Positions 1-64,000 of a stretch of 64,000 nucleotides of DNA are shown piece by piece; position 1 is the first letter of the stretch; every line of letters starts with the position of its first letter. The position numbers and the translations under genes are program-made. The notes below the pieces were generated by a model that saw only the letters and a program-made list of their open reading frames with translations, was not told the DNA's origin and searched no databases. The stretch comes from Sphingomicrobium sp. (lineage in GTDB: Bacteria > Pseudomonadota > Alphaproteobacteria > Sphingomonadales > Sphingomonadaceae): the NCBI GenBank assembly GCA_035576365.1, contig DATLWK010000008.1, positions 28,605-92,604 of the forward strand, in the 5' to 3' direction.

Positions 1-2
1 AC

Positions 3-128
3 CAGAAACGCATCGTCACACCTCGCGCGGCGCTCGATGCCGGCGCATCGATCCTGGTCATCGGCCGCCCGATCACCGGCGCACAGGATCCTGCAAGGGC
101 GGCGCAGGCGATCGCGGCGACGCTTTGA
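3..128 (+). CDS. pyrF: orotidine-5'-phosphate decarboxylase, 3' end (5'-truncated by window edge)
   Basis: Manual translation [41 protein letters not shown]; the QKR..TP and GRPIT motifs are typical of OMP decarboxylase. Confidence 0.9.
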
Positions 129-190
129 GCGGGTGGACAAGCGGCCGCGGCTGGGCCTAGTCGCGCCGGCGGAACGTTACAGGTGAGATC

Positions 191-1048
191 ATGAGCTGGC
201 TGAGCCGGGTTCGCAGCGGCATTCCTTTCCTGCCCAAGCGGCAGACCACCGACAATTTGTGGCACAAGTGCCGCAAGTGCGGGACGATGGTGTTCCTCAA
301 GGAATGGGAGGACAACCTCAGGGTCTGTCCGCGCTGCGATCACCACGACCGCATCGGCCCGAAGGCCCGCTTCGATCAGATATTCGATCAGTCGAAATAT
401 GAAACTTTACCGGCACCGGAGGTTCGCGAAGACCCGCTGCGCTTCCGCGACAGCAAGCGCTACACGGATCGCCTGAAGTCTGCCCGCTCGGCCACCGGCG
501 AGCGCGACGCCTTGATCAATGCCGTCGGCCTCATCGACGGGCGCAAGGCGATTGTCGGAGTGCAGGACTTCGCCTTCATGGGCGGATCGATGGGCATAGC
601 GGTTGGAGCGGCGCTCCTCGCCGGCGCTCGCAGCGCCATCGCCGAACATTGCCCCTACGTGCTGTTCACCGCCGCCGGCGGCGCACGCATGCAGGAAGGC
701 ATCTTGAGCTTGATGCAGATGCCCCGGACTACCGTCGCCCTGGCCGAGCTCCGCGAGGCCGCCCTCCCCTACATCGTCGTTCTTACCGATCCGACGACCG
801 GCGGAGTTACCGCATCCTATGCCATGCTCGGCGACGTCCAGATCGCCGAGCCTGGGGCGCTGATCGGCTTTGCCGGCCAAAGGGTCATCGAGCAGACCAT
901 CCGCGAGAAGCTTCCGGCCGGATTCCAGCGGGCGGAATATCTGCTCGAGCACGGTATGATTGACATGGTCGTGCCTCGTCACCAGCTGAAGGACGTGATC
1001 GGCCGGCTGATCGGCTATCTGATGCCGGAGGAGCAGGCGGCGGCCTGA
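191..1048 (+). CDS. accD: acetyl-CoA carboxylase carboxyltransferase beta subunit
   Basis: Zinc finger [32 protein letters not shown] motifs. Confidence 0.97.
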
Positions 1049-2358
1049 TGGCCGACTTCGCGACGTCCGCGCACCCGCAAGTCCAGGCGCAGATCGATCG
1101 GCTGGCAAAGCTGTCGCCGGCCGAGGACCGCCTTGGCCTCGATCGCATCCGTCGCCTGCTCGACCGGCTCGGCCGCCCCCAGGACAGGCTTCCGCCGGTG
1201 TTCCACGTCGCCGGAACCAACGGCAAGGGCTCGACCTGTGCGTTTCTTCGCGCGTGCCTGGAATTCGCCGGGCACACGGTGCACATGTTCACCAGTCCTC
1301 ATCTCGTTCGGTTCAACGAACGGATCCGAATTGCCGGGCGGCTGGTCGACGATGCGCCGCTGGCCGAGCTTCTCGAAGAAGTCTTGGACTCGAGCGAAGG
1401 CATCGAGCCGAGCTTCTTCGAAGTGACGACGGCAGCCGCCTTCCTCGCCTTCAGCCGGACGCCGGCGGCCGCCTGCGTCGTCGAGGTCGGGCTGGGCGGC
1501 CGGCTCGACGCGACGAACGTGATCGAGCGCCCATTGGTCTGCGGGGTCGCCGGGATCGCGCTCGACCACCGCCAGTGGCTCGGCCGAACGCTCGGCGACA
1601 TTGCGGCTGAAAAGGCGGCGATCGCCAAAGCGGGGGTGCCCCTGGTCACCCAGCGCTATCCCGCGCAGGTCGCGAGGCAGGTGCAGGTTGCAGCGGAGGC
1701 GGCGGGAGCGCAGTGGTTAGCGCGTGGTGCCGCTTGGGACGCTCGCGTGATCCGGGGCAGCATCCACTATCGCGATCGGAAGGGCGCAGTGGAGCTGCCG
1801 ATGCCCGAGCTTCCCGGCCGCCACCAGGCCGACAATGCGGCCTTGGCCGCCGCACTGCTTCGCCACCAGGACGCGCTGGCAGTTTCAACGCAAGCCATGG
1901 TTGAGGGGGTCCGCGCGGCACACTGGCCGGCGCGCATGCAGAGGCTGAAGCACGGACCAGTGTCGAACCTCCTGCCGAAGGGAAGCGAGCTGTGGATCGA
2001 CGGCGGCCACAATGGCGCGGCCGCACGCCTGGTCGCCGACCATGTCCGCCGGAGCTTTGCCGGCGATCGCCCGCTGGTGCTGGTGTTCGGCTGCCTGTCG
2101 ACCAAGTCGCCGCGGGACTTGCTGAAACCCTTCGCCGGCCTTGCCGCCGCCGTCGTCTGCGTGCCGGTGCCCGGCCACGACAGCCGCCCGCCGGACGAAC
2201 TGGCGGCCCTGGCGAAACGCCTGGGCCTGAGCGCGGCCGCGCACGAGAGCCTGCAAGACGCGCTCAAGGCCGTTCGCCAGCCCGCGCGGGTGCTGGTGTT
2301 TGGCTCGCTCTACCTCGCCGGACAGGCGCTGGCGCTCAACGGCGAGGCTCCCGACTAG
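1048..2358 (+). CDS. folC: folylpolyglutamate synthase / dihydrofolate synthase
   Basis: HVAGTNGKGS, TSPHL, EVGLGGRLDATN, DGGHN, GSLYL motifs; stop/start overlap with accD. Confidence 0.96.
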   Translation: MADFATSAHPQVQAQIDRLAKLSPAEDRLGLDRIRRLLDRLGRPQDRLPPVFHVAGTNGKGSTCAFLRACLEFAGHTVHMFTSPHLVRFNERIRIAGRLVDDAPLAELLEEVLDSSEGIEPSFFEVTTAAAFLAFSRTPAAACVVEVGLGGRLDATNVIERPLVCGVAGIALDHRQWLGRTLGDIAAEKAAIAKAGVPLVTQRYPAQVARQVQVAAEAAGAQWLARGAAWDARVIRGSIHYRDRKGAVELPMPELPGRHQADNAALAAALLRHQDALAVSTQAMVEGVRAAHWPARMQRLKHGPVSNLLPKGSELWIDGGHNGAAARLVADHVRRSFAGDRPLVLVFGCLSTKSPRDLLKPFAGLAAAVVCVPVPGHDSRPPDELAALAKRLGLSAAAHESLQDALKAVRQPARVLVFGSLYLAGQALALNGEAPD

Positions 2359-4073
2359 GCCGTGTCACCCTCCGCCGCACGCGCGGCGTCGGCGGCGAGG
2401 ACGTCCCCACCCCCGGCACGGCGCCGGCCGGCCCAGGCCACCCGGATCCATTCGAGCATGACGAAGACCACGGCGATGATGCCGATTGCGGCGGTGAGGA
2501 AGAAGACGGGCGCATAGCCGATCTGCTCGATCCGCTCCCCGATCCAGGCCCGGCCGAGCGACCCGACAAGGAAGGTCAGCGACGACAGCAAAGCATATTG
2601 GACGGCACTGAACTCGCGCGACGTGATCGACGACAGGTAGGCAACGAACGCCGCGCCGGCGAGGCCGCCGGCAATATTCTCGCCGGAAATCGCGATCATC
2701 AGCCGGATCATTCGCAGGTCCGTTCCGAGCTGATCGAGCAAGAACAGCCGAGCGAAAGCGTCGATATAGGGCCCGCCCATGGCCAGATCGGCGTAGAGAA
2801 GGTTGCTGGCGGCAGCGACGATTGCGCCGATCAGCAGGGTTGGCATCCGCCCCAGCACGGCAAACAGAATTCCGCCGATGGCGATCCCGGCCATGGTCAT
2901 GAACACGCCGAAGATCTTCGAGGCGAAGGCAACCTCATCGCCGGTATATTGCAGTTCCTGGAGGTAGAAGGGGAAGGCGAAGGCGCCCCAGATATTGTCG
3001 GTGATCCGGTAGCTGAGGATCAGGCCGAGGACGATGATCACCCCCCAGCCGATGCGGCGAACCAGTTCGCCGAGCGGCAGGATCAGCGCGCTGTAAGTAT
3101 GGTCGGCAGCCCGGCCGGCACCGTCCGGCGCCGGCTGGTCGGACTTCAGCACGTAGCCGCGCCGCTCCTTCATCCAGTTGAACACGGCCGCGACGATTGC
3201 CGGCACGATGACGGTCGCCGCGACGATCAACGGTCCCATGCTGCGGGTGAACTCGCCGACGTTTGGAGTCTCGTCGCCGGGAGCGACGGTCACGACACGG
3301 ACCATGAACGAGCCGACGGTCCACAATGCCCAGACCCAGCCGGCGCCGACGATGGCGAGGCCAATGGCGCGCAGCTTCGGCGAGACCGCACCGGCGCGGC
3401 GGAGCGCGCTCTGCTCGCGCTCGATGGCGGTGCGCGGAGTGTCGGGCGCGAGGAAGGTGGCGATCAGGGTCGCGGCCATGAACACGCCCATGATCGCGTA
3501 GACCGTCGGCCAGGGGACGCGTTCAGAGAGAACTAGCGCGAGGGCACCGCCGATCAAAGCGGCGATACGGTAGCCGAATTGGTAGATCGACGAGAGGATC
3601 TCGACCGGCGCCTGCTCGTCGGCGACGTCGATCCTCCAGGCGTCGATAACGACGTCCTGGGTGGCTGACGAAAATGCGCCGATCACCGCGACCAGCGCGA
3701 ACCAGCCGAGTGCAAGTCGCGGGTCGGACAGCGCAAGCCCGAAGAAGGTCGCCGTGAGGATGACCTGGCAAAGCACCAGCCAGCTGCGCCGCCGCCCGAG
3801 CCGTTCGAGGCCAGGCAAGCGGACTCGGTCGACCAAAGGCGACCACAGGAACTTAAACGCGTAGGCGAGGCCGATCCACGAAATGACTCCGATGGTCGCA
3901 AGGTCGACCTGCCATTCCCCGAGCCAGGCGTTGAGCGTCCCGATCAACAATGTGTACGGCAGCCCGGCGGCAAAACCGAAGACCAGCATGATCGCCGTCT
4001 TGCGGTTGCGCAGCGCGCTTCCGAGCAGGCGCAGCCCTGTGGGATGCTCACCGATCGCTGCCGTCGTTGCCAT
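2355..4073 (-). CDS. ampG: AmpG family muropeptide MFS permease
   Basis: GFAAGLPY, KFLWSPLVD, GRRRSW, SATQDVVIDAWRI, QYALLSSL motifs. Confidence 0.9.
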   Translation of the reverse strand: MATTAAIGEHPTGLRLLGSALRNRKTAIMLVFGFAAGLPYTLLIGTLNAWLGEWQVDLATIGVISWIGLAYAFKFLWSPLVDRVRLPGLERLGRRRSWLVLCQVILTATFFGLALSDPRLALGWFALVAVIGAFSSATQDVVIDAWRIDVADEQAPVEILSSIYQFGYRIAALIGGALALVLSERVPWPTVYAIMGVFMAATLIATFLAPDTPRTAIEREQSALRRAGAVSPKLRAIGLAIVGAGWVWALWTVGSFMVRVVTVAPGDETPNVGEFTRSMGPLIVAATVIVPAIVAAVFNWMKERRGYVLKSDQPAPDGAGRAADHTYSALILPLGELVRRIGWGVIIVLGLILSYRITDNIWGAFAFPFYLQELQYTGDEVAFASKIFGVFMTMAGIAIGGILFAVLGRMPTLLIGAIVAAASNLLYADLAMGGPYIDAFARLFLLDQLGTDLRMIRLMIAISGENIAGGLAGAAFVAYLSSITSREFSAVQYALLSSLTFLVGSLGRAWIGERIEQIGYAPVFFLTAAIGIIAVVFVMLEWIRVAWAGRRRAGGGDVLAADAARAAEGDTA

Positions 4074-4179
4074 TCGCGGCGTCCTCCCTGTTGACCTCGA
4101 GACAACATGCTAGCAGCCGAACGGCGGCTGAACAGCCTCTCACTTGTCACGCGGGCGCAACAGGCGCACGATTGTCCGC

Positions 4180-5321
4180 ATGGATGCCCCCGCGAGGTCC
4201 CGGCCGAGCCACGGCCAACGCGCGCTGGCAGAAGCGCTTGCCCGCGGCGGAACCGACATGGGCTCGAGCATCGTCGAGCTCGATTCAGCCGTCTATGTCG
4301 ACCCCGCGCGGTTCGATGCCGAGCGATCGGCATTGTTCCGGCGCCTGCCGCTGCCGATTGCCCCTACTGCGCTGCTCCCAAGTTCCGAGTTTGCGGTGAC
4401 TCACGACGGCTTTGGAGTGCCGCTGATCCTGTCGCGCGACTCGAACGGCAATGCCCATGTGATGGCCAACGTCTGCCGCCATCGCGGCACGCGCCTACTC
4501 GACGGAAGTGATCCAATCCCGGCCAAGCGGATCCTCTGCCCTTATCACGCCTGGACCTACGGTGCGGACGGGGCCTTGATGGCGCTGCCGCGGGTCGCCT
4601 GCTTCCCCGGCATCGACAAAGCGGAGAAGCAGCTAATCCATTTTCCGGCCGTCGAAAGCGGCGGGCTGATCTGGTTCGCCCGTGACGAAGCCGCGGATTT
4701 CGGCCCGGTGTTCGAGCTCGAGGAGGATTTCGACGCGTTCGGAATGGCCGGCCTCCACCTGTACAAGAGGCGGACGCACGAAGTGCCGGCGAACTGGAAG
4801 CTGATCGTCGATGCCTTCCTCGAAAGCTATCACGTCCAGCGGCTGCATTCGGCGACAATCGCCAGTTTCTTCGCCGATGGAATCACCGCGGCCGACCGGA
4901 TCGGACCGCACCAGCGCGCAGTGGTTGGCCGCGCCGACTATCTTCCGAGATCGACCGCGACGACTGGAGCGCGCTGCGCCGCGCCGTCACCTACACCTAT
5001 TTCCTTTTTCCCAACGCAATCGTCATCGTCAGCCCGGATTACATTAATCTGCTGGTAGTCATGCCCCGGTCGGTGAGATCGAGCCTGGTCGAGGATTTCA
5101 TGCTGATCCCGGAAGCGCCGGCGACCAACGAGGCCGAGGCGCATTGGCAGAAAAGCTGGGACCTGCTCGACGGCGGCACCTTCGGCGCCGAGGATTTCCA
5201 TGCCGCCGCGCTTTGCCAACGTGGCCTCGACTCCGGACTATTGCCAAAGGTCACCCTGGGAACGCTGGAAAGCGGCATTGCCGACTTCCACGAAAGAGTC
5301 GCGGCGGCGCTTCAGGACTGA
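4180..5321 (+). pseudogene. Rieske non-heme iron oxygenase alpha subunit, frameshifted near 4945 (pseudogene or sequencing error)
   Basis: NVCRHRG and CPYHAWTY Rieske motifs and ESYHVQRLH iron motif in the first frame; homologous-looking sequence continues in the -1 frame (EIDRDDWSALRRAVTYTYFLFPN...) to the stop at 5321. Confidence 0.85.
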
Positions 5322-5749
5322 CCGGCGAAGAACAGCTCCAGCCCCTTTTGCGGCTTGACCGGTTTCCCTGAAAGATGCCGGTCGATGCATTCGAGAGCAC
5401 GCTTCAACTGGCGCTCGGTATAGGGTTTCCGCAAGCAGCCGATGGCGACTTCCGAAGCGTTCGGGATGTCGTATCCCGTCGCGAACAGGGTCGGCGTGCC
5501 GCGAGCCTTCGCCGCCCGGGCGAGATCGATCCCGGTCTGCTCGCTGCTCAGACGGACGTCGCTCAGGATCAGGTCGATCTTCTCTTTCTCGAGCATCCGG
5601 ATGGCGTCTCCGAAGCTGTCGAGCGTCGCCACGACTTCATAACCCAAGTCGCGAAGAGTTGATTCGTTGTCGAACGCGGTCAGCGGCTCATCCTCGACGA
5701 CGAGGATCCGCTTGACGGCACGTTCACGCTTCCCGAACAGCATCGGCAA
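5312..5749 (-). CDS. single-domain response regulator (receiver), FATGY-motif type
   Basis: ILVVEDE, LILSDVRL, PTLFATGY, LRKPY. Confidence 0.9.
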   Translation of the reverse strand: MPMLFGKRERAVKRILVVEDEPLTAFDNESTLRDLGYEVVATLDSFGDAIRMLEKEKIDLILSDVRLSSEQTGIDLARAAKARGTPTLFATGYDIPNASEVAIGCLRKPYTERQLKRALECIDRHLSGKPVKPQKGLELFFAGQS

Positions 5750-5766
5750 CCCATAGGATAAACGAC

Positions 5767-6588
5767 TTGGCCCCGGAACGAACGAAACGCGACGCGGTAT
5801 CCCGGCGCAACAAAGCCCGGCCGAATGTGCCGCGCGCGCAACAGAAAAGGCGCCCGGAGCCGCGAGAGGCGGGGCCGCAGCGGATCGCCAAGCTTCTCGC
5901 TCGCGCCGGAGTGGCCTCGCGGCGGGACATCGAGCGGATGATCGCCGACGGCAGGATCGCGATCAACGGCGAGACCCTGACGACTCCGGCGACCTTGCTC
6001 GACAATCTTTCGGGCGTGACAGTCGACGGCAAGCCGGTGAAGCCGCCGGCGGCGGCGCGGCTGTTCCGCTTCTACAAGCCGCAGGGGACGCTCACAGCCG
6101 CTCGCGACCCGAAGGGCCGGCCGACCATCTACGACCGGTTGCCCCAATCGCTTCCGCGACTGATGCCGGTCGGGCGCCTCGACTTCATGACCGAGGGCCT
6201 GCTGCTGCTCACCAACGACGGCGAGCTCAAGCGCCGGCTCGAGCTCCCCAGGACCGGAGTCGTTCGCCGCTACCGAGCGCGCGCATTCGGTTCTGTTAGC
6301 CAGGAGCAGCTCGAGGAGCTTTCCGAAGGGGTGACCATCGATGGGGTCCACTACGGCTCGATCAATGCCAACCTCGAGCGCCGAACCGGCCGCAATTGCT
6401 GGATCGAGCTCGAGCTGACCGAAGGCAAGAACCGCGAGGTCCGGCGGGTGCTCGGGCATCTCGGTCTGCAGGTCTCGCGGCTGATCAGGACCGCGTACGG
6501 ACCGTTTGAGCTGGGCGGGCTTGCGCCCGGACAGGTGGCGGAAATCGACCGCGGGGAGCTTTTCCGGTTCCGAAGCTCCCTCAATTGA
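5767..6588 (+). CDS. rluB: 23S rRNA pseudouridine synthase, RluB/RsuA family with S4 domain
   Basis: RIAKLLARAGVASRR, VGRLDFMTEGLLLLTNDGEL, LTEGKNREVRR. Confidence 0.85.
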   Translation: MAPERTKRDAVSRRNKARPNVPRAQQKRRPEPREAGPQRIAKLLARAGVASRRDIERMIADGRIAINGETLTTPATLLDNLSGVTVDGKPVKPPAAARLFRFYKPQGTLTAARDPKGRPTIYDRLPQSLPRLMPVGRLDFMTEGLLLLTNDGELKRRLELPRTGVVRRYRARAFGSVSQEQLEELSEGVTIDGVHYGSINANLERRTGRNCWIELELTEGKNREVRRVLGHLGLQVSRLIRTAYGPFELGGLAPGQVAEIDRGELFRFRSSLN

Positions 6589-7124
6589 GAATCATCGCCG
6601 GCGAATGGCGAGGGCGACGGCTGGTCGCGCCCGCAGGGCTTTCGACGCGACCGACCGCTGACCGCGTTCGCGAAACGCTATTCTCGATGCTCGTCAGCCG
6701 GCTCGGCAGCTTCGAGGGGCTGGCGACCGCCGACCTTTTCGCCGGCAGCGGCGCTCTTGGTTTCGAAGCACTGTCGCGCGGCGCGGCGCACGCCACCTTT
6801 GTTGATTCGGACCCTGCCGCCGTACGCGCTATCCGAACCAACGCCGGTGCCCTGGGCGCCGAGAATCGCGTGCGGGTAATCGCCGCATCCGCACTGAAAC
6901 TACCGGCCTCGGATCGTTTCGATTTGGTCTTTGCCGATCCGCCTTATGCTCCGGGATCGGGCGCGGCCGCAGTGGCGGCCGTTGCTTCTGCTGGTTGGCT
7001 GATGCCCGGCGGATGGATGTCCATCGAGACGAACCGGGCGGATTCGGTCGAGGTTGGCGACTGGTCGATCGAGGCCGAGCGGACCGTCGGACGGGCAAAG
7101 CTTACGCTGCTTCGCCGGCCCTAG
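6585..7124 (+). CDS. rsmD: 16S rRNA m2G966 methyltransferase
   Basis: MRIIAGEWRGRRL, RPTADRVRETLF, DLFAGSGALGFEALSRGA, DPPY. Confidence 0.95.
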   Translation: MRIIAGEWRGRRLVAPAGLSTRPTADRVRETLFSMLVSRLGSFEGLATADLFAGSGALGFEALSRGAAHATFVDSDPAAVRAIRTNAGALGAENRVRVIAASALKLPASDRFDLVFADPPYAPGSGAAAVAAVASAGWLMPGGWMSIETNRADSVEVGDWSIEAERTVGRAKLTLLRRP

Positions 7125-7506
7125 ATTTCTTCGCCGCTTTCTGAATTTCCTCGACCTCGGTTGCCAGGCGCCGGCCCATTGCGGCGGCGGCCGCCTTGGC
7201 CGCGGCTTTGAGAGTCCTGGCCGCCCGGCGCTGATCGTCCTCGCGGCGGCTGTATCGCGACTCGGCGATGGCGGCGAGCGCAGCCGTTGCTCCGACGGCG
7301 AGCAGATCGGCAACCAATGGGCTCTCGATCAGCTTAATCAGCGCATCGGCCGCGGTCGTCTCGCCCTGATTCGCTTTCGCACCGGATGTGGAGCGCTTGC
7401 CCGAACGACCCCCGCCGGCGGACGTCGACGACGCTTTCGTCCCGGAGGAGCCCTTCCTGGTCGTCCCGCTGCCTTTGGTGCTGGTCCTGCTTGCTGTCTT
7501 CGCCAT
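7102..7506 (-). CDS. hypothetical protein, basic Ser/Thr/Lys/Gly-rich N-terminus and Ala-rich helices
   Basis: ORF with plausible ATG at 7506 (MAKTASRTSTK...); fills the gap between rsmD and the rpsA leader. Confidence 0.7.
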   Translation of the reverse strand: MAKTASRTSTKGSGTTRKGSSGTKASSTSAGGGRSGKRSTSGAKANQGETTAADALIKLIESPLVADLLAVGATAALAAIAESRYSRREDDQRRAARTLKAAAKAAAAAMGRRLATEVEEIQKAAKKSRAGEAA

Positions 7507-7901
7507 TGCTCGTCGCTCCCGAAGAATTCGTGTCGCCCGCTTCAACACACGGGGCGCGGGCTGGTATCCGCGATCATTCGCACGAAGCGTTCCGACCACC
7601 GCTGTCAAGCGCTCGAAGGCGCTTCACTTGCCTCTGCACCGCCTCTCCGCTAAGGCGCGCGCGTCCGGCGGGGCGGTGCGCTTGCACTCCCCGCGGCGAG
7701 CTGTCTCAATGGCATGCGCGTGGGGTCCGGAAACGACCGGCACTCTGACGCGCCTTTTTGCTTGGGCTGGCTGGCACCGGACGCCGCCGCGGCACGCGGC
7801 CGCTGCGGCACATCGGCAATGGCAAAGTCCGCTTGACGGAAAGCGGCCCATGGTGGGCAGCTCGCGGCAGGCAGATGAAAGATTAGGAAGACTATAGGCA
7901 C

Positions 7902-9608
7902 ATGGCGACCACTGAATTTCCGACCCGCGAGGACTTCGCGGAGCTCCTGAACAAGAGCCTCGGCGGCGAAAACGAGGCGTTCGAGGGGAAGGTCGTCAAA
8001 GGCACGGTCACAGCGATCGAAAATGATCTGGCAGTGATCGATGTCGGCCTGAAGTCGGAAGGGCGGGTGCCGCTGCGCGAATTCGCAGCGCCGGGCCAGA
8101 AGGCCGAAATCAGCGTCGGCGACGAGGTCGAAGTTTACGTCGACCGGGTCGAAAATGCCGCCGGCGAGGCGATGCTCAGTCGCGACCGCGCCCGCCGCGA
8201 AGCCGCGTGGGACAAGCTCGAGAAGGAATTCGAGGCCGGCAACCGTGTCGAGGGCGTGATCTTCGGTCGCGTCAAGGGCGGCTTCACCGTCGATCTCGGC
8301 GGCGCCGTGGCCTTCCTGCCGGGTAGCCAGGTCGACATCCGCCCGGTGCGCGACGTCGGCCCGCTGATGGACATCCCGCAGCCGTTCCAGATCCTGAAGA
8401 TGGACCGCCGCCGCGGCAACATCGTCGTGTCGCGCCGGGCGATCCTCGAGGAAACCCGGGCCGAGCAGCGCTCCGGCCTGATCCAGAGCCTGGCCGAGGG
8501 TCAGGTGATCGACGGAGTCGTCAAGAACATCACCGATTACGGCGCCTTCGTCGACCTCGGCGGCATTGACGGGCTGCTCCACGTCACCGACATCAGCTAC
8601 AAGCGCGTCAACCACCCCAGCGAGGTGATCAACATCGGCGACACGGTCCGCGTCCAGATCATCCGAATCAACCGCGAAACCCAGCGCATCAGCCTCGGCA
8701 TGAAGCAGCTCGAAACCGACCCGTGGGATGGCGCGGCAGCGAAATATCCGATCGAGGGCGTGTTCCGCGGCCGAGTGACCAACATCACCGAATATGGCGC
8801 CTTCGTCGAGCTCGAGGCGGGAATCGAGGGCCTCGTCCACGTCTCCGAAATGAGCTGGACCAAGAAGAACGTCCATCCGGGCAAGATCGTCTCCACCAGC
8901 CAGGAAGTCGACGTCAAGGTGCTCGAGGTCGATGAGGAAAAGCGCCGGATCAGTCTCGGGCTTAAGCAGGCCCAGGCCAACCCGTGGGAAGCCTTCGCCG
9001 AAAAGCACCCGGTCGGCTCGGAAGTCGAGGGCGAGGTCAAGAACTCCACCGAGTTCGGCCTGTTCATCGGCCTCGACGGCGATGTCGATGGAATGGTCCA
9101 CATGTCGGATATCGCCTGGGGCGTGTCCGGCGAGGAAGCGCTTCAGCTCCATCACAAGGGCGAGCGGATCAAGGCGGTCGTGCTCGACGTCGACGTCGAA
9201 AAGGAGCGCATCAGCCTCGGCATGAAGCAGCTCGAGCGCGGCGGAGTCGCCGCTCCGGGCGGTGCCGGCGTCAAGAAGGGCGACATCGTCACCGTCGAGG
9301 TGCTCGAAGTGAAGGATGGCGGACTCGACGTGCAGGTCGCGGACGGTCCCACCGGATTCATCAAGCGGGCCGACCTCGGCCGCGACCGCGATGAACAGCG
9401 GCCGGAGCGCTTCCAGGTGGGCCAGAAATTCGACGCGATGGTGTCGGGCTTCGACCGCTCGAAGAAGCCGAACTTCTCGATCAAGGCGCTGCAGATCTCC
9501 GAGGAGAAGCAGGCGGTCGCTCAGTACGGCTCGTCCGATAGCGGCGCGAGCCTCGGCGACATTCTCGGAGCAGCGCTCAAGGAAAAGGCCGAGGCGTCGA
9601 AAAAGTAG
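7902..9608 (+). CDS. rpsA: 30S ribosomal protein S1
   Basis: Six S1 repeats; IDVGLKSEGRVP, AFLPGSQVD, YGAFVDLGGIDGLLHVTD. Confidence 0.99.
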   Translation: MATTEFPTREDFAELLNKSLGGENEAFEGKVVKGTVTAIENDLAVIDVGLKSEGRVPLREFAAPGQKAEISVGDEVEVYVDRVENAAGEAMLSRDRARREAAWDKLEKEFEAGNRVEGVIFGRVKGGFTVDLGGAVAFLPGSQVDIRPVRDVGPLMDIPQPFQILKMDRRRGNIVVSRRAILEETRAEQRSGLIQSLAEGQVIDGVVKNITDYGAFVDLGGIDGLLHVTDISYKRVNHPSEVINIGDTVRVQIIRINRETQRISLGMKQLETDPWDGAAAKYPIEGVFRGRVTNITEYGAFVELEAGIEGLVHVSEMSWTKKNVHPGKIVSTSQEVDVKVLEVDEEKRRISLGLKQAQANPWEAFAEKHPVGSEVEGEVKNSTEFGLFIGLDGDVDGMVHMSDIAWGVSGEEALQLHHKGERIKAVVLDVDVEKERISLGMKQLERGGVAAPGGAGVKKGDIVTVEVLEVKDGGLDVQVADGPTGFIKRADLGRDRDEQRPERFQVGQKFDAMVSGFDRSKKPNFSIKALQISEEKQAVAQYGSSDSGASLGDILGAALKEKAEASKK

Positions 9609-9620
9609 CAGGAATCAGGT

Positions 9621-9658
9621 GCCGGCGCGGCCCGCAAGGGTTGCGCCGGCGGCTCTTT
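9621..9658 (+). terminator. GC-rich hairpin after rpsA (terminator-like)
   Basis: GCCGGCGC-GGCCC-GCAA-GGGTT-GCGCCGGC followed by a weak T tract. Confidence 0.5.
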
Positions 9659-9729
9659 CCTGACAGCGTGCCCCAGAACACTGCCGCAGGGGGAGCGGCT
9701 TGGTTCTGCTCAAGAAGCGGGGACTCTCA

Positions 9730-10029
9730 ATGATCCGTTCGGAACTCGTCCAGAAGCTGTGCGATGACTTTCCCGATCTCACCCAGCGGGAGATCGAGGG
9801 CGTCGTGACTGCAATTTTCCACTCGATCACTGATCAGCTGGCGAATGGCGGCAGGGTTGAGCTGCGCGGCTTTGGCGCCTTCTCGACGCGGCAACGCGAT
9901 GCCCGGATCGGCCGCAACCCCCGCACCGGCGAATCCGTATCGGTGGACGCCAAGCGCGTGCCCTATTTCAAGCCCGGCAAGGAGATGCGGGAGCGGCTGA
10001 ACCTGAACGGGACGGCCGAGGCGTTATAA
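9730..10029 (+). CDS. ihfB: integration host factor beta subunit
   Basis: [42 protein letters not shown]; follows rpsA. Confidence 0.96.
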
Positions 10030-10042
10030 CCGCTGCCCGGGC

Positions 10043-10129
10043 GCGGACGTGGCGGAATAGGTAGACGCTGAAGACTTAAAATCTTCTGCCCGACAGGGCG
10101 TGCGGGTTCGAGTCCCGCCGTCCGCACCA
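10043..10129 (+). tRNA. tRNA-Leu(TAA)
   Basis: GCGGACG/CGTCCGC acceptor stem, GAAGA-CTTAAAA-TCTTC anticodon arm, long variable arm, GTTCGAG T-loop, encoded CCA. Confidence 0.96.
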
Positions 10130-10238
10130 GCCCTCATTCGGGCCGAAACTGAACCGGCTGCCGCCGGCGAAACGGATTTCGCCGTCCCGCCGATTGCCCG
10201 GAGAAAATTTGTTAAGCCTGCGGCGCTAGTTTGGCTTC

Positions 10239-11843
10239 GTGGGACAAAGGTGGATCAGATTTGCGGGTAAGCGCCGGGCTGGCGCGGTCGTAAACGCGCG
10301 GCGCGACGCGCTCGTCCTTTCGATCCTGATCGTCGCGGTCCTCATGTTGATCTGGAACGGAAGCGCGTTCTTTGGCCAACTGACATTCAGCAACGACAGC
10401 TTTCGCGAGAAGGCCCAGCTGACCAGCACCGCCCTCACGCTCAACGTTGCCTTGATCCTTTTCGGCTGGCGTCGCTACGCGGACTTGCTGCACGAGGCAG
10501 AGTTGCGTGCCGACGGCGAGCGGCGAGCCGACATAATCGCCACGACCGACAACCTTACGGGGCTGCTCAACCGCAAAGGCTTTGCGGAACGTGCTCTGCA
10601 GCTTAGCGACCATTGCCTGGTCACCGGCGAGCAACTCGCCATCCTGTCGCTGCAGATCCACCGCTATAAGGCGATCAACGACCGGCACGGCTACGAAATC
10701 GGCGACGAGTTCCTTCGGCGCCTCGCGTCGGCCATTTGCGAAGCCACCGGTGGTGAGGGAGTCGTGGCCCGGCTCAGCGGAGACGAGTTCGCTATTGCCC
10801 TTGGTCTTCCCGTTGAAGAGATGGCCAAAGCCGAGAGGATCGGCGTTGCCGCACTTCAGGCGGTGACTCGCCCCTTGGAAATCGACGGCAAGATGATTCA
10901 GGTCGGCGCCTTTTCAGGCATCGCCGCCGCCCCGGCCGGCGAGCTGCGAATTCCCGATCTCCTGCGCCGCGCGGACATTGCGCTCGATCACGCGAAAAGT
11001 GGACGGATCGGTCGTCCAATCTGGTTTGACCGTGCCATGGAGCAGGCCCTGCTTGCCCATTCGGAGATCGAGCAAGGCATTCGCTTTGGCCTCGAGCACG
11101 GCCAGTTCGAGCCTTATTTCGAGCCCCAGGTCGACCTCGCCAGCGGCGAGATCACCGGCTTCGAGGTCCTCGCTCGCTGGAACCATCCATTACGTGGAAT
11201 CATCGGACCGGACGTATTCATTCCGATCGCCGAGGAAATCGGCGTTATCGGCCGCCTGTCCGAGCACGTCATCCGCGACGCGCTGTTCGAAGCTGCCAAG
11301 TGGGACCCGCGGCTTCACATATCCATCAACATTGCGCCCTCGCAGCTCGCCGACGGCTGGCTGGCCGAGCGAATTGTCCGGCTGCTCACCGAGACAGGCT
11401 TCCCGCCCGAGCGGCTGGTCGTCGAAATCACCGAGAGTTCCTTGTTCGCCGAGCTTGAGCTCGCCCGTTCCATCGTCACCAGCCTCAAGAACCAGGGCAT
11501 CCGCCTCGCCCTCGACGACTTCGGAACCGGTTTCTCGTCTTTGTCGCATCTGCGTGTCCTGCCGTTCGACATCATCAAGATCGACCGCGCCTTCGTCACC
11601 GACCTTCACGGCAACCGTGAGAGCTCGGCAATCATTCGCGCCGTCGCGACGCTTGCCAACGCCCTCAATGTCCCCGTGTGCATCGAGGGCATCGAGGACG
11701 AGGCCATGCGCGAGACGGTCCTCGGCCTTGGATGCACGGTCGGTCAGGGCTGGTATTTCGGCAAGCCGATGACCGCCGACCAGGCTGCCCAGCTTCTAGC
11801 CCCGCGCGAACCGCCGAAAAACCGGCGGGTGTCGGCCGCCTAA
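10239..11843 (+). CDS. membrane-anchored GGDEF-EAL c-di-GMP protein (SGDEF; EVL)
   Basis: Two hydrophobic N-terminal segments, DNLTGLLNR, RLSGDEF, GFEVLARW, DDFGTGFSSL, EGIE; exact start uncertain. Confidence 0.92.
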   Translation: MGQRWIRFAGKRRAGAVVNARRDALVLSILIVAVLMLIWNGSAFFGQLTFSNDSFREKAQLTSTALTLNVALILFGWRRYADLLHEAELRADGERRADIIATTDNLTGLLNRKGFAERALQLSDHCLVTGEQLAILSLQIHRYKAINDRHGYEIGDEFLRRLASAICEATGGEGVVARLSGDEFAIALGLPVEEMAKAERIGVAALQAVTRPLEIDGKMIQVGAFSGIAAAPAGELRIPDLLRRADIALDHAKSGRIGRPIWFDRAMEQALLAHSEIEQGIRFGLEHGQFEPYFEPQVDLASGEITGFEVLARWNHPLRGIIGPDVFIPIAEEIGVIGRLSEHVIRDALFEAAKWDPRLHISINIAPSQLADGWLAERIVRLLTETGFPPERLVVEITESSLFAELELARSIVTSLKNQGIRLALDDFGTGFSSLSHLRVLPFDIIKIDRAFVTDLHGNRESSAIIRAVATLANALNVPVCIEGIEDEAMRETVLGLGCTVGQGWYFGKPMTADQAAQLLAPREPPKNRRVSAA

Positions 11844-11955
11844 CAACCATCACCGAACGTTGCGATCGAGCCGCCTGTCCCGCCACGGGACGGATGGATC
11901 GCGCGCGCAAAATCGAGCGTTGTCGACATGGTAAAAAAACCGTTAAGGATTTCCC

Positions 11956-12126
11956 ATGCGTTCGGCGCGCTCAGTCATTGCCCTCGACCCGCGGCTGTTC
12001 GGTCGCCGGCAGAGCTTCGTGCTCGACGAGTCGCCGCAACCCTCAATGGCGCTCGGCGAGGATGCCAGGCTGTTTGCGACCACCTTCGCTGCCGGTTTCC
12101 TGTTCGTCTTCCTGCTAATCGCCTGA
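11956..12126 (+). CDS. small 56-aa protein with hydrophobic C-terminal helix (not in ORF track)
   Basis: MRSARSVIALDPRLFGRRQSFVLDESPQPSMALGEDARLFATTFAAGFLFVFLLIA*; exactly fills the gap between converging genes. Confidence 0.65.
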   Translation: MRSARSVIALDPRLFGRRQSFVLDESPQPSMALGEDARLFATTFAAGFLFVFLLIA

Positions 12127-12137
12127 CGGACTGGAAG

Positions 12138-13436
12138 TCAGTCGCACGCGCGATGCAGCCGCCAACCTAGCCAGGCGGCGACGACGCTCGCGGCGGCGAC
12201 AATCAGCAAGCTGTCGGCGACGGTCACGCCGAGCTGCACGGCGACGGCCAGGATGACGGTCGCTGCGACCATGAAGCCGGAATTCACGATATTGTTGGCG
12301 GCGATGGTGCGCGCCGTCCGAGACTTCGCGACAGTGGTGGTGAGAAAGGCGTAGAGCGGAACCACGAACATGCCTCCGGCGATTGCCACGCCGAGCAGAT
12401 CGAAAACGATCCACGGGCCGTCGGGCATGGCCAGGAATTCCTGCACTCCGAGCAGCGAGCCGCCGTCCGCGGGCCAGTTTTTGACGCGCCTGAACAGGTC
12501 GAGCACGAACAGGCCCATGGCCAGTGCAGCCCCTGGCGAATAAGTCGCGGCCACCCGACCCTTGAGCAAACGGTTGACCGCCACCGATCCGATGGCGACG
12601 CCGACGGAGAAGATGGCGAGGAACAAGGTCGCGACGGTCTGGTCGGAATCGAGGCTGTTCTTGACCAGCGGCGGGAATTGCGCGGCGAGCACCGCCCCCA
12701 TCGCCCAGAAGAAGCTGATGCAGATGATCGCCAGGAACAACCGGGGGACGTGAAGGGTGGCGCTAACCAAAGTGACCGACGCCCGGATGATGTGCCAGTC
12801 CATCTTGAGCGGCGGCGCCCCTTCTTCCGGCCGCGCCGGGGGAACGAGACCGCCCGAGAGGCGCCCGGCAATGGCAACCATCAGCACTGCGACCGCAGCC
12901 CACTCCGCATGAAAGGAACCGTCCCCGCGCTGCAGGACGAGGATGCCGCCGAGCAAGGTGCCGCCAAGGATGCCGATGTAGGTGCCCGCTTCGACCAGGC
13001 CGGTGCCGCCGAGGACCTCGTCGTGGTGCAGGTGTTGGGGCAGGATCGCGTATTTGATCGGGCCGAAGAAGGTCGAATGGATGCCCATGGCCGCCAGCGC
13101 CGCGAGCAACAATGGCACGTTGTGCAGCAGGAGTCCGGCCGCTCCGAAGATCATGATGATGATTTCGGCAGTCTTGACGATGCGTACGATCGCCGCCTTG
13201 TCGGTTGCGTCGGCAAGCTGGCCGGCGAGCGCCGACAACAGGAAAAAGGGCAGGATGAACAGCCCTCCGGCGATCGCGCTGAAGGTCGCTTCCTGAGTCG
13301 CGTCCTGATAGATTCCGTAGATCACCAGCATGACCATGCTGGTGCGGAACAGATTGTCGTTGAACGCGCCGAGGAACTGGGTGACGAAAATCGGCAGGAA
13401 TCGGCGCGTTCGCAGCAGGTGAACGGCGTCGTGCAT
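12138..13436 (-). CDS. MFS transporter, LplT/Aas-like lysophospholipid transporter family
   Basis: RRFLPIFVTQFLGAFNDN, STFFGPIKYAILP, GLVEAGT, RTIAANNIVN. Confidence 0.85.
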   Translation of the reverse strand: MHDAVHLLRTRRFLPIFVTQFLGAFNDNLFRTSMVMLVIYGIYQDATQEATFSAIAGGLFILPFFLLSALAGQLADATDKAAIVRIVKTAEIIIMIFGAAGLLLHNVPLLLAALAAMGIHSTFFGPIKYAILPQHLHHDEVLGGTGLVEAGTYIGILGGTLLGGILVLQRGDGSFHAEWAAVAVLMVAIAGRLSGGLVPPARPEEGAPPLKMDWHIIRASVTLVSATLHVPRLFLAIICISFFWAMGAVLAAQFPPLVKNSLDSDQTVATLFLAIFSVGVAIGSVAVNRLLKGRVAATYSPGAALAMGLFVLDLFRRVKNWPADGGSLLGVQEFLAMPDGPWIVFDLLGVAIAGGMFVVPLYAFLTTTVAKSRTARTIAANNIVNSGFMVAATVILAVAVQLGVTVADSLLIVAAASVVAAWLGWRLHRACD

Positions 13437-13568
13437 CAATCTGCCCCGCCGCTCTGCGGCTTGTCCCGCTGGTCCATTGGTCGGCCTGTGTAGCGGCTGC
13501 TCGCGCCGCGGCAAGCGATCGTGCCGCCAGCCCTTCAGGCCCATGGCCGTTTCGATTAGGAGGGCGCG

Positions 13569-14138
13569 ATGCTGTCGCTTCCCAACCTTCTGACCCTGTC
13601 TCGAATCCTCGCGGTGCCGATCCTCGTCTTCCTTCTCTGGCGGCCGACACCGATCGACTACGCGGTCACCTTCGTCCTCTACTGCATCGTCGGCATTACC
13701 GATTATTTCGACGGCTACCTCGCCCGAGCCCATGGGCAGATCTCCAAGCTCGGGCAGTTCCTCGACCCGATCGCGGACAAGATCATGGTGGCGGCGGTCA
13801 TCGTCATGTTGCTCGCTTCGCGCCAGGCGGATGGCGATCCGCCAATCCTCGAGGAATGGAATGTCATTCCGGCGTTGATCATCCTGCTTCGCGAAATCAT
13901 CGTCTCGGGGCTTCGCGAATTCCTCGCGGGCCTGCAGGTGTCGGTACCGGTGAGCGCGCTGGCGAAGTGGAAAACCACGTTTCAGCTGGTCGCTCTCGGC
14001 GCGCTGATCCTCGCCGGTGCGCTTCCCGGTCAGCCGTGGGTTCACCAGGTCGGAATCGTTTCCTTATGGGCCGCGGCCGCGCTGACGCTGGTGACAGGCT
14101 GGGATTATCTGCGGGCCGGTCTGAAGCATATGGATTAA
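13569..14138 (+). CDS. pgsA: CDP-diacylglycerol--glycerol-3-phosphate 3-phosphatidyltransferase
   Basis: LPNLLTLSRI, TDYFDGYLAR..GQFLDPIADK, REIIVSGLRE, AKWKTTFQ. Confidence 0.95.
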   Translation: MLSLPNLLTLSRILAVPILVFLLWRPTPIDYAVTFVLYCIVGITDYFDGYLARAHGQISKLGQFLDPIADKIMVAAVIVMLLASRQADGDPPILEEWNVIPALIILLREIIVSGLREFLAGLQVSVPVSALAKWKTTFQLVALGALILAGALPGQPWVHQVGIVSLWAAAALTLVTGWDYLRAGLKHMD

Positions 14139-14200
14139 TCGATTTTCCTGCTCTGTCTGACCAAGTTTAATCGTTTCCCTCGCTCCAGCGCGCAGCCTAG

Positions 14201-16525
<2,325 letters not shown>

Positions 16526-16573
16526 GGCCCGGGCGGCCTGCCGCGGCGTTCCGGCGCCGCGGCCGTTCGCTAG

Positions 16574-17533
16574 TCAGACCGGCTCCGCTTGCGCCGGCCC
16601 GAGCGCCGGCGGAGCGCTGAGCTCGGGCACGAGCTCGCGGAGGATCCGGCGAAGCGCCGCGGCAAGCAGCTGGAACTCGCTTCGGCGCGGACTCGATCGC
16701 CGCCAGATCAGCGCCACTTGCCGATAGCCTTCGCCGGAGTTGAGCGGTTTGGCCTCGACTCGCGTATCCTCGAGAATGCCGGCTTCGATCGCCAGTTCCG
16801 GGATGAAGGTCACGCCGAGTCCGTTGTCCACCATTTGCACCAACGTGTGGAGCGAGGTGCCCATCATCGCCGCCCGAGCGCGCAAATCCGGCCGGTTGCA
16901 GGCGGACAGCGCCTGGTCCTTGAGGCAATGCCCGTCCTCGAGCAGCAGCAACCTTTTCTCGTCAATCGCTTCGGCGTCGATCGTGTCGCCTGGCGGGGCC
17001 TCGCCGCCTGGGAACGCGACGAACAACCGGTCGTCGAACAAGGCTTCGGAATCGACGTCACCGCAAGCGTAGGGAAGCGCCAGGAGGACGCAGTCGAGCT
17101 GGCCGCGGTGCAGAGCCTCGCAGGCCGCCTGGCTGGCTTCCTCGCGAAGGTAGAGCTTGAGGTTCGGCCGTTCGTCGCGAAGCCGCGGCAGCATGGTCGG
17201 CAACAGAAAGGGCGCGATGGTTGGGATCACTCCCATCCGCAGCTCGCCATGGAGGGGCTGGCCCTCCGCCCGGGCCAAGTCGGCAAGCTCTTCCGCCTCG
17301 CGCAGAACGCGCACCGCCTTGTCGGCTATTTTTTCGCCCAGAGTGGTGAAGCGGACGACTCGCCGTGTCCGCTCGACCAGGATGACTCCAAGCAGCGTCT
17401 CGAGGTCGCGCAGGCCCGCCGACATGGTCGACTGGGTGACGAAGCACGCTTCCGCGGCCCTGCCGAAATGGCCGTGCTGGCGAAGCGCGACCAGATATTG
17501 GAGCTGCTTGATGGTAGGCAGGTGAACGGTCAT
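16574..17533 (-). CDS. oxyR: hydrogen peroxide-inducible LysR regulator
   Basis: LPTIKQLQYLVAL..HFGRAAEACFVTQST; LLEDGHCLKDQALSAC two-Cys motif; adjacent to katG. Confidence 0.92.
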   Translation of the reverse strand: MTVHLPTIKQLQYLVALRQHGHFGRAAEACFVTQSTMSAGLRDLETLLGVILVERTRRVVRFTTLGEKIADKAVRVLREAEELADLARAEGQPLHGELRMGVIPTIAPFLLPTMLPRLRDERPNLKLYLREEASQAACEALHRGQLDCVLLALPYACGDVDSEALFDDRLFVAFPGGEAPPGDTIDAEAIDEKRLLLLEDGHCLKDQALSACNRPDLRARAAMMGTSLHTLVQMVDNGLGVTFIPELAIEAGILEDTRVEAKPLNSGEGYRQVALIWRRSSPRRSEFQLLAAALRRILRELVPELSAPPALGPAQAEPV

Positions 17534-17538
17534 CGTTA

Positions 17539-17553
17539 ATCGGAATAGCCGAT
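17539..17553. promoter_or_regulatory. OxyR/LysR-type inverted repeat upstream of oxyR
   Basis: ATCG-N7-CGAT (T-N11-A) 5 nt before the oxyR start codon. Confidence 0.5.
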
Positions 17554-17583
17554 AAAGGGAGGCTTTGTAATGACCTGCCGCGA

Positions 17584-18348
17584 TTACCCGCTCAGTAGCC
17601 TCCACAGGCCGTAGCCACTGATCGCGCTGAGGACGATTCCGACCAGGACCAGCATTCGGTCGGCGGTTAGACGCTTGGCGACAATGGCGCCGAAGGGCGC
17701 GGCGAGAACCCCGCCGATGAGAAGTCCGACCACCGCCATGCTGAAGGCTTCGAGGCCGATGGTGGCAATGAAGGTTGCCGAAATCGTCACGGTCAGGAAG
17801 AATTCCGCCGTGTTGACCGTGCCCACCGTCGTTCGCGGCGTCGCCCCCTGAACCATGAGGTTGGAAGTCACGATCGGCCCCCAGCCGCCGCCACCGGCAG
17901 CATCGAGGAAGCCGCCGACAAGTCCCAGCGGCTCGACCACTTTCGGCTCGCGCTCGGTATGGCGATGAGTGGCCCCGCGCCAGAGCAAATAGAGACCGAT
18001 CGCGAGGAGATAGGCGAGAACGATTGGCCTTGCCGTCTCCGCATGAATTTGCGTCAGCACATAGGCGCCCGCGACCCCGCCGATGATACCGGGAATGACG
18101 ATCCGCGCGAACAGCCGCCAATTGACGTTGCGATGGGCAATATGGCTGATGCCGGACACTCCGGTGGTGAAGGTCTCGGCGGTGTGCACGCTGGCCGAAG
18201 CCGCCGCCGGCGGCACTCCGAGACTGACCAGCAGGGTCGTGCCGATCGTTCCGAACGCCATTCCAAGCGCACCATCGACCAGCTGGGCGGCGAACCCGAT
18301 CAGGATGAATGGCAGGAGGACCGATGGATCAGCCAGATACTCCGGCAC
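17584..18348 (-). CDS. TauE/SafE family sulfite exporter
   Basis: GFAAQLVDGALGMAFG, GGFLDAAGGGGWGP, GTVNTAEF. Confidence 0.9.
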   Translation of the reverse strand: MPEYLADPSVLLPFILIGFAAQLVDGALGMAFGTIGTTLLVSLGVPPAAASASVHTAETFTTGVSGISHIAHRNVNWRLFARIVIPGIIGGVAGAYVLTQIHAETARPIVLAYLLAIGLYLLWRGATHRHTEREPKVVEPLGLVGGFLDAAGGGGWGPIVTSNLMVQGATPRTTVGTVNTAEFFLTVTISATFIATIGLEAFSMAVVGLLIGGVLAAPFGAIVAKRLTADRMLVLVGIVLSAISGYGLWRLLSG

Positions 18349-18493
18349 TCTTGCCCTCCCCCTGTACAGCGATGATTTGCCCCAGCCGCTCGAGGCTCTG
18401 CAAGACGATTTCGGTACGGAGTCGGTTCCAGGCGACTGGCATTTCGGCGAGGCCGCACATAAATTGACCCCTTAAGCTACGGAAGGACTGCAG

Positions 18494-19180
18494 GTGGACT
18501 CTAGCCTGATCGCCTACCTGGACTCGGTGAAGGCACGCGACCCTGCGGCACGGTCCCGGTGGGAAGTGCTGCTTTACCCCGGAGTCCTCGCGCTCGGCCT
18601 GCACCGTTTCGGCCATTGGCTGTACGGCGGGCGCCTCTACTTCCTCGCGAGAATGGTCAACCATTTCGCCCGCTTCCTGACCGCCATCGACATCCATCCC
18701 GGCGCCAGGATCGGCCGCAACTTCTTCATCGACCACGGTTTCACGGTTATCGGTGAAACCGCCGAGATCGGCGACGACGTCACCATCTACCAAAATGTCA
18801 CTCTGGGCGGGACCAACCCGTCGACCGGCGTCGGCGGCAAGCGCCATCCGACGCTGGGCAACGGCGTCGTCATCGGGTCTGGCGCCCAGATCCTCGGACC
18901 GGTCATCATCGGCGAAGGCGCCAAGGTCGGTGCCAATTCGGTGGTGACCAAGGACGTTGCTGCAGGCGCCACCGTCGTCGGCATTCCGGCCAAGCCGGTG
19001 CCGGTGGATACCGTCCACTATAGCCCCGGCTTCGTTCCCTACGGGACGCCCTGCGGCGAGGACGTTGACCCCGGGCGGGCGCGAATCGCCGAGCTCGAGC
19101 GGCAATTGGAAGAGCTTCGTCAGGAGGTCGCTGCGCTCAAGACCCGGCGGTCTCCTGCGCCGAAGGCGAAAAGCGCTTGA
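18494..19180 (+). CDS. cysE: serine O-acetyltransferase (CysE/EpsC type)
   Basis: [35 protein letters not shown] hexapeptide repeats. Confidence 0.88.
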
Positions 19181-19518
19181 GCGTCGTTGCGCCGTTCCCG
19201 CACCCCCGGGACCGGCGCTCACTCGCCAGCTTCGACCGTCTCGAGCTCAAGAAGATTCTCGGTCTTTACGGCCGCATGGTCGCTGCGGGCCAGTGGCGCG
19301 ACTACGCGCTGTTCATCGGAACTGACGCGGCCATTTTCGCGGCCTTCCGCCGCGCATCGGAGCGCCCCGAGGTCCGGATCGAGAAACGGCCGCAGCTCCG
19401 ACTGAAGCAGGGCGCTTTCGCACTGGTCGGCGAGCAGGGGCTGGTGCTCAAGCGCGGCCACGACCTTGGCGCGGTCATGGCCCCGCTCGAACGACGGCTG
19501 ATCAAGCTGATCGACTAG
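19177..19518 (+). CDS. DUF2794-like conserved protein
   Basis: [35 protein letters not shown]; usual partner of cysE. Confidence 0.8.
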
Positions 19519-20627
19519 GCGGCAGGCTGCGCCGCTGCGGACGGCGGTCGGTTGACGATCGGCAGCCTCTCCTTGAGCCCGTCCGGGAGCGGCCTCACCA
19601 CCGCCGAGCGCGCCTGATTCCAGAAGGCGGAGAGCAAAAGCAGCGCCGAGCCGATGACCAGTGCGGTCAGCGCGACGTTGAGCTCGACCGCCCCGAAGCG
19701 CTCGAACAGGTCGCTGAGCGCCCACAGCACATAGGCGAGCGCCGAGACCAGCAGCGCGCGCCGGTCGATCGCCAGGGCGGTCACTCCGATCGCGAGATAG
19801 AGCATAATCACCGCAAAGCCCTCGCCGATGGTCGCATCGCCGTCATTCAGCCCCAACAGGGTGAATACCGGGTGGACGATCATTGGGGCTGCCAGCAGGT
19901 GAAGCCAGAAAGCGACGTCGGCGCGTCTCGTCACCCGCGCCCGATCGGAGCCGTCCCACCACATCGCGAACAGGAAGGTGGCGATTCCGAGCAAAAGCAT
20001 GAAGCCGAGGACGATATCGCGGGTATTTGCGGCATCGCCGACCGCGGCAATCAGCAGCCCGATGGCGATTCCCGCCACGGAAGCTGCACCTGCCGCGACG
20101 GTGATCGGCACGCGGAAATTCCGCCAGTGCAGCCAGGCCGCGCCGGCGGCGATCGCACCCGATATCGCGGCGAGCATTCCGCCCAGCTGCGAGTTGTCAT
20201 CGAGCCGTTCCGGACCAACCGCGAGGACCAGCGCAAAAGCGGAAGTGAGGAAAATTCCGCCGACGAAGCTCAGGAGCAGCAGAATCGACGGCAGCGCCAT
20301 CCTTCGCTTCGCCGTAAAGAACAGGGCGAGCGCCCAACTGGCTGCGGCGACGGCCGCCGGCGCGAGCGGCGACGGCCCGTCGCCATGTTCGACGGCAATG
20401 CCGAGAGCGGCTCCGGCGCGCTGTCCGATCCAGGCCACTGCGAACAACAGGATGGCCGCCGCGATTGCGACGAAGATGTCGTTGAAACCGGTGATCAGCC
20501 TGAAATGCTCTTCGTCGACCGCAGGCGCGGAACGCTGCCGCTCGACATGGGCGCGCAGCGCCGCCGCGGCCTCCGCGCTGATGACCCCGGCGGCGACGGC
20601 GTCATCGAGTTCTGCCTGGCTGTACAT
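19515..20627 (-). CDS. conserved polytopic membrane protein
   Basis: About 11 hydrophobic segments; EEHFRLITGFNDIFV; good RBS and a consensus promoter upstream. Confidence 0.85.
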   Translation of the reverse strand: MYSQAELDDAVAAGVISAEAAAALRAHVERQRSAPAVDEEHFRLITGFNDIFVAIAAAILLFAVAWIGQRAGAALGIAVEHGDGPSPLAPAAVAAASWALALFFTAKRRMALPSILLLLSFVGGIFLTSAFALVLAVGPERLDDNSQLGGMLAAISGAIAAGAAWLHWRNFRVPITVAAGAASVAGIAIGLLIAAVGDAANTRDIVLGFMLLLGIATFLFAMWWDGSDRARVTRRADVAFWLHLLAAPMIVHPVFTLLGLNDGDATIGEGFAVIMLYLAIGVTALAIDRRALLVSALAYVLWALSDLFERFGAVELNVALTALVIGSALLLLSAFWNQARSAVVRPLPDGLKERLPIVNRPPSAAAQPAA

Positions 20628-20654
20628 GACCCCGTCTCCTCCCGAACCCCGCAG

Positions 20655-20687
20655 GAGCTAGGCCAAGTGTATTATAATGTCAATACA
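20655..20687 (-). promoter_or_regulatory. sigma70-type promoter overlapped by a palindromic operator
   Basis: Minus strand TTGACA-17 nt-TAGCTC; palindrome TGTATT-N8-AATACA at 20668-20687 covers the -35. Confidence 0.7.
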
Positions 20688-20753
20688 GTAGCACAGTGGT
20701 CGGCCGGCGCCCCGCACGGGCAATGTTTGGGACGCCGGCCTTTTCTGGCGGAC

Positions 20754-21047
20754 CTAGCGGCAGCGCACGCGGCCGCGCTCGACCTCCCGGCCGAGCAAAG
20801 CGCCCGCAGCAGCGCCGATGATGGTTCCGGTCGAGCGTTCGCCGCGCGTGTCGATCGCCCGGCCGATCAGGGCGCCGCCGGCGGCGCCGACGATCATCCC
20901 GGTGGTCCCGTCGGCGCGCTTGCAACGCCAGCGGCCACGGGAATCCTGCCAGGTCTTCCCCTTGTAATAGCCATGCGCAAGGGCCGGCGCCGGCAGGGCC
21001 GGCACTGTCAGCGTAGCGGCGGCAATGGCCAGCATGGTCTTTTTCAT
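20754..21047 (-). CDS. glycine-zipper 2TM domain exported protein
   Basis: Signal peptide; CKRADGTTGMIVGAAGGALIG..GTIIGAAAGALLGR. Confidence 0.88.
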   Translation of the reverse strand: MKKTMLAIAAATLTVPALPAPALAHGYYKGKTWQDSRGRWRCKRADGTTGMIVGAAGGALIGRAIDTRGERSTGTIIGAAAGALLGREVERGRVRCR

Positions 21048-21292
21048 GTTTGCACTCCCTGGTTCGCCTGTTGTCGTGGTTGGCCGATGCTGCGCCGGTC
21101 TTTCTGAACGGCTGGCAACCGGGAGCCGCCGTTAACCATGGCGCCGCGCGGTTTACGACGAACCGTTGGTCGCGGAGCGATACGCTGCTGTAACGTTAGC
21201 CCGCCGCTTACCGGCCACCAACCGCAGGTGCGCCTTGGCGTTAACCATAACCGCTGAGCTGGGCTTAGCATTTTGCCGGCTAGAGCGTGGCC

Positions 21293-21862
21293 ATGCTCAG
21301 GGCCTGCGGATTGCTGATTGCGGCTGCCGGAATGACAGTGGTTCCAGCACAGGCGGCCGACGTGGTGTCGAAGCCGCACGCCCAGACTCCAGCGCCTGCG
21401 CTTGACGATTTCGCCTACCGCGTGCTCGCCGCCCACAACCGCGAGCGGTCCGCGGTCGGGCATCCGCCGCTCGCCTGGGACCCGGCGCTCGCCGCTTCGG
21501 CCGCAAGCTACGGGCCGGTGCTCGCCACCCTCGGCTATCTCGTTCACTCGCCGCGCGGCGATCGCCCCGGACAACGCGAGAACCTGGCCATGGCCTATGG
21601 CGGGACGATGACCGCGGAACAGCTGGTCGGGATGTGGACCGACGAAAAACGGCTGCTTGTCCCCGGCGTTTTCCCGAACGTCAGCCGCACCGGACATTGG
21701 AAGGATGTCGCCCACTACACGCAGATGGTCTGGCGGACGACGACCCACGTCGGCTGCGCGCTTCATCGCGCGGAATGGGATTATCTGATCTGCCGCTATT
21801 CGCCGCCCGGCAACGTCGACGGCAAGCCGGTGTTCGGCTGGCCTCCGGTCGCATCGCGCTAG
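21293..21862 (+). CDS. CAP/SCP domain secreted protein
   Basis: Signal peptide; LAAHNRER, PLAWDPALA, GQRENL, HYTQMVWRTTTHVGCA, ICRYSPPGN. Confidence 0.92.
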   Translation: MLRACGLLIAAAGMTVVPAQAADVVSKPHAQTPAPALDDFAYRVLAAHNRERSAVGHPPLAWDPALAASAASYGPVLATLGYLVHSPRGDRPGQRENLAMAYGGTMTAEQLVGMWTDEKRLLVPGVFPNVSRTGHWKDVAHYTQMVWRTTTHVGCALHRAEWDYLICRYSPPGNVDGKPVFGWPPVASR

Positions 21863-22530
21863 CCCGCCGCGGCAAGCTGCTCCTCGACCAACCGCAGGGC
21901 TTCGGCGGTCGCATCGTCGACGGTGAGATCGCTGGTGTCGAGCAGGATGGCGTCATCCGCCTGGCGGAGCGGCGCCGCGAGGCGGCCGCAATCGCGCTCG
22001 TCGCGGGCCCGAATGTCGATCAAGACATCGTCGTAATGGGCCGGCATGCCGCGCTCGAGCAGCTCACGCACCCGGCGCTGGGCGCGGACTTCGGGCCGGG
22101 CCGTGACGAATAGCTTCACTGTCGCATCGGGAGCGATGACGGTGCCGATGTCGCGACCGTCGAGGACTGCGCCGCCCGGCTGTTCGGCGAACTCGCGCTG
22201 GCGCTCGAGAAGGGCCGCCCGCACCGATGCATAGGCGGAAATCCGCGAAGCGATTTTCGACACAGGCTCGCTTCGAAGCTCTTCGTCGTCCGGGTCGATG
22301 CTGCCGATGTCGCAGGCGCGCAGCGCCTCGAACTCCTCTGACGGATCGCCGCCCCAGCGCCACAGGTTGAGAGCCACCGAGCGGTAAAGCAGCCCGGTGT
22401 CCATGTGCGGCAGGCCGAAGTGGTGGGCGAGCGAGCGGGCGATCGTCCCCTTGCCGCTCGCGGCCGGGCCGTCGACGGCAATCAACAGCCGCTTCCGCGG
22501 ACCGTTCTCGTTGTCGCTGTGCTCGGTCAA
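21859..22530 (-). CDS. cmk: cytidylate kinase
   Basis: IAVDGPAASGKGT, MDTGLLYR, VLDGRDIGTVIAPDA, RDERD; true start may be the TTG at 22485. Confidence 0.95.
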   Translation of the reverse strand: MTEHSDNENGPRKRLLIAVDGPAASGKGTIARSLAHHFGLPHMDTGLLYRSVALNLWRWGGDPSEEFEALRACDIGSIDPDDEELRSEPVSKIASRISAYASVRAALLERQREFAEQPGGAVLDGRDIGTVIAPDATVKLFVTARPEVRAQRRVRELLERGMPAHYDDVLIDIRARDERDCGRLAAPLRQADDAILLDTSDLTVDDATAEALRLVEEQLAAAG

Positions 22531-22631
22531 GCGCCGCGCTTTGACAGGGCGAATTGCCTATGGCAAGGCGCCCGCCGCATCCGCCGCCGCCACGGCGCGG
22601 CAGCCCGCCCGGACTGGAGATACAAACGATC

Positions 22632-22952
22632 ATGGTGAAACCCGAATGGGGCACCAAGCGCACTTGCCCCAAGTGCTCGACCCGATTCTATGACCTCGGC
22701 AAGGACGATCCCGTGCACTGCATCGAGTGCGGCATGGACTGGAATCCCGAGCCGGTTCTGAAGTCGAAGCAGCCGCTGCCCTTCGAGACGCCGCAGCCGG
22801 TCGCCGAGAAGCAGGAGGCCGACTCCGATCTCGGTGCTGAGGACCTCGCGATCGACGAGGACGAGGAGGTCAGCCCGGACGAGGAGGTCGACCTCGCTAC
22901 CGGCGACGAGGATCTCGGAGTCGAGACCGCCAGCGAGGATGACGAGAGCTAG
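22632..22952 (+). CDS. TIGR02300 / FYDLN-acid family protein
   Basis: MVKPEWGTKRTCPKCSTRFYDL..CIEC with acidic tail. Confidence 0.92.
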   Translation: MVKPEWGTKRTCPKCSTRFYDLGKDDPVHCIECGMDWNPEPVLKSKQPLPFETPQPVAEKQEADSDLGAEDLAIDEDEEVSPDEEVDLATGDEDLGVETASEDDES

Positions 22953-23032
22953 CGTTACTGGTAACCGGCGCCGAGCGTTCCTATTTTCCCGTTTCCAGCC
23001 GGGAAAAACTCGCCTAAGGCGCTGACCGGATC

Positions 23033-23108
23033 GGGGCCGTAGCTCAGCTGGGAGAGCGTCGCAATGGCATTGCGAAGGTCAGGGGTTCGATCCCCCTCGG
23101 CTCCACCA
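23033..23108 (+). tRNA. tRNA-Ala(GGC)
   Basis: GGGGCCG acceptor with G3:U70, TCGCA-ATGGCAT-TGCGA anticodon arm, GTTCGAT T-loop, CCA end. Confidence 0.96.
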
Positions 23109-23187
23109 TCCTTTCCTCACGAATAGTCAAACCGCCCGCGAGAGCGGCGTTGTTTCGGCGGCGCGCGCGATAGCAGCGACCGGCGGC

Positions 23188-23213
23188 GGAACACGCCCGG
23201 CCCCCTGCTCATT
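23188..23213 (+). promoter_or_regulatory. putative EcfG/sigmaT (general stress) promoter
   Basis: GGAAC-N17-CATT about 95 nt upstream of the PRC-barrel gene. Confidence 0.5.
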
Positions 23214-23308
23214 GACGATCAGAAGCGGCCGGCATGCGCGGCCCGCGCCCTCGCCTGCGCTCCGCGCCACCGGCTGACGACCCCCGCTGATCAGCAAGGA
23301 GGAAAGAC

Positions 23309-24037
23309 ATGCCCCGTCAAGACTGGTTTGACGACGACACATTGAGCCGCGACCGCCGCGACCAGCGCGGTTATTTTGGCGACTATCGTTCCGGTGATTT
23401 CGGCGGCCGTGAGCGCGGCCGCGGTGGCGGCGCCTTCTTCGAGTCCAGCCGCGATGAACGCGGACCGAACCGCGGCCGTGGCGACTTCGGCGGACGCGAC
23501 CGTCCGATCGGTGGTTGGGGCGGTCTTATGGGCGACGAAAATCGCAGCCGGTCGCGCGGCCGCCTTCGTGATCGCGATTTCGCCGAGCGCTCCCGCAGCG
23601 AACGGGATTATGGATCCGACGACTACAACGACAATGTCATTCCGCTCGACGAAACCGAGCGACTGATTGCCTCAAACAAGGTCGAAGGGACGCCGGTCTA
23701 TGGCCGCAGGCGCGAGAGGCTCGGTTCGATCTACAATTTCATGGTCGACAAATATGACGGCGAAGTCGTCTATGCTGTGCTCCGTCACGGCGGCTTTTTC
23801 GGCCTCGGCGAGCGCTACTATCCGCTCCAGTGGAGCGACCTGACCTACGATACGCGCCTTGGCGGTTATCGCGTCGGTTTCGAGGAAGAGGATCTCGAGC
23901 GCTTCGACAGCTTCGATTCCGAAGGCCGAATGTACAGCCGTCAGCGCGGCGACCGCGAAGGTCATCGCGAATTCCATCGGGAGAGGAGCAGCCGAGGCCG
24001 CGAACGCGAGCGCGGCAACCGCTACTCGCCCTGGTAA
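23309..24037 (+). CDS. PRC-barrel domain protein with R/G/D-rich disordered flanks
   Basis: LIASNKVEGTPVY..LGSIYNFMVDK..YAVL..GGFFGLGERYYPLQW; strong RBS AAGGAGG. Confidence 0.9.
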   Translation: MPRQDWFDDDTLSRDRRDQRGYFGDYRSGDFGGRERGRGGGAFFESSRDERGPNRGRGDFGGRDRPIGGWGGLMGDENRSRSRGRLRDRDFAERSRSERDYGSDDYNDNVIPLDETERLIASNKVEGTPVYGRRRERLGSIYNFMVDKYDGEVVYAVLRHGGFFGLGERYYPLQWSDLTYDTRLGGYRVGFEEEDLERFDSFDSEGRMYSRQRGDREGHREFHRERSSRGRERERGNRYSPW

Positions 24038-24043
24038 TCATAT

Positions 24044-24084
24044 AAAAAAGGGCGGCGGCGCGAGCGCGCCGCCGCCCCCTTTTT
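24044..24084. terminator. bidirectional intrinsic terminator
   Basis: AAAAAA-GGGCGGCGGCGCG-AG-CGCGCCGCCGCCC-CC-TTTTT between converging genes. Confidence 0.85.
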
Positions 24085-24095
24085 CTCGAACGAGA

Positions 24096-24257
24096 TTACT
24101 TCAGCGACGTCGAAACGTTGGTGAAGGTCGTGTTGAGCTGGCTGCCGACGCTCGTCATGGCGCCAATCGCAGCGACTGCGATCAGAGCGGCAATCAGGCC
24201 GTATTCAATGGCGGTCGCGCCCTTCTCGTTGCGAATCAGCTTCAGAAACTTGCTCAT
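24096..24257 (-). CDS. Flp family type IVb pilin (copy 1)
   Basis: MSKFLKLIRNEKG|ATAIEYGLIAALIAVAAIGAMTSVGSQLNTTFTNVSTSLK. Confidence 0.95.
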   Translation of the reverse strand: MSKFLKLIRNEKGATAIEYGLIAALIAVAAIGAMTSVGSQLNTTFTNVSTSLK

Positions 24258-24390
24258 TTCCGGTCTCCCACTGTCCAAATCATTCTCACGCAGCCGGCAC
24301 CGGAGCGACGGCCTGCGTGCAGCATGGTCCGGTTTGGGTTGAAGAAGTCTTAAGCCCCGTGCTTTCGAGGACTTAACCTTACTGCACAAG

Positions 24391-24420
24391 AAAACGGCGG
24401 CGCGTTTCCGCACCGCCGTT
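24391..24420 (-). terminator. intrinsic terminator after pilin copy 2
   Basis: Minus strand AACGGCGG-TGCG-GAAA-CGCG-CCGCCGTT-TT. Confidence 0.7.
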
Positions 24421-24440
24421 CCCTCATTCAAAGGCAATTC

Positions 24441-24602
24441 TTACTTCAGCGACGCCGAAACGTTGTTGAAGGTCGTGCCGAGCTTGCTGCCGATGCCCTG
24501 CATCGCGCCGATCGCCGCAACGGCGATGAGGGCGGCGATCAGGCCGTATTCGATAGCAGTCGCACCCTTTTCGTTGCGAATCAGCTTCAGAAACTTGGAC
24601 AT
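24441..24602 (-). CDS. Flp family type IVb pilin (copy 2)
   Basis: MSKFLKLIRNEKG|ATAIEYGLIAALIAVAAIGAMQGIGSKLGTTFNNVSASLK. Confidence 0.95.
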   Translation of the reverse strand: MSKFLKLIRNEKGATAIEYGLIAALIAVAAIGAMQGIGSKLGTTFNNVSASLK

Positions 24603-24759
24603 GTCTGGTCTCCTTAAGGCTCCACTCAAGAGGAACCATTGTTCCCCCACCTGCGCAGTCCCCGCGTAGGATGCACGAGGATTAGAGCCCAAGGAGTTGA
24701 GAAAGATTTAAATCGGTAGGTTTCCGCGCGTTAATCACGTCGGTGCAATTCCGAGGCGC

Positions 24760-26754
24760 TCAGCGCTGCTCGAACAGCCGCTGGATCTCGCGCAGGGCCT
24801 CCCGGATGTCGCGGCTGTTTTCGCTCCACTCGTCCGGCAGCGGACTCGGCCGCTGCCGCTGCGACTCGGAAGGTCGCGGTTCGGGTAGCCGGAACTCTCG
24901 AGGCAATGGCGGCCCGCGGCGGCCGTCGACACTCAGCGCCGGAGCCATGAAGCTCCGCCAGATCTGCGCCGGCGCGGTACCCCCGCTGATTCGGCCCAGC
25001 GACTTGTTGTCGTCCCGGCCCACCCAGACACCGACGACAAGATCGCCGGCAAAGCCAATGAACACAGCATCGCGATTGTCCTGGCTGGTGCCCGTCTTGC
25101 CGAACGTCGGCACCTGAAGCGCCGCCCGGCGGCCGGTACCGTTGTTCGCCGCTTCGAACAGCAGCTCGAGCATCGGGCCGCGGTCGCGGCGGTCGCTCAT
25201 CCGGCCCGAGCGGCCAAACAGCCCAATCGAGCGCTCTTCCTGCTCGAGGTCGAGACCAATCGGGGCCACGGGATAATTGCCGCCGGCAACGGCCGCATAG
25301 GCCGCGGTGAGCTCGAGCAGGCTGACGCCCGCGGTGCCGAGCGCCATGCTCGGACTGTTGGGCAGGGGACCGGAGATTCCGAGCTCTCGCGCCACGCGCA
25401 TGACGTTGCCGCGGCCGACCCGCTCGGAGAGCCGGACGGTTGCCGCGTTGCTCGATCGCGCGAACGCCTCGCGAAGGGTGATCCGGCCGCGATAGACGCC
25501 GTCGTTGTTGGCCGGGGTCCAGCCGTCGATGGTGATGGGGCGGTCGTCGATGATGCTGTCCGGGGTCCAGCCCGCACGCAAGGCCGCGAGGTAGACGAAC
25601 AGCTTGAATGCCGAACCCGGCTGGCGCCGGGCTTGGGTCGCCCGGTTGAACGGCGACGCCTTGTAGCTGCGGCCGCCGACCATGGCGACGACCCGACCGT
25701 CGGGTCGCATGGCGACGAGGGCCGCCTGGGCATCTCCGATCCCCGCAGTGTTGATCGCCCGCACCGCGAGACGCTGCAGGTCGGCGTCGAGCGTGGTGCG
25801 CACTCGCACCTCGCCGAATTCCGAATCGAACGCTTTCTGTGCAGCCGGAGCCAGCCAGTCGGCGAAATAGGTTCCCGTCGGGATCGCGGACCGCTGCCGG
25901 ACCGGCCTGGCAGGTTTGACGGACTGCGCGCGCTGCGGCGAGATGGCGCCGGTCTCGGCCATCGCCGTGAGAACGAGCTTGCTGCGCTCTTGCGCCGGCT
26001 TGAGGTTGCGCGTCGGAGCCAGGCGCGAGGGCGCCTGCACCATACCGGCCAGCATCGCTGATTGGGCGAGCGACAGGTTTTCGGGATCCTTATCGAAATA
26101 ATGGCGCGCAGCAGCACGAAGCCCGTAGACGCCGTCGCCGAAATAGACGCTCGACAGATAGCGCGACAGAATTTCGTCCTTGGTCAGCCAGCCTTCGAGC
26201 CAGAAGGCGATGATCACTTCCTGGGCCTTGCGGCGGACGCTCCGATCGGACGACAGGAAGCTGGTTTTGGCGAGCTGCTGCGTGATCGTGCTTCCGCCCT
26301 GGCGCACTCCCCCCGCGCGCATGTTCGCCAGCATTGCTCGGCCGATCCCGCGCGGGTCGATGCCCCAATGATTATAGAATCGACGGTCTTCGATCGCGAC
26401 GAACGCGGCGACCGTCAGTGGATCGAGCTTGGCTGAGTCGACCGGCGCTTCCTTGATCGCCCCCCGCCGAGCGATCGGTCGCCCTTCCTGGCTGAGAAAC
26501 AACAGAGCTGGATCGTCGAGCGGCTCGAGCGCCCGCGACAAGGGCGCGGTGACGATCAGCCAGATGAGCAGGACGACGACCAGCGCGGTGACGGAATAAA
26601 GGACGATCCGCCAAGTCTTTCGGCGCGGCTTGGGCGGGAGCTCCGCCGACTCCTCGCCGAACTCGACACCGATGCCCGGTAGCGGGGCGAACGGGTCAGG
26701 AAGCTCCTCGACATTCCTGCCGTCCCGGCTCCAGATCCCGTCCCTGTCTGCCAC
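24760..26754 (-). CDS. class A penicillin-binding protein (PBP1A family)
   Basis: AIEDRRFY, QGGSTITQQLAK, YLSSVYFG, RQPGSAFKLF, SSN, FGKTGT; start uncertain (GTG 26754 chosen). Confidence 0.93.
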   Translation of the reverse strand: MADRDGIWSRDGRNVEELPDPFAPLPGIGVEFGEESAELPPKPRRKTWRIVLYSVTALVVVLLIWLIVTAPLSRALEPLDDPALLFLSQEGRPIARRGAIKEAPVDSAKLDPLTVAAFVAIEDRRFYNHWGIDPRGIGRAMLANMRAGGVRQGGSTITQQLAKTSFLSSDRSVRRKAQEVIIAFWLEGWLTKDEILSRYLSSVYFGDGVYGLRAAARHYFDKDPENLSLAQSAMLAGMVQAPSRLAPTRNLKPAQERSKLVLTAMAETGAISPQRAQSVKPARPVRQRSAIPTGTYFADWLAPAAQKAFDSEFGEVRVRTTLDADLQRLAVRAINTAGIGDAQAALVAMRPDGRVVAMVGGRSYKASPFNRATQARRQPGSAFKLFVYLAALRAGWTPDSIIDDRPITIDGWTPANNDGVYRGRITLREAFARSSNAATVRLSERVGRGNVMRVARELGISGPLPNSPSMALGTAGVSLLELTAAYAAVAGGNYPVAPIGLDLEQEERSIGLFGRSGRMSDRRDRGPMLELLFEAANNGTGRRAALQVPTFGKTGTSQDNRDAVFIGFAGDLVVGVWVGRDDNKSLGRISGGTAPAQIWRSFMAPALSVDGRRGPPLPREFRLPEPRPSESQRQRPSPLPDEWSENSRDIREALREIQRLFEQR

Positions 26755-26896
26755 CCACTGTCCTTCCGCGAAGCGGAGCTGCCTTACATCAGTAAGACAG
26801 CTGTGGCCATATATCCAGAACCATGCTGAACGCTGCCTTTCGACGCGACGAATCACCGGACACGAGGGGCTTGGGGGACGCCCGCCCCACGGCTAC

Positions 26897-28378
26897 ATGC
26901 TTGCCATGGCCCGACTGATCGTCCTGGCGCTGGCCGCCGCGCTGATCGCCGCCCCGACCGCTTGCCGGAAGCCGCCCGAAGGGGCCGCACGGGTTGTCGT
27001 CATCGGTGGCGATGCGGGACTGGTCGACCCCGCGACGGGGGCGATTTCGGGGCTGTCGGCGGTTCTCCTCACCAACGTCGCGCAAGGCCTGGTCCGGTTC
27101 GACGCCCGCGGCCAGATCGAACCCGGCCTCGCCGAACGGTGGAACGTCAGCGACGACGGGCTCAGCTACATCTTCCGGCTTGCGGCAGATGAGTGGCATA
27201 ACGGCCGCAGGATCACTGCCCATCAGGTTGCTCGGATCTTGCGCCGCCAGCTGGCTGCGGCCAGCGCCAATCCGCTCCGGGACACGCTCGGTGCGGTCGA
27301 CGAGATTGTCGCCATGACCGACCGCGTTCTGGAAATCCGGCTCAAAGCGCCGCGCCCCAACCTCCTCCAGCTACTTGCTCAGCCCGAACTGGGATTGGTT
27401 TACGAGGGAGCTGGAAGCGGTCCGTTCCGCATTAGCGAACGTCCGGGTGCCAGCGGCGAAATTCGTCTTGAACGAACGATCCCCCTTCCGGACCAGGACG
27501 ACGAGCAACGCGAGGAGGTCCTGCTGTCGGCGGCGAATGCCGCCGAAGCGGTTCGCGCTTTCGCGGAAAGGCGCTCGGATCTCGTCATTGGCGGCACCGT
27601 CGCCGATCTGATGGAAGCTCGGCAGGCGCGTCTCCCGCGCAATTCGCTTCGCTTCGATCCCGTCTCGGGGCTTTTCGGCCTCGTCCCAGCCCGGCGAAAC
27701 GGCCCGCTCGCCGATCCCGAGCTTCGGCGGCTCCTCTCTCAGGCAATTGACCGCGACGCACTGATTGCCTCTCTCGCAGTTCCCGGGCTGATGCCGCGAG
27801 CGACGCTGCTGGAGACCGGCCTTCATGGCATCCCCGATCCGGCAGCGCCCGAATGGATGGCGACTCCGCTCGCTGAACGGCGCGAGGCGCTTGCCGCGGC
27901 CGCGGACAGGCTGTTCGGCAATGTCGAGCGGCCGGTGCTTCGGATCGCCCTTCCCGACGGCGCCGGCGGTCAGATCCTGCTCGACCGGCTCGCCGAGGAC
28001 TGGGGGGCGCTCGGCATCCGCGTCGAGCGGTCCGAGCGCGGCGTTCCGACCGACCTCACGTTGGTAGACCGGGTTGCGCCATCCACCTCGCCGGCATGGT
28101 TCCTGCGGCAGTTCCGCTGCGACGTCGTGCCGATCTGCGATCCGGAGATCGACGACTTGCTGGCGGCGGCTCGAGCTGCGCCTGTGACGGCCCAGCGCGC
28201 CGCCCTGCTGCTTGATGCCTCCCGCCGCATGGACGAGCTCCAGCTGTTCCTGCCCATCACCGCGCCGATCCGCTGGTCGCTGGTGTCCGACCGAATCCAC
28301 GGCTTTGCCGCCAATCGTTTCGCCGTCCATCCGCTGACCGGCCTCGGCCAGCGTTTGATGCGAGAGAGAGCCGAATGA
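26897..28378 (+). CDS. family 5 ABC substrate-binding lipoprotein (orphan)
   Basis: Lipobox-like PTAC, QGLVRFDARGQIEPGLAERWNVSDDGLSYIFRL, GSGPFRI. Confidence 0.88.
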   Translation: MLAMARLIVLALAAALIAAPTACRKPPEGAARVVVIGGDAGLVDPATGAISGLSAVLLTNVAQGLVRFDARGQIEPGLAERWNVSDDGLSYIFRLAADEWHNGRRITAHQVARILRRQLAAASANPLRDTLGAVDEIVAMTDRVLEIRLKAPRPNLLQLLAQPELGLVYEGAGSGPFRISERPGASGEIRLERTIPLPDQDDEQREEVLLSAANAAEAVRAFAERRSDLVIGGTVADLMEARQARLPRNSLRFDPVSGLFGLVPARRNGPLADPELRRLLSQAIDRDALIASLAVPGLMPRATLLETGLHGIPDPAAPEWMATPLAERREALAAAADRLFGNVERPVLRIALPDGAGGQILLDRLAEDWGALGIRVERSERGVPTDLTLVDRVAPSTSPAWFLRQFRCDVVPICDPEIDDLLAAARAAPVTAQRAALLLDASRRMDELQLFLPITAPIRWSLVSDRIHGFAANRFAVHPLTGLGQRLMRERAE

Positions 28379-28833
28379 TTTCGCGCGAATCCACCGGACG
28401 TCGCCGGAACATGGCCTTCGGCCGCGATCCGGAATCGGTGCGAATGCGGGTCGAAACCCTGGAGCGGGTGATGGAGCGGATGTTCACAATCCCCGGTCTC
28501 AATCGGCCGATCGGACTGGACGCCATGCTCAGCCTCGTGCCTGTCGCAGGCACGACGGCAGGCGCAGTTCTCGGCGCCTATATGATGTGGGAGGCACGCA
28601 ATCTCGGCATGTCGCGCTGGCATATGGCGCGGATGAGCGCCAATACCGGCTTCGACTGGCTGGTCGGGCTGATCCCGGTGGTCGGCATCGTCCCCGATTT
28701 CTTCTTCCGCTCGAACAGCCGCAACCTCAGGATCATCCGGAAGCACCTCGACAAGCATTACGCCGCAGGCGCGACGGTGACCGTCGAGCCGGTGAGCGTA
28801 GCGGCCGAACCTAGTAAACCGGGCGACCCTTGA
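28375..28833 (+). CDS. DUF4112-like protein
   Basis: MERMFTIPG..IGLDAMLSLVPVAG..DWLVGLIPVVG..D.FFRSNSRN. Confidence 0.8.
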   Translation: MISRESTGRRRNMAFGRDPESVRMRVETLERVMERMFTIPGLNRPIGLDAMLSLVPVAGTTAGAVLGAYMMWEARNLGMSRWHMARMSANTGFDWLVGLIPVVGIVPDFFFRSNSRNLRIIRKHLDKHYAAGATVTVEPVSVAAEPSKPGDP

Positions 28834-29356
28834 CGTTCCCCGGCGGCGAGTAGCGGCAAACCAGGAAGTCGCGCGACGAGGAGGAGACGATCGCGCAGCC
28901 GACGTGGGTCGTGCCCCGCCAGATCATCTGCGTGTAGTGACCGACATCCGCCCAATTGCCGGTCCGGCTGACATTGGGGAAGGTCTGGGACATGAACATC
29001 CTTTTCTCGGATGCCCAGTTCCCAACCATCTGCTCGGGAGTGAACGCCCCCCGGGTCCCCATCCACAGATTTTCGCCGTGCGCGGACTGGCTCGAATGGC
29101 GCATGGTCCCAGAAGCGGCCAGCACCCTGCCCCATTCCGAAGCGGAGGCGGCAAGCCCGGCATCCCACGTCAGCGGCGGCAGGCGCAGTGCGGCCCGCTC
29201 GGCATTGTGCGCGCGCAGAAGACGCTCGGCGAGCGCGCCTTGGGCTGCACCGATCTGCGGCGTCAGGATCAGCGTCCCGCGCTGGCTGGCAGCCGACGCG
29301 GCGCTCGCGCTGGACAGAATTGCGGCCGCAGCCGCGATTACGGACAAAACGCGCAT
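28811..29356 (-). CDS. CAP/SCP domain secreted protein (second paralog)
   Basis: LRAHNAER, GENLW, GHYTQMIWRGTTHVGCA, VCRYSPPGN. Confidence 0.92.
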   Translation of the reverse strand: MRVLSVIAAAAAILSSASAASAASQRGTLILTPQIGAAQGALAERLLRAHNAERAALRLPPLTWDAGLAASASEWGRVLAASGTMRHSSQSAHGENLWMGTRGAFTPEQMVGNWASEKRMFMSQTFPNVSRTGNWADVGHYTQMIWRGTTHVGCAIVSSSSRDFLVCRYSPPGNVKGRPVY

Positions 29357-29471
29357 TGTGATAAACCCCACCCCTGCCACGCTTCAGCTGTGGCGACGAA
29401 TATTGCGCATAATATCAATGAGAAGGTGAACCTTTGGTTGATGGCGGTGGGGGGTCGCCTTCCGTGGCGCT

Positions 29472-30473
29472 TCAGTCGCCGCTGACCTGCGGCCGTCCGA
29501 CGTCGCCCTGGCCGACGGTTCGGCCGGCCATTTCCAGCATTCGCTCGAGCGGCACGCGCGCCTTGGCCATGACCTCGGGCGACAGCTCGATACGCGGCTG
29601 CAGATCGCGCAGCGCGACATACAGCTTCTCGAGCGTATTCAGCGCCATGTAGGGGCACATGTTGCAATTGCAGTTGCCGTCGCCGCCGGGGACTCCGATG
29701 AACGTCTTGCCGGGCGCCGCTTTTTCCATCTGGTGGATGATGTGCGGCTCGGTCGCCACCAGGATCGTGTCCGCCGGGCTGGTCAGCGCAAAATCGAGGA
29801 TCGACTTGGTCGAGCCGACATGGTCGGCATGGTCGATGATGTGCGGCGGGCATTCGGGATGGGCGGCGACCGGCGCGCCCGGATGCTCGCCCTTGAGCTT
29901 CAAAAGCTCTGTCTCGGAAAACGCCTGGTGGACGATGCACACGCCCGGCCACAGCAGCATGTCGCGGCCGGTCTTTCGCGCGAGATAGCCGCCGAGGTGC
30001 CGGTCAGGGCCGAAGATGATCTTCTGGTCCTTCGGGATCTGCTTGAGGATGACGTCCGCGCTGCTGGACGTGACGATGATGTCGGACAGCGCTTTCACCG
30101 CCGCCGAGCAGTTGATGTAGGTCAGCGCGATATGGTCGGGGTGCGCCTCGCGGAACGCCTTGAACTGGTCGGGCGGGCACGAATCCTCGAGCGAGCAGCC
30201 GGCATCCATGTCGGGCAGGATGACGGTCTTTTCCGGCGACAGGATCTTTGCCGTCTCGGCCATGAATCGGACTCCGCAAAAGGCGATGACGTCCGCATCG
30301 GTGGCGGCGGCCTTGCGCGACAGGTCGAGGCTGTCGCCGACGAAGTCGGCCAGGTCCTGGATCTCCGGCTTCTGGTAATAATGCGCGAGGATGACGGCGT
30401 TGCGCTCGCGCTTCAGCCGCTCGATCTCGGCGAGCAGATCAAGGCCTCGCAAACTCTGGGTTTGAACAGTCAT
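29472..30473 (-). CDS. nadA: quinolinate synthase
   Basis: ILAHYYQ, FCGVRFMAETAKIL, GCSL, TYINCSA, AHPEC, CNMCPYM. Confidence 0.97.
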   Translation of the reverse strand: MTVQTQSLRGLDLLAEIERLKRERNAVILAHYYQKPEIQDLADFVGDSLDLSRKAAATDADVIAFCGVRFMAETAKILSPEKTVILPDMDAGCSLEDSCPPDQFKAFREAHPDHIALTYINCSAAVKALSDIIVTSSSADVILKQIPKDQKIIFGPDRHLGGYLARKTGRDMLLWPGVCIVHQAFSETELLKLKGEHPGAPVAAHPECPPHIIDHADHVGSTKSILDFALTSPADTILVATEPHIIHQMEKAAPGKTFIGVPGGDGNCNCNMCPYMALNTLEKLYVALRDLQPRIELSPEVMAKARVPLERMLEMAGRTVGQGDVGRPQVSGD

Positions 30474-31189
30474 CGCGTCCCTTCGGCTGCGCGCTTCTCG
30501 CGAGCCTCTTCTAACACCTCATTATAGGAACGCGAACGGTCGAGATAAGAGGGGGCCTCCCCTCCCTCTTCCCCGGAAAAGCGGGCGACGACCCGCACGT
30601 CATCGAAGCCGGCCGCTAGAAGCGGAAGCGCGAAGCTGCGCTCGACCGCGCGTCGCGCCGCATCGCGGGCGAGGCGCATCGGCACTTCGGCCTGGGCCTG
30701 CTTGCGCAGATCCTCGACCGCGGCGGCGCGATTGGAGCGATCGAGCACCGCCTCCGCATCGGTCAGCGCGGCAAGAATCCCGCCGGACCCATATTCGCGC
30801 GCAGACGAAAGATCGACCTCGGGCCCGGCGATTTCGATGTCGGGAAGGCGCACGCTGAGCGTCTTCGACCGCGCGTCCCAGCGGACGTCGTCCTCGCTCA
30901 TTTTCGACAGGTCCAGTTCGTAACGGACATCCCCGGGAAGGATCAAAGTGCGCTCGGTCGAAAGGCCGAGTCTGGTATGCCGAGCGGTCGTCACCGACAC
31001 GTAGCGGGCGACGAACGGCACCAGCCGGTTCTGGGCTCGCATGGATTCGAGGCTGGAAGTCGCGATGGCGCGCGGATTGGACGTGCCGAACAGCCGGTCG
31101 GCAATGCCGGCGCCGCCGATGAGCAAGCCGATCACCAACGCGACGACGATCGCGCCGATCAGCAGCGGTAGTTTCAGGCGGCTTTCCAT
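30470..31189 (-). CDS. DUF4230-like membrane-anchored protein
   Basis: N-terminal TM helix; LILPGDVRYELDLS, VRLP..EI..P. Confidence 0.75.
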   Translation of the reverse strand: MESRLKLPLLIGAIVVALVIGLLIGGAGIADRLFGTSNPRAIATSSLESMRAQNRLVPFVARYVSVTTARHTRLGLSTERTLILPGDVRYELDLSKMSEDDVRWDARSKTLSVRLPDIEIAGPEVDLSSAREYGSGGILAALTDAEAVLDRSNRAAAVEDLRKQAQAEVPMRLARDAARRAVERSFALPLLAAGFDDVRVVARFSGEEGGEAPSYLDRSRSYNEVLEEAREKRAAEGTR

Positions 31190-32025
31190 ACACCTCCAGC
31201 GTCGACAACGAGTCCGCGCTTTTCGAGGTCCAGCAAGTGGGCGAGCACCGAGCCGCCGGCGGCGGCGGTGAGACGCGGGTCGAGTCCGGGATAGGCATTG
31301 GCGACGATGTCGGGAATCTCCCGCGGCTGCTCGCCGACCAGCCGCAATATCTGCTTTTCGCGCTGCATCCGGTGCCCGATCAGCGAGCGCACATATTGCT
31401 GGGGCTTGGTGACCGGCGGGCCATGCGCCGGATAATAGATGCGGTCCTGCCGCTGCCTCAGCTTGTCGAGGCTCGCCATGTAGGCGGCCATGTCGCCGTC
31501 CGGCGGGACGACGACGGTGGTCGACCAGCCCATGACATGGTCTCCGGTGAACAAGACGCCGGACGCTTCATCGGCAAAGCACAGATGGTTGGACGTGTGG
31601 CCGGGGGTAGCCACGGCTACCAGCTGCCGGCCGTCGACCTCGATCGCGTCGTTTTCGGCTAGAACCCGGTCCGGCGCATAGTCGCCGTCGAAGGCGGCGT
31701 CGGCCCGCGGTCCCAGCGTTTCGAGCGCCAGCGGCGCGCAACCTACCACCGGCGCCCCCGTGGCTTGCGCCAGCGGCCTTGCCCCCGGGCTGTGGTCGCG
31801 GTGGGTGTGGGTGCAAAGAATGGCGACTACGGAACGGCCGCCAATTGCGCGGATCAGGGCTTCGACATGCGCCTTGTCGGCAGGTCCGGGGTCGATCACC
31901 GCGACCTCCCGATCGCCGACCAGGTATGTTTGCGTGCCGGTGAAGGTGAAAGCCGACGGATTTTCCGCGAGAACCCGGCCGATCCCGTGCTCCAGCGTCT
32001 CTAATGATGCGTAAGGGGCGTCCAC
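31174..32025 (-). CDS. MBL-fold metallo-hydrolase (LACTB2-like) with winged-helix C-terminus
   Basis: NPSAFTFTGTQTY, THTHRDHS, TPGHTSNH, TGDHVMG, YPAHG. Confidence 0.92.
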   Translation of the reverse strand: MDAPYASLETLEHGIGRVLAENPSAFTFTGTQTYLVGDREVAVIDPGPADKAHVEALIRAIGGRSVVAILCTHTHRDHSPGARPLAQATGAPVVGCAPLALETLGPRADAAFDGDYAPDRVLAENDAIEVDGRQLVAVATPGHTSNHLCFADEASGVLFTGDHVMGWSTTVVVPPDGDMAAYMASLDKLRQRQDRIYYPAHGPPVTKPQQYVRSLIGHRMQREKQILRLVGEQPREIPDIVANAYPGLDPRLTAAAGGSVLAHLLDLEKRGLVVDAGGVWKAA

Positions 32026-32088
32026 CGCGCGGCTGTGCCACGGACCCTCATGCTTGGCAAAGTGAGCGCGAAACCCGCGCCTGTTCGC

Positions 32089-33387
32089 TCAGCTCGCCAT
32101 CCGGCGACTTCGAGCCGCGCGCAGCCTCGCCAGCGCATGCTGCGCCAGAACCGCCAGGCCGGGCTCCTGGGCACCGAGCTGCAGCGCCCGGCGATCGAAT
32201 GCCTGTGGGTAGATCCGGCCGAACAGCGCCTCCATGCTGCGGTCCCAGCTGAACTGGCGGGCGTGAAGGTACGCATTCTCGCCCATGAACTTCCGGTCGC
32301 CCTCCCAAAGCTCGACAATGTTGCGCGCCATCGCTTCGGCATCGTCGACCGGTCCGAGCCTTCCCAGATCCTCGGTGACGCGATCGATCATCGCTCCTGC
32401 GGCAACACCGACCACCGGCAGGCCCGACGCCTGAGCTTCGACGATCGAAACGCCGAACGTCTCGTCCGCCATTCCGGAAACATAGAGGTCGGCACTGGCC
32501 AGCCAGCGCGCCAGCTCGGCCCGGTCGCGGACGTAGCCGGGCGCGAAGATGCGCGGATCGTCGAGCTGTGCGATTTCCTCGCGCAGCGGCCCTTCGCCAA
32601 GCAGGACCAGCTTGGCGCCAAGCTCCTCCGGCAATTTCGCGAACGCCTCGACCACCAGCTGCGCCTTCTTCTCCGCATCGAGGCGCCCGACATAGATCAG
32701 CAGCGGGTGGTCGTCGTCGAGGCCAAGCGATTGGCGCAGGCTCGGGTCGCGGAGCGACGGGCCGAAGCTGCCGAGCTCGACGCCGAGACCGACGGTGTCG
32801 ACCCGGTCGACGCCATAGGAACGCAACTTGGTCGCGCCGCCATTCTCGCTGACGGCAAAGACGGCATCGAACCGACGATAGAGCGACCCGCAATAGCGGT
32901 AGCAGAGTTTGCCCGCCGCGGCGGCGAGGCCCCGGCCCAACACCTTCGAAAAGGGCCGCTCGACGTAAACCGTCGGGAAATCGGTCATATATGCGGCGAC
33001 CAGCGCCGTCGCCGGATGGCGCTTGCGATGCGCAATCGCCGCCCACGGCAGATTATAGCTGTCCTGGCATTCAATGAGATCCGGCTGAAACTGCTCGAGA
33101 GCCTCGCAGACGGCATTGTTGCGCAGCATCAGCCGGTAATTGGGACTGCCCGGAACACGAGGCGAGCGGATGGTGACAGTCACCGCCCGCTCTCCCTCGA
33201 CCACCGAATCTTCGGCTCCGGGAACGATCAGCAAATGGCGGTGCGGGGTTCGCTCGATGATGTGCTTGCGCTTGTGGCGAAGATAGGTCCCGACCCCCCC
33301 GCCGACCTCGGACCAGCTCTGAGTCAGGTCGCAGAGGAGCAGAGGGCGATCGAGCGAACTTGGCGCCTTTGGTACGGAAAGTGTCAT
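32089..33387 (-). CDS. GT4 family glycosyltransferase
   Basis: GGGVGTYL, YVGRLDAEK, ETFGVSIVEAQASGLPVV. Confidence 0.92.
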   Translation of the reverse strand: MTLSVPKAPSSLDRPLLLCDLTQSWSEVGGGVGTYLRHKRKHIIERTPHRHLLIVPGAEDSVVEGERAVTVTIRSPRVPGSPNYRLMLRNNAVCEALEQFQPDLIECQDSYNLPWAAIAHRKRHPATALVAAYMTDFPTVYVERPFSKVLGRGLAAAAGKLCYRYCGSLYRRFDAVFAVSENGGATKLRSYGVDRVDTVGLGVELGSFGPSLRDPSLRQSLGLDDDHPLLIYVGRLDAEKKAQLVVEAFAKLPEELGAKLVLLGEGPLREEIAQLDDPRIFAPGYVRDRAELARWLASADLYVSGMADETFGVSIVEAQASGLPVVGVAAGAMIDRVTEDLGRLGPVDDAEAMARNIVELWEGDRKFMGENAYLHARQFSWDRSMEALFGRIYPQAFDRRALQLGAQEPGLAVLAQHALARLRAARSRRMAS

Positions 33388-33531
33388 TGCGCTGCCAAAC
33401 CCCGCAGCGACGGCAAAGTGCCATCAGCCGCGAACTGCCGGCTTGCAATGTGTCGGAAAACTTTACGCATCCGCCCGACGCCCTTGGCTGCCACTAAGAA
33501 AAAATACCGGAAAATAGCCGTTTTGGTCACT

Positions 33532-33547
33532 TGGCACGCCGATTGCA
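33532..33547 (+). promoter_or_regulatory. sigma54 (-24/-12) promoter
   Basis: TGGCACGCCGATTGCA matches TGGCAC-N5-TTGCW exactly; A-tract-rich sequence upstream. Confidence 0.8.
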
Positions 33548-33555
33548 TCTGTATT

Positions 33556-33631
33556 GGCGTCCACTTGGTTCCACGCCAGTTAAAGGGACGGTCGCAAGCG
33601 GTTCTCTGGTCCCCTTGCACCGTCCCTTTTT
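33556..33631 (+). ncRNA. candidate sigma54-dependent small RNA
   Basis: Begins about 11 nt after the -12 GC; hairpin GGCGT..ACGCC, then AAAGGGACGGT-C-GCAAG-15 nt loop-CTTGC-ACCGTCCCTTT-TT; no sizeable plus-strand ORF before the converging grxD. Confidence 0.6.
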
Positions 33632-33644
33632 CGTTGCCGAACGG

Positions 33645-33962
33645 CTATTCGGCGCCCGCAGCGACCAGTTGCTGAAGCTCGCCCTTTTCGAACATCTCCA
33701 TCATGATGTCGGAACCGCCGACGAACTCGCCCTTGACGTAGAGCTGAGGGATGGTTGGCCAGTCGCTATATTCCTTGATCCCCTGGCGGATTTCCGGGTC
33801 CCGGAGCACGTCGACCGTCTCGTACGGTACGCCGAGGTGATCGAGGATCGCCACCGCGCGGCCGGAAAAGCCGCACTGCGGGAACAGGGTCGTGCCCTTC
33901 ATGAACAGGACGACGTCGCTGTTCTTCACGATCTCATCGATCCGGGTTTTGGCGTCGCTCAC
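33645..33962 (-). CDS. grxD: monothiol glutaredoxin (Grx4 family)
   Basis: [31 protein letters not shown]. Confidence 0.97.
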
Positions 33963-33973
33963 GTCACTTCTCC

Positions 33974-34204
33974 TCAGGCTGCAGCGGTCTCCAGCTGCAG
34001 CGCATGTAATTCGCCGCCCATCCTGCCGCCCAACGCACGATAGACCCGCTGGTGCTGCTGGATCCGGCTCAGTCCGGCGAAGCTCGGGCTGACGACCTTC
34101 GCCGAATAATGATCGCCGTCGCCGGCGAGGTCGGTGATCGCAATCTCGGCATCGGGAATCGCCTCGCGGATCAGCCGTTCAATTTCGTCCGCCGCCATCG
34201 GCAT
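33974..34204 (-). CDS. bolA: BolA/IbaG family protein
   Basis: [29 protein letters not shown]. Confidence 0.92.
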
Positions 34205-34216
34205 CGCAATATCGCC

Positions 34217-34546
34217 CTAAAGGTTGCTTGCCTGAATGATCTGCCGCTTCGCCTCGACCGTCTTGTGCTCGAGCTGCTCACGGATCTTGGCGTCATCGAT
34301 GTCGATCCCGGCGGCGGTCAAGTCGCCCAGCACCTTGCGGATCACGTCCTCGTCGCCGGCTTCCTCGAAATCGGCGCGAACCACATCCTTGGCGTAGGAC
34401 TGGGTCTCCTCGTCCGACAGGTTCATCAGCCGCCCTGCCCACTCGCCGAGCAGCCGGTTGCGCCGGGCGACGATCCGGAACTTCATCTCCTCGTCGTGGG
34501 CGAACTTGGTCTCGAAGGCGCGCTCGCGGTCGTCGAATGTGCTCAT
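34217..34546 (-). CDS. DUF1476-like protein
   Basis: MSTFDDRERAFETKFAHDEE..ARRNRLLGEWA. Confidence 0.85.
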   Translation of the reverse strand: MSTFDDRERAFETKFAHDEEMKFRIVARRNRLLGEWAGRLMNLSDEETQSYAKDVVRADFEEAGDEDVIRKVLGDLTAAGIDIDDAKIREQLEHKTVEAKRQIIQASNL

Positions 34547-34593
34547 GTCTGTCCCTTGCTTTGCTTGACGCCGAGATAGGAGCGGCAGCGCAG

Positions 34594-35592
34594 TCAGTCC
34601 AGCGTGACCACAAGTTTGCCGATGACCTGGCGCGCGCCCATCGCCGCGATGGCCTCGGCCGCCCGCTCGAGCGGATAGGTCGAGCTGACCCTCGGAGCGA
34701 TCCTGCCCTGGTCCCACCATCGGAACAGCTGCTCGACATGGGCTGCATTGGCTTGCGGGTCTCGCGCCGCGAACGCGCCCCAGAAGACGCCGCAAACGTC
34801 GCAGCTCTTCAGCAGCGTGAGGTTGAGCGGCAGCTTCGGGATTCCGGCCGGGAATCCGACGACGAGATAGCGGCCTTCCCAGCCGATCGCCCGCAGTGCC
34901 GGCTCGGCATAGTCGCCGCCGACGGGATCGTAGATGACGTCGGCTCCGGTGGAACCGACGGCGTCCTTGAACAGCTGCGACAGCGCCTTCTGGCCGTCGC
35001 GGTCGAACGGCCCGCGGGGATAGACCAGGGTTTCGTCGGCGCCGGCCTCTTTGGCGGCCGCGGCTTTCTCTAGCGAAGACACGGCCGCGATCACCCGGGC
35101 GCCGAGCGCCTTGCCGATCTCGACGGCCGCAAGGCCGACTCCGCCGGCTGCGCCGAGCACCAACAACGTCTGGGCGGCCTTCAGCCTGCCGCGATCGACC
35201 AAAGCGTGGATCGAGGTCGCATAGGTGAGCAGCAGGGCCGACCCCTCTTCGAAGCTGCGCCCCGGGGGAAGGCGATAGGCCGCCGTCGCCGGCACCACGA
35301 TCTTCTCGGCAAGCCCGCCGAAGCCGGTGACGGCGATCAGCCGGTCGCCGCTCGACCAGCCCTCGACCCCGCTGCCGACGGCTTCGACCTCGCCGGCGAT
35401 CTCGCCGCCGGGCGCGAACGGCCGCGGCGGCTTCATCTGATATCTGTCCTCGATGATGAGCACGTCGGGATAGTTGATGGCCGACGCCCGCACCCGGACC
35501 AGCAGCTCGCCCGGTCCCGGCTGCGGGTCGCGCAGCTCGCCCAGCCGAAGCGTCTCCGGCCCGCCCGGCTCGTGCGAAAGCAGCGCCTTCAT
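34594..35592 (-). CDS. NADPH:quinone oxidoreductase family (MDR)
   Basis: AINYPD, PFAPGGEIAG, VLGAAGGVGLAAVE, DVIYDPVGG. Confidence 0.92.
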   Translation of the reverse strand: MKALLSHEPGGPETLRLGELRDPQPGPGELLVRVRASAINYPDVLIIEDRYQMKPPRPFAPGGEIAGEVEAVGSGVEGWSSGDRLIAVTGFGGLAEKIVVPATAAYRLPPGRSFEEGSALLLTYATSIHALVDRGRLKAAQTLLVLGAAGGVGLAAVEIGKALGARVIAAVSSLEKAAAAKEAGADETLVYPRGPFDRDGQKALSQLFKDAVGSTGADVIYDPVGGDYAEPALRAIGWEGRYLVVGFPAGIPKLPLNLTLLKSCDVCGVFWGAFAARDPQANAAHVEQLFRWWDQGRIAPRVSSTYPLERAAEAIAAMGARQVIGKLVVTLD

Positions 35593-35871
35593 CTAATTCT
35601 CCCGCGCGTTCTGGTCGGCGACCACTTGCTCGGCGGTCATTCCGTCGAAGGTAACCCGGGCAAGCTCGTCCGGATCGCGCGCCGCGTGCCGCCGGCCGCC
35701 GATCGTTCGCAGCGCCCGGTCGAAGACCAGCCGGTCGGCGTCGGGGATATCGCGCCGCGCCTGCTTGGTGGTGCGCTCGAACGCTTCGGGCGAAGAGCCA
35801 TCGATCACCGTCGCTGGCTTGTCGCCGCAGCCGGCGAGCAGGAGGAGCAGCCCGGCGGCGGCAGCCCTCAC
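35593..35871 (-). CDS. hypothetical lipoprotein
   Basis: Lipobox LLAGC; GTGA overlap with the upstream gene, so translationally coupled. Confidence 0.75.
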   Translation of the reverse strand: MRAAAAGLLLLLAGCGDKPATVIDGSSPEAFERTTKQARRDIPDADRLVFDRALRTIGGRRHAARDPDELARVTFDGMTAEQVVADQNAREN

Positions 35872-36527
35872 TCCTCGTACTTCGCGGTCGTCTTGTCGCG
35901 CACCTCCTCGGCCGTCACTCCCGGCGCCAGCTCGATCAGCCTGAATGAACTGTCATGGTCCGGCCGCTGGAACACCGCGAGGTCGGTGATGATCATGTCG
36001 ACGACGTTCTTGCCAGTCAGCGGCAGAGTGCATTCGGGAATGAACTTAGGGTCGCCGTTCTTGGACGTGTGCTCCATGACGACGATGATCTTCTTGACGC
36101 CGGCGACCAGGTCCATCGCCCCGCCCATGCCCTTGATCATCTTGCCGGGGATCATCCAGTTGGCGATGTCGCCCTTTTCCGAAACCTCCATTGCGCCGAG
36201 GACAGTCAAATCGATATGGCCGCCGCGGATCATCGCGAAGCTCGCCGCGCTGTCGAAATAGGAGGACGATGGGAGCTCGCTGATGGTCTGCTTGCCGGCG
36301 TTGATGAGGTCGGGGTCGACCTCGTCCTCATAAGGGAACGGCCCGATGCCGAGCATCCCGTTCTCGCTCTGCAGGGTGACCGTCATTCCCTCCGGAATGT
36401 TGTTGGCGACCAAGGTCGGGATGCCGATGCCGAGGTTGACGTAATAGCCGTCGCGAAGCTCTTTCGCCGCCCGGCCGGCCATTTGATCGCGGGTCCAGCC
36501 CTTGGTTTCGACTGCGGTGGCCATCAC
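35868..36527 (-). CDS. scoB: 3-oxoacid CoA-transferase subunit B
   Basis: [35 protein letters not shown]. Confidence 0.88.
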
Positions 36528-37231
36528 GCCGCCTCCCTCTGCCGTACGGTGCGGAATTCGATCTTCTTGTCGTAGGGCGCGCCGAGGATCATCCGCTTGA
36601 CGTAAATCGACGGCAGGTGAATGCAGTCGGGATCGAGGCTTCCGACCGGGACGATCTCCTCGACCTCAGCGACACAGATCTTGCCGCAGGTCGCCGCCGG
36701 CAGGTTGAAGTTGCGCGCCGTCTTGCGGAACATGAGATTGCCCGCCTCGTCCGCCTTCCATCCCTTGACGATGCTGAGGTCGGCGCGGATTCCGCGCTCG
36801 AGCACGTACTGCTCCCCGTCGAACTCCTTCGTCTCCTTGCCCTCGGCGACGACGGTGCCGACACCGGTCTTGGTGTAGAAGCCGGCGATGCCGGCGCCGC
36901 CGGCGCGCATCCGCTCGGCCAGCGTGCCCTGCGGGGTGAACTCGACCTCGAGCTCTTGCGCCAGGAACTGCCGCTCGAACTCCTTGTTCTCGCCGACGTA
37001 GCTGCTGATCATCTTCTTGATCTGGCGCGTGCGCAGCAGCTTGCCGAGGCCCTCATTGTCGATCCCGGCATTGTTCGAGGCCACGGTGAGGTCCTTGACT
37101 CCGCTGGCGACGATGGCGTCGATCAGCCGCTCGGGGATCCCGCACAGGCCGAAACCGCCGGCGGCGATGGTCATTCCGTCGAACAGCAGCCCGTCGAGCG
37201 CCGCCTCGGCATTGGGGTAGATTTTCTGCAT
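36524..37231 (-). CDS. scoA: 3-oxoacid CoA-transferase subunit A
   Basis: [39 protein letters not shown]. Confidence 0.88.
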
Positions 37232-37243
37232 CTCACTCCTCTC

Positions 37244-37309
37244 CGTCATTGCGAGCGGAGCGAAGCAATCCAGCTGGATCGCCGCGTCGCTGCGCTCCTC
37301 GCGATGACG
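37244..37309. repeat. REP/RPE-like palindromic element
   Basis: CGTCATTGCGAG..CGAAGCAATCCAG-CTGGATCGC..CTCGCGATGACG; terminal inverted repeats; reads VIARS../HCERSEAIQ. Confidence 0.8.
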
Positions 37310-37310
37310 C

Positions 37311-37613
37311 CTACGACCGCAGCTTCGACAAGACTCCCTGAAGCTGCATCGCGTTCGACATGTCGCCTTCGACCTTCAGCTTGCCGGTCATGAACGCGGT
37401 CATTCCGTCGAGCTCGCCGGCAGCCATCTTCTGCCAATCTTCCCAGCTCACCTTGATGGTCGTGTCGGCGGCGCCGTCGCCATCTTCGGTCACCTGGCTA
37501 GCCTGGCCGTCGAGCATGATCGCGCCTTGCTCGCCGAAGTCGAGCTTGACGCGCTTGCCCGGCACCCAGGCCTGCCCCTCGTTCATACGCGTCGCCAGTT
37601 CCTGTTTGGTCAT
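37311..37613 (-). CDS. SCP2 sterol/lipid-binding domain protein
   Basis: [35 protein letters not shown]. Confidence 0.92.
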
Positions 37614-37683
37614 GTCGTCTCCTTTTCGCATCCGCCTAGCGAGGCGTTGAAGCCCGTTCAAGGCAGGCGTAAAGGCCTCCCCC

Positions 37684-39111
37684 ATGGGATATGAAGCCGA
37701 TCTGAAACTGTTCATCAACGGAAGCTGGCGAGCGGGCGAAGGCCGCGACAGCTTCCCGGTCGTCAACCCGGTCACCGCCGAGCCGATCGCCGAGCTTCCG
37801 CTCGCGACCGAGGCCGACCTCGAAGAGGCGCTCGACACCGCCCGCCGCACTTATCCGGAGTGGCGCGCGACCGACGTCGACAAGCGCAGCGCCATCCTCC
37901 GCAAGGCGGCTAGGCTGCTCAAGGAGCGGTCGGACGAAATCGGCCGCACCCTCACCCAGGAGCAGGGCAAGCCGTTCGCCGAGGCCAAGGGCGAGGTGCT
38001 GGGAGCGGCGCAATTGTTCGAATGGTATGCCGAGGAGATCAAGCGCGACTATGGCCGCGTCCTCGTCCGTCCGCCGGGCCAGCTCAGCCGGGTGATGCAC
38101 GAGCCGGTCGGGCCCGTCGCCACCTTCACGCCGTGGAACTTCCCAATCTACCTTCTCGCCAAGAAGGTCGCCGCCGCCCTCGCCGCCGGCTGCTCGGTCA
38201 TTTCCAAGCCGCCCGAGGAGACTCCCGGCAACACCCTCGCCATCGCCCGCGCGCTCGACGACGCCGGCCTTCCCAAGGGCGTGTTCCAGCTGGTCCACGG
38301 CGTCCCCGACATGGTCAGCCGCCGCCTCATCGCCAGCGACGTCATCCGCAAGGTCAGCTTCACCGGCTCGATTCCCGTGGGCAAGCATCTGATGAAGCTG
38401 TGCGCCGACAGCATGACCCGGGTGACGCTCGAGCTCGGCGGCCATGCGCCGGTCCTGATCTTCGACGATTGCGACCTCGAAAGGACGCTCGACATGGTCG
38501 TCCCGCAGAAGTTCCGCAACGCCGGCCAGGTGTGCGTGTCGCCGACCCGCTTCTACGTCCAGGAATCGATCTACGACGCCTTCGTCACCGGCTTCGCCGA
38601 GCGCACCCGCAAGGTGAAGGTCGGGAGCGGACTCGAGCCCGACACCAAGATGGGCCCGCTCGCCAACAAGCGCCGGCCCGAAGCGGTCGCGGCTCTGGTC
38701 GAGGACGCGCGCTCGAAGGGCGCCCGGGTGGTCGAAGGCGGCGGGCCGGGCGAGTCCGGCTTCTTCTTCAAGCCGACCCTGCTTGCCGACGTGCCGCTGG
38801 AAGCCGACATCATGAACCAGGAGCCGTTCGGCCCGGTCGCCGTGTCGCGCCCCTTCAAGGACATGGACGAGGCGATTGAGCAGGCCAACCGCCTGCCCTA
38901 CGGCCTTGCCGCCTTCGCCTTCACCGAGAATGGCCGCCGGGCCAATCTGCTCGGCGACGCGATCGAGGCCGGAATGGTCGGCATCAACACCTTCGCCATC
39001 TCGGTCGCCGACGCGCCGTTCGGCGGGGTCAAGGACAGCGGCTTCGGCTCTGAAGGCGGCAAAGAGGGGCTGGAGACATATCAGGTCGTGAAGGCGGTGC
39101 ATCAGGCCTGA
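37684..39111 (+). CDS. gabD: NAD(P)-dependent succinate-semialdehyde dehydrogenase family
   Basis: TPWNFP, SFTGS, TLELGGHAP, NAGQVCVSP, EPFGP, PFGGVKDSG. Confidence 0.8.
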   Translation: MGYEADLKLFINGSWRAGEGRDSFPVVNPVTAEPIAELPLATEADLEEALDTARRTYPEWRATDVDKRSAILRKAARLLKERSDEIGRTLTQEQGKPFAEAKGEVLGAAQLFEWYAEEIKRDYGRVLVRPPGQLSRVMHEPVGPVATFTPWNFPIYLLAKKVAAALAAGCSVISKPPEETPGNTLAIARALDDAGLPKGVFQLVHGVPDMVSRRLIASDVIRKVSFTGSIPVGKHLMKLCADSMTRVTLELGGHAPVLIFDDCDLERTLDMVVPQKFRNAGQVCVSPTRFYVQESIYDAFVTGFAERTRKVKVGSGLEPDTKMGPLANKRRPEAVAALVEDARSKGARVVEGGGPGESGFFFKPTLLADVPLEADIMNQEPFGPVAVSRPFKDMDEAIEQANRLPYGLAAFAFTENGRRANLLGDAIEAGMVGINTFAISVADAPFGGVKDSGFGSEGGKEGLETYQVVKAVHQA

Positions 39112-39147
39112 TGGGGGATCGCTAGCGCACGGAACCCACTCTTCCCT

Positions 39148-39215
39148 CGTCACCGCCGTGGGGGCGGTCCCGCTGATCTTTTCCGACCTGGATTCCCGCT
39201 TTCGCGGGAATGACG
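39148..39215. repeat. REP-like element (ATTCCC-N8-GGGAAT type), left arm degenerate
   Basis: GGATTCCCGCTTTCGCGGGAATGACG right arm; CGTCA-CCGCC..GGCGG-TCCC left arm. Confidence 0.7.
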
Positions 39216-39463
39216 GGCGAATTGAGAGCCCGCGGAGGGCTTCCGCCATTTCCTACAGGCCCCAATTCGAGTCATAGGCTGCCGGATGAACGCACCGGCC
39301 GCTTCCTCCGTCCAATTGCTGGCTGCCCATCGCCGACCGAGGCGCTCGCCAAACTCCCTGACTCGCGCGCGCACGCGCATGGGCTCGCTGCATTTGCTGC
39401 GTTTCGCGCTTCCCGGCGGCGGGAACTTGCGCACGCCCGCGGCGCGGCGGTAACGGCCCATCC

Positions 39464-41152
39464 ATGACCACACGCACCGGGACCAGAACGGGCGGGCAAA
39501 TCCTCGTCGACCAGCTCAAGATCAACGGCTGCGACCGAATCTTCACCGTTCCGGGCGAGTCCTTCCTCGCCGTGCTCGATGCGCTTCACGACACGCCCGA
39601 CATCGACCTCGTCGTCTGCCGGCAGGAAGGCGGCGCCGCCTACATGGCCGACGCCGACGGCAAGATGACCGGCCGCCCGGGGATCGCCTTCGTCACCCGC
39701 GGCCCCGGCGCGACCAATGCGTCCGCTGGCGTCCATGTCGCCTCCCAGGATTCGACTCCGATGATCCTGTTCGTCGGTGATGTCGCCCGCTCCGACCGCG
39801 ACCGCGAAGGCTTTCAGGAGATCGACATCCCCGCTTTCTTCGCGCCCATCGCCAAATGGGCAGCGCGGATCGACGATGCCCGCCGGATTCCCGAATATGT
39901 CGCGCGTGCCTGGCGGGTGGCAACGGCCGGCCGCCCGGGCCCGGTCGTGCTGGCGCTGCCCGAGGATATGCTTCGCGACGAGGTCGAGGCCGCCGACCGG
40001 CCGCCGGTGCCGCCGCTCGCCGAAGAGCCCGATCCCGGCGCTATCCAGGCTTTGTTCGAATTGCTCAAGGAATCCGCCGCCCCGGTGGCGATCGTCGGTG
40101 GCGCCGACTGGAGCCCACGCGCCGCGCATCATTTCGCCAATTTCGCCTTTCGCTACGGCATTCCGACTGCCGCCGCCTTCCGCCGCCAGGACGCGGTTCC
40201 CAACAACTGCGGCGTTTATGCCGGCCAGCTCGGCTACGGCCCCAATCCCGGGCTTCAGCAACGCATCCGCGACGCCGATCTGATCCTCGCCGTCGGCGCC
40301 CGGCTCGGCGAGGCGACCACCGACGGCTACACGCTCATCACGCCCGACCATCCCGGCCAGATTCTGATCCACGTCCATCCCGACCCGAACGAGCTCGGCC
40401 GGGTCTATCACGCCGACCTGCCGATCTGCGCCGACATGGGCGAGTTCGCGGAGATGGTCGACGAATGGAGCGACCCGGAGCTGGTTCGCTTCTCGGCCGG
40501 GGAGGAGGCGCATCGCGAATGGCTCGACTGGTCGGAGCCCAAGCCTCGCCCAAAGGAAGACCGTGCAGTCGCGCTCGACCTCGGCCCGTGCGTCAAAATG
40601 ATGCGCGAGCGGCTTCCCGAGAGCACCATCATCTGCAACGGCGCCGGCAATTTCTCGGGCTGGTGGCACCGCTACTGGCGCTACGGGCCGATGCCGACCC
40701 AGCTGGCGCCGACCAGCGGCACCATGGGCTATGGCGTCCCGGCCGCGGTCGCGGCCTCGTTGCGCTTCCGCGACCGGCCGGTGGTCGCACTCGCCGGCGA
40801 CGGCGACTTCTTGATGAACGGCCAGGAGCTGGCGACCGCCGCGCAATATGGTGCCGAATTTCTCGTGATCGTGATCGACAATGGCTCCTACGGCACCATT
40901 CGGATGCACCAGGAGCGCGAATATCCGGAGCGGGTCAGCGGCACGGACCTCGCCAACCCCGACTTCGCTGGCCTCGCCCGCGCCTTTGGCTGCTGGGCCG
41001 AGACCATCGAGCGAACCAATGATTTTTCGCCAGCACTCGACCGCGCCCTCGATGAGAAGGGCATCCGCCTCCTCCACTGCAAGACCGACGTCGAGCAGAT
41101 CAGCAACCAGACGACCATCGCCAGGCTTCGCGACAAGGCGCGCGGACCGTGA
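39464..41152 (+). CDS. thiamine-diphosphate-dependent enzyme (acetolactate synthase-like family)
   Basis: VPGESFL, CRQEGGAAYMA, RGPGATN, GDGDFLMNGQE..DNGSYG TPP motif. Confidence 0.92.
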   Translation: MTTRTGTRTGGQILVDQLKINGCDRIFTVPGESFLAVLDALHDTPDIDLVVCRQEGGAAYMADADGKMTGRPGIAFVTRGPGATNASAGVHVASQDSTPMILFVGDVARSDRDREGFQEIDIPAFFAPIAKWAARIDDARRIPEYVARAWRVATAGRPGPVVLALPEDMLRDEVEAADRPPVPPLAEEPDPGAIQALFELLKESAAPVAIVGGADWSPRAAHHFANFAFRYGIPTAAAFRRQDAVPNNCGVYAGQLGYGPNPGLQQRIRDADLILAVGARLGEATTDGYTLITPDHPGQILIHVHPDPNELGRVYHADLPICADMGEFAEMVDEWSDPELVRFSAGEEAHREWLDWSEPKPRPKEDRAVALDLGPCVKMMRERLPESTIICNGAGNFSGWWHRYWRYGPMPTQLAPTSGTMGYGVPAAVAASLRFRDRPVVALAGDGDFLMNGQELATAAQYGAEFLVIVIDNGSYGTIRMHQEREYPERVSGTDLANPDFAGLARAFGCWAETIERTNDFSPALDRALDEKGIRLLHCKTDVEQISNQTTIARLRDKARGP

Positions 41153-42111
41153 GCGACCGCCCGATCATGGAACGGGCCGGCGAACTCGCTCGCTCGGGCC
41201 GGGAGCAGGAAGCGATCCGGCTGGTCGAGCAGGCGGCTGAAGCCGGCGATGCCGATGCACAGCACGAAGTCGCGCAGTGGCGGCTGTTCGGGATTTACGG
41301 GCCCCGCGACCATCAGGCGACTCTGCGCCTGCTCGCCTCCGCGCGCGCCAAGGGCCATGTCCCCGCCACCCGGCTCGAAGCGGTGCTGGTCGGCAACGGC
41401 AGCATTGCGCCGGCCGACCCGGCGAGGGCTCGCAAGCTGCTCGAACAGGTCGCCGACCGCGACGCCGAAGCGCGGGCGCAGCTCGCCCTGCTCGACGCCA
41501 TGCCGCCGCTCGAAGCCGTGGAGCAGCTGGACCGCGAGCATTTATCCGCCGACCCGCCGGTCACGCTCGTCCGAAATTTCTTGAGCCCGGCCGAATGCAG
41601 CTATTTGACCGCCAGGGCGAGCCCCCAGCTCCAGCCGTCCTTCGTCATCGACCCGCGCAGCGGCGGGCGTATCCCCCACCCGGTGCGCACCTCGAGCGGG
41701 ATGAACTTCGGTCCGATGGACGAGGACCTCGTCATTTACGCGCTCAATCGGCGGATCGCTGCGGCGAGCGGCACTGCAGTCGAGAATGGCGAATTGCTTC
41801 AGATCCTGCGCTACGATCCGGGCCAGGAATATCGGCCGCACCTCGACGCGGTCGCCGGCCTCGGCAATCAGCGTGAATGGACGCTGCTGGTCTGGCTGAA
41901 TGATGATTACCAGGGCGGCGAAACCTGTTTTCCCGAGCTCGGCATCACCGCCAAGGGCAAGGCGGGCGACGCCCTGATCTTCCGCAACGCCGGGCGCGAC
42001 GGCGACCCGGACATGCGGATGCGCCATGCCGGAGCGCCAGTGACCAGCGGCACCAAATGGCTCGCCAGCCGCTGGATTCGCCGCTCAACATTTTCGCCCT
42101 GGGAAAACTGA
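41149..42111 (+). CDS. Sel1/TPR-like repeat plus prolyl-4-hydroxylase-type 2OG-Fe(II) oxygenase
   Basis: QILRYDPGQEYRPHLD, HAGAPVTSGTKWLASRW; helical repeat N-terminus. Confidence 0.9.
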   Translation: MSDRPIMERAGELARSGREQEAIRLVEQAAEAGDADAQHEVAQWRLFGIYGPRDHQATLRLLASARAKGHVPATRLEAVLVGNGSIAPADPARARKLLEQVADRDAEARAQLALLDAMPPLEAVEQLDREHLSADPPVTLVRNFLSPAECSYLTARASPQLQPSFVIDPRSGGRIPHPVRTSSGMNFGPMDEDLVIYALNRRIAAASGTAVENGELLQILRYDPGQEYRPHLDAVAGLGNQREWTLLVWLNDDYQGGETCFPELGITAKGKAGDALIFRNAGRDGDPDMRMRHAGAPVTSGTKWLASRWIRRSTFSPWEN

Positions 42112-42126
42112 CGTCGCGCCGGGGCC

Positions 42127-43446
42127 TCAAAGCCCGAAGGGATAGGTTTCCTCCTCGCCCGGACGCTGTTGCCCCGGAAGCGGAGTGACGGCCTTGGTTT
42201 GGTCGAACCACAGCCAGGCGTCGTACTGCTGGGGCAGGATCGCCTCGGAATAATGGCTCCAGCGCTCGGTCTCCGGGCGGTAAATAACTCCAATGTAGCG
42301 CTGGAGCCGAGGCTCCATCAGTTCCTCGATCAGTTCCTCGCCCGCGGCCCCCTCCCGCAAGTCGAGCAGGAAGCGCTCGACGCCACTGTCATGAGACATG
42401 CGCTCGTAGCTGCCGGGGAGCGACGGCCGCACCGGCTTGATTCGCATCGGCTCGTCCCAGTCGTCGGCAGCGGCGACCGTGCCGCTGTGAGTGCCGAGAC
42501 CGATCAGCCGCGCCTCCTCGCCGAACCGTTCCTTGGCGAGCTGCCCGATGTTGAGCTCGCCCCGCCTTCGGCCCATGTCGGTGTAAGCGGCATTGCCGAT
42601 GTGGCTGTTGTGCGCCCACACAACCGCCCGGGAATCCGGTCCCTTGGCGTCGAGCAGCTGGCACAGCGTCTCGAACATGTGGGTGTCGCGCAGATTCCAG
42701 CTTTCGGCCGCGCCTTCGTACATCACGCGGTAATAGGCCTCGGCATTCTTGACGAGCCGCGCGTTGGCCTGCGCATCGAGCCACTCGTCACACTCCTCAC
42801 CCAGGCAGTCGAAGCTGCGCTGCATCAGGTCGCGAAGCATCTGCAGCACCTGCACCTCGCAGCGCGCATAGCCGTCGAAGATCGCCATCCGGCCATAAGC
42901 GGCGGGATTGTCGCGCCACGGCTCGAGACAGCCGTAGCGCTGCCTGGCGATCTTCGCCGCGTCGGGGTCCTGCCGGTCGAGAAAATCGATCACCGCCCGC
43001 ATCGAGGCGCTGAGGTTGTAGAGGTCGAGGCCGTAAAATCCCGCCATCTGTTCATAGGCCCAACCCGCGTTGAACTGCCGAATCCAGCGAACGAAGTCGT
43101 CGACCTCGGCATTGCGCCACATCCAGGTCGGGAAGCGTTCGAATGCGCGCTCCTCGCCCTCTCGCCCCGGCCGATGCCGGACGTATCGGTCGATGCTCGC
43201 GGCGTCGGGCCAGTCGGCCTCGACGGCGACGATATTGAAACCGTGGCGCTCGATCAGCCGCCTCGAGATCGCCGCCCGGGCGCGGTAGAATTCGCTCGTG
43301 CCGTGGCTCGCCTCGCCGAGCAGGATGACGCGGGCGTCGGCAAAGCGGTCGAACATTGCCGCGAACGCGGGATCGTCGATTTCGGGCAGGGATTCTGCCG
43401 AACGGCGGATCAGCTCGGGCAGCAGCTCGACATCGACATCAAGCAT
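42127..43446 (-). CDS. erythromycin esterase family protein
   Basis: LLGEASHGTSEFY, VAVEADWPDA, SWNLRDTHM, VWAHNSHIG. Confidence 0.92.
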   Translation of the reverse strand: MLDVDVELLPELIRRSAESLPEIDDPAFAAMFDRFADARVILLGEASHGTSEFYRARAAISRRLIERHGFNIVAVEADWPDAASIDRYVRHRPGREGEERAFERFPTWMWRNAEVDDFVRWIRQFNAGWAYEQMAGFYGLDLYNLSASMRAVIDFLDRQDPDAAKIARQRYGCLEPWRDNPAAYGRMAIFDGYARCEVQVLQMLRDLMQRSFDCLGEECDEWLDAQANARLVKNAEAYYRVMYEGAAESWNLRDTHMFETLCQLLDAKGPDSRAVVWAHNSHIGNAAYTDMGRRRGELNIGQLAKERFGEEARLIGLGTHSGTVAAADDWDEPMRIKPVRPSLPGSYERMSHDSGVERFLLDLREGAAGEELIEELMEPRLQRYIGVIYRPETERWSHYSEAILPQQYDAWLWFDQTKAVTPLPGQQRPGEEETYPFGL

Positions 43447-44104
43447 CGCGCCAGCCCTCCTCGCCGATCAACGGCACGAAGCGGACGGCGCCGAGGTTCT
43501 CCTCGATCAGCTGGCCGTTCGGACGCTTGGTGACCTTGATCAGCTCCTGCACCCAGCCCGGTTCGCCGACGGGCATCACCAGCCGGCCTCCGTCGGCGAG
43601 CTGGTCGATCAGCGGTCGCGGCACATGGCTGCCGCTGGCGGCCGCGGTGATGGCGTCAAACGGCGCGTGCTGCGGGCAGCCCTTGGTGCCGTCGCCCTCG
43701 ACGATGATCACATTGTCGTAGCCGAGCCGTTCCATCCGCTCCCGGGCCACGACCGCCAGATCCGGGTGGCGCTCGATCCCGATCACCTGCCGGGCGATGC
43801 GGCTCATTACCGCCGCGGCATAGCCCGAGCCGGCACCGACCTCGAGCACCTTCTCCCCCGGTCGCATTCCGGCGGCCTGGATCATCAGCCCGACGATGTA
43901 AGGCTGGGAGATGGTCTGGCCGGATTCGATCGGCAGCGGGTGATCGCCGTAGGCCAGGTGCCGATATTCGTCGCTGACGAAGTCCTCACGAGGCACGGCG
44001 AGGAAGGCTTCGAGGATGTAGGACTCGTCGATCCCGCGGCGCCGCAAATGGCGCTCGATCATCCGCTCGCGCTCGGCGGTGAAGTCCGTCATGGTCGGGG
44101 CCAT
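43439..44104 (-). CDS. pcm: protein-L-isoaspartate O-methyltransferase
   Basis: VPREDFV, GQTISQPY, VLEVGAGSGY, GDGTKG, VRFVPL. Confidence 0.95.
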   Translation of the reverse strand: MAPTMTDFTAERERMIERHLRRRGIDESYILEAFLAVPREDFVSDEYRHLAYGDHPLPIESGQTISQPYIVGLMIQAAGMRPGEKVLEVGAGSGYAAAVMSRIARQVIGIERHPDLAVVARERMERLGYDNVIIVEGDGTKGCPQHAPFDAITAAASGSHVPRPLIDQLADGGRLVMPVGEPGWVQELIKVTKRPNGQLIEENLGAVRFVPLIGEEGWRDA

Positions 44105-44123
44105 GGTCCCACCTCGGACCGAC

Positions 44124-44148
44124 AACCCGTCGCGGCAGCGCACGTTCC
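44124..44148 (-). promoter_or_regulatory. putative EcfG/sigmaT promoter for the pcm-esterase operon
   Basis: Minus strand GGAAC-N16-GGTT, about 20 nt upstream of the start. Confidence 0.55.
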
Positions 44149-44175
44149 CGGAAGCCTACCTCGGCGCTGTGCCGG

Positions 44176-45999
44176 TCACTCGACCGTCACGCTCTTGGCG
44201 AGGTTGCGCGGCTGATCGACGTCGGTGCCCTTGAGCACGGCAGTGTGATAAGCGAGAAGCTGCACCGGGACCGCGTAAACCAGAGGCGCGATCAGCGGGT
44301 GAACCTCGGGCATCTCGATGGTCGCCATGCAGCTCTCGCCCGCCTGGTCCAGCCCCTTCGAATCGCTGATCAGGACGATCTTGCCGCCCCGCGCCCGCAC
44401 CTCCTGCATGTTGCTGACGGTCTTTTCGAACAGGGGACCGGAAGGGGCGATGACGATCACCGGCACATGCTCGTCGATGAGGGCGATCGGGCCATGCTTC
44501 ATCTCGCCGGCGGCATAGCCTTCGGCATGAATGTAGCTGATCTCCTTGAGCTTCAGCGCGCCTTCCAGGGCCATTGGATAATCCGGGCCGCGGCCGAGGT
44601 AGAGCACGTCCCGAGCCGGGGCGATGAGGTGCGCCATGGCGGCGATATCGTCGTCATGGCCAAGCGCCGAGTTGAGCGCCGCTGGCGCCTGCTGAAGCTG
44701 GGCGACAATGTCCTTTTCATCGTCGCGGCCGATCCTGCCCTTGGCGCAGGCGAGGTTGGCGACCAGCGCGGCGAGGACTGCGAGCTGACAGGTGAAGGCC
44801 TTGGTCGAGGCCACTCCGATTTCCGGCCCGGCGTGGGTCGGAAGCAAAAGGTCGGCCTCGCGCGCCATCGAGCTGGTCGGGACATTGACCACGACGGCGA
44901 TTCGCTGCCCTTCGGAGCGGGCGTGGCGGAGTGCGGCGAGCGTGTCTGCAGTCTCTCCGGACTGGCTGATGAACAGGGCGAGCCCGCCGGGCTCGAGCAC
45001 CGGTTGCCGGTAGCGGAACTCACTCGCGACATCGATGTCGACCGGAACCCGAGCAAATTGCTCGAACCAATATTTGGCGACCATCCCGGCGTAGTAGCTG
45101 GTGCCGCACGCCACCATCGTCACGCGGTTGACCGCGGCGAGGTCGAGATCGCCGGCGGGTAATGCAACCCTGCCTTCAAACGGGCGGAGGTAGCTTTGCA
45201 GGGTCTGGGCAACCACCACCGGTTGCTCGAAGATCTCCTTCTGCATGTAGTGGCGATAATTGCCCTTCTCGATCCGCGCTGCCGAGGCACCCGAGTCGAC
45301 GATTTCGCGATCGACCGGCTGATTTTCATGGTCGTAGATTTGGATGCGGTCGCCGCGCACCACTGCCCAATCGCCCTCTTCGAGATAGGCGATGCGCTGG
45401 GTCCACGGCGCCAGCGCCAGGGCGTCCGAGCCGAGATAATTTTCGCCGTCGCCGAAGCCGACGGTCAGCGGCGCTCCCAGCCGGGCTGCGATGAGCAGGT
45501 CCGGATGCTCGCGGAACAGGAAGGCAATGGCGAAGGCTCCCTGAAGCCGAGGGAGCACTGCTGCTACCGCATCCGAAGGCGACAACCCGTTTTCCATCTC
45601 GCTCGCGACGAGATGTCCGACGACTTCGGTGTCGGTCTCGCTTTCGAACTTGCGCCCGGCCGCGATCAGTTCGTCTCTCAACGGCTTGAAATTCTCGATG
45701 ATGCCGTTGTGCACCAGCGCCACGGATCCGACGATGTGTGGATGGGCGTTGCCGACGGTCGGGGCGCCATGCGTCGCCCAGCGCGTGTGGGCGATGCCGA
45801 TCCTGCCCCCAAGCGGATCGCGCTTGAGTTCGCGGGCGAGATTGTCGAGCTTCCCCTCGGCCCGCCGGCGCTTCAACTCACCATCGTCGATGGTGCAGAT
45901 GCCGGCCGAATCGTAACCGCGATATTCGAGCCGCTTGAGTCCATCGAACAGGCGGCCGGCGACTTCTTTACTGGCAACGATTCCAACGATTCCGCACAT
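44176..45999 (-). CDS. glmS: glutamine--fructose-6-phosphate aminotransferase
   Basis: MCGIVG, RLEYRGYDSAG, AHTRWATHG, SQSGETADT, VASTKAFT, PRNLAKSVTVE. Confidence 0.99.
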   Translation of the reverse strand: MCGIVGIVASKEVAGRLFDGLKRLEYRGYDSAGICTIDDGELKRRRAEGKLDNLARELKRDPLGGRIGIAHTRWATHGAPTVGNAHPHIVGSVALVHNGIIENFKPLRDELIAAGRKFESETDTEVVGHLVASEMENGLSPSDAVAAVLPRLQGAFAIAFLFREHPDLLIAARLGAPLTVGFGDGENYLGSDALALAPWTQRIAYLEEGDWAVVRGDRIQIYDHENQPVDREIVDSGASAARIEKGNYRHYMQKEIFEQPVVVAQTLQSYLRPFEGRVALPAGDLDLAAVNRVTMVACGTSYYAGMVAKYWFEQFARVPVDIDVASEFRYRQPVLEPGGLALFISQSGETADTLAALRHARSEGQRIAVVVNVPTSSMAREADLLLPTHAGPEIGVASTKAFTCQLAVLAALVANLACAKGRIGRDDEKDIVAQLQQAPAALNSALGHDDDIAAMAHLIAPARDVLYLGRGPDYPMALEGALKLKEISYIHAEGYAAGEMKHGPIALIDEHVPVIVIAPSGPLFEKTVSNMQEVRARGGKIVLISDSKGLDQAGESCMATIEMPEVHPLIAPLVYAVPVQLLAYHTAVLKGTDVDQPRNLAKSVTVE

Positions 46000-46147
46000 T
46001 CCCGATACATCCTTTGAGACTCGGCGCTTGGGCCCTCGCTACAGCCATTGTTGCCCAAGCGCATCAGTTTCCAACCGAAGCATTTTTGCACTTTCGCCGG
46101 AGCAAACCGCTGCTAGCTTGCCCGCGCCGGGAAAGGGGGAATTTTCC

Positions 46148-46756
46148 GTGAAACTAAAGTTGCTGGGTACGTCGGCAATGCTGGCGTGCGCGACCTTGCC
46201 GCATACTGCCCACGCCGAGCCGACCCCGGAAGCGGCATCGCCAGCGCCAGCAACCGGGTCAACCGATGCGCGGCCGATGGCACCGGCCGTGCCTCCATGC
46301 TGTATTGTTCCTTCACTGACCGTGATCGAGCTCGAGATCGTCGATCCGGCAAGCAGCCGAACGAGCCAGATCGGCGATTCGATCAGGATCCGCACCGCCG
46401 AGCCCGTCACTGTCGATGGCAAGATCGTGATCCCGGCCGGCACGGAGGGACATGCCGAGGTCATCCAGGCCTCGAAGGCGCGGATGATGGGCAAGGCCGG
46501 CGAACTGACGCTCGGCATGCCCCGTCTGGAGCTTCATGGGCAGCGCATCCCCCTCAAGCGCCTACGCTACGGCAGGAGCAGCGGCCACAGCGCAACGACC
46601 GAGACGATGGTCGCAACGGCGCTCGTCGGCATTCCCGGCATGCTCATCACCGGCGGCAACGTCGACGTCCAAAGCGGCGCCCGCGCCAACGCGCTCGTCG
46701 CGGCGGAGACTCACATCACCATACCGACGACTGATTTCGACAAGGGAGAAAAGTAA
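46148..46756 (+). CDS. hypothetical exported protein (possible TrbI/VirB10-like beta domain)
   Basis: Signal peptide, Pro-rich linker, beta-rich core VTVDGKIVIPAGT..GKAGELTL, Gly/Ala hydrophobic segment. Confidence 0.75.
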   Translation: MKLKLLGTSAMLACATLPHTAHAEPTPEAASPAPATGSTDARPMAPAVPPCCIVPSLTVIELEIVDPASSRTSQIGDSIRIRTAEPVTVDGKIVIPAGTEGHAEVIQASKARMMGKAGELTLGMPRLELHGQRIPLKRLRYGRSSGHSATTETMVATALVGIPGMLITGGNVDVQSGARANALVAAETHITIPTTDFDKGEK

Positions 46757-46758
46757 AC

Positions 46759-47262
46759 ATGCATTTCAAAACTGTTTTGATGATCGGCGCCCTGGCGGCG
46801 CTGGCGGTGCCGGCACAGGCGGCCGACAAGAGCACTGCAGCAGCATCTCCGATGCCGGCGAAGATTGCGCCCGAGATCGCCCCTCCGCCGCCCGGCATGG
46901 GCCAGGTGGTATTCTATCGTCCTTCGGCGATGGGCGCGCTGATCAGCTGCCGGGTCCATCAAGCCGGCCAGGTCGTGAACAAGCTGCCGCCGGGCAAATA
47001 TTTCGTCCATCAGACGACTCCGGGCGTTCACGAATATATGGTGAAGAGCGAGGCTAAGGACGTGCTTCGCATCGCCGTCGAGGAAGGCGAGACGCACTAT
47101 GCCCGCTGCGCAATCGGCATGGGCCTGGTGGCCGGCCGGCCGAACCTGTCGAGCCAGGATCGCGCCGATTTCGACAAGCGCGGTAAGAATCTGAAGCTGC
47201 AGGCGCCGTTCGATGCGAAGGAAGATGAGGCGGCCGGTCCGGCCGAAGAAACCAAGGGCTGA
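46759..47262 (+). CDS. DUF2846-like exported protein
   Basis: Signal peptide; PPPGMGQVVFYRP, KLPPGKYF...PGVH, VEEGETHY. Confidence 0.8.
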   Translation: MHFKTVLMIGALAALAVPAQAADKSTAAASPMPAKIAPEIAPPPPGMGQVVFYRPSAMGALISCRVHQAGQVVNKLPPGKYFVHQTTPGVHEYMVKSEAKDVLRIAVEEGETHYARCAIGMGLVAGRPNLSSQDRADFDKRGKNLKLQAPFDAKEDEAAGPAEETKG

Positions 47263-47274
47263 GCCCGGTCTTGG

Positions 47275-48630
47275 TTACTCCGCCGCTTTCCGGGCCATGC
47301 GCTCGCGAAAGCGGCGGGCCCAGCCGGCGATGCCTTTTTGATCGCTGCGCTCCAAAGCCAGGCTGTCAGGCTCGACGTCGCTGGTGATCACCGATCCGGC
47401 TCCGACGATCGCGCCGTCGCCGATGACCACGGGCGCGACGAGCGCAGTGTTGGAGCCGATGAAGGCTCCGGCGCCGATCACGGTGCGGTGCTTGCCGAAT
47501 CCGTCGTAGTTGCAGGTGATCGTCCCGGCACCGATGTTGGCGCCCTCGCCGACCTCGGAATCGCCGACGTAGGACAGGTGGTTCGCCTTGGCGCCGGCGG
47601 CCAGATGCGCGTTCTTCAGCTCGACAAAATTGCCGACCCGCGCTTTCTCGCCGATGCGCGAGCCCGGCCGGACCCGGGCGAACGGGCCGACGCTGGCACC
47701 GGCGCCGATCGCCGCGCCTTCGATATGGCTGAACGCCTTGATGGTGGCGCCGTCCGCGACCTCGACTCCCGGGCCGAACACGACGTGGGGCTCGACCGTC
47801 ACGTCGCGGCCCAGCCGGGTGTCGAACGCGAACCAGACGCTTTCCGGGTCGATCAAGGTGGCACCTTCGTCGAGGGCCTGCTCGCGCCTGCGCCGCTGCC
47901 ATTCGAGCTCGAGGTGAGCGAGCTCGGCGCGGCTGTTGACGCCGGCAGCTTCGTAAGGATCCCCTTCGATCACGACCGCCTCGCGCCCTTCGGCGGCGGC
48001 GATGTTGACGATGTCGGGCAAGTAATATTCCTGGGCGGCATTGTCGTTGCCGACCTGACCGAGCCAGCGGAACAGGTCGCGGCAGCGAACCGCAAGCATT
48101 CCGCTGTTGCAAAGGTCGATCGCTCGCTCTTCCGGCGTGGCGTCACGGAACTCGACCATTTTCGCAATACGGTCGCCCTCGCCGAGGATGATCCGCCCGT
48201 AGGCAGCCGGGTCGAGGGGCCGCGAGGCGAGCACGACGACTCCCGGCCCGTCGTCGCCGTTCAATCGGTCGAGCATGCGCTCGAGCGTCCCTGGCCGCAC
48301 GAAGGGGGTGTCGGCGTAAAGCACGAGGACGGCGCCGTCATAGCCGTCCAGCGCCCCGGCGGCCTGCATCACGGCATGGCCGGTGCCCTTCTGCTCGGCC
48401 TGGTGAGCGACGTCGACCCCGCGGCCTTCGAGCGCCCGCTCGACCTGGTCGCGGCCCTTGCCGACCACCACCACCCGCTTCTCGGCACCGAGCGCCTCGA
48501 CCCGGTCGAGAAGGTGGAGGAGCAGCGGCCGGCCGGCGATCGGGTGAAGCACCTTGTGAGTGTCCGAGCGCATGCGCGTGCCTTGCCCCGCGGCAAGGAT
48601 GACGACGGAGAAATTCTGGGGCGTGGCCAT
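47275..48630 (-). CDS. glmU: UDP-GlcNAc pyrophosphorylase / GlcN-1-P acetyltransferase
   Basis: VILAAGQGTRM, QKGTGHAV, EYYLPD, HLSYVGD, GAGTITCNYDG. Confidence 0.99.
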   Translation of the reverse strand: MATPQNFSVVILAAGQGTRMRSDTHKVLHPIAGRPLLLHLLDRVEALGAEKRVVVVGKGRDQVERALEGRGVDVAHQAEQKGTGHAVMQAAGALDGYDGAVLVLYADTPFVRPGTLERMLDRLNGDDGPGVVVLASRPLDPAAYGRIILGEGDRIAKMVEFRDATPEERAIDLCNSGMLAVRCRDLFRWLGQVGNDNAAQEYYLPDIVNIAAAEGREAVVIEGDPYEAAGVNSRAELAHLELEWQRRRREQALDEGATLIDPESVWFAFDTRLGRDVTVEPHVVFGPGVEVADGATIKAFSHIEGAAIGAGASVGPFARVRPGSRIGEKARVGNFVELKNAHLAAGAKANHLSYVGDSEVGEGANIGAGTITCNYDGFGKHRTVIGAGAFIGSNTALVAPVVIGDGAIVGAGSVITSDVEPDSLALERSDQKGIAGWARRFRERMARKAAE

Positions 48631-48740
48631 CTCGGCGCGAGCAATGGCACGGCGGCCGAAGCAGCGCCAGTGGGGCGACGCCAAAGAAATAAGCGGCTCC
48701 TTGCGGAGCCGCCCACCGAGAGGAAAATCGTTTTGGTGGC

Positions 48741-49175
48741 CTAGAAGGCGTTCATATACGCCTCGTTCCCGACAAACCCCATTTTGTCGACCCGGGCTCG
48801 CTTGGTGATGGCGAGCACCTCGTCGACGAGCTCGTAGCGGGCATTGGGCTCAGGCTGCAGATGCAGCTCCGGAGTCGGGTTCATCTGCTGGGTCTGGTCG
48901 AGATACAGCCGCAGCTGCTGCTGATTGACCGAAGTCCCGTTCCACAGGATTTCGCCCCCGCCGGTAATTACGATCTTGTTCTTGATCGGGTCGATCGGCG
49001 GCGGGTTGGTGACGTCCTGGTTCTGCGGCAGGTCGAGCTTCACCGCGTGCGTCTGCACGGGAATGGTGATGATGAACATGATCAGAAGCACCAGCAGGAT
49101 GTCGATGAGAGGGACGACATTCATGTCCATCATCGGCTCGCCGGCTTCGTTGTTGCTGGTGGTCTGCATCGCCAT
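48741..49175 (-). CDS. exbD: ExbD/TolR biopolymer transport protein
   Basis: DMNVVPLIDILLVLLIMFII. Confidence 0.92.
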   Translation of the reverse strand: MAMQTTSNNEAGEPMMDMNVVPLIDILLVLLIMFIITIPVQTHAVKLDLPQNQDVTNPPPIDPIKNKIVITGGGEILWNGTSVNQQQLRLYLDQTQQMNPTPELHLQPEPNARYELVDEVLAITKRARVDKMGFVGNEAYMNAF

Positions 49176-49199
49176 GGCGATAGTCTCCTAAGCGTTTAC

Positions 49200-49676
49200 T
49201 CAGCCGCCGCGAGGAAGCGGCTCGGAAATGAAGCCGACACGGGCGAAGCCCGCGCGCTGCATCGTGAAGACGGCGCCGCCGATGCACTTGTAGTGCGTGT
49301 CGATGTCGCCGCGGATGTGGACCTCCGGCATCGTCTCGTCGGTGAGGTTTTCGACCCCTCCGACTCTCTCGATCTCCGTCTCCAGCTTGGTCACTGCCCG
49401 GTCGAGAAGCTCCTGGGCATTCACCTTGGTCAGGTTCCAATAGACCTCGCAGCTGCCGTCGGGACCGTTGCGGACCGACAGGTTCACGTTTTCCGGCTTG
49501 GTCGTCGTCGGTTCGTATTCGACCTTCGGCAGCGACAGCGGAACCGTCTCCAACACGATCGGCACGGCGATCAGGAAGATGATCAGCATGACCAGCATCG
49601 TGTCAGCCAGGGGGATGACGTTGATGTCGGAAATCGCTTCGTCTTCGTCGCCTTCGCCGCCTACTCTCATTCCCAT
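49200..49676 (-). CDS. exbD: ExbD/TolR biopolymer transport protein
   Basis: ISDINVIPLADTMLVMLIIF, IRGD. Confidence 0.92.
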   Translation of the reverse strand: MGMRVGGEGDEDEAISDINVIPLADTMLVMLIIFLIAVPIVLETVPLSLPKVEYEPTTTKPENVNLSVRNGPDGSCEVYWNLTKVNAQELLDRAVTKLETEIERVGGVENLTDETMPEVHIRGDIDTHYKCIGGAVFTMQRAGFARVGFISEPLPRGG

Positions 49677-49753
49677 TGCAACTGCACCTTTAATCTATGG
49701 GCCTGTCCGACGGCCGGGATCGGGTCCACCCCGCCCGGCCGTCCATGTCCGCT

Positions 49754-50563
49754 TTAGGCCGTCGGCGTCTCGGCGCCGGTACGAGCGGGCTCGCCGGGCC
49801 GCTGCGTCGGAGTCGTGCCGGTCCTCGGCTGCGAACCGGTCTTGGCCGCCGCGCCGGCGGCGAAGAGCGGCTTCACACGACCCTCGGACATGATGAAGCC
49901 GTGGATGTCGTTGGTGAAGGCCGCAAGGTCCTCCATGATCGCCTTGTTGCGGCGGATCAGCCAGTTGTAGGCAAGCACGGCCGGAACCGCGACGACCAGA
50001 CCGAGAGCGGTCATGATCAGCGCCTCACCGACCGGGCCGGCGACGGCGTCGATCGACGCCTGGCCGGCCGCGCCGATCTTGATCAGAGCGCGATAGATGC
50101 CGACGACGGTGCCGAACAGGCCGATGAACGGAGCCGTCGACCCGACCGTGGCGAGGAAGGCGAGGCCCTCCGCCAGACGCGAGCCGATCGCGCCCTGGCT
50201 GCGTGCCAGGCTGTTCGTCATCCAGTCATGCTGATCGATCGGATCGGTCAGCTTGCCGTGCTGATCCTGCGCGACCAGTGCGTCCTCGACGATGGCGCGG
50301 TAGGCGCTGCGCTGCTCAAGCTTGTTGGCAGCCTCGCGCAGGTTCGGCGAGTTCCAGAAGCTCGCCCGGACCTTGCGGCCCTGGCTGATGATCTTCTGCT
50401 GCTGCATCAGCTTGGTGAACAGGATGTAGAAGGAGATGATCGACATCATCACGAGGATGATGAACGTCGTCCAGGCGATGATTCCGCCTTGCTGAAGGGC
50501 GGGCAACAGGCCGTAGGGGTTTTCGCCGCCGTGAGCCGCGGCTGCGGTCAGGAGATGGAGCAT
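49754..50563 (-). CDS. exbB: ExbB/TolQ/MotA proton channel protein
   Basis: LATVGSTAPFIGLFGTV, EALIMTALGLVVAVPA. Confidence 0.93.
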   Translation of the reverse strand: MLHLLTAAAAHGGENPYGLLPALQQGGIIAWTTFIILVMMSIISFYILFTKLMQQQKIISQGRKVRASFWNSPNLREAANKLEQRSAYRAIVEDALVAQDQHGKLTDPIDQHDWMTNSLARSQGAIGSRLAEGLAFLATVGSTAPFIGLFGTVVGIYRALIKIGAAGQASIDAVAGPVGEALIMTALGLVVAVPAVLAYNWLIRRNKAIMEDLAAFTNDIHGFIMSEGRVKPLFAAGAAAKTGSQPRTGTTPTQRPGEPARTGAETPTA

Positions 50564-50605
50564 GTTCTCTACTTTCCTCTCAAAAAACTTTGAACCTCGG
50601 CGCTG

Positions 50606-51277
50606 CTATTGAAGACGCCAGACGATATTTTGGGTGACTGTGTCGGTGGTCGGATTGCCGTTGCTGTCACGCGCCGGCGTGAACCGCGCCCGGCTCTGCA
50701 GAATGCGGCACGTCGTGCTGTCGAGTGTTCGCGAGCCGCTTGAGCGGGTCACGTCGCATCCCGACACGCGGCCGTTGGTCCCGACGGTCAGCCGCACGGC
50801 CACCGTCCCCTGCTCATCCCGTTCGATTGCCGACTGCGGATAGTCGTCGTTGCGGAACAGGCCCTGCAGGTTGCCGACGGCGCTCCGAGCCTCGACCTGC
50901 TTGACCGGCGGCGGTGGCGGCGGCGGAGCGGGCGGAGCCGGCGGAGCGGGCGGAGCAATCGGCGTCACGACCGGCGGGGGAGCCACGGGCGCAGTGGTGA
51001 CCTGCGGCGGCGAAATGTTGGTGCGGACGATCGGCGGCGGAGCGACCACCGGCGGCGGCACGTCAGGAATCTTCTCCGGCGGGGGCGGCGGTTTCTCCTC
51101 GGGGGGAGGCGGCTCTTCTTCAACGTCGAATGTTTTCAGGTCTTCGGCAGCCTTCTTGATGACGTTGTAGGCCAATCCAGTGACGATGCCGTAACCGAGT
51201 ATCGCATGCAGGATGGCGACGATAATGATCGCCACCGTCCGGTTGCCGCTCATTTCCTTACGTTGGGCGTAGGCCAT
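50606..51277 (-). CDS. tonB: TonB energy transducer
   Basis: TM anchor with His, Pro-rich linker, YPQSA..GTVAVRLTVGTNGRV C-terminal domain. Confidence 0.93.
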   Translation of the reverse strand: MAYAQRKEMSGNRTVAIIIVAILHAILGYGIVTGLAYNVIKKAAEDLKTFDVEEEPPPPEEKPPPPPEKIPDVPPPVVAPPPIVRTNISPPQVTTAPVAPPPVVTPIAPPAPPAPPAPPPPPPPVKQVEARSAVGNLQGLFRNDDYPQSAIERDEQGTVAVRLTVGTNGRVSGCDVTRSSGSRTLDSTTCRILQSRARFTPARDSNGNPTTDTVTQNIVWRLQ

Positions 51278-51405
51278 TAACCCGCAATTCTCCTCGACAC
51301 GCCGTGGAGAGTGCCACGGCCAGACCGGGCGTTCAGGCGCGCGCCCTGCCCTGCTGATTGGCGCGACCGATGTATCAACATATCATCGGCCGCAAGCGCG
51401 CCTCC

Positions 51406-51420
51406 TTATCGCTGCGATAA
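51406..51420. promoter_or_regulatory. perfect 7-1-7 palindrome upstream of the tonB operon
   Basis: TTATCGC-T-GCGATAA. Confidence 0.45.
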
Positions 51421-51462
51421 TTGCGGTGCAATGCATTTTGTTCCTGCCGCGCAAGCAGTCGC

Positions 51463-51888
51463 TTATTCAGCGGGGTGGCAACCGGTGAACGAAGCGATTT
51501 CGACGCCGACTCCGGCGGCGTCCGCATAGATGTCGGGCTTGGTCGTCGCGACGCGCAGTGCCCGGACGCCGCGCATGGCAGCGACCCGGTCAAAGATGGC
51601 GTTCGCAAGGGTCTCCTGCAAATTGTATCGCCGCTCGGTGGCGAGCCGTTCCACCTGCTCGCGAAGGAAATCATAGTCCCAAGCCCGCGCGGGGTCGTCA
51701 TCCGGTGGTGGCGCGAGGTCCTCGAGCCAGATTTCCACCGTGACCAGCAGGCGCTGGGGCTGCCCGACCTCATAATCGTGGAAGCCGATGTCGGCCCGGA
51801 CCTCGAGGCGGTCGAGCAGGATTCGGCTCGACGCCACGCGCAAATGCTGCGGAATGAGCCCCAGCAGCTTGGGAAGATCGCCACTCAC
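51463..51888 (-). CDS. folB: dihydroneopterin aldolase
   Basis: IGFHDYE..PQRLLV, WDYD, NLQETLA, TKPDIY. Confidence 0.88.
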   Translation of the reverse strand: MSGDLPKLLGLIPQHLRVASSRILLDRLEVRADIGFHDYEVGQPQRLLVTVEIWLEDLAPPPDDDPARAWDYDFLREQVERLATERRYNLQETLANAIFDRVAAMRGVRALRVATTKPDIYADAAGVGVEIASFTGCHPAE

Positions 51889-52628
51889 GCCGCACCGCCT
51901 CCGAACTGGACGTCGCGTTCCAGCGACCAGAATCGCTGGCCGGCGTCGATGGTGAGGACCTGACCGGTGATGGCGGGCGCATCGGCGAGAAACCGGATGG
52001 CCTCGACGACATGGTTCGGCTCGACTCCGCGGCCAAGTGGATTGTGCGAGTGCATTCGGGCGAAATTCTCCTCGGTCTGGCCGGCGGACCGCAGCATCAG
52101 GGCCGGAGCGATGCCATTGACTCGGATGCCCTGGCCGGCGAGCGCCCGGGCCGCAAGTTCGGTCAGCCCCGCCAGGGCCTGTTTCGACAGCGTATAGCTC
52201 AGGAAATCGGGATTGGGGCTCGAAACCTTCGAATCGAGGAGGTTGATGACCAGCGCATCGCCGCCCCGGCGATGGCGCCGGCGGAGTTCCTCGATAAGCA
52301 GCAACGCCGACCGCACGTTCACCGCCATGTGCTGCTCGAATTCCGCGGCGTCAAAGCTGCCGAACCCGTCCCAGGCGAAGCGGGCGGCGTTGTTGACGAG
52401 CAACCGCACCGCCGGAAGCCCATTGGCAGCAGCGAAGATCCGTTCGGCACAGTCGCGATCGGCAAGGTCCGCCACCGCCTTGGCGGCGCCCTCCGGAACC
52501 TGGTCTTCCGCGCGACGAACGTGGGCAAGGACAGTCCAGCCGTCGGCCAACAGTGAAGCGGCGATGGCGCGCCCGACGCGCTTCGCGGCGCCCGTGACGA
52601 TCGCGGTCCTTCCCTCGACTTCACCCAT
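51885..52628 (-). CDS. SDR oxidoreductase, pteridine reductase/FolM-like
   Basis: TGAAKRVG, LVNNAA, YTLSK, RVNGIAP; coupled to folB. Confidence 0.85.
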   Translation of the reverse strand: MGEVEGRTAIVTGAAKRVGRAIAASLLADGWTVLAHVRRAEDQVPEGAAKAVADLADRDCAERIFAAANGLPAVRLLVNNAARFAWDGFGSFDAAEFEQHMAVNVRSALLLIEELRRRHRRGGDALVINLLDSKVSSPNPDFLSYTLSKQALAGLTELAARALAGQGIRVNGIAPALMLRSAGQTEENFARMHSHNPLGRGVEPNHVVEAIRFLADAPAITGQVLTIDAGQRFWSLERDVQFGGGAA

Positions 52629-52667
52629 GCCGGTGCAGTGACGGAGCATGATTGAGCACGCAAGGCC

Positions 52668-52694
52668 GGATTGCTTCGCATCGTCGGCGATGAC
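52668..52694. repeat. half REP/RPE-like element
   Basis: GGATTGCTTCGC..CGATGAC, same core as 37244-37309. Confidence 0.5.
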
Positions 52695-52705
52695 AGAGAG
52701 GCGCG

Positions 52706-53272
52706 ATGCCCGAAACGCGGCCACCCATCGAGCTTTCAGGCCTGAGCCTGGCTGAGCTGGAGAAACTGATCGGCGACCGCCGGACGCCGCCCGTGGACAA
52801 GTGGGACCCTCCCGATTGCGGACACAGCGGGATGCGCATTGCCCGCGACGGCACCTGGTATCACGAGGGTCGGCCCATCCTCCGGCCGGCCATGGTCCGG
52901 CTGTTCTCGTCCGTGCTCCGCCGAGATGCCGACGGGCGGCACATGCTGGTCACCCCGGTCGAAAAGCTCGAGATCGATGTCGAGCGCTGCGCCTTTCGGG
53001 CGGTCGGGATGGAAACCGAAGGAGCGGGTCCCGCGCGCACGATCGCCATGACGCTGGACGTCGGGGACGCCTTGATCGTGGGCCCCGACCATCCGCTGAA
53101 ACTCGTTCCAGACGATGACGGGCCAAGGCCCCGGGTCGAGGTCCGCCACGGGCTCGAGGCGGAGCTTGCCAGCCCCGTTTATTACGAGCTTGCCGAGATT
53201 GCTCTGGCGGAGGGCGAGCAGCCGCCCGGCGTTTGGAGCTGCGGAGCCTTCTTCCCGCTTGTCCTCGCATGA
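52706..53272 (+). CDS. DUF1285-like protein
   Basis: PPVDKWDPP.CG..MRIARDGTWYHEG.PI.RPAMVRLF, LVTPVEK. Confidence 0.88.
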   Translation: MPETRPPIELSGLSLAELEKLIGDRRTPPVDKWDPPDCGHSGMRIARDGTWYHEGRPILRPAMVRLFSSVLRRDADGRHMLVTPVEKLEIDVERCAFRAVGMETEGAGPARTIAMTLDVGDALIVGPDHPLKLVPDDDGPRPRVEVRHGLEAELASPVYYELAEIALAEGEQPPGVWSCGAFFPLVLA

Positions 53273-53850
53273 CACTTGCCGACCGTTTGCGCAGCAGCCT
53301 TGCTTGTCCGGCGCCAGGCGGGCTTCTTGCTGGCGATCTCGGCGACGGCGAAGGCGCGTCCGAAAAACCTGCGGCCGTGCTCGTCGCGATCACCGACCGG
53401 CCCGAGCCAGGAGTGATCCTTACCGTTCGCCGCGACCACATGCGAACCCATGCCGGGCAAATCGCCTTTCCGGGGGGGCGGGTCGACCCGGGCGAGGATC
53501 CGACCGAAGCCGCGATTCGCGAAGCCTGGGAGGAGCTTGGGCTCGATCCCGCCGCAGTCGATGTCATCGGCGAGCTCGACCCATATAGGACGATCACCGG
53601 CTATGCCGTGACTCCGGTCCTGGCAGTGGTTCCTCCGGACCTGCCGCTCGTCGCGCACGACCAGGAAGTCGCAGACTGGTTCGAAGCGCCGCTCGATATT
53701 GTCCTCGACCCGGCGCACCAACTTCGCGAGGCCGTGCTGTTCGAGGGCCGAAAGCGACATTATTACCGGATCGACTGGAACGGACGGCGAATCTGGGGGG
53801 CGACGGCAGCGATGCTGGTCAATCTGTCGCGAAGGCTCGGTTGGACGTGA
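53269..53850 (+). CDS. CoA pyrophosphatase (Nudix, NudL family)
   Basis: HAGQIAFPGG, AAIREAWEELG, IWGATA. Confidence 0.92.
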   Translation: MTLADRLRSSLACPAPGGLLAGDLGDGEGASEKPAAVLVAITDRPEPGVILTVRRDHMRTHAGQIAFPGGRVDPGEDPTEAAIREAWEELGLDPAAVDVIGELDPYRTITGYAVTPVLAVVPPDLPLVAHDQEVADWFEAPLDIVLDPAHQLREAVLFEGRKRHYYRIDWNGRRIWGATAAMLVNLSRRLGWT

Positions 53851-55034
53851 GGCTGAACGCTGCTCGCTGGCGCCGCCGCCGCGGAATGAGCCGCCTGCTG
53901 GACGCGCTTCAGGCCGACGAAGGGATGACCCGCTATGTCGGCGGGGCGGTCCGCGACGAGCTGCTCGGACTGTCGGTCAGCGACGTCGATCTCGCGACCA
54001 GGCTGCGCCCCGACGAGGTGGTCGAGCGTCTGGAGGCCGCCGGCATCAAGGCCGTGCCGACCGGGATCGACCATGGCACGGTCACTGCCGTCAGCGACGG
54101 CCAGCCGGTCGAGGTCACGTCGCTTCGCCGGGACGTTTCGACCGACGGCCGGCGGGCGACGATTGCCTACACCGACGATTGGCAGGAAGACGCAGCCCGC
54201 CGGGATTTCACCATCAACGCGCTGATGGCCGACCCGCAGACGGGCGAAATCCACGATTATTTCGACGGCATCGCCGATCTTGGCGCTCGGCGCGTTCGGT
54301 TCATCGGCGAGCCGCTGGCGAGGATCGCGGAGGACCATCTTCGCATCCTTCGTTTCTTCCGGTTCCACGCGCGCTTCGGAGAGGGTGAACCCGATGCCGC
54401 TGCGCTTGCTGCCTGTGCCGAGCGCGCCAACAGCCTGATGGCGCTGTCACGCGAACGGATTGCCGACGAACTCATCAAATTGCTCGCCGTCGATGACCCG
54501 GCGCCGACCGTGGCGACCATGATCGAGCATGCGATCCTCGGGCCGGTCCTGCCTGAAGTCGGCCGCGACGGGTTGGAACGCCTGACGGGCGTGGTCGCGG
54601 CAGAGCGGCAGGCCGAGATCGACGCGGACCCGCTGCGCCGGCTTGCCGCACTGCTTCCGCCCGACCCGCCGCTGGCGGAAAGACTCGCGGCGCGGCTCAA
54701 ACTGTCCAACAAGGCCAGGAAGCGCCTCGCCTGCAGCGCCGAGCGGCACCTCGGCAGCTCCCCACAAGCGCTCGCCTACAGGGTCGGCGTGGAATGCGCG
54801 ATCGACCGACTGTTGATCGCCGGCAAGGCAGAGGCCGCGATGGCGCTGCGGGGGTGGCGAGTGCCGCGAATGCCGATCGGCGGCGGCACGCTCATCGAGC
54901 GCGGCCTGGCGCCGGGGCCCGTCGTCGCCCGGACGCTGCGGCTCATCGAGGAGCGTTGGGTCGATGCGGGATTCCCGACGGGGCCGGCTTTCGACCGGCT
55001 GGTCGATGACGCCGTGGGACCCGGCGGCCAGTGA
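53847..55034 (+). CDS. cca: CCA tRNA nucleotidyltransferase
   Basis: VGGAVRD, DVDLAT, DAARRDFTINAL, EDHLRILRFFRF. Confidence 0.92.
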   Translation: MRLNAARWRRRRGMSRLLDALQADEGMTRYVGGAVRDELLGLSVSDVDLATRLRPDEVVERLEAAGIKAVPTGIDHGTVTAVSDGQPVEVTSLRRDVSTDGRRATIAYTDDWQEDAARRDFTINALMADPQTGEIHDYFDGIADLGARRVRFIGEPLARIAEDHLRILRFFRFHARFGEGEPDAAALAACAERANSLMALSRERIADELIKLLAVDDPAPTVATMIEHAILGPVLPEVGRDGLERLTGVVAAERQAEIDADPLRRLAALLPPDPPLAERLAARLKLSNKARKRLACSAERHLGSSPQALAYRVGVECAIDRLLIAGKAEAAMALRGWRVPRMPIGGGTLIERGLAPGPVVARTLRLIEERWVDAGFPTGPAFDRLVDDAVGPGGQ

Positions 55035-55142
55035 ATCCGGCCGGTCTTTGCCGCTTTGACAGCGTGACGCCGTCCCGGTTGGTTAACCGAAAGGTGACCA
55101 TGTCCGGATATCACTGCTTCGGGTGGCGAGGGACAGCGAACT

Positions 55143-55655
55143 TTGAGGCAATTGGCAAAGGCATTGACCGCAGCGTCCGCGGCGGGGTTCGCCCTCTCGC
55201 CGTTGCCGGCGGCTGCACAGTCGACCGCCAACGCCACCGTCCAGGCGACCATCGCCAAGCCGCTGATCCTCACCTGGGTTCAGGATTTCGACCTCGGCAC
55301 GATCATGCTCGGCAACGGAGCATGGTCGACGTCGACCGTTACGCTGACACGCAACGGGCTGTTCACGTGCGGAGCCAATCTCACCTGCACCGGCCAGAGG
55401 CAGGTCGCGATCTACAATGTCTCCGGAACCAACAGGCAGGTGGTGCGGATCAACGCGCCGAACGTTACTTTGGTGAACCAGGCCAACCCCGCCAGCAAGC
55501 TGACGCTGATCGTCGACACCGTCAGCAGCGTCACCTTGACCAACTCCGGCGCACCCGGCACCAATTTCTCGCTGGGCGGCTCGATCACCTTCAGCTCGGC
55601 GACCGAAGGCGGCACCTACCTTGGCATGTTCAACGTCACCGTCGACTATCAATAA
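55143..55655 (+). CDS. DUF4402-like exported beta protein
   Basis: Signal peptide; PLILTWVQDFDLGTI, GTYLGMFNVTVDYQ C-terminus. Confidence 0.8.
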   Translation: MRQLAKALTAASAAGFALSPLPAAAQSTANATVQATIAKPLILTWVQDFDLGTIMLGNGAWSTSTVTLTRNGLFTCGANLTCTGQRQVAIYNVSGTNRQVVRINAPNVTLVNQANPASKLTLIVDTVSSVTLTNSGAPGTNFSLGGSITFSSATEGGTYLGMFNVTVDYQ

Positions 55656-55742
55656 GCCCGTGGCTGGCGCTGTTCCCCTACGGAAAACAGCGATTTAGGT
55701 CGATCGTGCGACGCATGCTACTTTGCCTTGCGCAGGGGGTGT

Positions 55743-55934
55743 ATGCGTTCCTATCGCCTTTACCGGCTCGATGGTTCGGGACAGATCGAATCGGCGACGG
55801 TGATCGACGCGGCCGACGACGAGGATGCCGCAGCTCAGGCGAGGGCGCTTCTTGGCCGCCGCCGCGGGGAATTGTGGCACGGGCGGCGGATGATCGGCAC
55901 CTTCCCGTCGCATTCCCCCACCAGCACCGACTAG
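55743..55934 (+). CDS. small hypothetical protein
   Basis: MRSYRLYRLDGSGQIESATVIDAADDEDA..ELWHGRRMIG; RBS AGGGGG. Confidence 0.65.
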   Translation: MRSYRLYRLDGSGQIESATVIDAADDEDAAAQARALLGRRRGELWHGRRMIGTFPSHSPTSTD

Positions 55935-56131
55935 CTCTCGAAGTAGCGCTGGCCCCGCGCCTTCATCGCGGCTTCGAGCAAGCGCTCCGAAGTCTCCTCG
56001 GCAGCGCCGGGCGTGAAACGCACGTCAATGCCGGCCGGCCCGATCAGGCGGACCGTGCCGTTTTCGGCTTCGACAATGCTGGGTTCGTCGTGAATGGCCT
56101 GGTTCTGCATGGCTCTGATGATGCTGCTCAT
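55931..56131 (-). CDS. small hypothetical protein
   Basis: HDEPSIVEAENGTVRLIGPAGIDVRFTPGAAEETSERLLEAA; start uncertain. Confidence 0.6.
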   Translation of the reverse strand: MSSIIRAMQNQAIHDEPSIVEAENGTVRLIGPAGIDVRFTPGAAEETSERLLEAAMKARGQRYFES

Positions 56132-56257
56132 GGGGCGGCCGTCGAGAATGACCGTCAGGAAGCGCAAACGATTCGCCAAATCCGGCCGTTGCCCTTGTTG
56201 CGCGAGTGGAGCGACGAACGACGCCCTTGGAGTGGACGCACCGATCCCGATTAGCGC

Positions 56258-56527
56258 TTAGAACAGACTGTCGGACGTGAACTGGGCCCCGGCGCTGCCC
56301 TCGAGCGCCCAGCGCACCTGGGCGTCGATCGACCCGACCCGTGGCACGGCGATGCGGACTCGCTCGCCAATCCGGAACATCTCGCCGGATTCGATCCTGC
56401 AGCCCTCGTAGGAGAGGTTGGCGAGGGTGACGTTCACCTTGTCGCCGTCAGTGCGGTGCACGACGGCGTCGATTCGAGCGTCCTGGCGGTCGTTTCGCGA
56501 CACCCAGCCGTTCATGCGTTGCTGCAT
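56258..56527 (-). CDS. single-domain PilZ protein
   Basis: RNDRQ (RxxR-like), NLSYEGC (D/NxSxxG), VRW...AGAQF. Confidence 0.85.
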   Translation of the reverse strand: MQQRMNGWVSRNDRQDARIDAVVHRTDGDKVNVTLANLSYEGCRIESGEMFRIGERVRIAVPRVGSIDAQVRWALEGSAGAQFTSDSLF

Positions 56528-56642
56528 TGCAATACCCCACGACTAGCCGCAGTCGCTGGGGACGATAGCTACGCCCGGGTAAAAAGAGGATTAATCAGGA
56601 ACGCGCGCCGCGAGCCATTTTGCCGGCGGCGCGCTCTCCAGG

Positions 56643-56951
56643 TCAGTTGGCGCGGAACAGAATCTCGCCGCGGCGCGAGACCAGCAGCTTCTTGAACGTC
56701 ACCGGGTGGAAATAGGCTTCGACCCGATTGCCGTCGGGGTCGGTGCCGTAGACTTCGTAGCAGCCGCCGTCGACTTTGGACTTGCGGATTTCCCAGCCGT
56801 CCTTCTTCAGCTGCGCCTCGAGCGCGGGAATACCCTTCCACTGCGCCTGCGGCGCGTCGCAGGTCATCTTGCCGGTCGCGGAGGCGGGAGCCGTGGCGGC
56901 GGCGGCGATGCCGGCCGCGGCCATGGCGAGCGTGAGAAGGCGTAAGGTCAT
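56643..56951 (-). CDS. PepSY domain exported protein
   Basis: Signal peptide; TCDAP..QW..KVDGGCYEVYG..EAYFHP. Confidence 0.85.
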   Translation of the reverse strand: MTLRLLTLAMAAAGIAAAATAPASATGKMTCDAPQAQWKGIPALEAQLKKDGWEIRKSKVDGGCYEVYGTDPDGNRVEAYFHPVTFKKLLVSRRGEILFRAN

Positions 56952-57544
56952 GCGATTTTCCTTTCTGCAGGGATGAGGGTGAAGATGCGCGCCAGCCGGG
57001 CGATCTGGAGCAGGGCGAGCGGCAGGAAATGGAGGATGGCCTCGACCATTCCGTCGTGGACGAGCACCCAGTGGATGAGGGTCAGAACCGCCGCCGGGTG
57101 GGCCAAACGTTGAAGCCGCTTCCACGCGCCCCTGAGCGCCCGCACCGCCGCGTCATTGCTGGTCAGCGCCGGCGGCAGCAGGAACAGAAGCGCAAGCCAG
57201 CCGGTCCAGATTGACGGCGCCCCGAGCTCGGCCAGCATGTTGGCCAGGGTCTTCATGTCGAGGACGTAGAAGGCGAGATGGAGCAGGGCATAGGCAAACG
57301 CTGCGACGCCGATGGCCCGCCGGTGGCGGACCAACCACCGCACCGCCGAGCTTCGCGGCAGCAGCTGCTGTAGCGGAGTGAGCATCAACGCGGCGATGAT
57401 CAGCCGCGCCGACCATTCGCCCGTCGCCGGCAGAAAGTCGCCCGGCCACAGGTCCGGCGAGGTCCAGTGTTCGTGGAGGATCAGGGCCGCCGGCACCGCG
57501 AGCAGGGCCCACAGCGCAAGCTTGCCCGCATGACGCGGAACCAT
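56948..57544 (-). CDS. ferric reductase-like / MsrQ-type heme b membrane protein
   Basis: TGEWS..LTP, RRAIGV..YALLH, LTSND, WKRLQRLAH..LTLIHW. Confidence 0.88.
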   Translation of the reverse strand: MVPRHAGKLALWALLAVPAALILHEHWTSPDLWPGDFLPATGEWSARLIIAALMLTPLQQLLPRSSAVRWLVRHRRAIGVAAFAYALLHLAFYVLDMKTLANMLAELGAPSIWTGWLALLFLLPPALTSNDAAVRALRGAWKRLQRLAHPAAVLTLIHWVLVHDGMVEAILHFLPLALLQIARLARIFTLIPAERKIA

Positions 57545-57587
57545 GCGCCCGCCATAGCTTATTGCGAGCGATTCGCAACAGTGAACG

Positions 57588-58706
57588 TCAGGCCGGCGGT
57601 GAAAGCGCCGACAGCGACGTCAAAAGCCGAACCAGGTCCTGCTGCCGATTGACCCCCACCTTGTTGAAGACGTGCTTCAAGTGGGCACGCGCCGTCGACG
57701 GCTGAATGTGCAGCAGCGCCGCCGCGCTTTCGACGCTGTGGCCGGCCGACAGGGCGCTAGCCAGGCGTGCCTCCGTCTCCGTCAAGCAGTATAAGCTGGT
57801 CAGCATGTCCGGATCGGCCGAGCGATGATCTCCGGTGTCATGGACCATCACCAGCACCTTCGCCTCGGCCGCGGCCAGCTCATCGTCCGCAAAAGATAGA
57901 GGCGCAACAAAGACCGCGTAAGGCAGCCGTCCCGACGGGCGCGACACGCGCGTCCAGCCGCCGGCCGGGCCGTCCAGCGGCGCGATCGCGCTTCGTATCA
58001 TTTGGTCCAGTTTCGACTGCTCGGTTGAACTGGAAGTCCGGAGATGGCCAGCCCCGGCAGTCAAGCCGTCGGCGCAGCCAAGCAATGCTCCACCCGGGCC
58101 ATTGGCGAACAGCAGCTTCCCCTGGGCGTCAAGCGCGAATACAGCCTGAGGCAGCGCTTCCAGCATTGCCGAGCTGAACCGCTGGAATGCTCGAAGCGTG
58201 CCGATCTGGTCTGCGAGCGTCAATGCACGGCCCATGTGCGGGGCCAGCAGGTTGAAAAGATGGACGTCCTCTCGTTGGACGTGGCCTTGCGCCGGGCTGC
58301 GCTGGAGCGACCAGACAGGCCGGTGCTGCTGTGTCTCAGGCAAGGAACCGCCGATGAAGTAGCGAAGGTCGTGCTGCCCGAACCAATCATAGACCGGGTC
58401 GGTATTCATCTCCGTTTCGGTGATCAGCATGGAGTCGCAGACGAAGCTTAGATCCGGGTGGTCCATCATGAAGCGGGTGCGCCGGCAGATGGGCTGATAT
58501 TGCTTGGAATAGGTCGCGCACTGTTCGCTGGTGAATCGGCCCGCCAGGTTGAAGGCGGCCGCGCTCTCCTGCTTCGGCACGAAGCCGATGACCGCCCCGG
58601 CGCTGTCGGTTAGTTCCTCGACGGCGTGCAGCGCATCTTCCCACCGTGCACTCCCGGTGGCGGCCGCATAGATCGTGTCAACAGTGGCGCTGTACTTATC
58701 CAGCAT
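57588..58706 (-). CDS. LuxR-type HTH regulator with GAF/PAS-like sensor domains
   Basis: LTETEARLASAL..G.SVESAA..STARAHLKHVFNKVGVNRQQDLV; PAS-like VFALDAQGKLLFAN. Confidence 0.9.
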   Translation of the reverse strand: MLDKYSATVDTIYAAATGSARWEDALHAVEELTDSAGAVIGFVPKQESAAAFNLAGRFTSEQCATYSKQYQPICRRTRFMMDHPDLSFVCDSMLITETEMNTDPVYDWFGQHDLRYFIGGSLPETQQHRPVWSLQRSPAQGHVQREDVHLFNLLAPHMGRALTLADQIGTLRAFQRFSSAMLEALPQAVFALDAQGKLLFANGPGGALLGCADGLTAGAGHLRTSSSTEQSKLDQMIRSAIAPLDGPAGGWTRVSRPSGRLPYAVFVAPLSFADDELAAAEAKVLVMVHDTGDHRSADPDMLTSLYCLTETEARLASALSAGHSVESAAALLHIQPSTARAHLKHVFNKVGVNRQQDLVRLLTSLSALSPPA

Positions 58707-58831
58707 GCGGCCACTCCCGCGCCGATGCCTACCCCAAACAGGGGATGTAACCACCGATTAAATCAAAAGTAAATTGATGTGTATTTGGGCGTGGCTCGCC
58801 AGGCGTGCCGCTCGAACTGGGGAGAAAGGCA

Positions 58832-59725
58832 ATGTTCCGTCCGCTGATCATCTCCGTACTGCTCGCAACCAGCGCGTCGGCTTGGGCTCGCATCGGCCCG
58901 GAAATCGCATATTCGACGCAAACGGAAGTGTACCTCGTCAACGCTGACGGCAGCGGCAAGGTTAGACTGCATCGCAGCAAATCCAATGATTTCATCAGCA
59001 GCGTCGCCCTTAAACCGGGCGGGGGGACGATCGCGTTCGTCGAAAACTGGACTCTCAAGTTTCTCGACTACAATTCCGCCGGCCAGCCAGTCGGGACGAT
59101 ACGGACGATCAGGCCGAGCTGTTACCGCCTTGCCGATGTCCACTTCCATCCTGACGGCAACTCTGTTCTTTATTGGGAGGTCTGCGGCAACGATGGGGTC
59201 GTGAAGCGCGTCGCAGTGCCCACCAGCGCCAATCCCAACCCGCTACCGGAAACCCTTTTTACGGTAACCGATCTTCAGGAGTTGGGGCCTTGGGAGCCGG
59301 GAGGGAATTCGTTCTTGTACACGGTCCTGACCCCCACGAGCATAGAGCTTCGTCGTCGCTACACTGACGGCACGGCGGACCCTGCGAACCCGATCGCCAG
59401 CTCGACGCACCACATCAAATATCCTGAGGTTTCCGGCTCCGGCGATCGAATCCTGATCTCGGATTCTCCCTTGGCGGCGGGCGCCTATCCTGGCCCCGGT
59501 TACACCAGTGAGATCGATTCTGCCGGCTCCGTCGTCCGCCCGAACTTCATTTCGGGTCGCATGGGCCGTTATGCGCCGGGGAACGACCCAAGGATCGTTT
59601 TCATTTTCCAGAAATCCTACAACGAGCGCTACCTCCAATATTTGGATGGAGACGGACAGGTAAGGCGGATCGGGGGCAAGGGCGTCTACGTGTCGGTCGA
59701 TTGGGGAGAAGCTAGCGCCAGGTGA
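58832..59725 (+). CDS. secreted TolB/PD40-like beta-propeller protein
   Basis: Signal peptide ending ASA; IAYS..EVYLVNADGSG, FHPDGNSVLY, WEPGGNSFLY repeats. Confidence 0.75.
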   Translation: MFRPLIISVLLATSASAWARIGPEIAYSTQTEVYLVNADGSGKVRLHRSKSNDFISSVALKPGGGTIAFVENWTLKFLDYNSAGQPVGTIRTIRPSCYRLADVHFHPDGNSVLYWEVCGNDGVVKRVAVPTSANPNPLPETLFTVTDLQELGPWEPGGNSFLYTVLTPTSIELRRRYTDGTADPANPIASSTHHIKYPEVSGSGDRILISDSPLAAGAYPGPGYTSEIDSAGSVVRPNFISGRMGRYAPGNDPRIVFIFQKSYNERYLQYLDGDGQVRRIGGKGVYVSVDWGEASAR

Positions 59726-59732
59726 GGTCGGC

Positions 59733-61475
59733 TCAGCTGCGCCTGCGCGACTTCCAATAATCGAGCGCCGCTTCGGCCTCGAGCGGCTTGGCGAAATAAT
59801 AGCCCTGGCCGCTCGCGCAGCCGAGCGTCGCCAGGGTCGTCGCCAGCTCGACGGTTTCGATCCCCTCGGCAGTTGTCGACATGCCGAGCGCGTCGGCCAG
59901 GCTGAGGACCGCGCGGACGATGGCGACGCTGTCGGGGTCGACCATCATTCCCGAGACGAAGCTGCGGTCGATCTTGAGCACGTCGATCGGCAGCCGCTGA
60001 AGGTAGGCGAGGCTCGAATAGCCGGTGCCGAAATCGTCCATCGCCACGGTCGCGTCGAGCGCCTTGAGCGCCTCGAACACTCGCGTCGCGCGCGCCGGAT
60101 CCTGGACGATCGAGCTTTCGGTCAGCTCGAGCGACAGTCGGTCTCCGGTCAGTCCGCTCGAGCGAAGCGCGCTTGCGACCACCTCGGCGATATTGTCCCG
60201 AGCGACCTGGATCGCCGATAGATTGACCCCGACGTAGAGTGGCAGTTTCTCGCCGGCCTGCCGATCCCAGTCGGCGAGCGTCCGAGCGGCTTTGTCCATC
60301 GCCCAGCGGCCGAGCTGCAGGATCAGGCCCGATTCCTCGGCGACCGGGATGAACTCGGTCGGGCTGATCTCGCCGCGATCGGCGTGGGTCCAGCGGGCAA
60401 GGGCCTCGAAGCCGGCGACTTCCCCCGACTTCAGATTGATCAGCGGCTGGTAGAAAAGCTTGAGCTGGTCCTTGTCGAGCGCGCGGCGAAGCTCGGTCTC
60501 GATCGAGAATCGCCGGCGGGCGAGGCTCGCCTCCTTGGGCTCATAGACCTGCGGCTTGCCGGCCTGCTTGGCCTGCTTGACCGCGAACTGGGCATTGCGG
60601 AACAGCTCCTCGGCGTCGTGGCCGGGCTGCATCAGCGCGATCCCGATTGCGCATTCGATGCGGATCTCCAGCTCCGAAATCTTGAACGGCGCCGACATCA
60701 CTTCCTGGATCCGCTCGGCCGTCTTGAGCGCGTCCTCGACGCCGCGGCGAAGCGAGACGAGGATTCCGAACTCGTTGCCGCCGGTGCGGGCGAGGACGTC
60801 GCCGCCGCGAAGCGCCGAGATCAGCCGGCGGGCGAAGGTGATCAGGAGTTCGTCGCCGGCGAGGCTGCCCATGCTCTCGTTGATCCGGCTGAAGCGCAGC
60901 ATGTCGACGATCAGGACCGCATGCTCGCAATCGCGCCCCACATTCTCGCCGAGTCCCTCGATCGTCTCGGTGAAGCCAAGGCGGTTCGGAAGTCCCGTGA
61001 GGCTGTCGCGAAGCATCTCGGCGCGGAGAGCGCGCTCGGCCTGCACCTCGACCGTTCGGTCGACCACGGACAAAAGGCAACGCGCTTGGCCGTCGGCGGC
61101 GGGCGCAAGCGGCGCCAGCTTAAGCTTGAGAAAGCGGCGCTCGGGACCGTCGCCATCGAAAAGGTCGAGCTCGTCATCGGCATTCGACGGGCAGTCGAGA
61201 AAAGCGCGGATGAACGCACCGCCTGGGCCCTGCGAATAATTGCGGAACATCTCGACGAACGAAGACTGGTCCCCATGGCATCCGGCCAGCTCTAGAAACC
61301 GCTGGTTGAGGGCATGGACCCACAATTTTTCGCCTTTGATCGAGAAGATTCCAGCAGCGATCGGCAGGGCTTCGATGAGCCGGCTGTCATCGACTCCGGT
61401 TGGAATGACCTCGACCGGCGGGCGATCAGCTCGCGCGGAACCGAGGTCGCCAACGAGTTGAGAGGCAGCCTGCAT
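59733..61475 (-). CDS. GGDEF(degenerate)-EAL protein, probable phosphodiesterase
   Basis: DSLTGLPNR, RTGGNEF, GFEALARW, DDFGTGYSSL, EGIE. Confidence 0.92.
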   Translation of the reverse strand: MQAASQLVGDLGSARADRPPVEVIPTGVDDSRLIEALPIAAGIFSIKGEKLWVHALNQRFLELAGCHGDQSSFVEMFRNYSQGPGGAFIRAFLDCPSNADDELDLFDGDGPERRFLKLKLAPLAPAADGQARCLLSVVDRTVEVQAERALRAEMLRDSLTGLPNRLGFTETIEGLGENVGRDCEHAVLIVDMLRFSRINESMGSLAGDELLITFARRLISALRGGDVLARTGGNEFGILVSLRRGVEDALKTAERIQEVMSAPFKISELEIRIECAIGIALMQPGHDAEELFRNAQFAVKQAKQAGKPQVYEPKEASLARRRFSIETELRRALDKDQLKLFYQPLINLKSGEVAGFEALARWTHADRGEISPTEFIPVAEESGLILQLGRWAMDKAARTLADWDRQAGEKLPLYVGVNLSAIQVARDNIAEVVASALRSSGLTGDRLSLELTESSIVQDPARATRVFEALKALDATVAMDDFGTGYSSLAYLQRLPIDVLKIDRSFVSGMMVDPDSVAIVRAVLSLADALGMSTTAEGIETVELATTLATLGCASGQGYYFAKPLEAEAALDYWKSRRRS

Positions 61476-61557
61476 GGCAAGCCTATTACGCGCACGAGGT
61501 TAACTCCAGGTATCCGACTTCTGCTTCGCGGGGTTGTTGATCGAGGTTGGGTTTCGC

Positions 61558-63786
61558 TCAGGCAAACCGGTTGTTGCGCGGAAATCCGATCGGCGGCAGA
61601 CGCCCGGCCGCGCCGCGCGCCGCGCGCCAAGGCGACAAGTCGGACTCGGTTCGGGTCCGGCCGCTCTCGCCGCCGAGCGGCCAGCTGAGCCCGTCCGCGA
61701 TCCGGAAGGCGATCGCGTCGCCAAGCCCGCCGTCGCGATAGCGCTGCAAGGCCACGCCCTGGCCCCGGGCCAGCTCGGGAAGCTCGGCGAGCGGGAACAC
61801 CAGCATCTTGCGGTTTTCGCCGATGACGGCGACGGCGTCCGCGCCTTCCGGGATCGGCCGGACGACCGCGACCCGGGCGCCGGGACGAAGATTGACCAGC
61901 TGCTTGCCCTTGCGGGTCTCGGCGACCATCGCCTCGCCGCCGGTGACGAAGCCGCGCCCGTCCGATGCGGCAATCAGCAGCTTGGTTTCCGGCCGGGCGA
62001 CCAGCAAGGCGGCGATTCCGACCTCGGCATCGAGGTCGATGAACAGCCGGACGGGCTCGCCGAACCCTCGTCCGCCGGGCAGCTTGTCGCCGCCCAGAGT
62101 GTAGACCCGGCCATTTTCGGCGACGAGCGCCAGCTTGTCGGTGGTCTGGGCGTGGAAGTGGATGAACGGGCCGTCGCCCTCGCGCCATTTGAGCTGCTCG
62201 ATCTCCTCGAGCGCGACATGGCCCTTCATCGCCCGGATCCAGCCGCGCTGCGACAGGATGACGGTGATCGGCTCCTTCTCGATCATCGCCGACCAGTCGA
62301 TCTCGCGAGCGGTCGCGGCAATCTCCTCGAGCCGGGTTCGCCGCGCATCGCCGAACTTCTCGCGGGCGGCGGCGAGATCCTTCTTGAGCCGCGTGCGCTG
62401 CCGGCCGGGGCTTTCGATCAGCTTGGCGAGCTCGTCGCGCTCCTTGACCAGGCGGTCGCGCTCGCGGCCGATTTCCATCTCCTCGAGCTTGCGCAGCGAC
62501 CTCAGGCGCATGTTGAGGATCGCCTCGGCCTGCCGCTCGGACAGCGAGAATTCGGCGATCAGCACCGGCTTGGGCTCGTCCTCGGCGCGGATGATGGCGA
62601 TCACCCGGTCGAGGTTGAGGAAGGCGACGAGGAAGCCGTCGAGCAGCTCCAGCCGGTCGTCGATCTTGCCGATCCGCACCTGGCTCTTGCGGACCAGCAC
62701 CTCGATCTGGAACTTGAGCCACGCCGACAGCGCCTCCCTGAGGCTCATCACCATCGGCGTCCGGTTCTCGTCGAGGACATTGAGGTTGAGCGGGAAGCGC
62801 ACCTCGAGATCGGTGAGGCGATAGAGGCTTTCGAGCAGCAGGTCGGGGTCGACGGTGCGGGCGCGCGGCTCGAGGATCAGCCGCACCTGCTCGTCGCTTT
62901 CGTCCCTGACGTCGGCGAGGATCGGCAATTTTTTGTCGGCGATCAGCGCGGCGATCTGCTCGATCAGCCTCGATTTCTGCACTCCGTAGGGGATTTCGCT
63001 GACCAGCAGGCGCCAGCCGCCGCCCTTTTCCCTTTCCACCTCGATCCTGGCGCGAAGCCGGAAGCTGCCGCGGCCGGTTTCATAGGCCTGGGCGATTGCC
63101 GCCTGGCTGTCGACCAGCACTCCGCCGGTCGGGAAGTCGGGGCCGGCGACGAAATCCATCAATGCCCTGCCCTCGGCCTTGGGATTGTCGATCAGGTGGG
63201 TCGCCGCGTCGATCAGCTCCGAGACATTGTGGGGCGGGATCGACGTCGCCATTCCGACGGCGATCCCGCTGGCGCCGTTGGCAAGCAGGTTGGGGAACAG
63301 GCCCGGGAAGACCTCCGGTTCCTCTTCCTCGCCATTGTAGGTCGGGCGGAAATCGACCGCGCCTTCGTCGATCCCCGCCATCAGCGCTGTGGCGACCGCC
63401 GTCAGCCGCGCCTCGGTGTAGCGGTAGGCGGCGGCATTATCGCCGTCGATGTTGCCGAAATTGCCCTGGCCGTCGACGAGCGGATAGCGGAGCGCGAAAT
63501 CCTGGGCGAGCCGAACCATCGCGTCGTAGACCGACGCGTCGCCGTGCGGATGATATTTGCCGATGACGTCGCCGACCACGCGCGCCGATTTCTTGTAGGC
63601 GCCGCCGGGGTCCAGCCGGAGCAGCCGCATTGCCCAAAGCAGCCGCCGATGGACGGGTTTCAAGCCATCGCGGACGTCCGGCAGGGATCGGGCGGTGATC
63701 GTCGACAGTGCGTAGACGAGGTAGCGCTCGGAAAGGGCGGCATCGAACGGAGTGTCGATGGTCTGGGATTCGGAATTCGGGTCCAT
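61558..63786 (-). CDS. parC: DNA topoisomerase IV subunit A
   Basis: LPDVRDGLKPVHRR, GKYHPHGDASVYDAMVR, AAAYRYTEARL. Confidence 0.96.
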   Translation of the reverse strand: MDPNSESQTIDTPFDAALSERYLVYALSTITARSLPDVRDGLKPVHRRLLWAMRLLRLDPGGAYKKSARVVGDVIGKYHPHGDASVYDAMVRLAQDFALRYPLVDGQGNFGNIDGDNAAAYRYTEARLTAVATALMAGIDEGAVDFRPTYNGEEEEPEVFPGLFPNLLANGASGIAVGMATSIPPHNVSELIDAATHLIDNPKAEGRALMDFVAGPDFPTGGVLVDSQAAIAQAYETGRGSFRLRARIEVEREKGGGWRLLVSEIPYGVQKSRLIEQIAALIADKKLPILADVRDESDEQVRLILEPRARTVDPDLLLESLYRLTDLEVRFPLNLNVLDENRTPMVMSLREALSAWLKFQIEVLVRKSQVRIGKIDDRLELLDGFLVAFLNLDRVIAIIRAEDEPKPVLIAEFSLSERQAEAILNMRLRSLRKLEEMEIGRERDRLVKERDELAKLIESPGRQRTRLKKDLAAAREKFGDARRTRLEEIAATAREIDWSAMIEKEPITVILSQRGWIRAMKGHVALEEIEQLKWREGDGPFIHFHAQTTDKLALVAENGRVYTLGGDKLPGGRGFGEPVRLFIDLDAEVGIAALLVARPETKLLIAASDGRGFVTGGEAMVAETRKGKQLVNLRPGARVAVVRPIPEGADAVAVIGENRKMLVFPLAELPELARGQGVALQRYRDGGLGDAIAFRIADGLSWPLGGESGRTRTESDLSPWRAARGAAGRLPPIGFPRNNRFA

Positions 63787-63908
63787 GGCCGCTGCCTAGC
63801 AAGCCCGCGCCGCTCCCGCCACGGCCGCTTCACTCACCATATTGGATGACAATCGGGAACACCGGCTGGCGCCGGGCTTTATCCCGCCGCACTCAAGAGG
63901 AGAGCGAC

Positions 63909-64000
63909 GTGAGGAAAATTGCACTCGTTTTCGCTGCGGCCGGCACCGCCGCATTGGCCACCGGCTGCGCGACCAGGCCCGACCCTGTCCCGCCTGTCCC
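63909..64000 (+). CDS. lipoprotein, 5' end only (cut by window edge)
   Basis: GTG start, RBS GAGGAG, MRKIALVFAAAGTAALATGC lipobox. Confidence 0.7.
   Translation, partial: MRKIALVFAAAGTAALATGCATRPDPVPPV

What the first reader, a model, noticed from the sequence alone, without database searches (positions are those of the whole stretch)
33500..33640. Orphan sigma54 promoter driving a probable unannotated small RNA
Seen: an exact sigma54 consensus, TGGCACGCCGATTGCA (33532-33547), faces the 3' end of the converging grxD, with no ORF to express. About 11 nt after the -12 GC comes a 5' hairpin (GGCGT-12 nt-ACGCC), then an 11 bp plus 5 bp stem with a 15-nt pyrimidine-rich loop and a U-tract, about 75 nt in all. 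An A-tract segment (33495-33525) lies just upstream. Known: sigma54 promoters need an enhancer-binding activator and often IHF bending, and sigma54 sRNAs exist elsewhere (Vibrio Qrr). Inference: a stand-alone sRNA of an RpoN regulon (nitrogen, motility or pili). I do not recognise it as a described family.
Basis: partly seen in the sequence, partly recalled or inferred. Interest (0 to 1): 0.8.

Follow-up and report, generated by a model that had tools for sequence, protein, structure and literature searches.

The report
PrsR/sigma-54-driven small RNA gene
The "orphan" sigma-54 promoter belongs to a conserved, undescribed ~75-nt small RNA gene found in every good genome of the genus and, in diverged form, across the family Sphingomonadaceae; its upstream activator site matches the "PEP-CTERM box" predicted to bind the response regulator PrsR, in a genome that has lost the proteins PrsR normally controls.

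Summary
TGGCACGCCGATTGCA (33532-33547, +) is the only such motif in the window. A ~75-nt hairpin-rich stretch ending in a U-tract follows it, with no ORF. It matches no Rfam family.

All 153 distinct Sphingomicrobium (GTDB) loci keep the -24/-12 promoter. Conservation resumes at the predicted start site, and the terminator stem shows many compensatory changes.

All 153 loci also carry TGTCGG-N5-(T/C)T(T/G)AC 79-81 nt upstream of TGGCAC. Sequence and spacing match the published PEP-CTERM box, the predicted binding site of the sigma-54 activator PrsR. The same pattern in other Alphaproteobacteria sits in front of PEP-CTERM protein genes.

This genome has RpoN, PrsK and PrsR, but no exosortase and no PEP-CTERM proteins. 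The box occurs only here.

About half of 29 other Sphingomonadaceae genera have a sigma-54 promoter at the same place, facing the grxD 3' end. The RNA body differs there but repeats a UGGUCUYC motif.

The regulon is PrsK/PrsR, not nitrogen, motility or pili.

The parts
33451..33467 (+). Upstream activator site TGTCGGAAAACTTTACG, a PEP-CTERM box and the predicted PrsR binding site. The GTCGG starts 80 nt before TGGCAC, leaving a 63-nt gap to TTGGCAC.
   Evidence: It is the only match in the genome. A box is present at 79-81 nt in 153 of 153 genus loci: 125 strict and 28 with CTTAC/CTGAC. It fits the published 17-nt motif 1 ending in TTTACA, with a spacer of 62.8 +/- 10.6 nt. The same pattern precedes PEP-CTERM genes in other Alphaproteobacteria.
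33495..33527 (+). Conserved A/T-rich block (AAnTnGCnGAAnTCnGCCnTTT) between the activator site and the promoter; a possible IHF or DNA-bending site.
   Evidence: Column conservation over 153 loci. It resembles WATCARNNNNTTR, but the strict consensus is met in only 1 of 153 loci. IHF alpha- and beta-like genes are present. Binding is inferred.
33531..33547 (+). Sigma-54 promoter TTGGCACGCCGATTGCA, with the -24 GG at 33533-34 and the -12 GC at 33545-46.
   Evidence: GG-N10-GC is invariant in 153 of 153 loci. The information profile peaks over this stretch.
33557..33635 (+). Predicted small RNA of about 75-79 nt. The start is predicted at about 33557-33559, 12 nt after the -12 C. The 3' end lies in the U-tract at 33627-33635.
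   Evidence: Sequence conservation resumes at the predicted +1, after 9 variable A/T-rich nucleotides. The covariance model hits every genus genome that is at least 90% complete. No Rfam family matches. No ORF is present. Transcription has not been observed.
33559..33564 (+). Invariant 5' single-stranded GUCCAC.
   Evidence: Invariant columns in alignments A1 and A2.
33565..33579 (+). Hairpin 1: UUGGU, loop UCCAC, GCCAG.
   Evidence: A stem of 3-6 bp is kept in 21 arm variants. The 3' arm changes while the 5' arm stays fixed, for example CUGGUU/AACCAG and UUUGGU/GCCAAA.
33582..33629 (+). Hairpin 2, the terminator: an 11-bp outer stem, an inner stem, and the conserved loop GG-UUCUCUGGU-CC (33599-33613).
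   Evidence: 95.4% of cells are paired. 11 of 15 pairs show changes on both sides. 0 of 500 shuffles reach the observed values, and slid controls are far lower. Loop letters CUGGUCC are invariant.
33645..33962 (-). grxD (monothiol glutaredoxin), the convergent neighbour. Its stop codon lies 15 nt from hairpin 2, which may also terminate grxD transcription.
   Evidence: The synteny of sRNA locus, grxD and bolA is kept in other Sphingomonadaceae genera.

Best explanation
This is a stand-alone gene for a non-coding RNA of about 75 nt, transcribed by sigma-54 RNA polymerase.

The proposed mechanism is as follows. The histidine kinase PrsK phosphorylates the enhancer-binding response regulator PrsR. 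PrsR binds the PEP-CTERM box TGTCGGAAAACTTTACG (33451-33467), centred about 100 nt upstream of the start. The conserved A/T-rich block, probably bent by IHF, loops PrsR onto the closed complex at TTGGCAC-N5-TTGCA. Transcription then starts near 33558 and stops at the hairpin and U-tract at 33582-33635.

The RNA displays three invariant pyrimidine-rich elements: a 5' GUCCAC, UCCAC in the loop of hairpin 1, and UUCUCUGGUCC in the loop of hairpin 2. It most likely acts in trans, with Hfq, as a base-pairing regulator whose UCC/CUCC-type motifs pair with purine-rich ribosome-binding regions of envelope- or exopolysaccharide-related mRNAs.

In this genus the exosortase and PEP-CTERM protein genes are mostly gone, so the sRNA appears to be the only remaining output of PrsK/PrsR.

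Shown here: the anatomy, its conservation and covariation, the identity of the box with the one in front of PEP-CTERM genes, and the gene inventory. Inferred: transcription, PrsR binding, IHF involvement, Hfq dependence and the targets.
For: Promoter and RNA:
- The motif is unique in the window.
- The promoter is invariant in 153 of 153 distinct loci, and conservation restarts at the predicted +1.
- The covariance model finds the RNA in every genus genome that is at least 90% complete. It is missed only in two MAGs that are 74% and 60% complete.
- The terminator stem shows compensatory changes in 11 of 15 pairs, and no shuffle reaches the observed values.
- The loop and the 5' sequence are invariant, which a plain terminator does not need.

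Activator:
- G000 encodes RpoN and four enhancer-binding proteins. PrsR scores 670 bits against a cut-off of 503 and follows a PrsK-like kinase gene.
- Haft et al. 2006 (PMC1569441) describe a 17-nt motif ending in TTTACA, a spacer of 62.8 +/- 10.6 nt, then a sigma-54 site, and assign it to PrsR. Here the motif ends in TTTACG (TTTACA in several relatives) and the spacer is about 63 nt.
- The pattern GTCGG-N5-TTTAC-N54-72-TGGCAC-N6-TGC gives 27 hits in 401 alphaproteobacterial genomes, against 2 for the reversed control. At least 12 of the 25 non-self hits precede ORFs ending in PEP-CTERM tails.
- PrsR is present in 32 of 33 genus genomes, in 11 of 15 pattern-positive outgroups, and in 7 of 30 pattern-negative outgroups.
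- The box is unique in G000.
- The psp promoters, which PspF would serve, carry a different palindrome. NtrX lacks GAFTGA.
- A D. vulgaris PrsR-type regulator bound its predicted PEP-CTERM targets in vitro (PMC3333781).

Loss of the usual regulon: no exosortase in G000 or in 27 of 30 genus genomes, and no PEP-CTERM tails in G000.

Family-wide locus: 14 of 29 other genera have TGGCAC-N6-TGC facing the grxD 3' end, and 10 of these have the box at 78-81 nt. Hfq is present; CsrA and ProQ were not found.
Against:
- PrsR binding to this motif class rests on comparative genomics plus one in vitro study in a distant species.
- The last box position is G here, rather than the published A.
- No convincing mRNA target was found. 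Duplex scans are swamped by GC-rich noise. Short complements near starts are few and unremarkable. No extended antisense site exceeds the shuffled-pattern controls.
- U-tracts are weak in many relatives (CCCTTCCTC...).
- The strict IHF consensus is met in only 1 of 153 loci.
- Four pattern-positive outgroup genomes gave no PrsR hit at the strict E-value threshold used (1e-120), and 7 pattern-negative ones have it.
Confidence: 0.7

Rival explanations
1. The sRNA gene is real and sigma-54-dependent, but another enhancer-binding protein activates it: PspF, or the widespread receiver-domain activator carrying GAFPGA. PrsR is not involved.
For: Both proteins are encoded in G000. The GAFPGA activator is conserved across most of the family, and its binding site is unknown. 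All the upstream sites share an A/T core of AAA(A)TTT.
Against: The box matches, in sequence and spacing, the motif found in front of PEP-CTERM genes. The psp-type promoters carry a different palindrome, TGG-N2-AAATTT-N2-CCA. The GAFPGA activator has a changed GAFTGA loop, and another sigma-54 promoter (C11:49613, a GGTAAA-N7-TTTACC palindrome) is free to be its target. PrsR would otherwise have no target in a genome without PEP-CTERM genes.
Confidence: 0.13
2. The RNA does not act mainly by base pairing. It acts as a decoy that titrates an RNA-binding protein through repeated UGGUCUYC modules, working like RsmZ or CrcZ.
For: Orthologous loci in other genera carry 2-4 copies of UGGUCUUCGA or CUGGUCUCC in single-stranded stretches and in a hairpin loop, with the copy number varying. 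L228 has three tandem units plus the loop copy. About 30 nt are invariant across more than 150 species, yet no complementary target stands out.
Against: No candidate protein is known. CsrA and ProQ were not found. Repeated anti-Shine-Dalgarno seeds are also typical of base-pairing alphaproteobacterial sRNAs (own knowledge: the alpha-r14, NfeR1 and AbcR type). The complement of CUGGUCUCC contains GGAG.
Confidence: 0.25
3. The RNA acts in cis on its convergent neighbour. Its terminator hairpin overlaps the grxD-bolA 3' end, so transcription or pairing modulates termination or stability of the grxD-bolA mRNA.
For: The grxD stop lies 15 nt from the shared hairpin. The position next to grxD-bolA is kept across the family.
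Against: In many genera the sRNA has its own terminator and lies 60 to more than 300 nt from grxD. In four genus loci and one extra copy the upstream neighbour differs, and the promoter moves together with the RNA. The invariant 5' and loop motifs are not explained by 3' overlap.
Confidence: 0.08
4. There is no RNA gene. The hairpin is only the grxD terminator, and the sigma-54 motif is a chance or vestigial match.
For: The hairpin could terminate grxD (three U's follow it on the minus strand). No expression data are available.
Against: The motif is expected 0.03 times per window. It is invariant in 153 of 153 loci at a fixed distance from an invariant 20-nt block and from a fixed upstream box. 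The better U-tract is on the plus strand. The loop sequence is conserved. The unit occurs away from its usual neighbours.
Confidence: 0.03

Closest known systems
PEP-CTERM box / PrsK-PrsR-sigma-54 regulon (Haft et al. 2006, BMC Biol 4:29)
   Same: The upstream motif (GTCGG-N5-TTTAC[A/G]), the ~63-nt spacer to a -24/-12 promoter, and PrsK and PrsR encoded in the genome.
   Different: The transcribed product is a ~75-nt non-coding RNA, not a PEP-CTERM protein. The genome lacks exosortase and PEP-CTERM proteins. The last base of the box is usually G.
Qrr sRNAs of Vibrio (LuxO plus sigma-54)
   Same: A small Hfq-type RNA whose gene is the dedicated target of a phosphorylated NtrC-family response regulator acting with sigma-54. 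The RNA is short and ends in a Rho-independent terminator.
   Different: No sequence or structure similarity (no Rfam hit). One copy per genome as a rule. A different activator, box and phylum-level lineage. Targets are unknown.
GlmY (GlrK/GlrR plus sigma-54), CrcZ (CbrA/CbrB plus sigma-54), NrsZ (NtrC plus sigma-54), Dv_sRNA2 (DVU0679, PMC3333781)
   Same: A two-component system and sigma-54 driving a stand-alone sRNA. GlmY and CrcZ act by sequestering proteins, which is the rival mode proposed here.
   Different: Unrelated sequences, regulators and signals. None of them is linked to the PEP-CTERM system.
Alphaproteobacterial multi-seed anti-SD sRNAs (alpha-r14/CcsR/NfeR1, AbcR); own knowledge
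   Same: Short RNAs that show the same C/U-rich motif in several loops or single-stranded stretches.
   Different: Their motif is CCUCCUCCC and their promoters are sigma-70 or ECF type. No Rfam match here.
BjrC68 (RF02353, Bradyrhizobiaceae sRNA)
   Same: One orthologous locus (L228) gives a weak match over its hairpin and terminator (24.8 bits).
   Different: The score is below the gathering score of 39 bits. It occurs in 1 of 15 loci and not in the window. The alignment is mostly terminator. It is not a member.

Membership tests
Sigma-54 (RpoN) dependent promoter | GG at -24 and GC at -12, ten bases apart (TGGCAC-N5-TTGCW) | tested here: met
   Exact consensus at 33532-33547; invariant in 153 of 153 loci.
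Sigma-54 (RpoN) dependent promoter | rpoN and at least one GAFTGA-bearing enhancer-binding protein in the genome | tested here: met
   RpoN at C15. PrsR and PspF carry GAFTGA-type and GSFTGA-type loops respectively.
Sigma-54 (RpoN) dependent promoter | Upstream activator site about 80-150 nt from the start | tested here: met
   A conserved box centred about 100 nt upstream of the predicted start.
Sigma-54 (RpoN) dependent promoter | Transcription abolished without RpoN or the activator | not testable with these tools
   Needs mutants.
PEP-CTERM box regulon (PrsR targets) | 17-nt motif 1 ending in TTTACA | tested here: met
   TGTCGGAAAACTTTACG here; TTTACA in several relatives. The GTCGG-N5-TTTAC core, taken from this locus and used as the search pattern, was then found in front of ORFs with PEP-CTERM tails. 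The motif is described. The published logo itself could not be viewed.
PEP-CTERM box regulon (PrsR targets) | Spacer of about 63 nt (62.8 +/- 10.6) to a sigma-54 site | tested here: met
   Box start to TGGCAC is 80 nt (79-81 in all loci), which gives a ~63-nt spacer.
PEP-CTERM box regulon (PrsR targets) | PrsK and PrsR present in the genome | tested here: met
   TIGR02915 scores 670 bits against a cut-off of 503. A 686-aa membrane histidine kinase gene lies immediately upstream and was read as PrsK by eye; it was not scored against TIGR02916. PrsR is in 32 of 33 genus genomes.
PEP-CTERM box regulon (PrsR targets) | The downstream gene encodes a PEP-CTERM protein, and an exosortase is present | tested here: not met
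   No ORF follows the promoter. There is no exosortase and no PEP-CTERM tail in G000. It works like a PrsR target but is not a PEP-CTERM gene.
PEP-CTERM box regulon (PrsR targets) | PrsR binds the box | not testable with these tools
   Needs EMSA, footprinting or ChIP.
Any Rfam 15 family (including Qrr, GlmY/GlmZ, CrcZ, SuhB, alpha-r families) | Covariance-model score at or above the gathering score | tested here: not met
   In the window, only two microRNA models matched, at E 0.5-1.7. In the orthologous loci the only hit was BjrC68 at 24.8 bits, below its 39-bit gathering score, in 1 of 15 loci.
Rho-independent terminator | GC-rich hairpin followed by a U-tract on the transcribed strand | tested here: met
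   An 11+5 bp stem followed by UUUUUCGUU, with covariation. The scanner missed it because of the 15-nt loop. U-tracts are weaker in some relatives.
Hfq-dependent trans-acting base-pairing sRNA | Hfq present; 3' hairpin and U-tail; an accessible conserved seed; identified mRNA targets | tested here: inconclusive
   Hfq is present and the seeds and terminator are present. No target was identified.

The most novel reading that the evidence does not exclude
In Sphingomonadaceae the conserved, and in Sphingomicrobium the only, output of the PrsK/PrsR-sigma-54 system is a previously unrecognised sRNA family. It is encoded next to grxD-bolA and built from repeated UGGUCUYC modules. PrsK/PrsR would then be a post-transcriptional control circuit for the cell envelope or biofilm, one that survives loss of the exosortase/PEP-CTERM machinery and does not serve only as a switch for PEP-CTERM protein genes. 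The RNA may work as a multi-site decoy for a still unknown RNA-binding protein.
Probability: 0.35. Interest if true: 0.75.

Novelty: new member of a known kind. Interest (0 to 1): 0.66.

Why it matters
PrsK/PrsR has been known since 2006 only as the predicted switch for PEP-CTERM protein genes in exopolysaccharide and floc-forming bacteria. Its signal and the full extent of its regulon are unknown.

A dedicated sRNA under a PEP-CTERM box would add a post-transcriptional arm to that system. It would also explain why small-genome sphingomonads keep PrsK/PrsR after losing the exosortase.

The finding gives a simple read-out, one promoter and one RNA, for studying the PrsK signal. It also adds a well-delimited RNA family (more than 150 species, with covariation) to a bacterial family in which a 2025 preprint on Sphingopyxis granuli TFA calls SuhB the only sRNA characterised in that strain. 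It is another example of the recurring design in which a two-component system and sigma-54 drive an sRNA.

Tried and rejected
- Rfam scan of the region at E up to 10: only two microRNA models by chance. Scan of 15 orthologous loci: only a sub-threshold BjrC68 match in one. Rejected as membership.
- The simple promoter and terminator scanner found nothing: its loop limit is too small and it does not cover sigma-54.
- Earlier findings of this scan: nothing on this locus or on similar sequence.
- Adjacency of the sRNA to an activator gene: only one case, a second copy convergent with prsR in one MAG. Too thin to use as evidence.
- Phylogenetic profile of the GAFPGA activator: present in most genera of the family, so uninformative.
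- Target prediction: duplex folding against about 35,000 candidate start windows is dominated by GC-rich noise. 7-8-mer complements near ORF starts give a few unremarkable hits, for example GGGACCAG just before the dnaN ATG. Extended complements with up to 3 mismatches are no more frequent than for shuffled patterns. No target is claimed.
- NifA-type UAS (TGT-N10-ACA), NtrC and TyrR-type boxes were considered by eye and do not fit.
- A divergent sigma-54 promoter for the GT4 gene (TGGCACTTTG on the minus strand, 33414-33423) was rejected: it has no proper -12 element and lies only about 30 nt from the box.
- The GT4 gene as a conserved partner was rejected: it is absent from the orthologous loci of other genera, where an MBL-fold hydrolase is the neighbour.
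- Small peptide coding was rejected: there is no start codon or ORF, and indels in the linker are not multiples of three.
- SuhB of Sphingopyxis was rejected: it is LysR-controlled and there is no model match.

Full report
**1. What is in the sequence**

The stretch 33451-33635 on the plus strand lies between a glycosyltransferase family 4 gene (32089-33387, minus strand) and the convergent grxD (33645-33962, minus) and bolA (33974-34204, minus).

It is the only match to TGGCAC-N5-TTGCW in the window, where 0.03 are expected. It is one of four strict matches in the 2.29-Mb genome.

No plus-strand ORF follows. The next 80 nt fold to -37 kcal/mol (z = -5.6). The reported 11+5-bp hairpin, its 15-nt loop CGGUUCUCUGGUCCC and the tail UUUUUCGUU are all present. 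Rfam 15 has nothing for this region.

**2. Conservation shows a gene, not a chance motif**

BLASTN found the element in 32 of 36 genomes of the same genus and in none of 24 genomes from other families of the order. A covariance model built from the RNA part alone then found it in three further searches:
- 16 of 16 same-genus genomes, the query genome among them, in an order-wide scan;
- two of the four genomes that BLASTN had missed;

The only genus genomes left without a convincing hit are MAGs that are 74% and 60% complete.

Contig titles identify the genus as GTDB Sphingomicrobium. It includes 'Sphingomonas' rhizophila, daechungensis, arenae, hankyongi and cremea, as well as Sphingomicrobium lutaoense.

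Across 153 distinct loci:
- the promoter TTGGCACG-N4-TTGC is invariant;
- the next 9 nt are variable and A/T-rich;
- conservation restarts at the position expected for +1, with (G/C)GUCCAC-UUGGUUCCAC.

Hairpin 2 is 95% paired. 11 of its 15 pairs change on both sides, for example G-C to A-U in 41 of 92 sequences. None of 500 shuffles, and no slid register, comes close.

The loop letters CUGGUCC and the closing GG/CC are invariant. A plain terminator does not need that.

The conserved small stem is UUGGU/GCCAA, with UCCAC in the loop, and its 3' arm changes to preserve or lengthen the pairing.

In four loci the upstream neighbour differs, and one MAG has a second copy elsewhere. In each case the promoter travels with the RNA.

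**3. The activator site**

A second invariant block lies upstream: TGTCGG-N5-(T/C)T(T/G)AC-(G/A). Its GTCGG starts 79-81 nt before TGGCAC in 153 of 153 loci, and exactly 80 nt in 114 of the 125 loci with the strict box. Here it is TGTCGGAAAACTTTACG, 33451-33467, and it is the only such site in the genome.

Between it and the promoter lies a conserved A/T-rich block that loosely resembles an IHF site. IHF alpha- and beta-like genes exist, but the strict consensus is rarely met.

The genome encodes RpoN and four enhancer-binding proteins:
- PrsR (TIGR02915, 670 bits against a cut-off of 503). It is preceded by a 686-aa membrane histidine kinase gene, read as PrsK by eye.
- PspF, divergent from pspABC.
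- NtrX, which lacks GAFTGA.
- A receiver-domain activator with GAFPGA, which is common in the family.

There is no NtrC and no flagellar activator.

Haft et al. 2006 reported that proteobacterial PEP-CTERM genes are preceded by a 17-nt motif ending in TTTACA, a spacer of 62.8 +/- 10.6 nt, and a sigma-54 site. Phylogenetic profiling assigned that motif to PrsR. The present box ends in TTTACG (TTTACA in several relatives), and the spacer is about 63 nt.

I tested this link directly. The pattern GTCGG-N5-TTTAC-N54-72-TGGCAC-N6-TGC gave 27 hits in 401 alphaproteobacterial genomes, against 2 for the reversed control. The hits lie in 16 genomes, the query genome among them, and several genomes have 2-4 copies. 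At least 12 of the 25 non-self hits lie just upstream of ORFs ending in canonical PEP-CTERM tails (VPEP...hydrophobic...RRR).

PrsR is present in 11 of 15 pattern-positive outgroup genomes and in 7 of 30 pattern-negative ones. 14 of the 15 positives gave an exosortase hit at E <= 1e-5, 12 of them above the family's cut-off.

The psp-type promoters of this genome carry a different palindrome, TGG-N2-AAA(A)TTT-N2-CCA. A fourth promoter has GGTAAA-N7-TTTACC. Each activator therefore has plausible sites of its own.

A PrsR-type regulator of D. vulgaris bound its predicted PEP-CTERM targets in vitro. The same study found another sigma-54 regulator whose target is an sRNA (PMC3333781).

**4. A PrsK/PrsR system without its usual regulon**

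G000 has no exosortase and no ORF with a PEP-CTERM tail. 27 of 30 genus genomes lack exosortase, while 32 of 33 keep PrsR. The neighbouring genus g51 also has PrsR, no exosortase, and a diverged sRNA with the box (L057). In these genomes the sRNA promoter is the only recognisable PrsR site.

**5. The locus is family-wide**

I fetched the grxD loci of 29 other Sphingomonadaceae genera. 14 have TGGCAC-N6-TGC facing the grxD 3' end, and 10 of these have GTCGG-N5-TTTAC 78-81 nt upstream. An independent hit of the box pattern (L201, genus g26) lies at the same place.

bolA-grxD on one side, and in several genera an MBL-fold hydrolase on the other, are the conserved neighbours. The GT4 gene is specific to Sphingomicrobium.

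The RNA bodies diverge. One genus (L217) still aligns with the Sphingomicrobium form (E = 1e-5). Most others show one to three single-stranded UUGGUCUUCGA units, then a GC-rich hairpin GAGGCGG...CCGCCUC whose loop reads CUGGUCUCC, then CCCGAA and a separate terminator. None of them matches an Rfam family.

**6. How it probably works**

These steps are inferred, not shown:
1. PrsK senses an unknown envelope or surface signal.
2. PrsR~P binds the box.
3. Bent DNA brings PrsR to the sigma-54 closed complex.
4. A ~75-nt RNA is made.

Hfq is encoded (in an unusual tandem-domain form). CsrA and ProQ were not detected.

The repeated C/U-rich motifs (UCCAC, CUGGUCCC; CUGGUCUCC in other genera, whose complement contains GGAG) fit a multi-seed anti-Shine-Dalgarno regulator. 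I rate this at about 50%.

The variable copy number of one module, together with the lack of any outstanding complementary site, keeps a protein-decoy mechanism alive at about 25%. A cis role on grxD-bolA is less likely.

**7. Known or new**

Two-component-system and sigma-54 driven sRNAs are a known kind: Qrr, GlmY, CrcZ, NrsZ, Dv_sRNA2. This RNA matches none of them and no Rfam model.

I found no paper linking PrsR or the PEP-CTERM box to an sRNA. Of the Sphingomonadaceae sRNAs I checked, SuhB of Sphingopyxis is unrelated: it is LysR-controlled and gives no model match.

I file it as a new member of a known kind, with a new regulatory link.

**8. Limits**

There is no binding assay and no target. 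The published logo of motif 1 could not be viewed, so the match rests on the paper's text plus my own pattern test.

Noticed in passing
whole genome G000 (outside the window): C2:95442-96806, C7:136531-137586, C6:72254-73648, C13:156297-157730: There are only four sigma-54 activators (PrsR, PspF, NtrX and a GAFPGA receiver-domain activator). No NtrC was found, although NtrX is present.
   Followed up: partly
G000 C7 ~136350-136530; C13:223759 (-); C15:145194 (+); C11:49613 (+): The genome has other sigma-54 promoters. pspA (TGGCACGTCTCTTGTA) and two PspC-domain genes carry TGG-N2-AAA(A)TTT-N2-CCA palindromes upstream, likely PspF sites. A membrane-protein gene carries a GGTAAA-N7-TTTACC palindrome.
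   Followed up: partly
G000 C6:73668-74117 (just after ntrX): The Hfq gene appears to encode two tandem Hfq (Sm) domains. CsrA and ProQ were not detected by tblastn.
   Followed up: no
window 33414-33423 (minus strand reads TGGCACTTTG): A block conserved across the genus lies 30-40 nt upstream of the GT4 start. It resembles a -24 element but has no proper -12 element. Unexplained.
   Followed up: partly
L228 about 1270-1450 (another Sphingomonadaceae genus): The orthologous sRNA carries three tandem UGGUCUUCGAUAA units plus a fourth copy in the hairpin loop. It gives a weak sub-threshold match to Rfam BjrC68.
   Followed up: partly
L198, L207, L200 (other Alphaproteobacteria): Some PEP-CTERM-box and sigma-54 promoters are followed by about 190 nt and a terminator with no convincing ORF (L198, L207), or by a 32-aa membrane peptide ORF (L200). 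PrsR-type promoters may drive other non-coding or micro-protein transcripts.
   Followed up: no
L105:1602-1703 (+), with prsR at 2993-1866 (-); L083 in the same MAG: One Sphingomicrobium MAG has two copies of the sRNA, and one copy is convergent with prsR.
   Followed up: no
window about 9724-9999 (+) (G000 C8:38328-38603): An IHF beta-like gene lies in the same window. An IHF alpha-like gene is at C2:339835-340101.
   Followed up: no
window 32089-33387 (-): The GT4 glycosyltransferase next to the sRNA is specific to Sphingomicrobium at this locus. In other genera an MBL-fold hydrolase (window 31174-32025) is the direct neighbour, so the GT4 gene looks like an insertion.
   Followed up: partly
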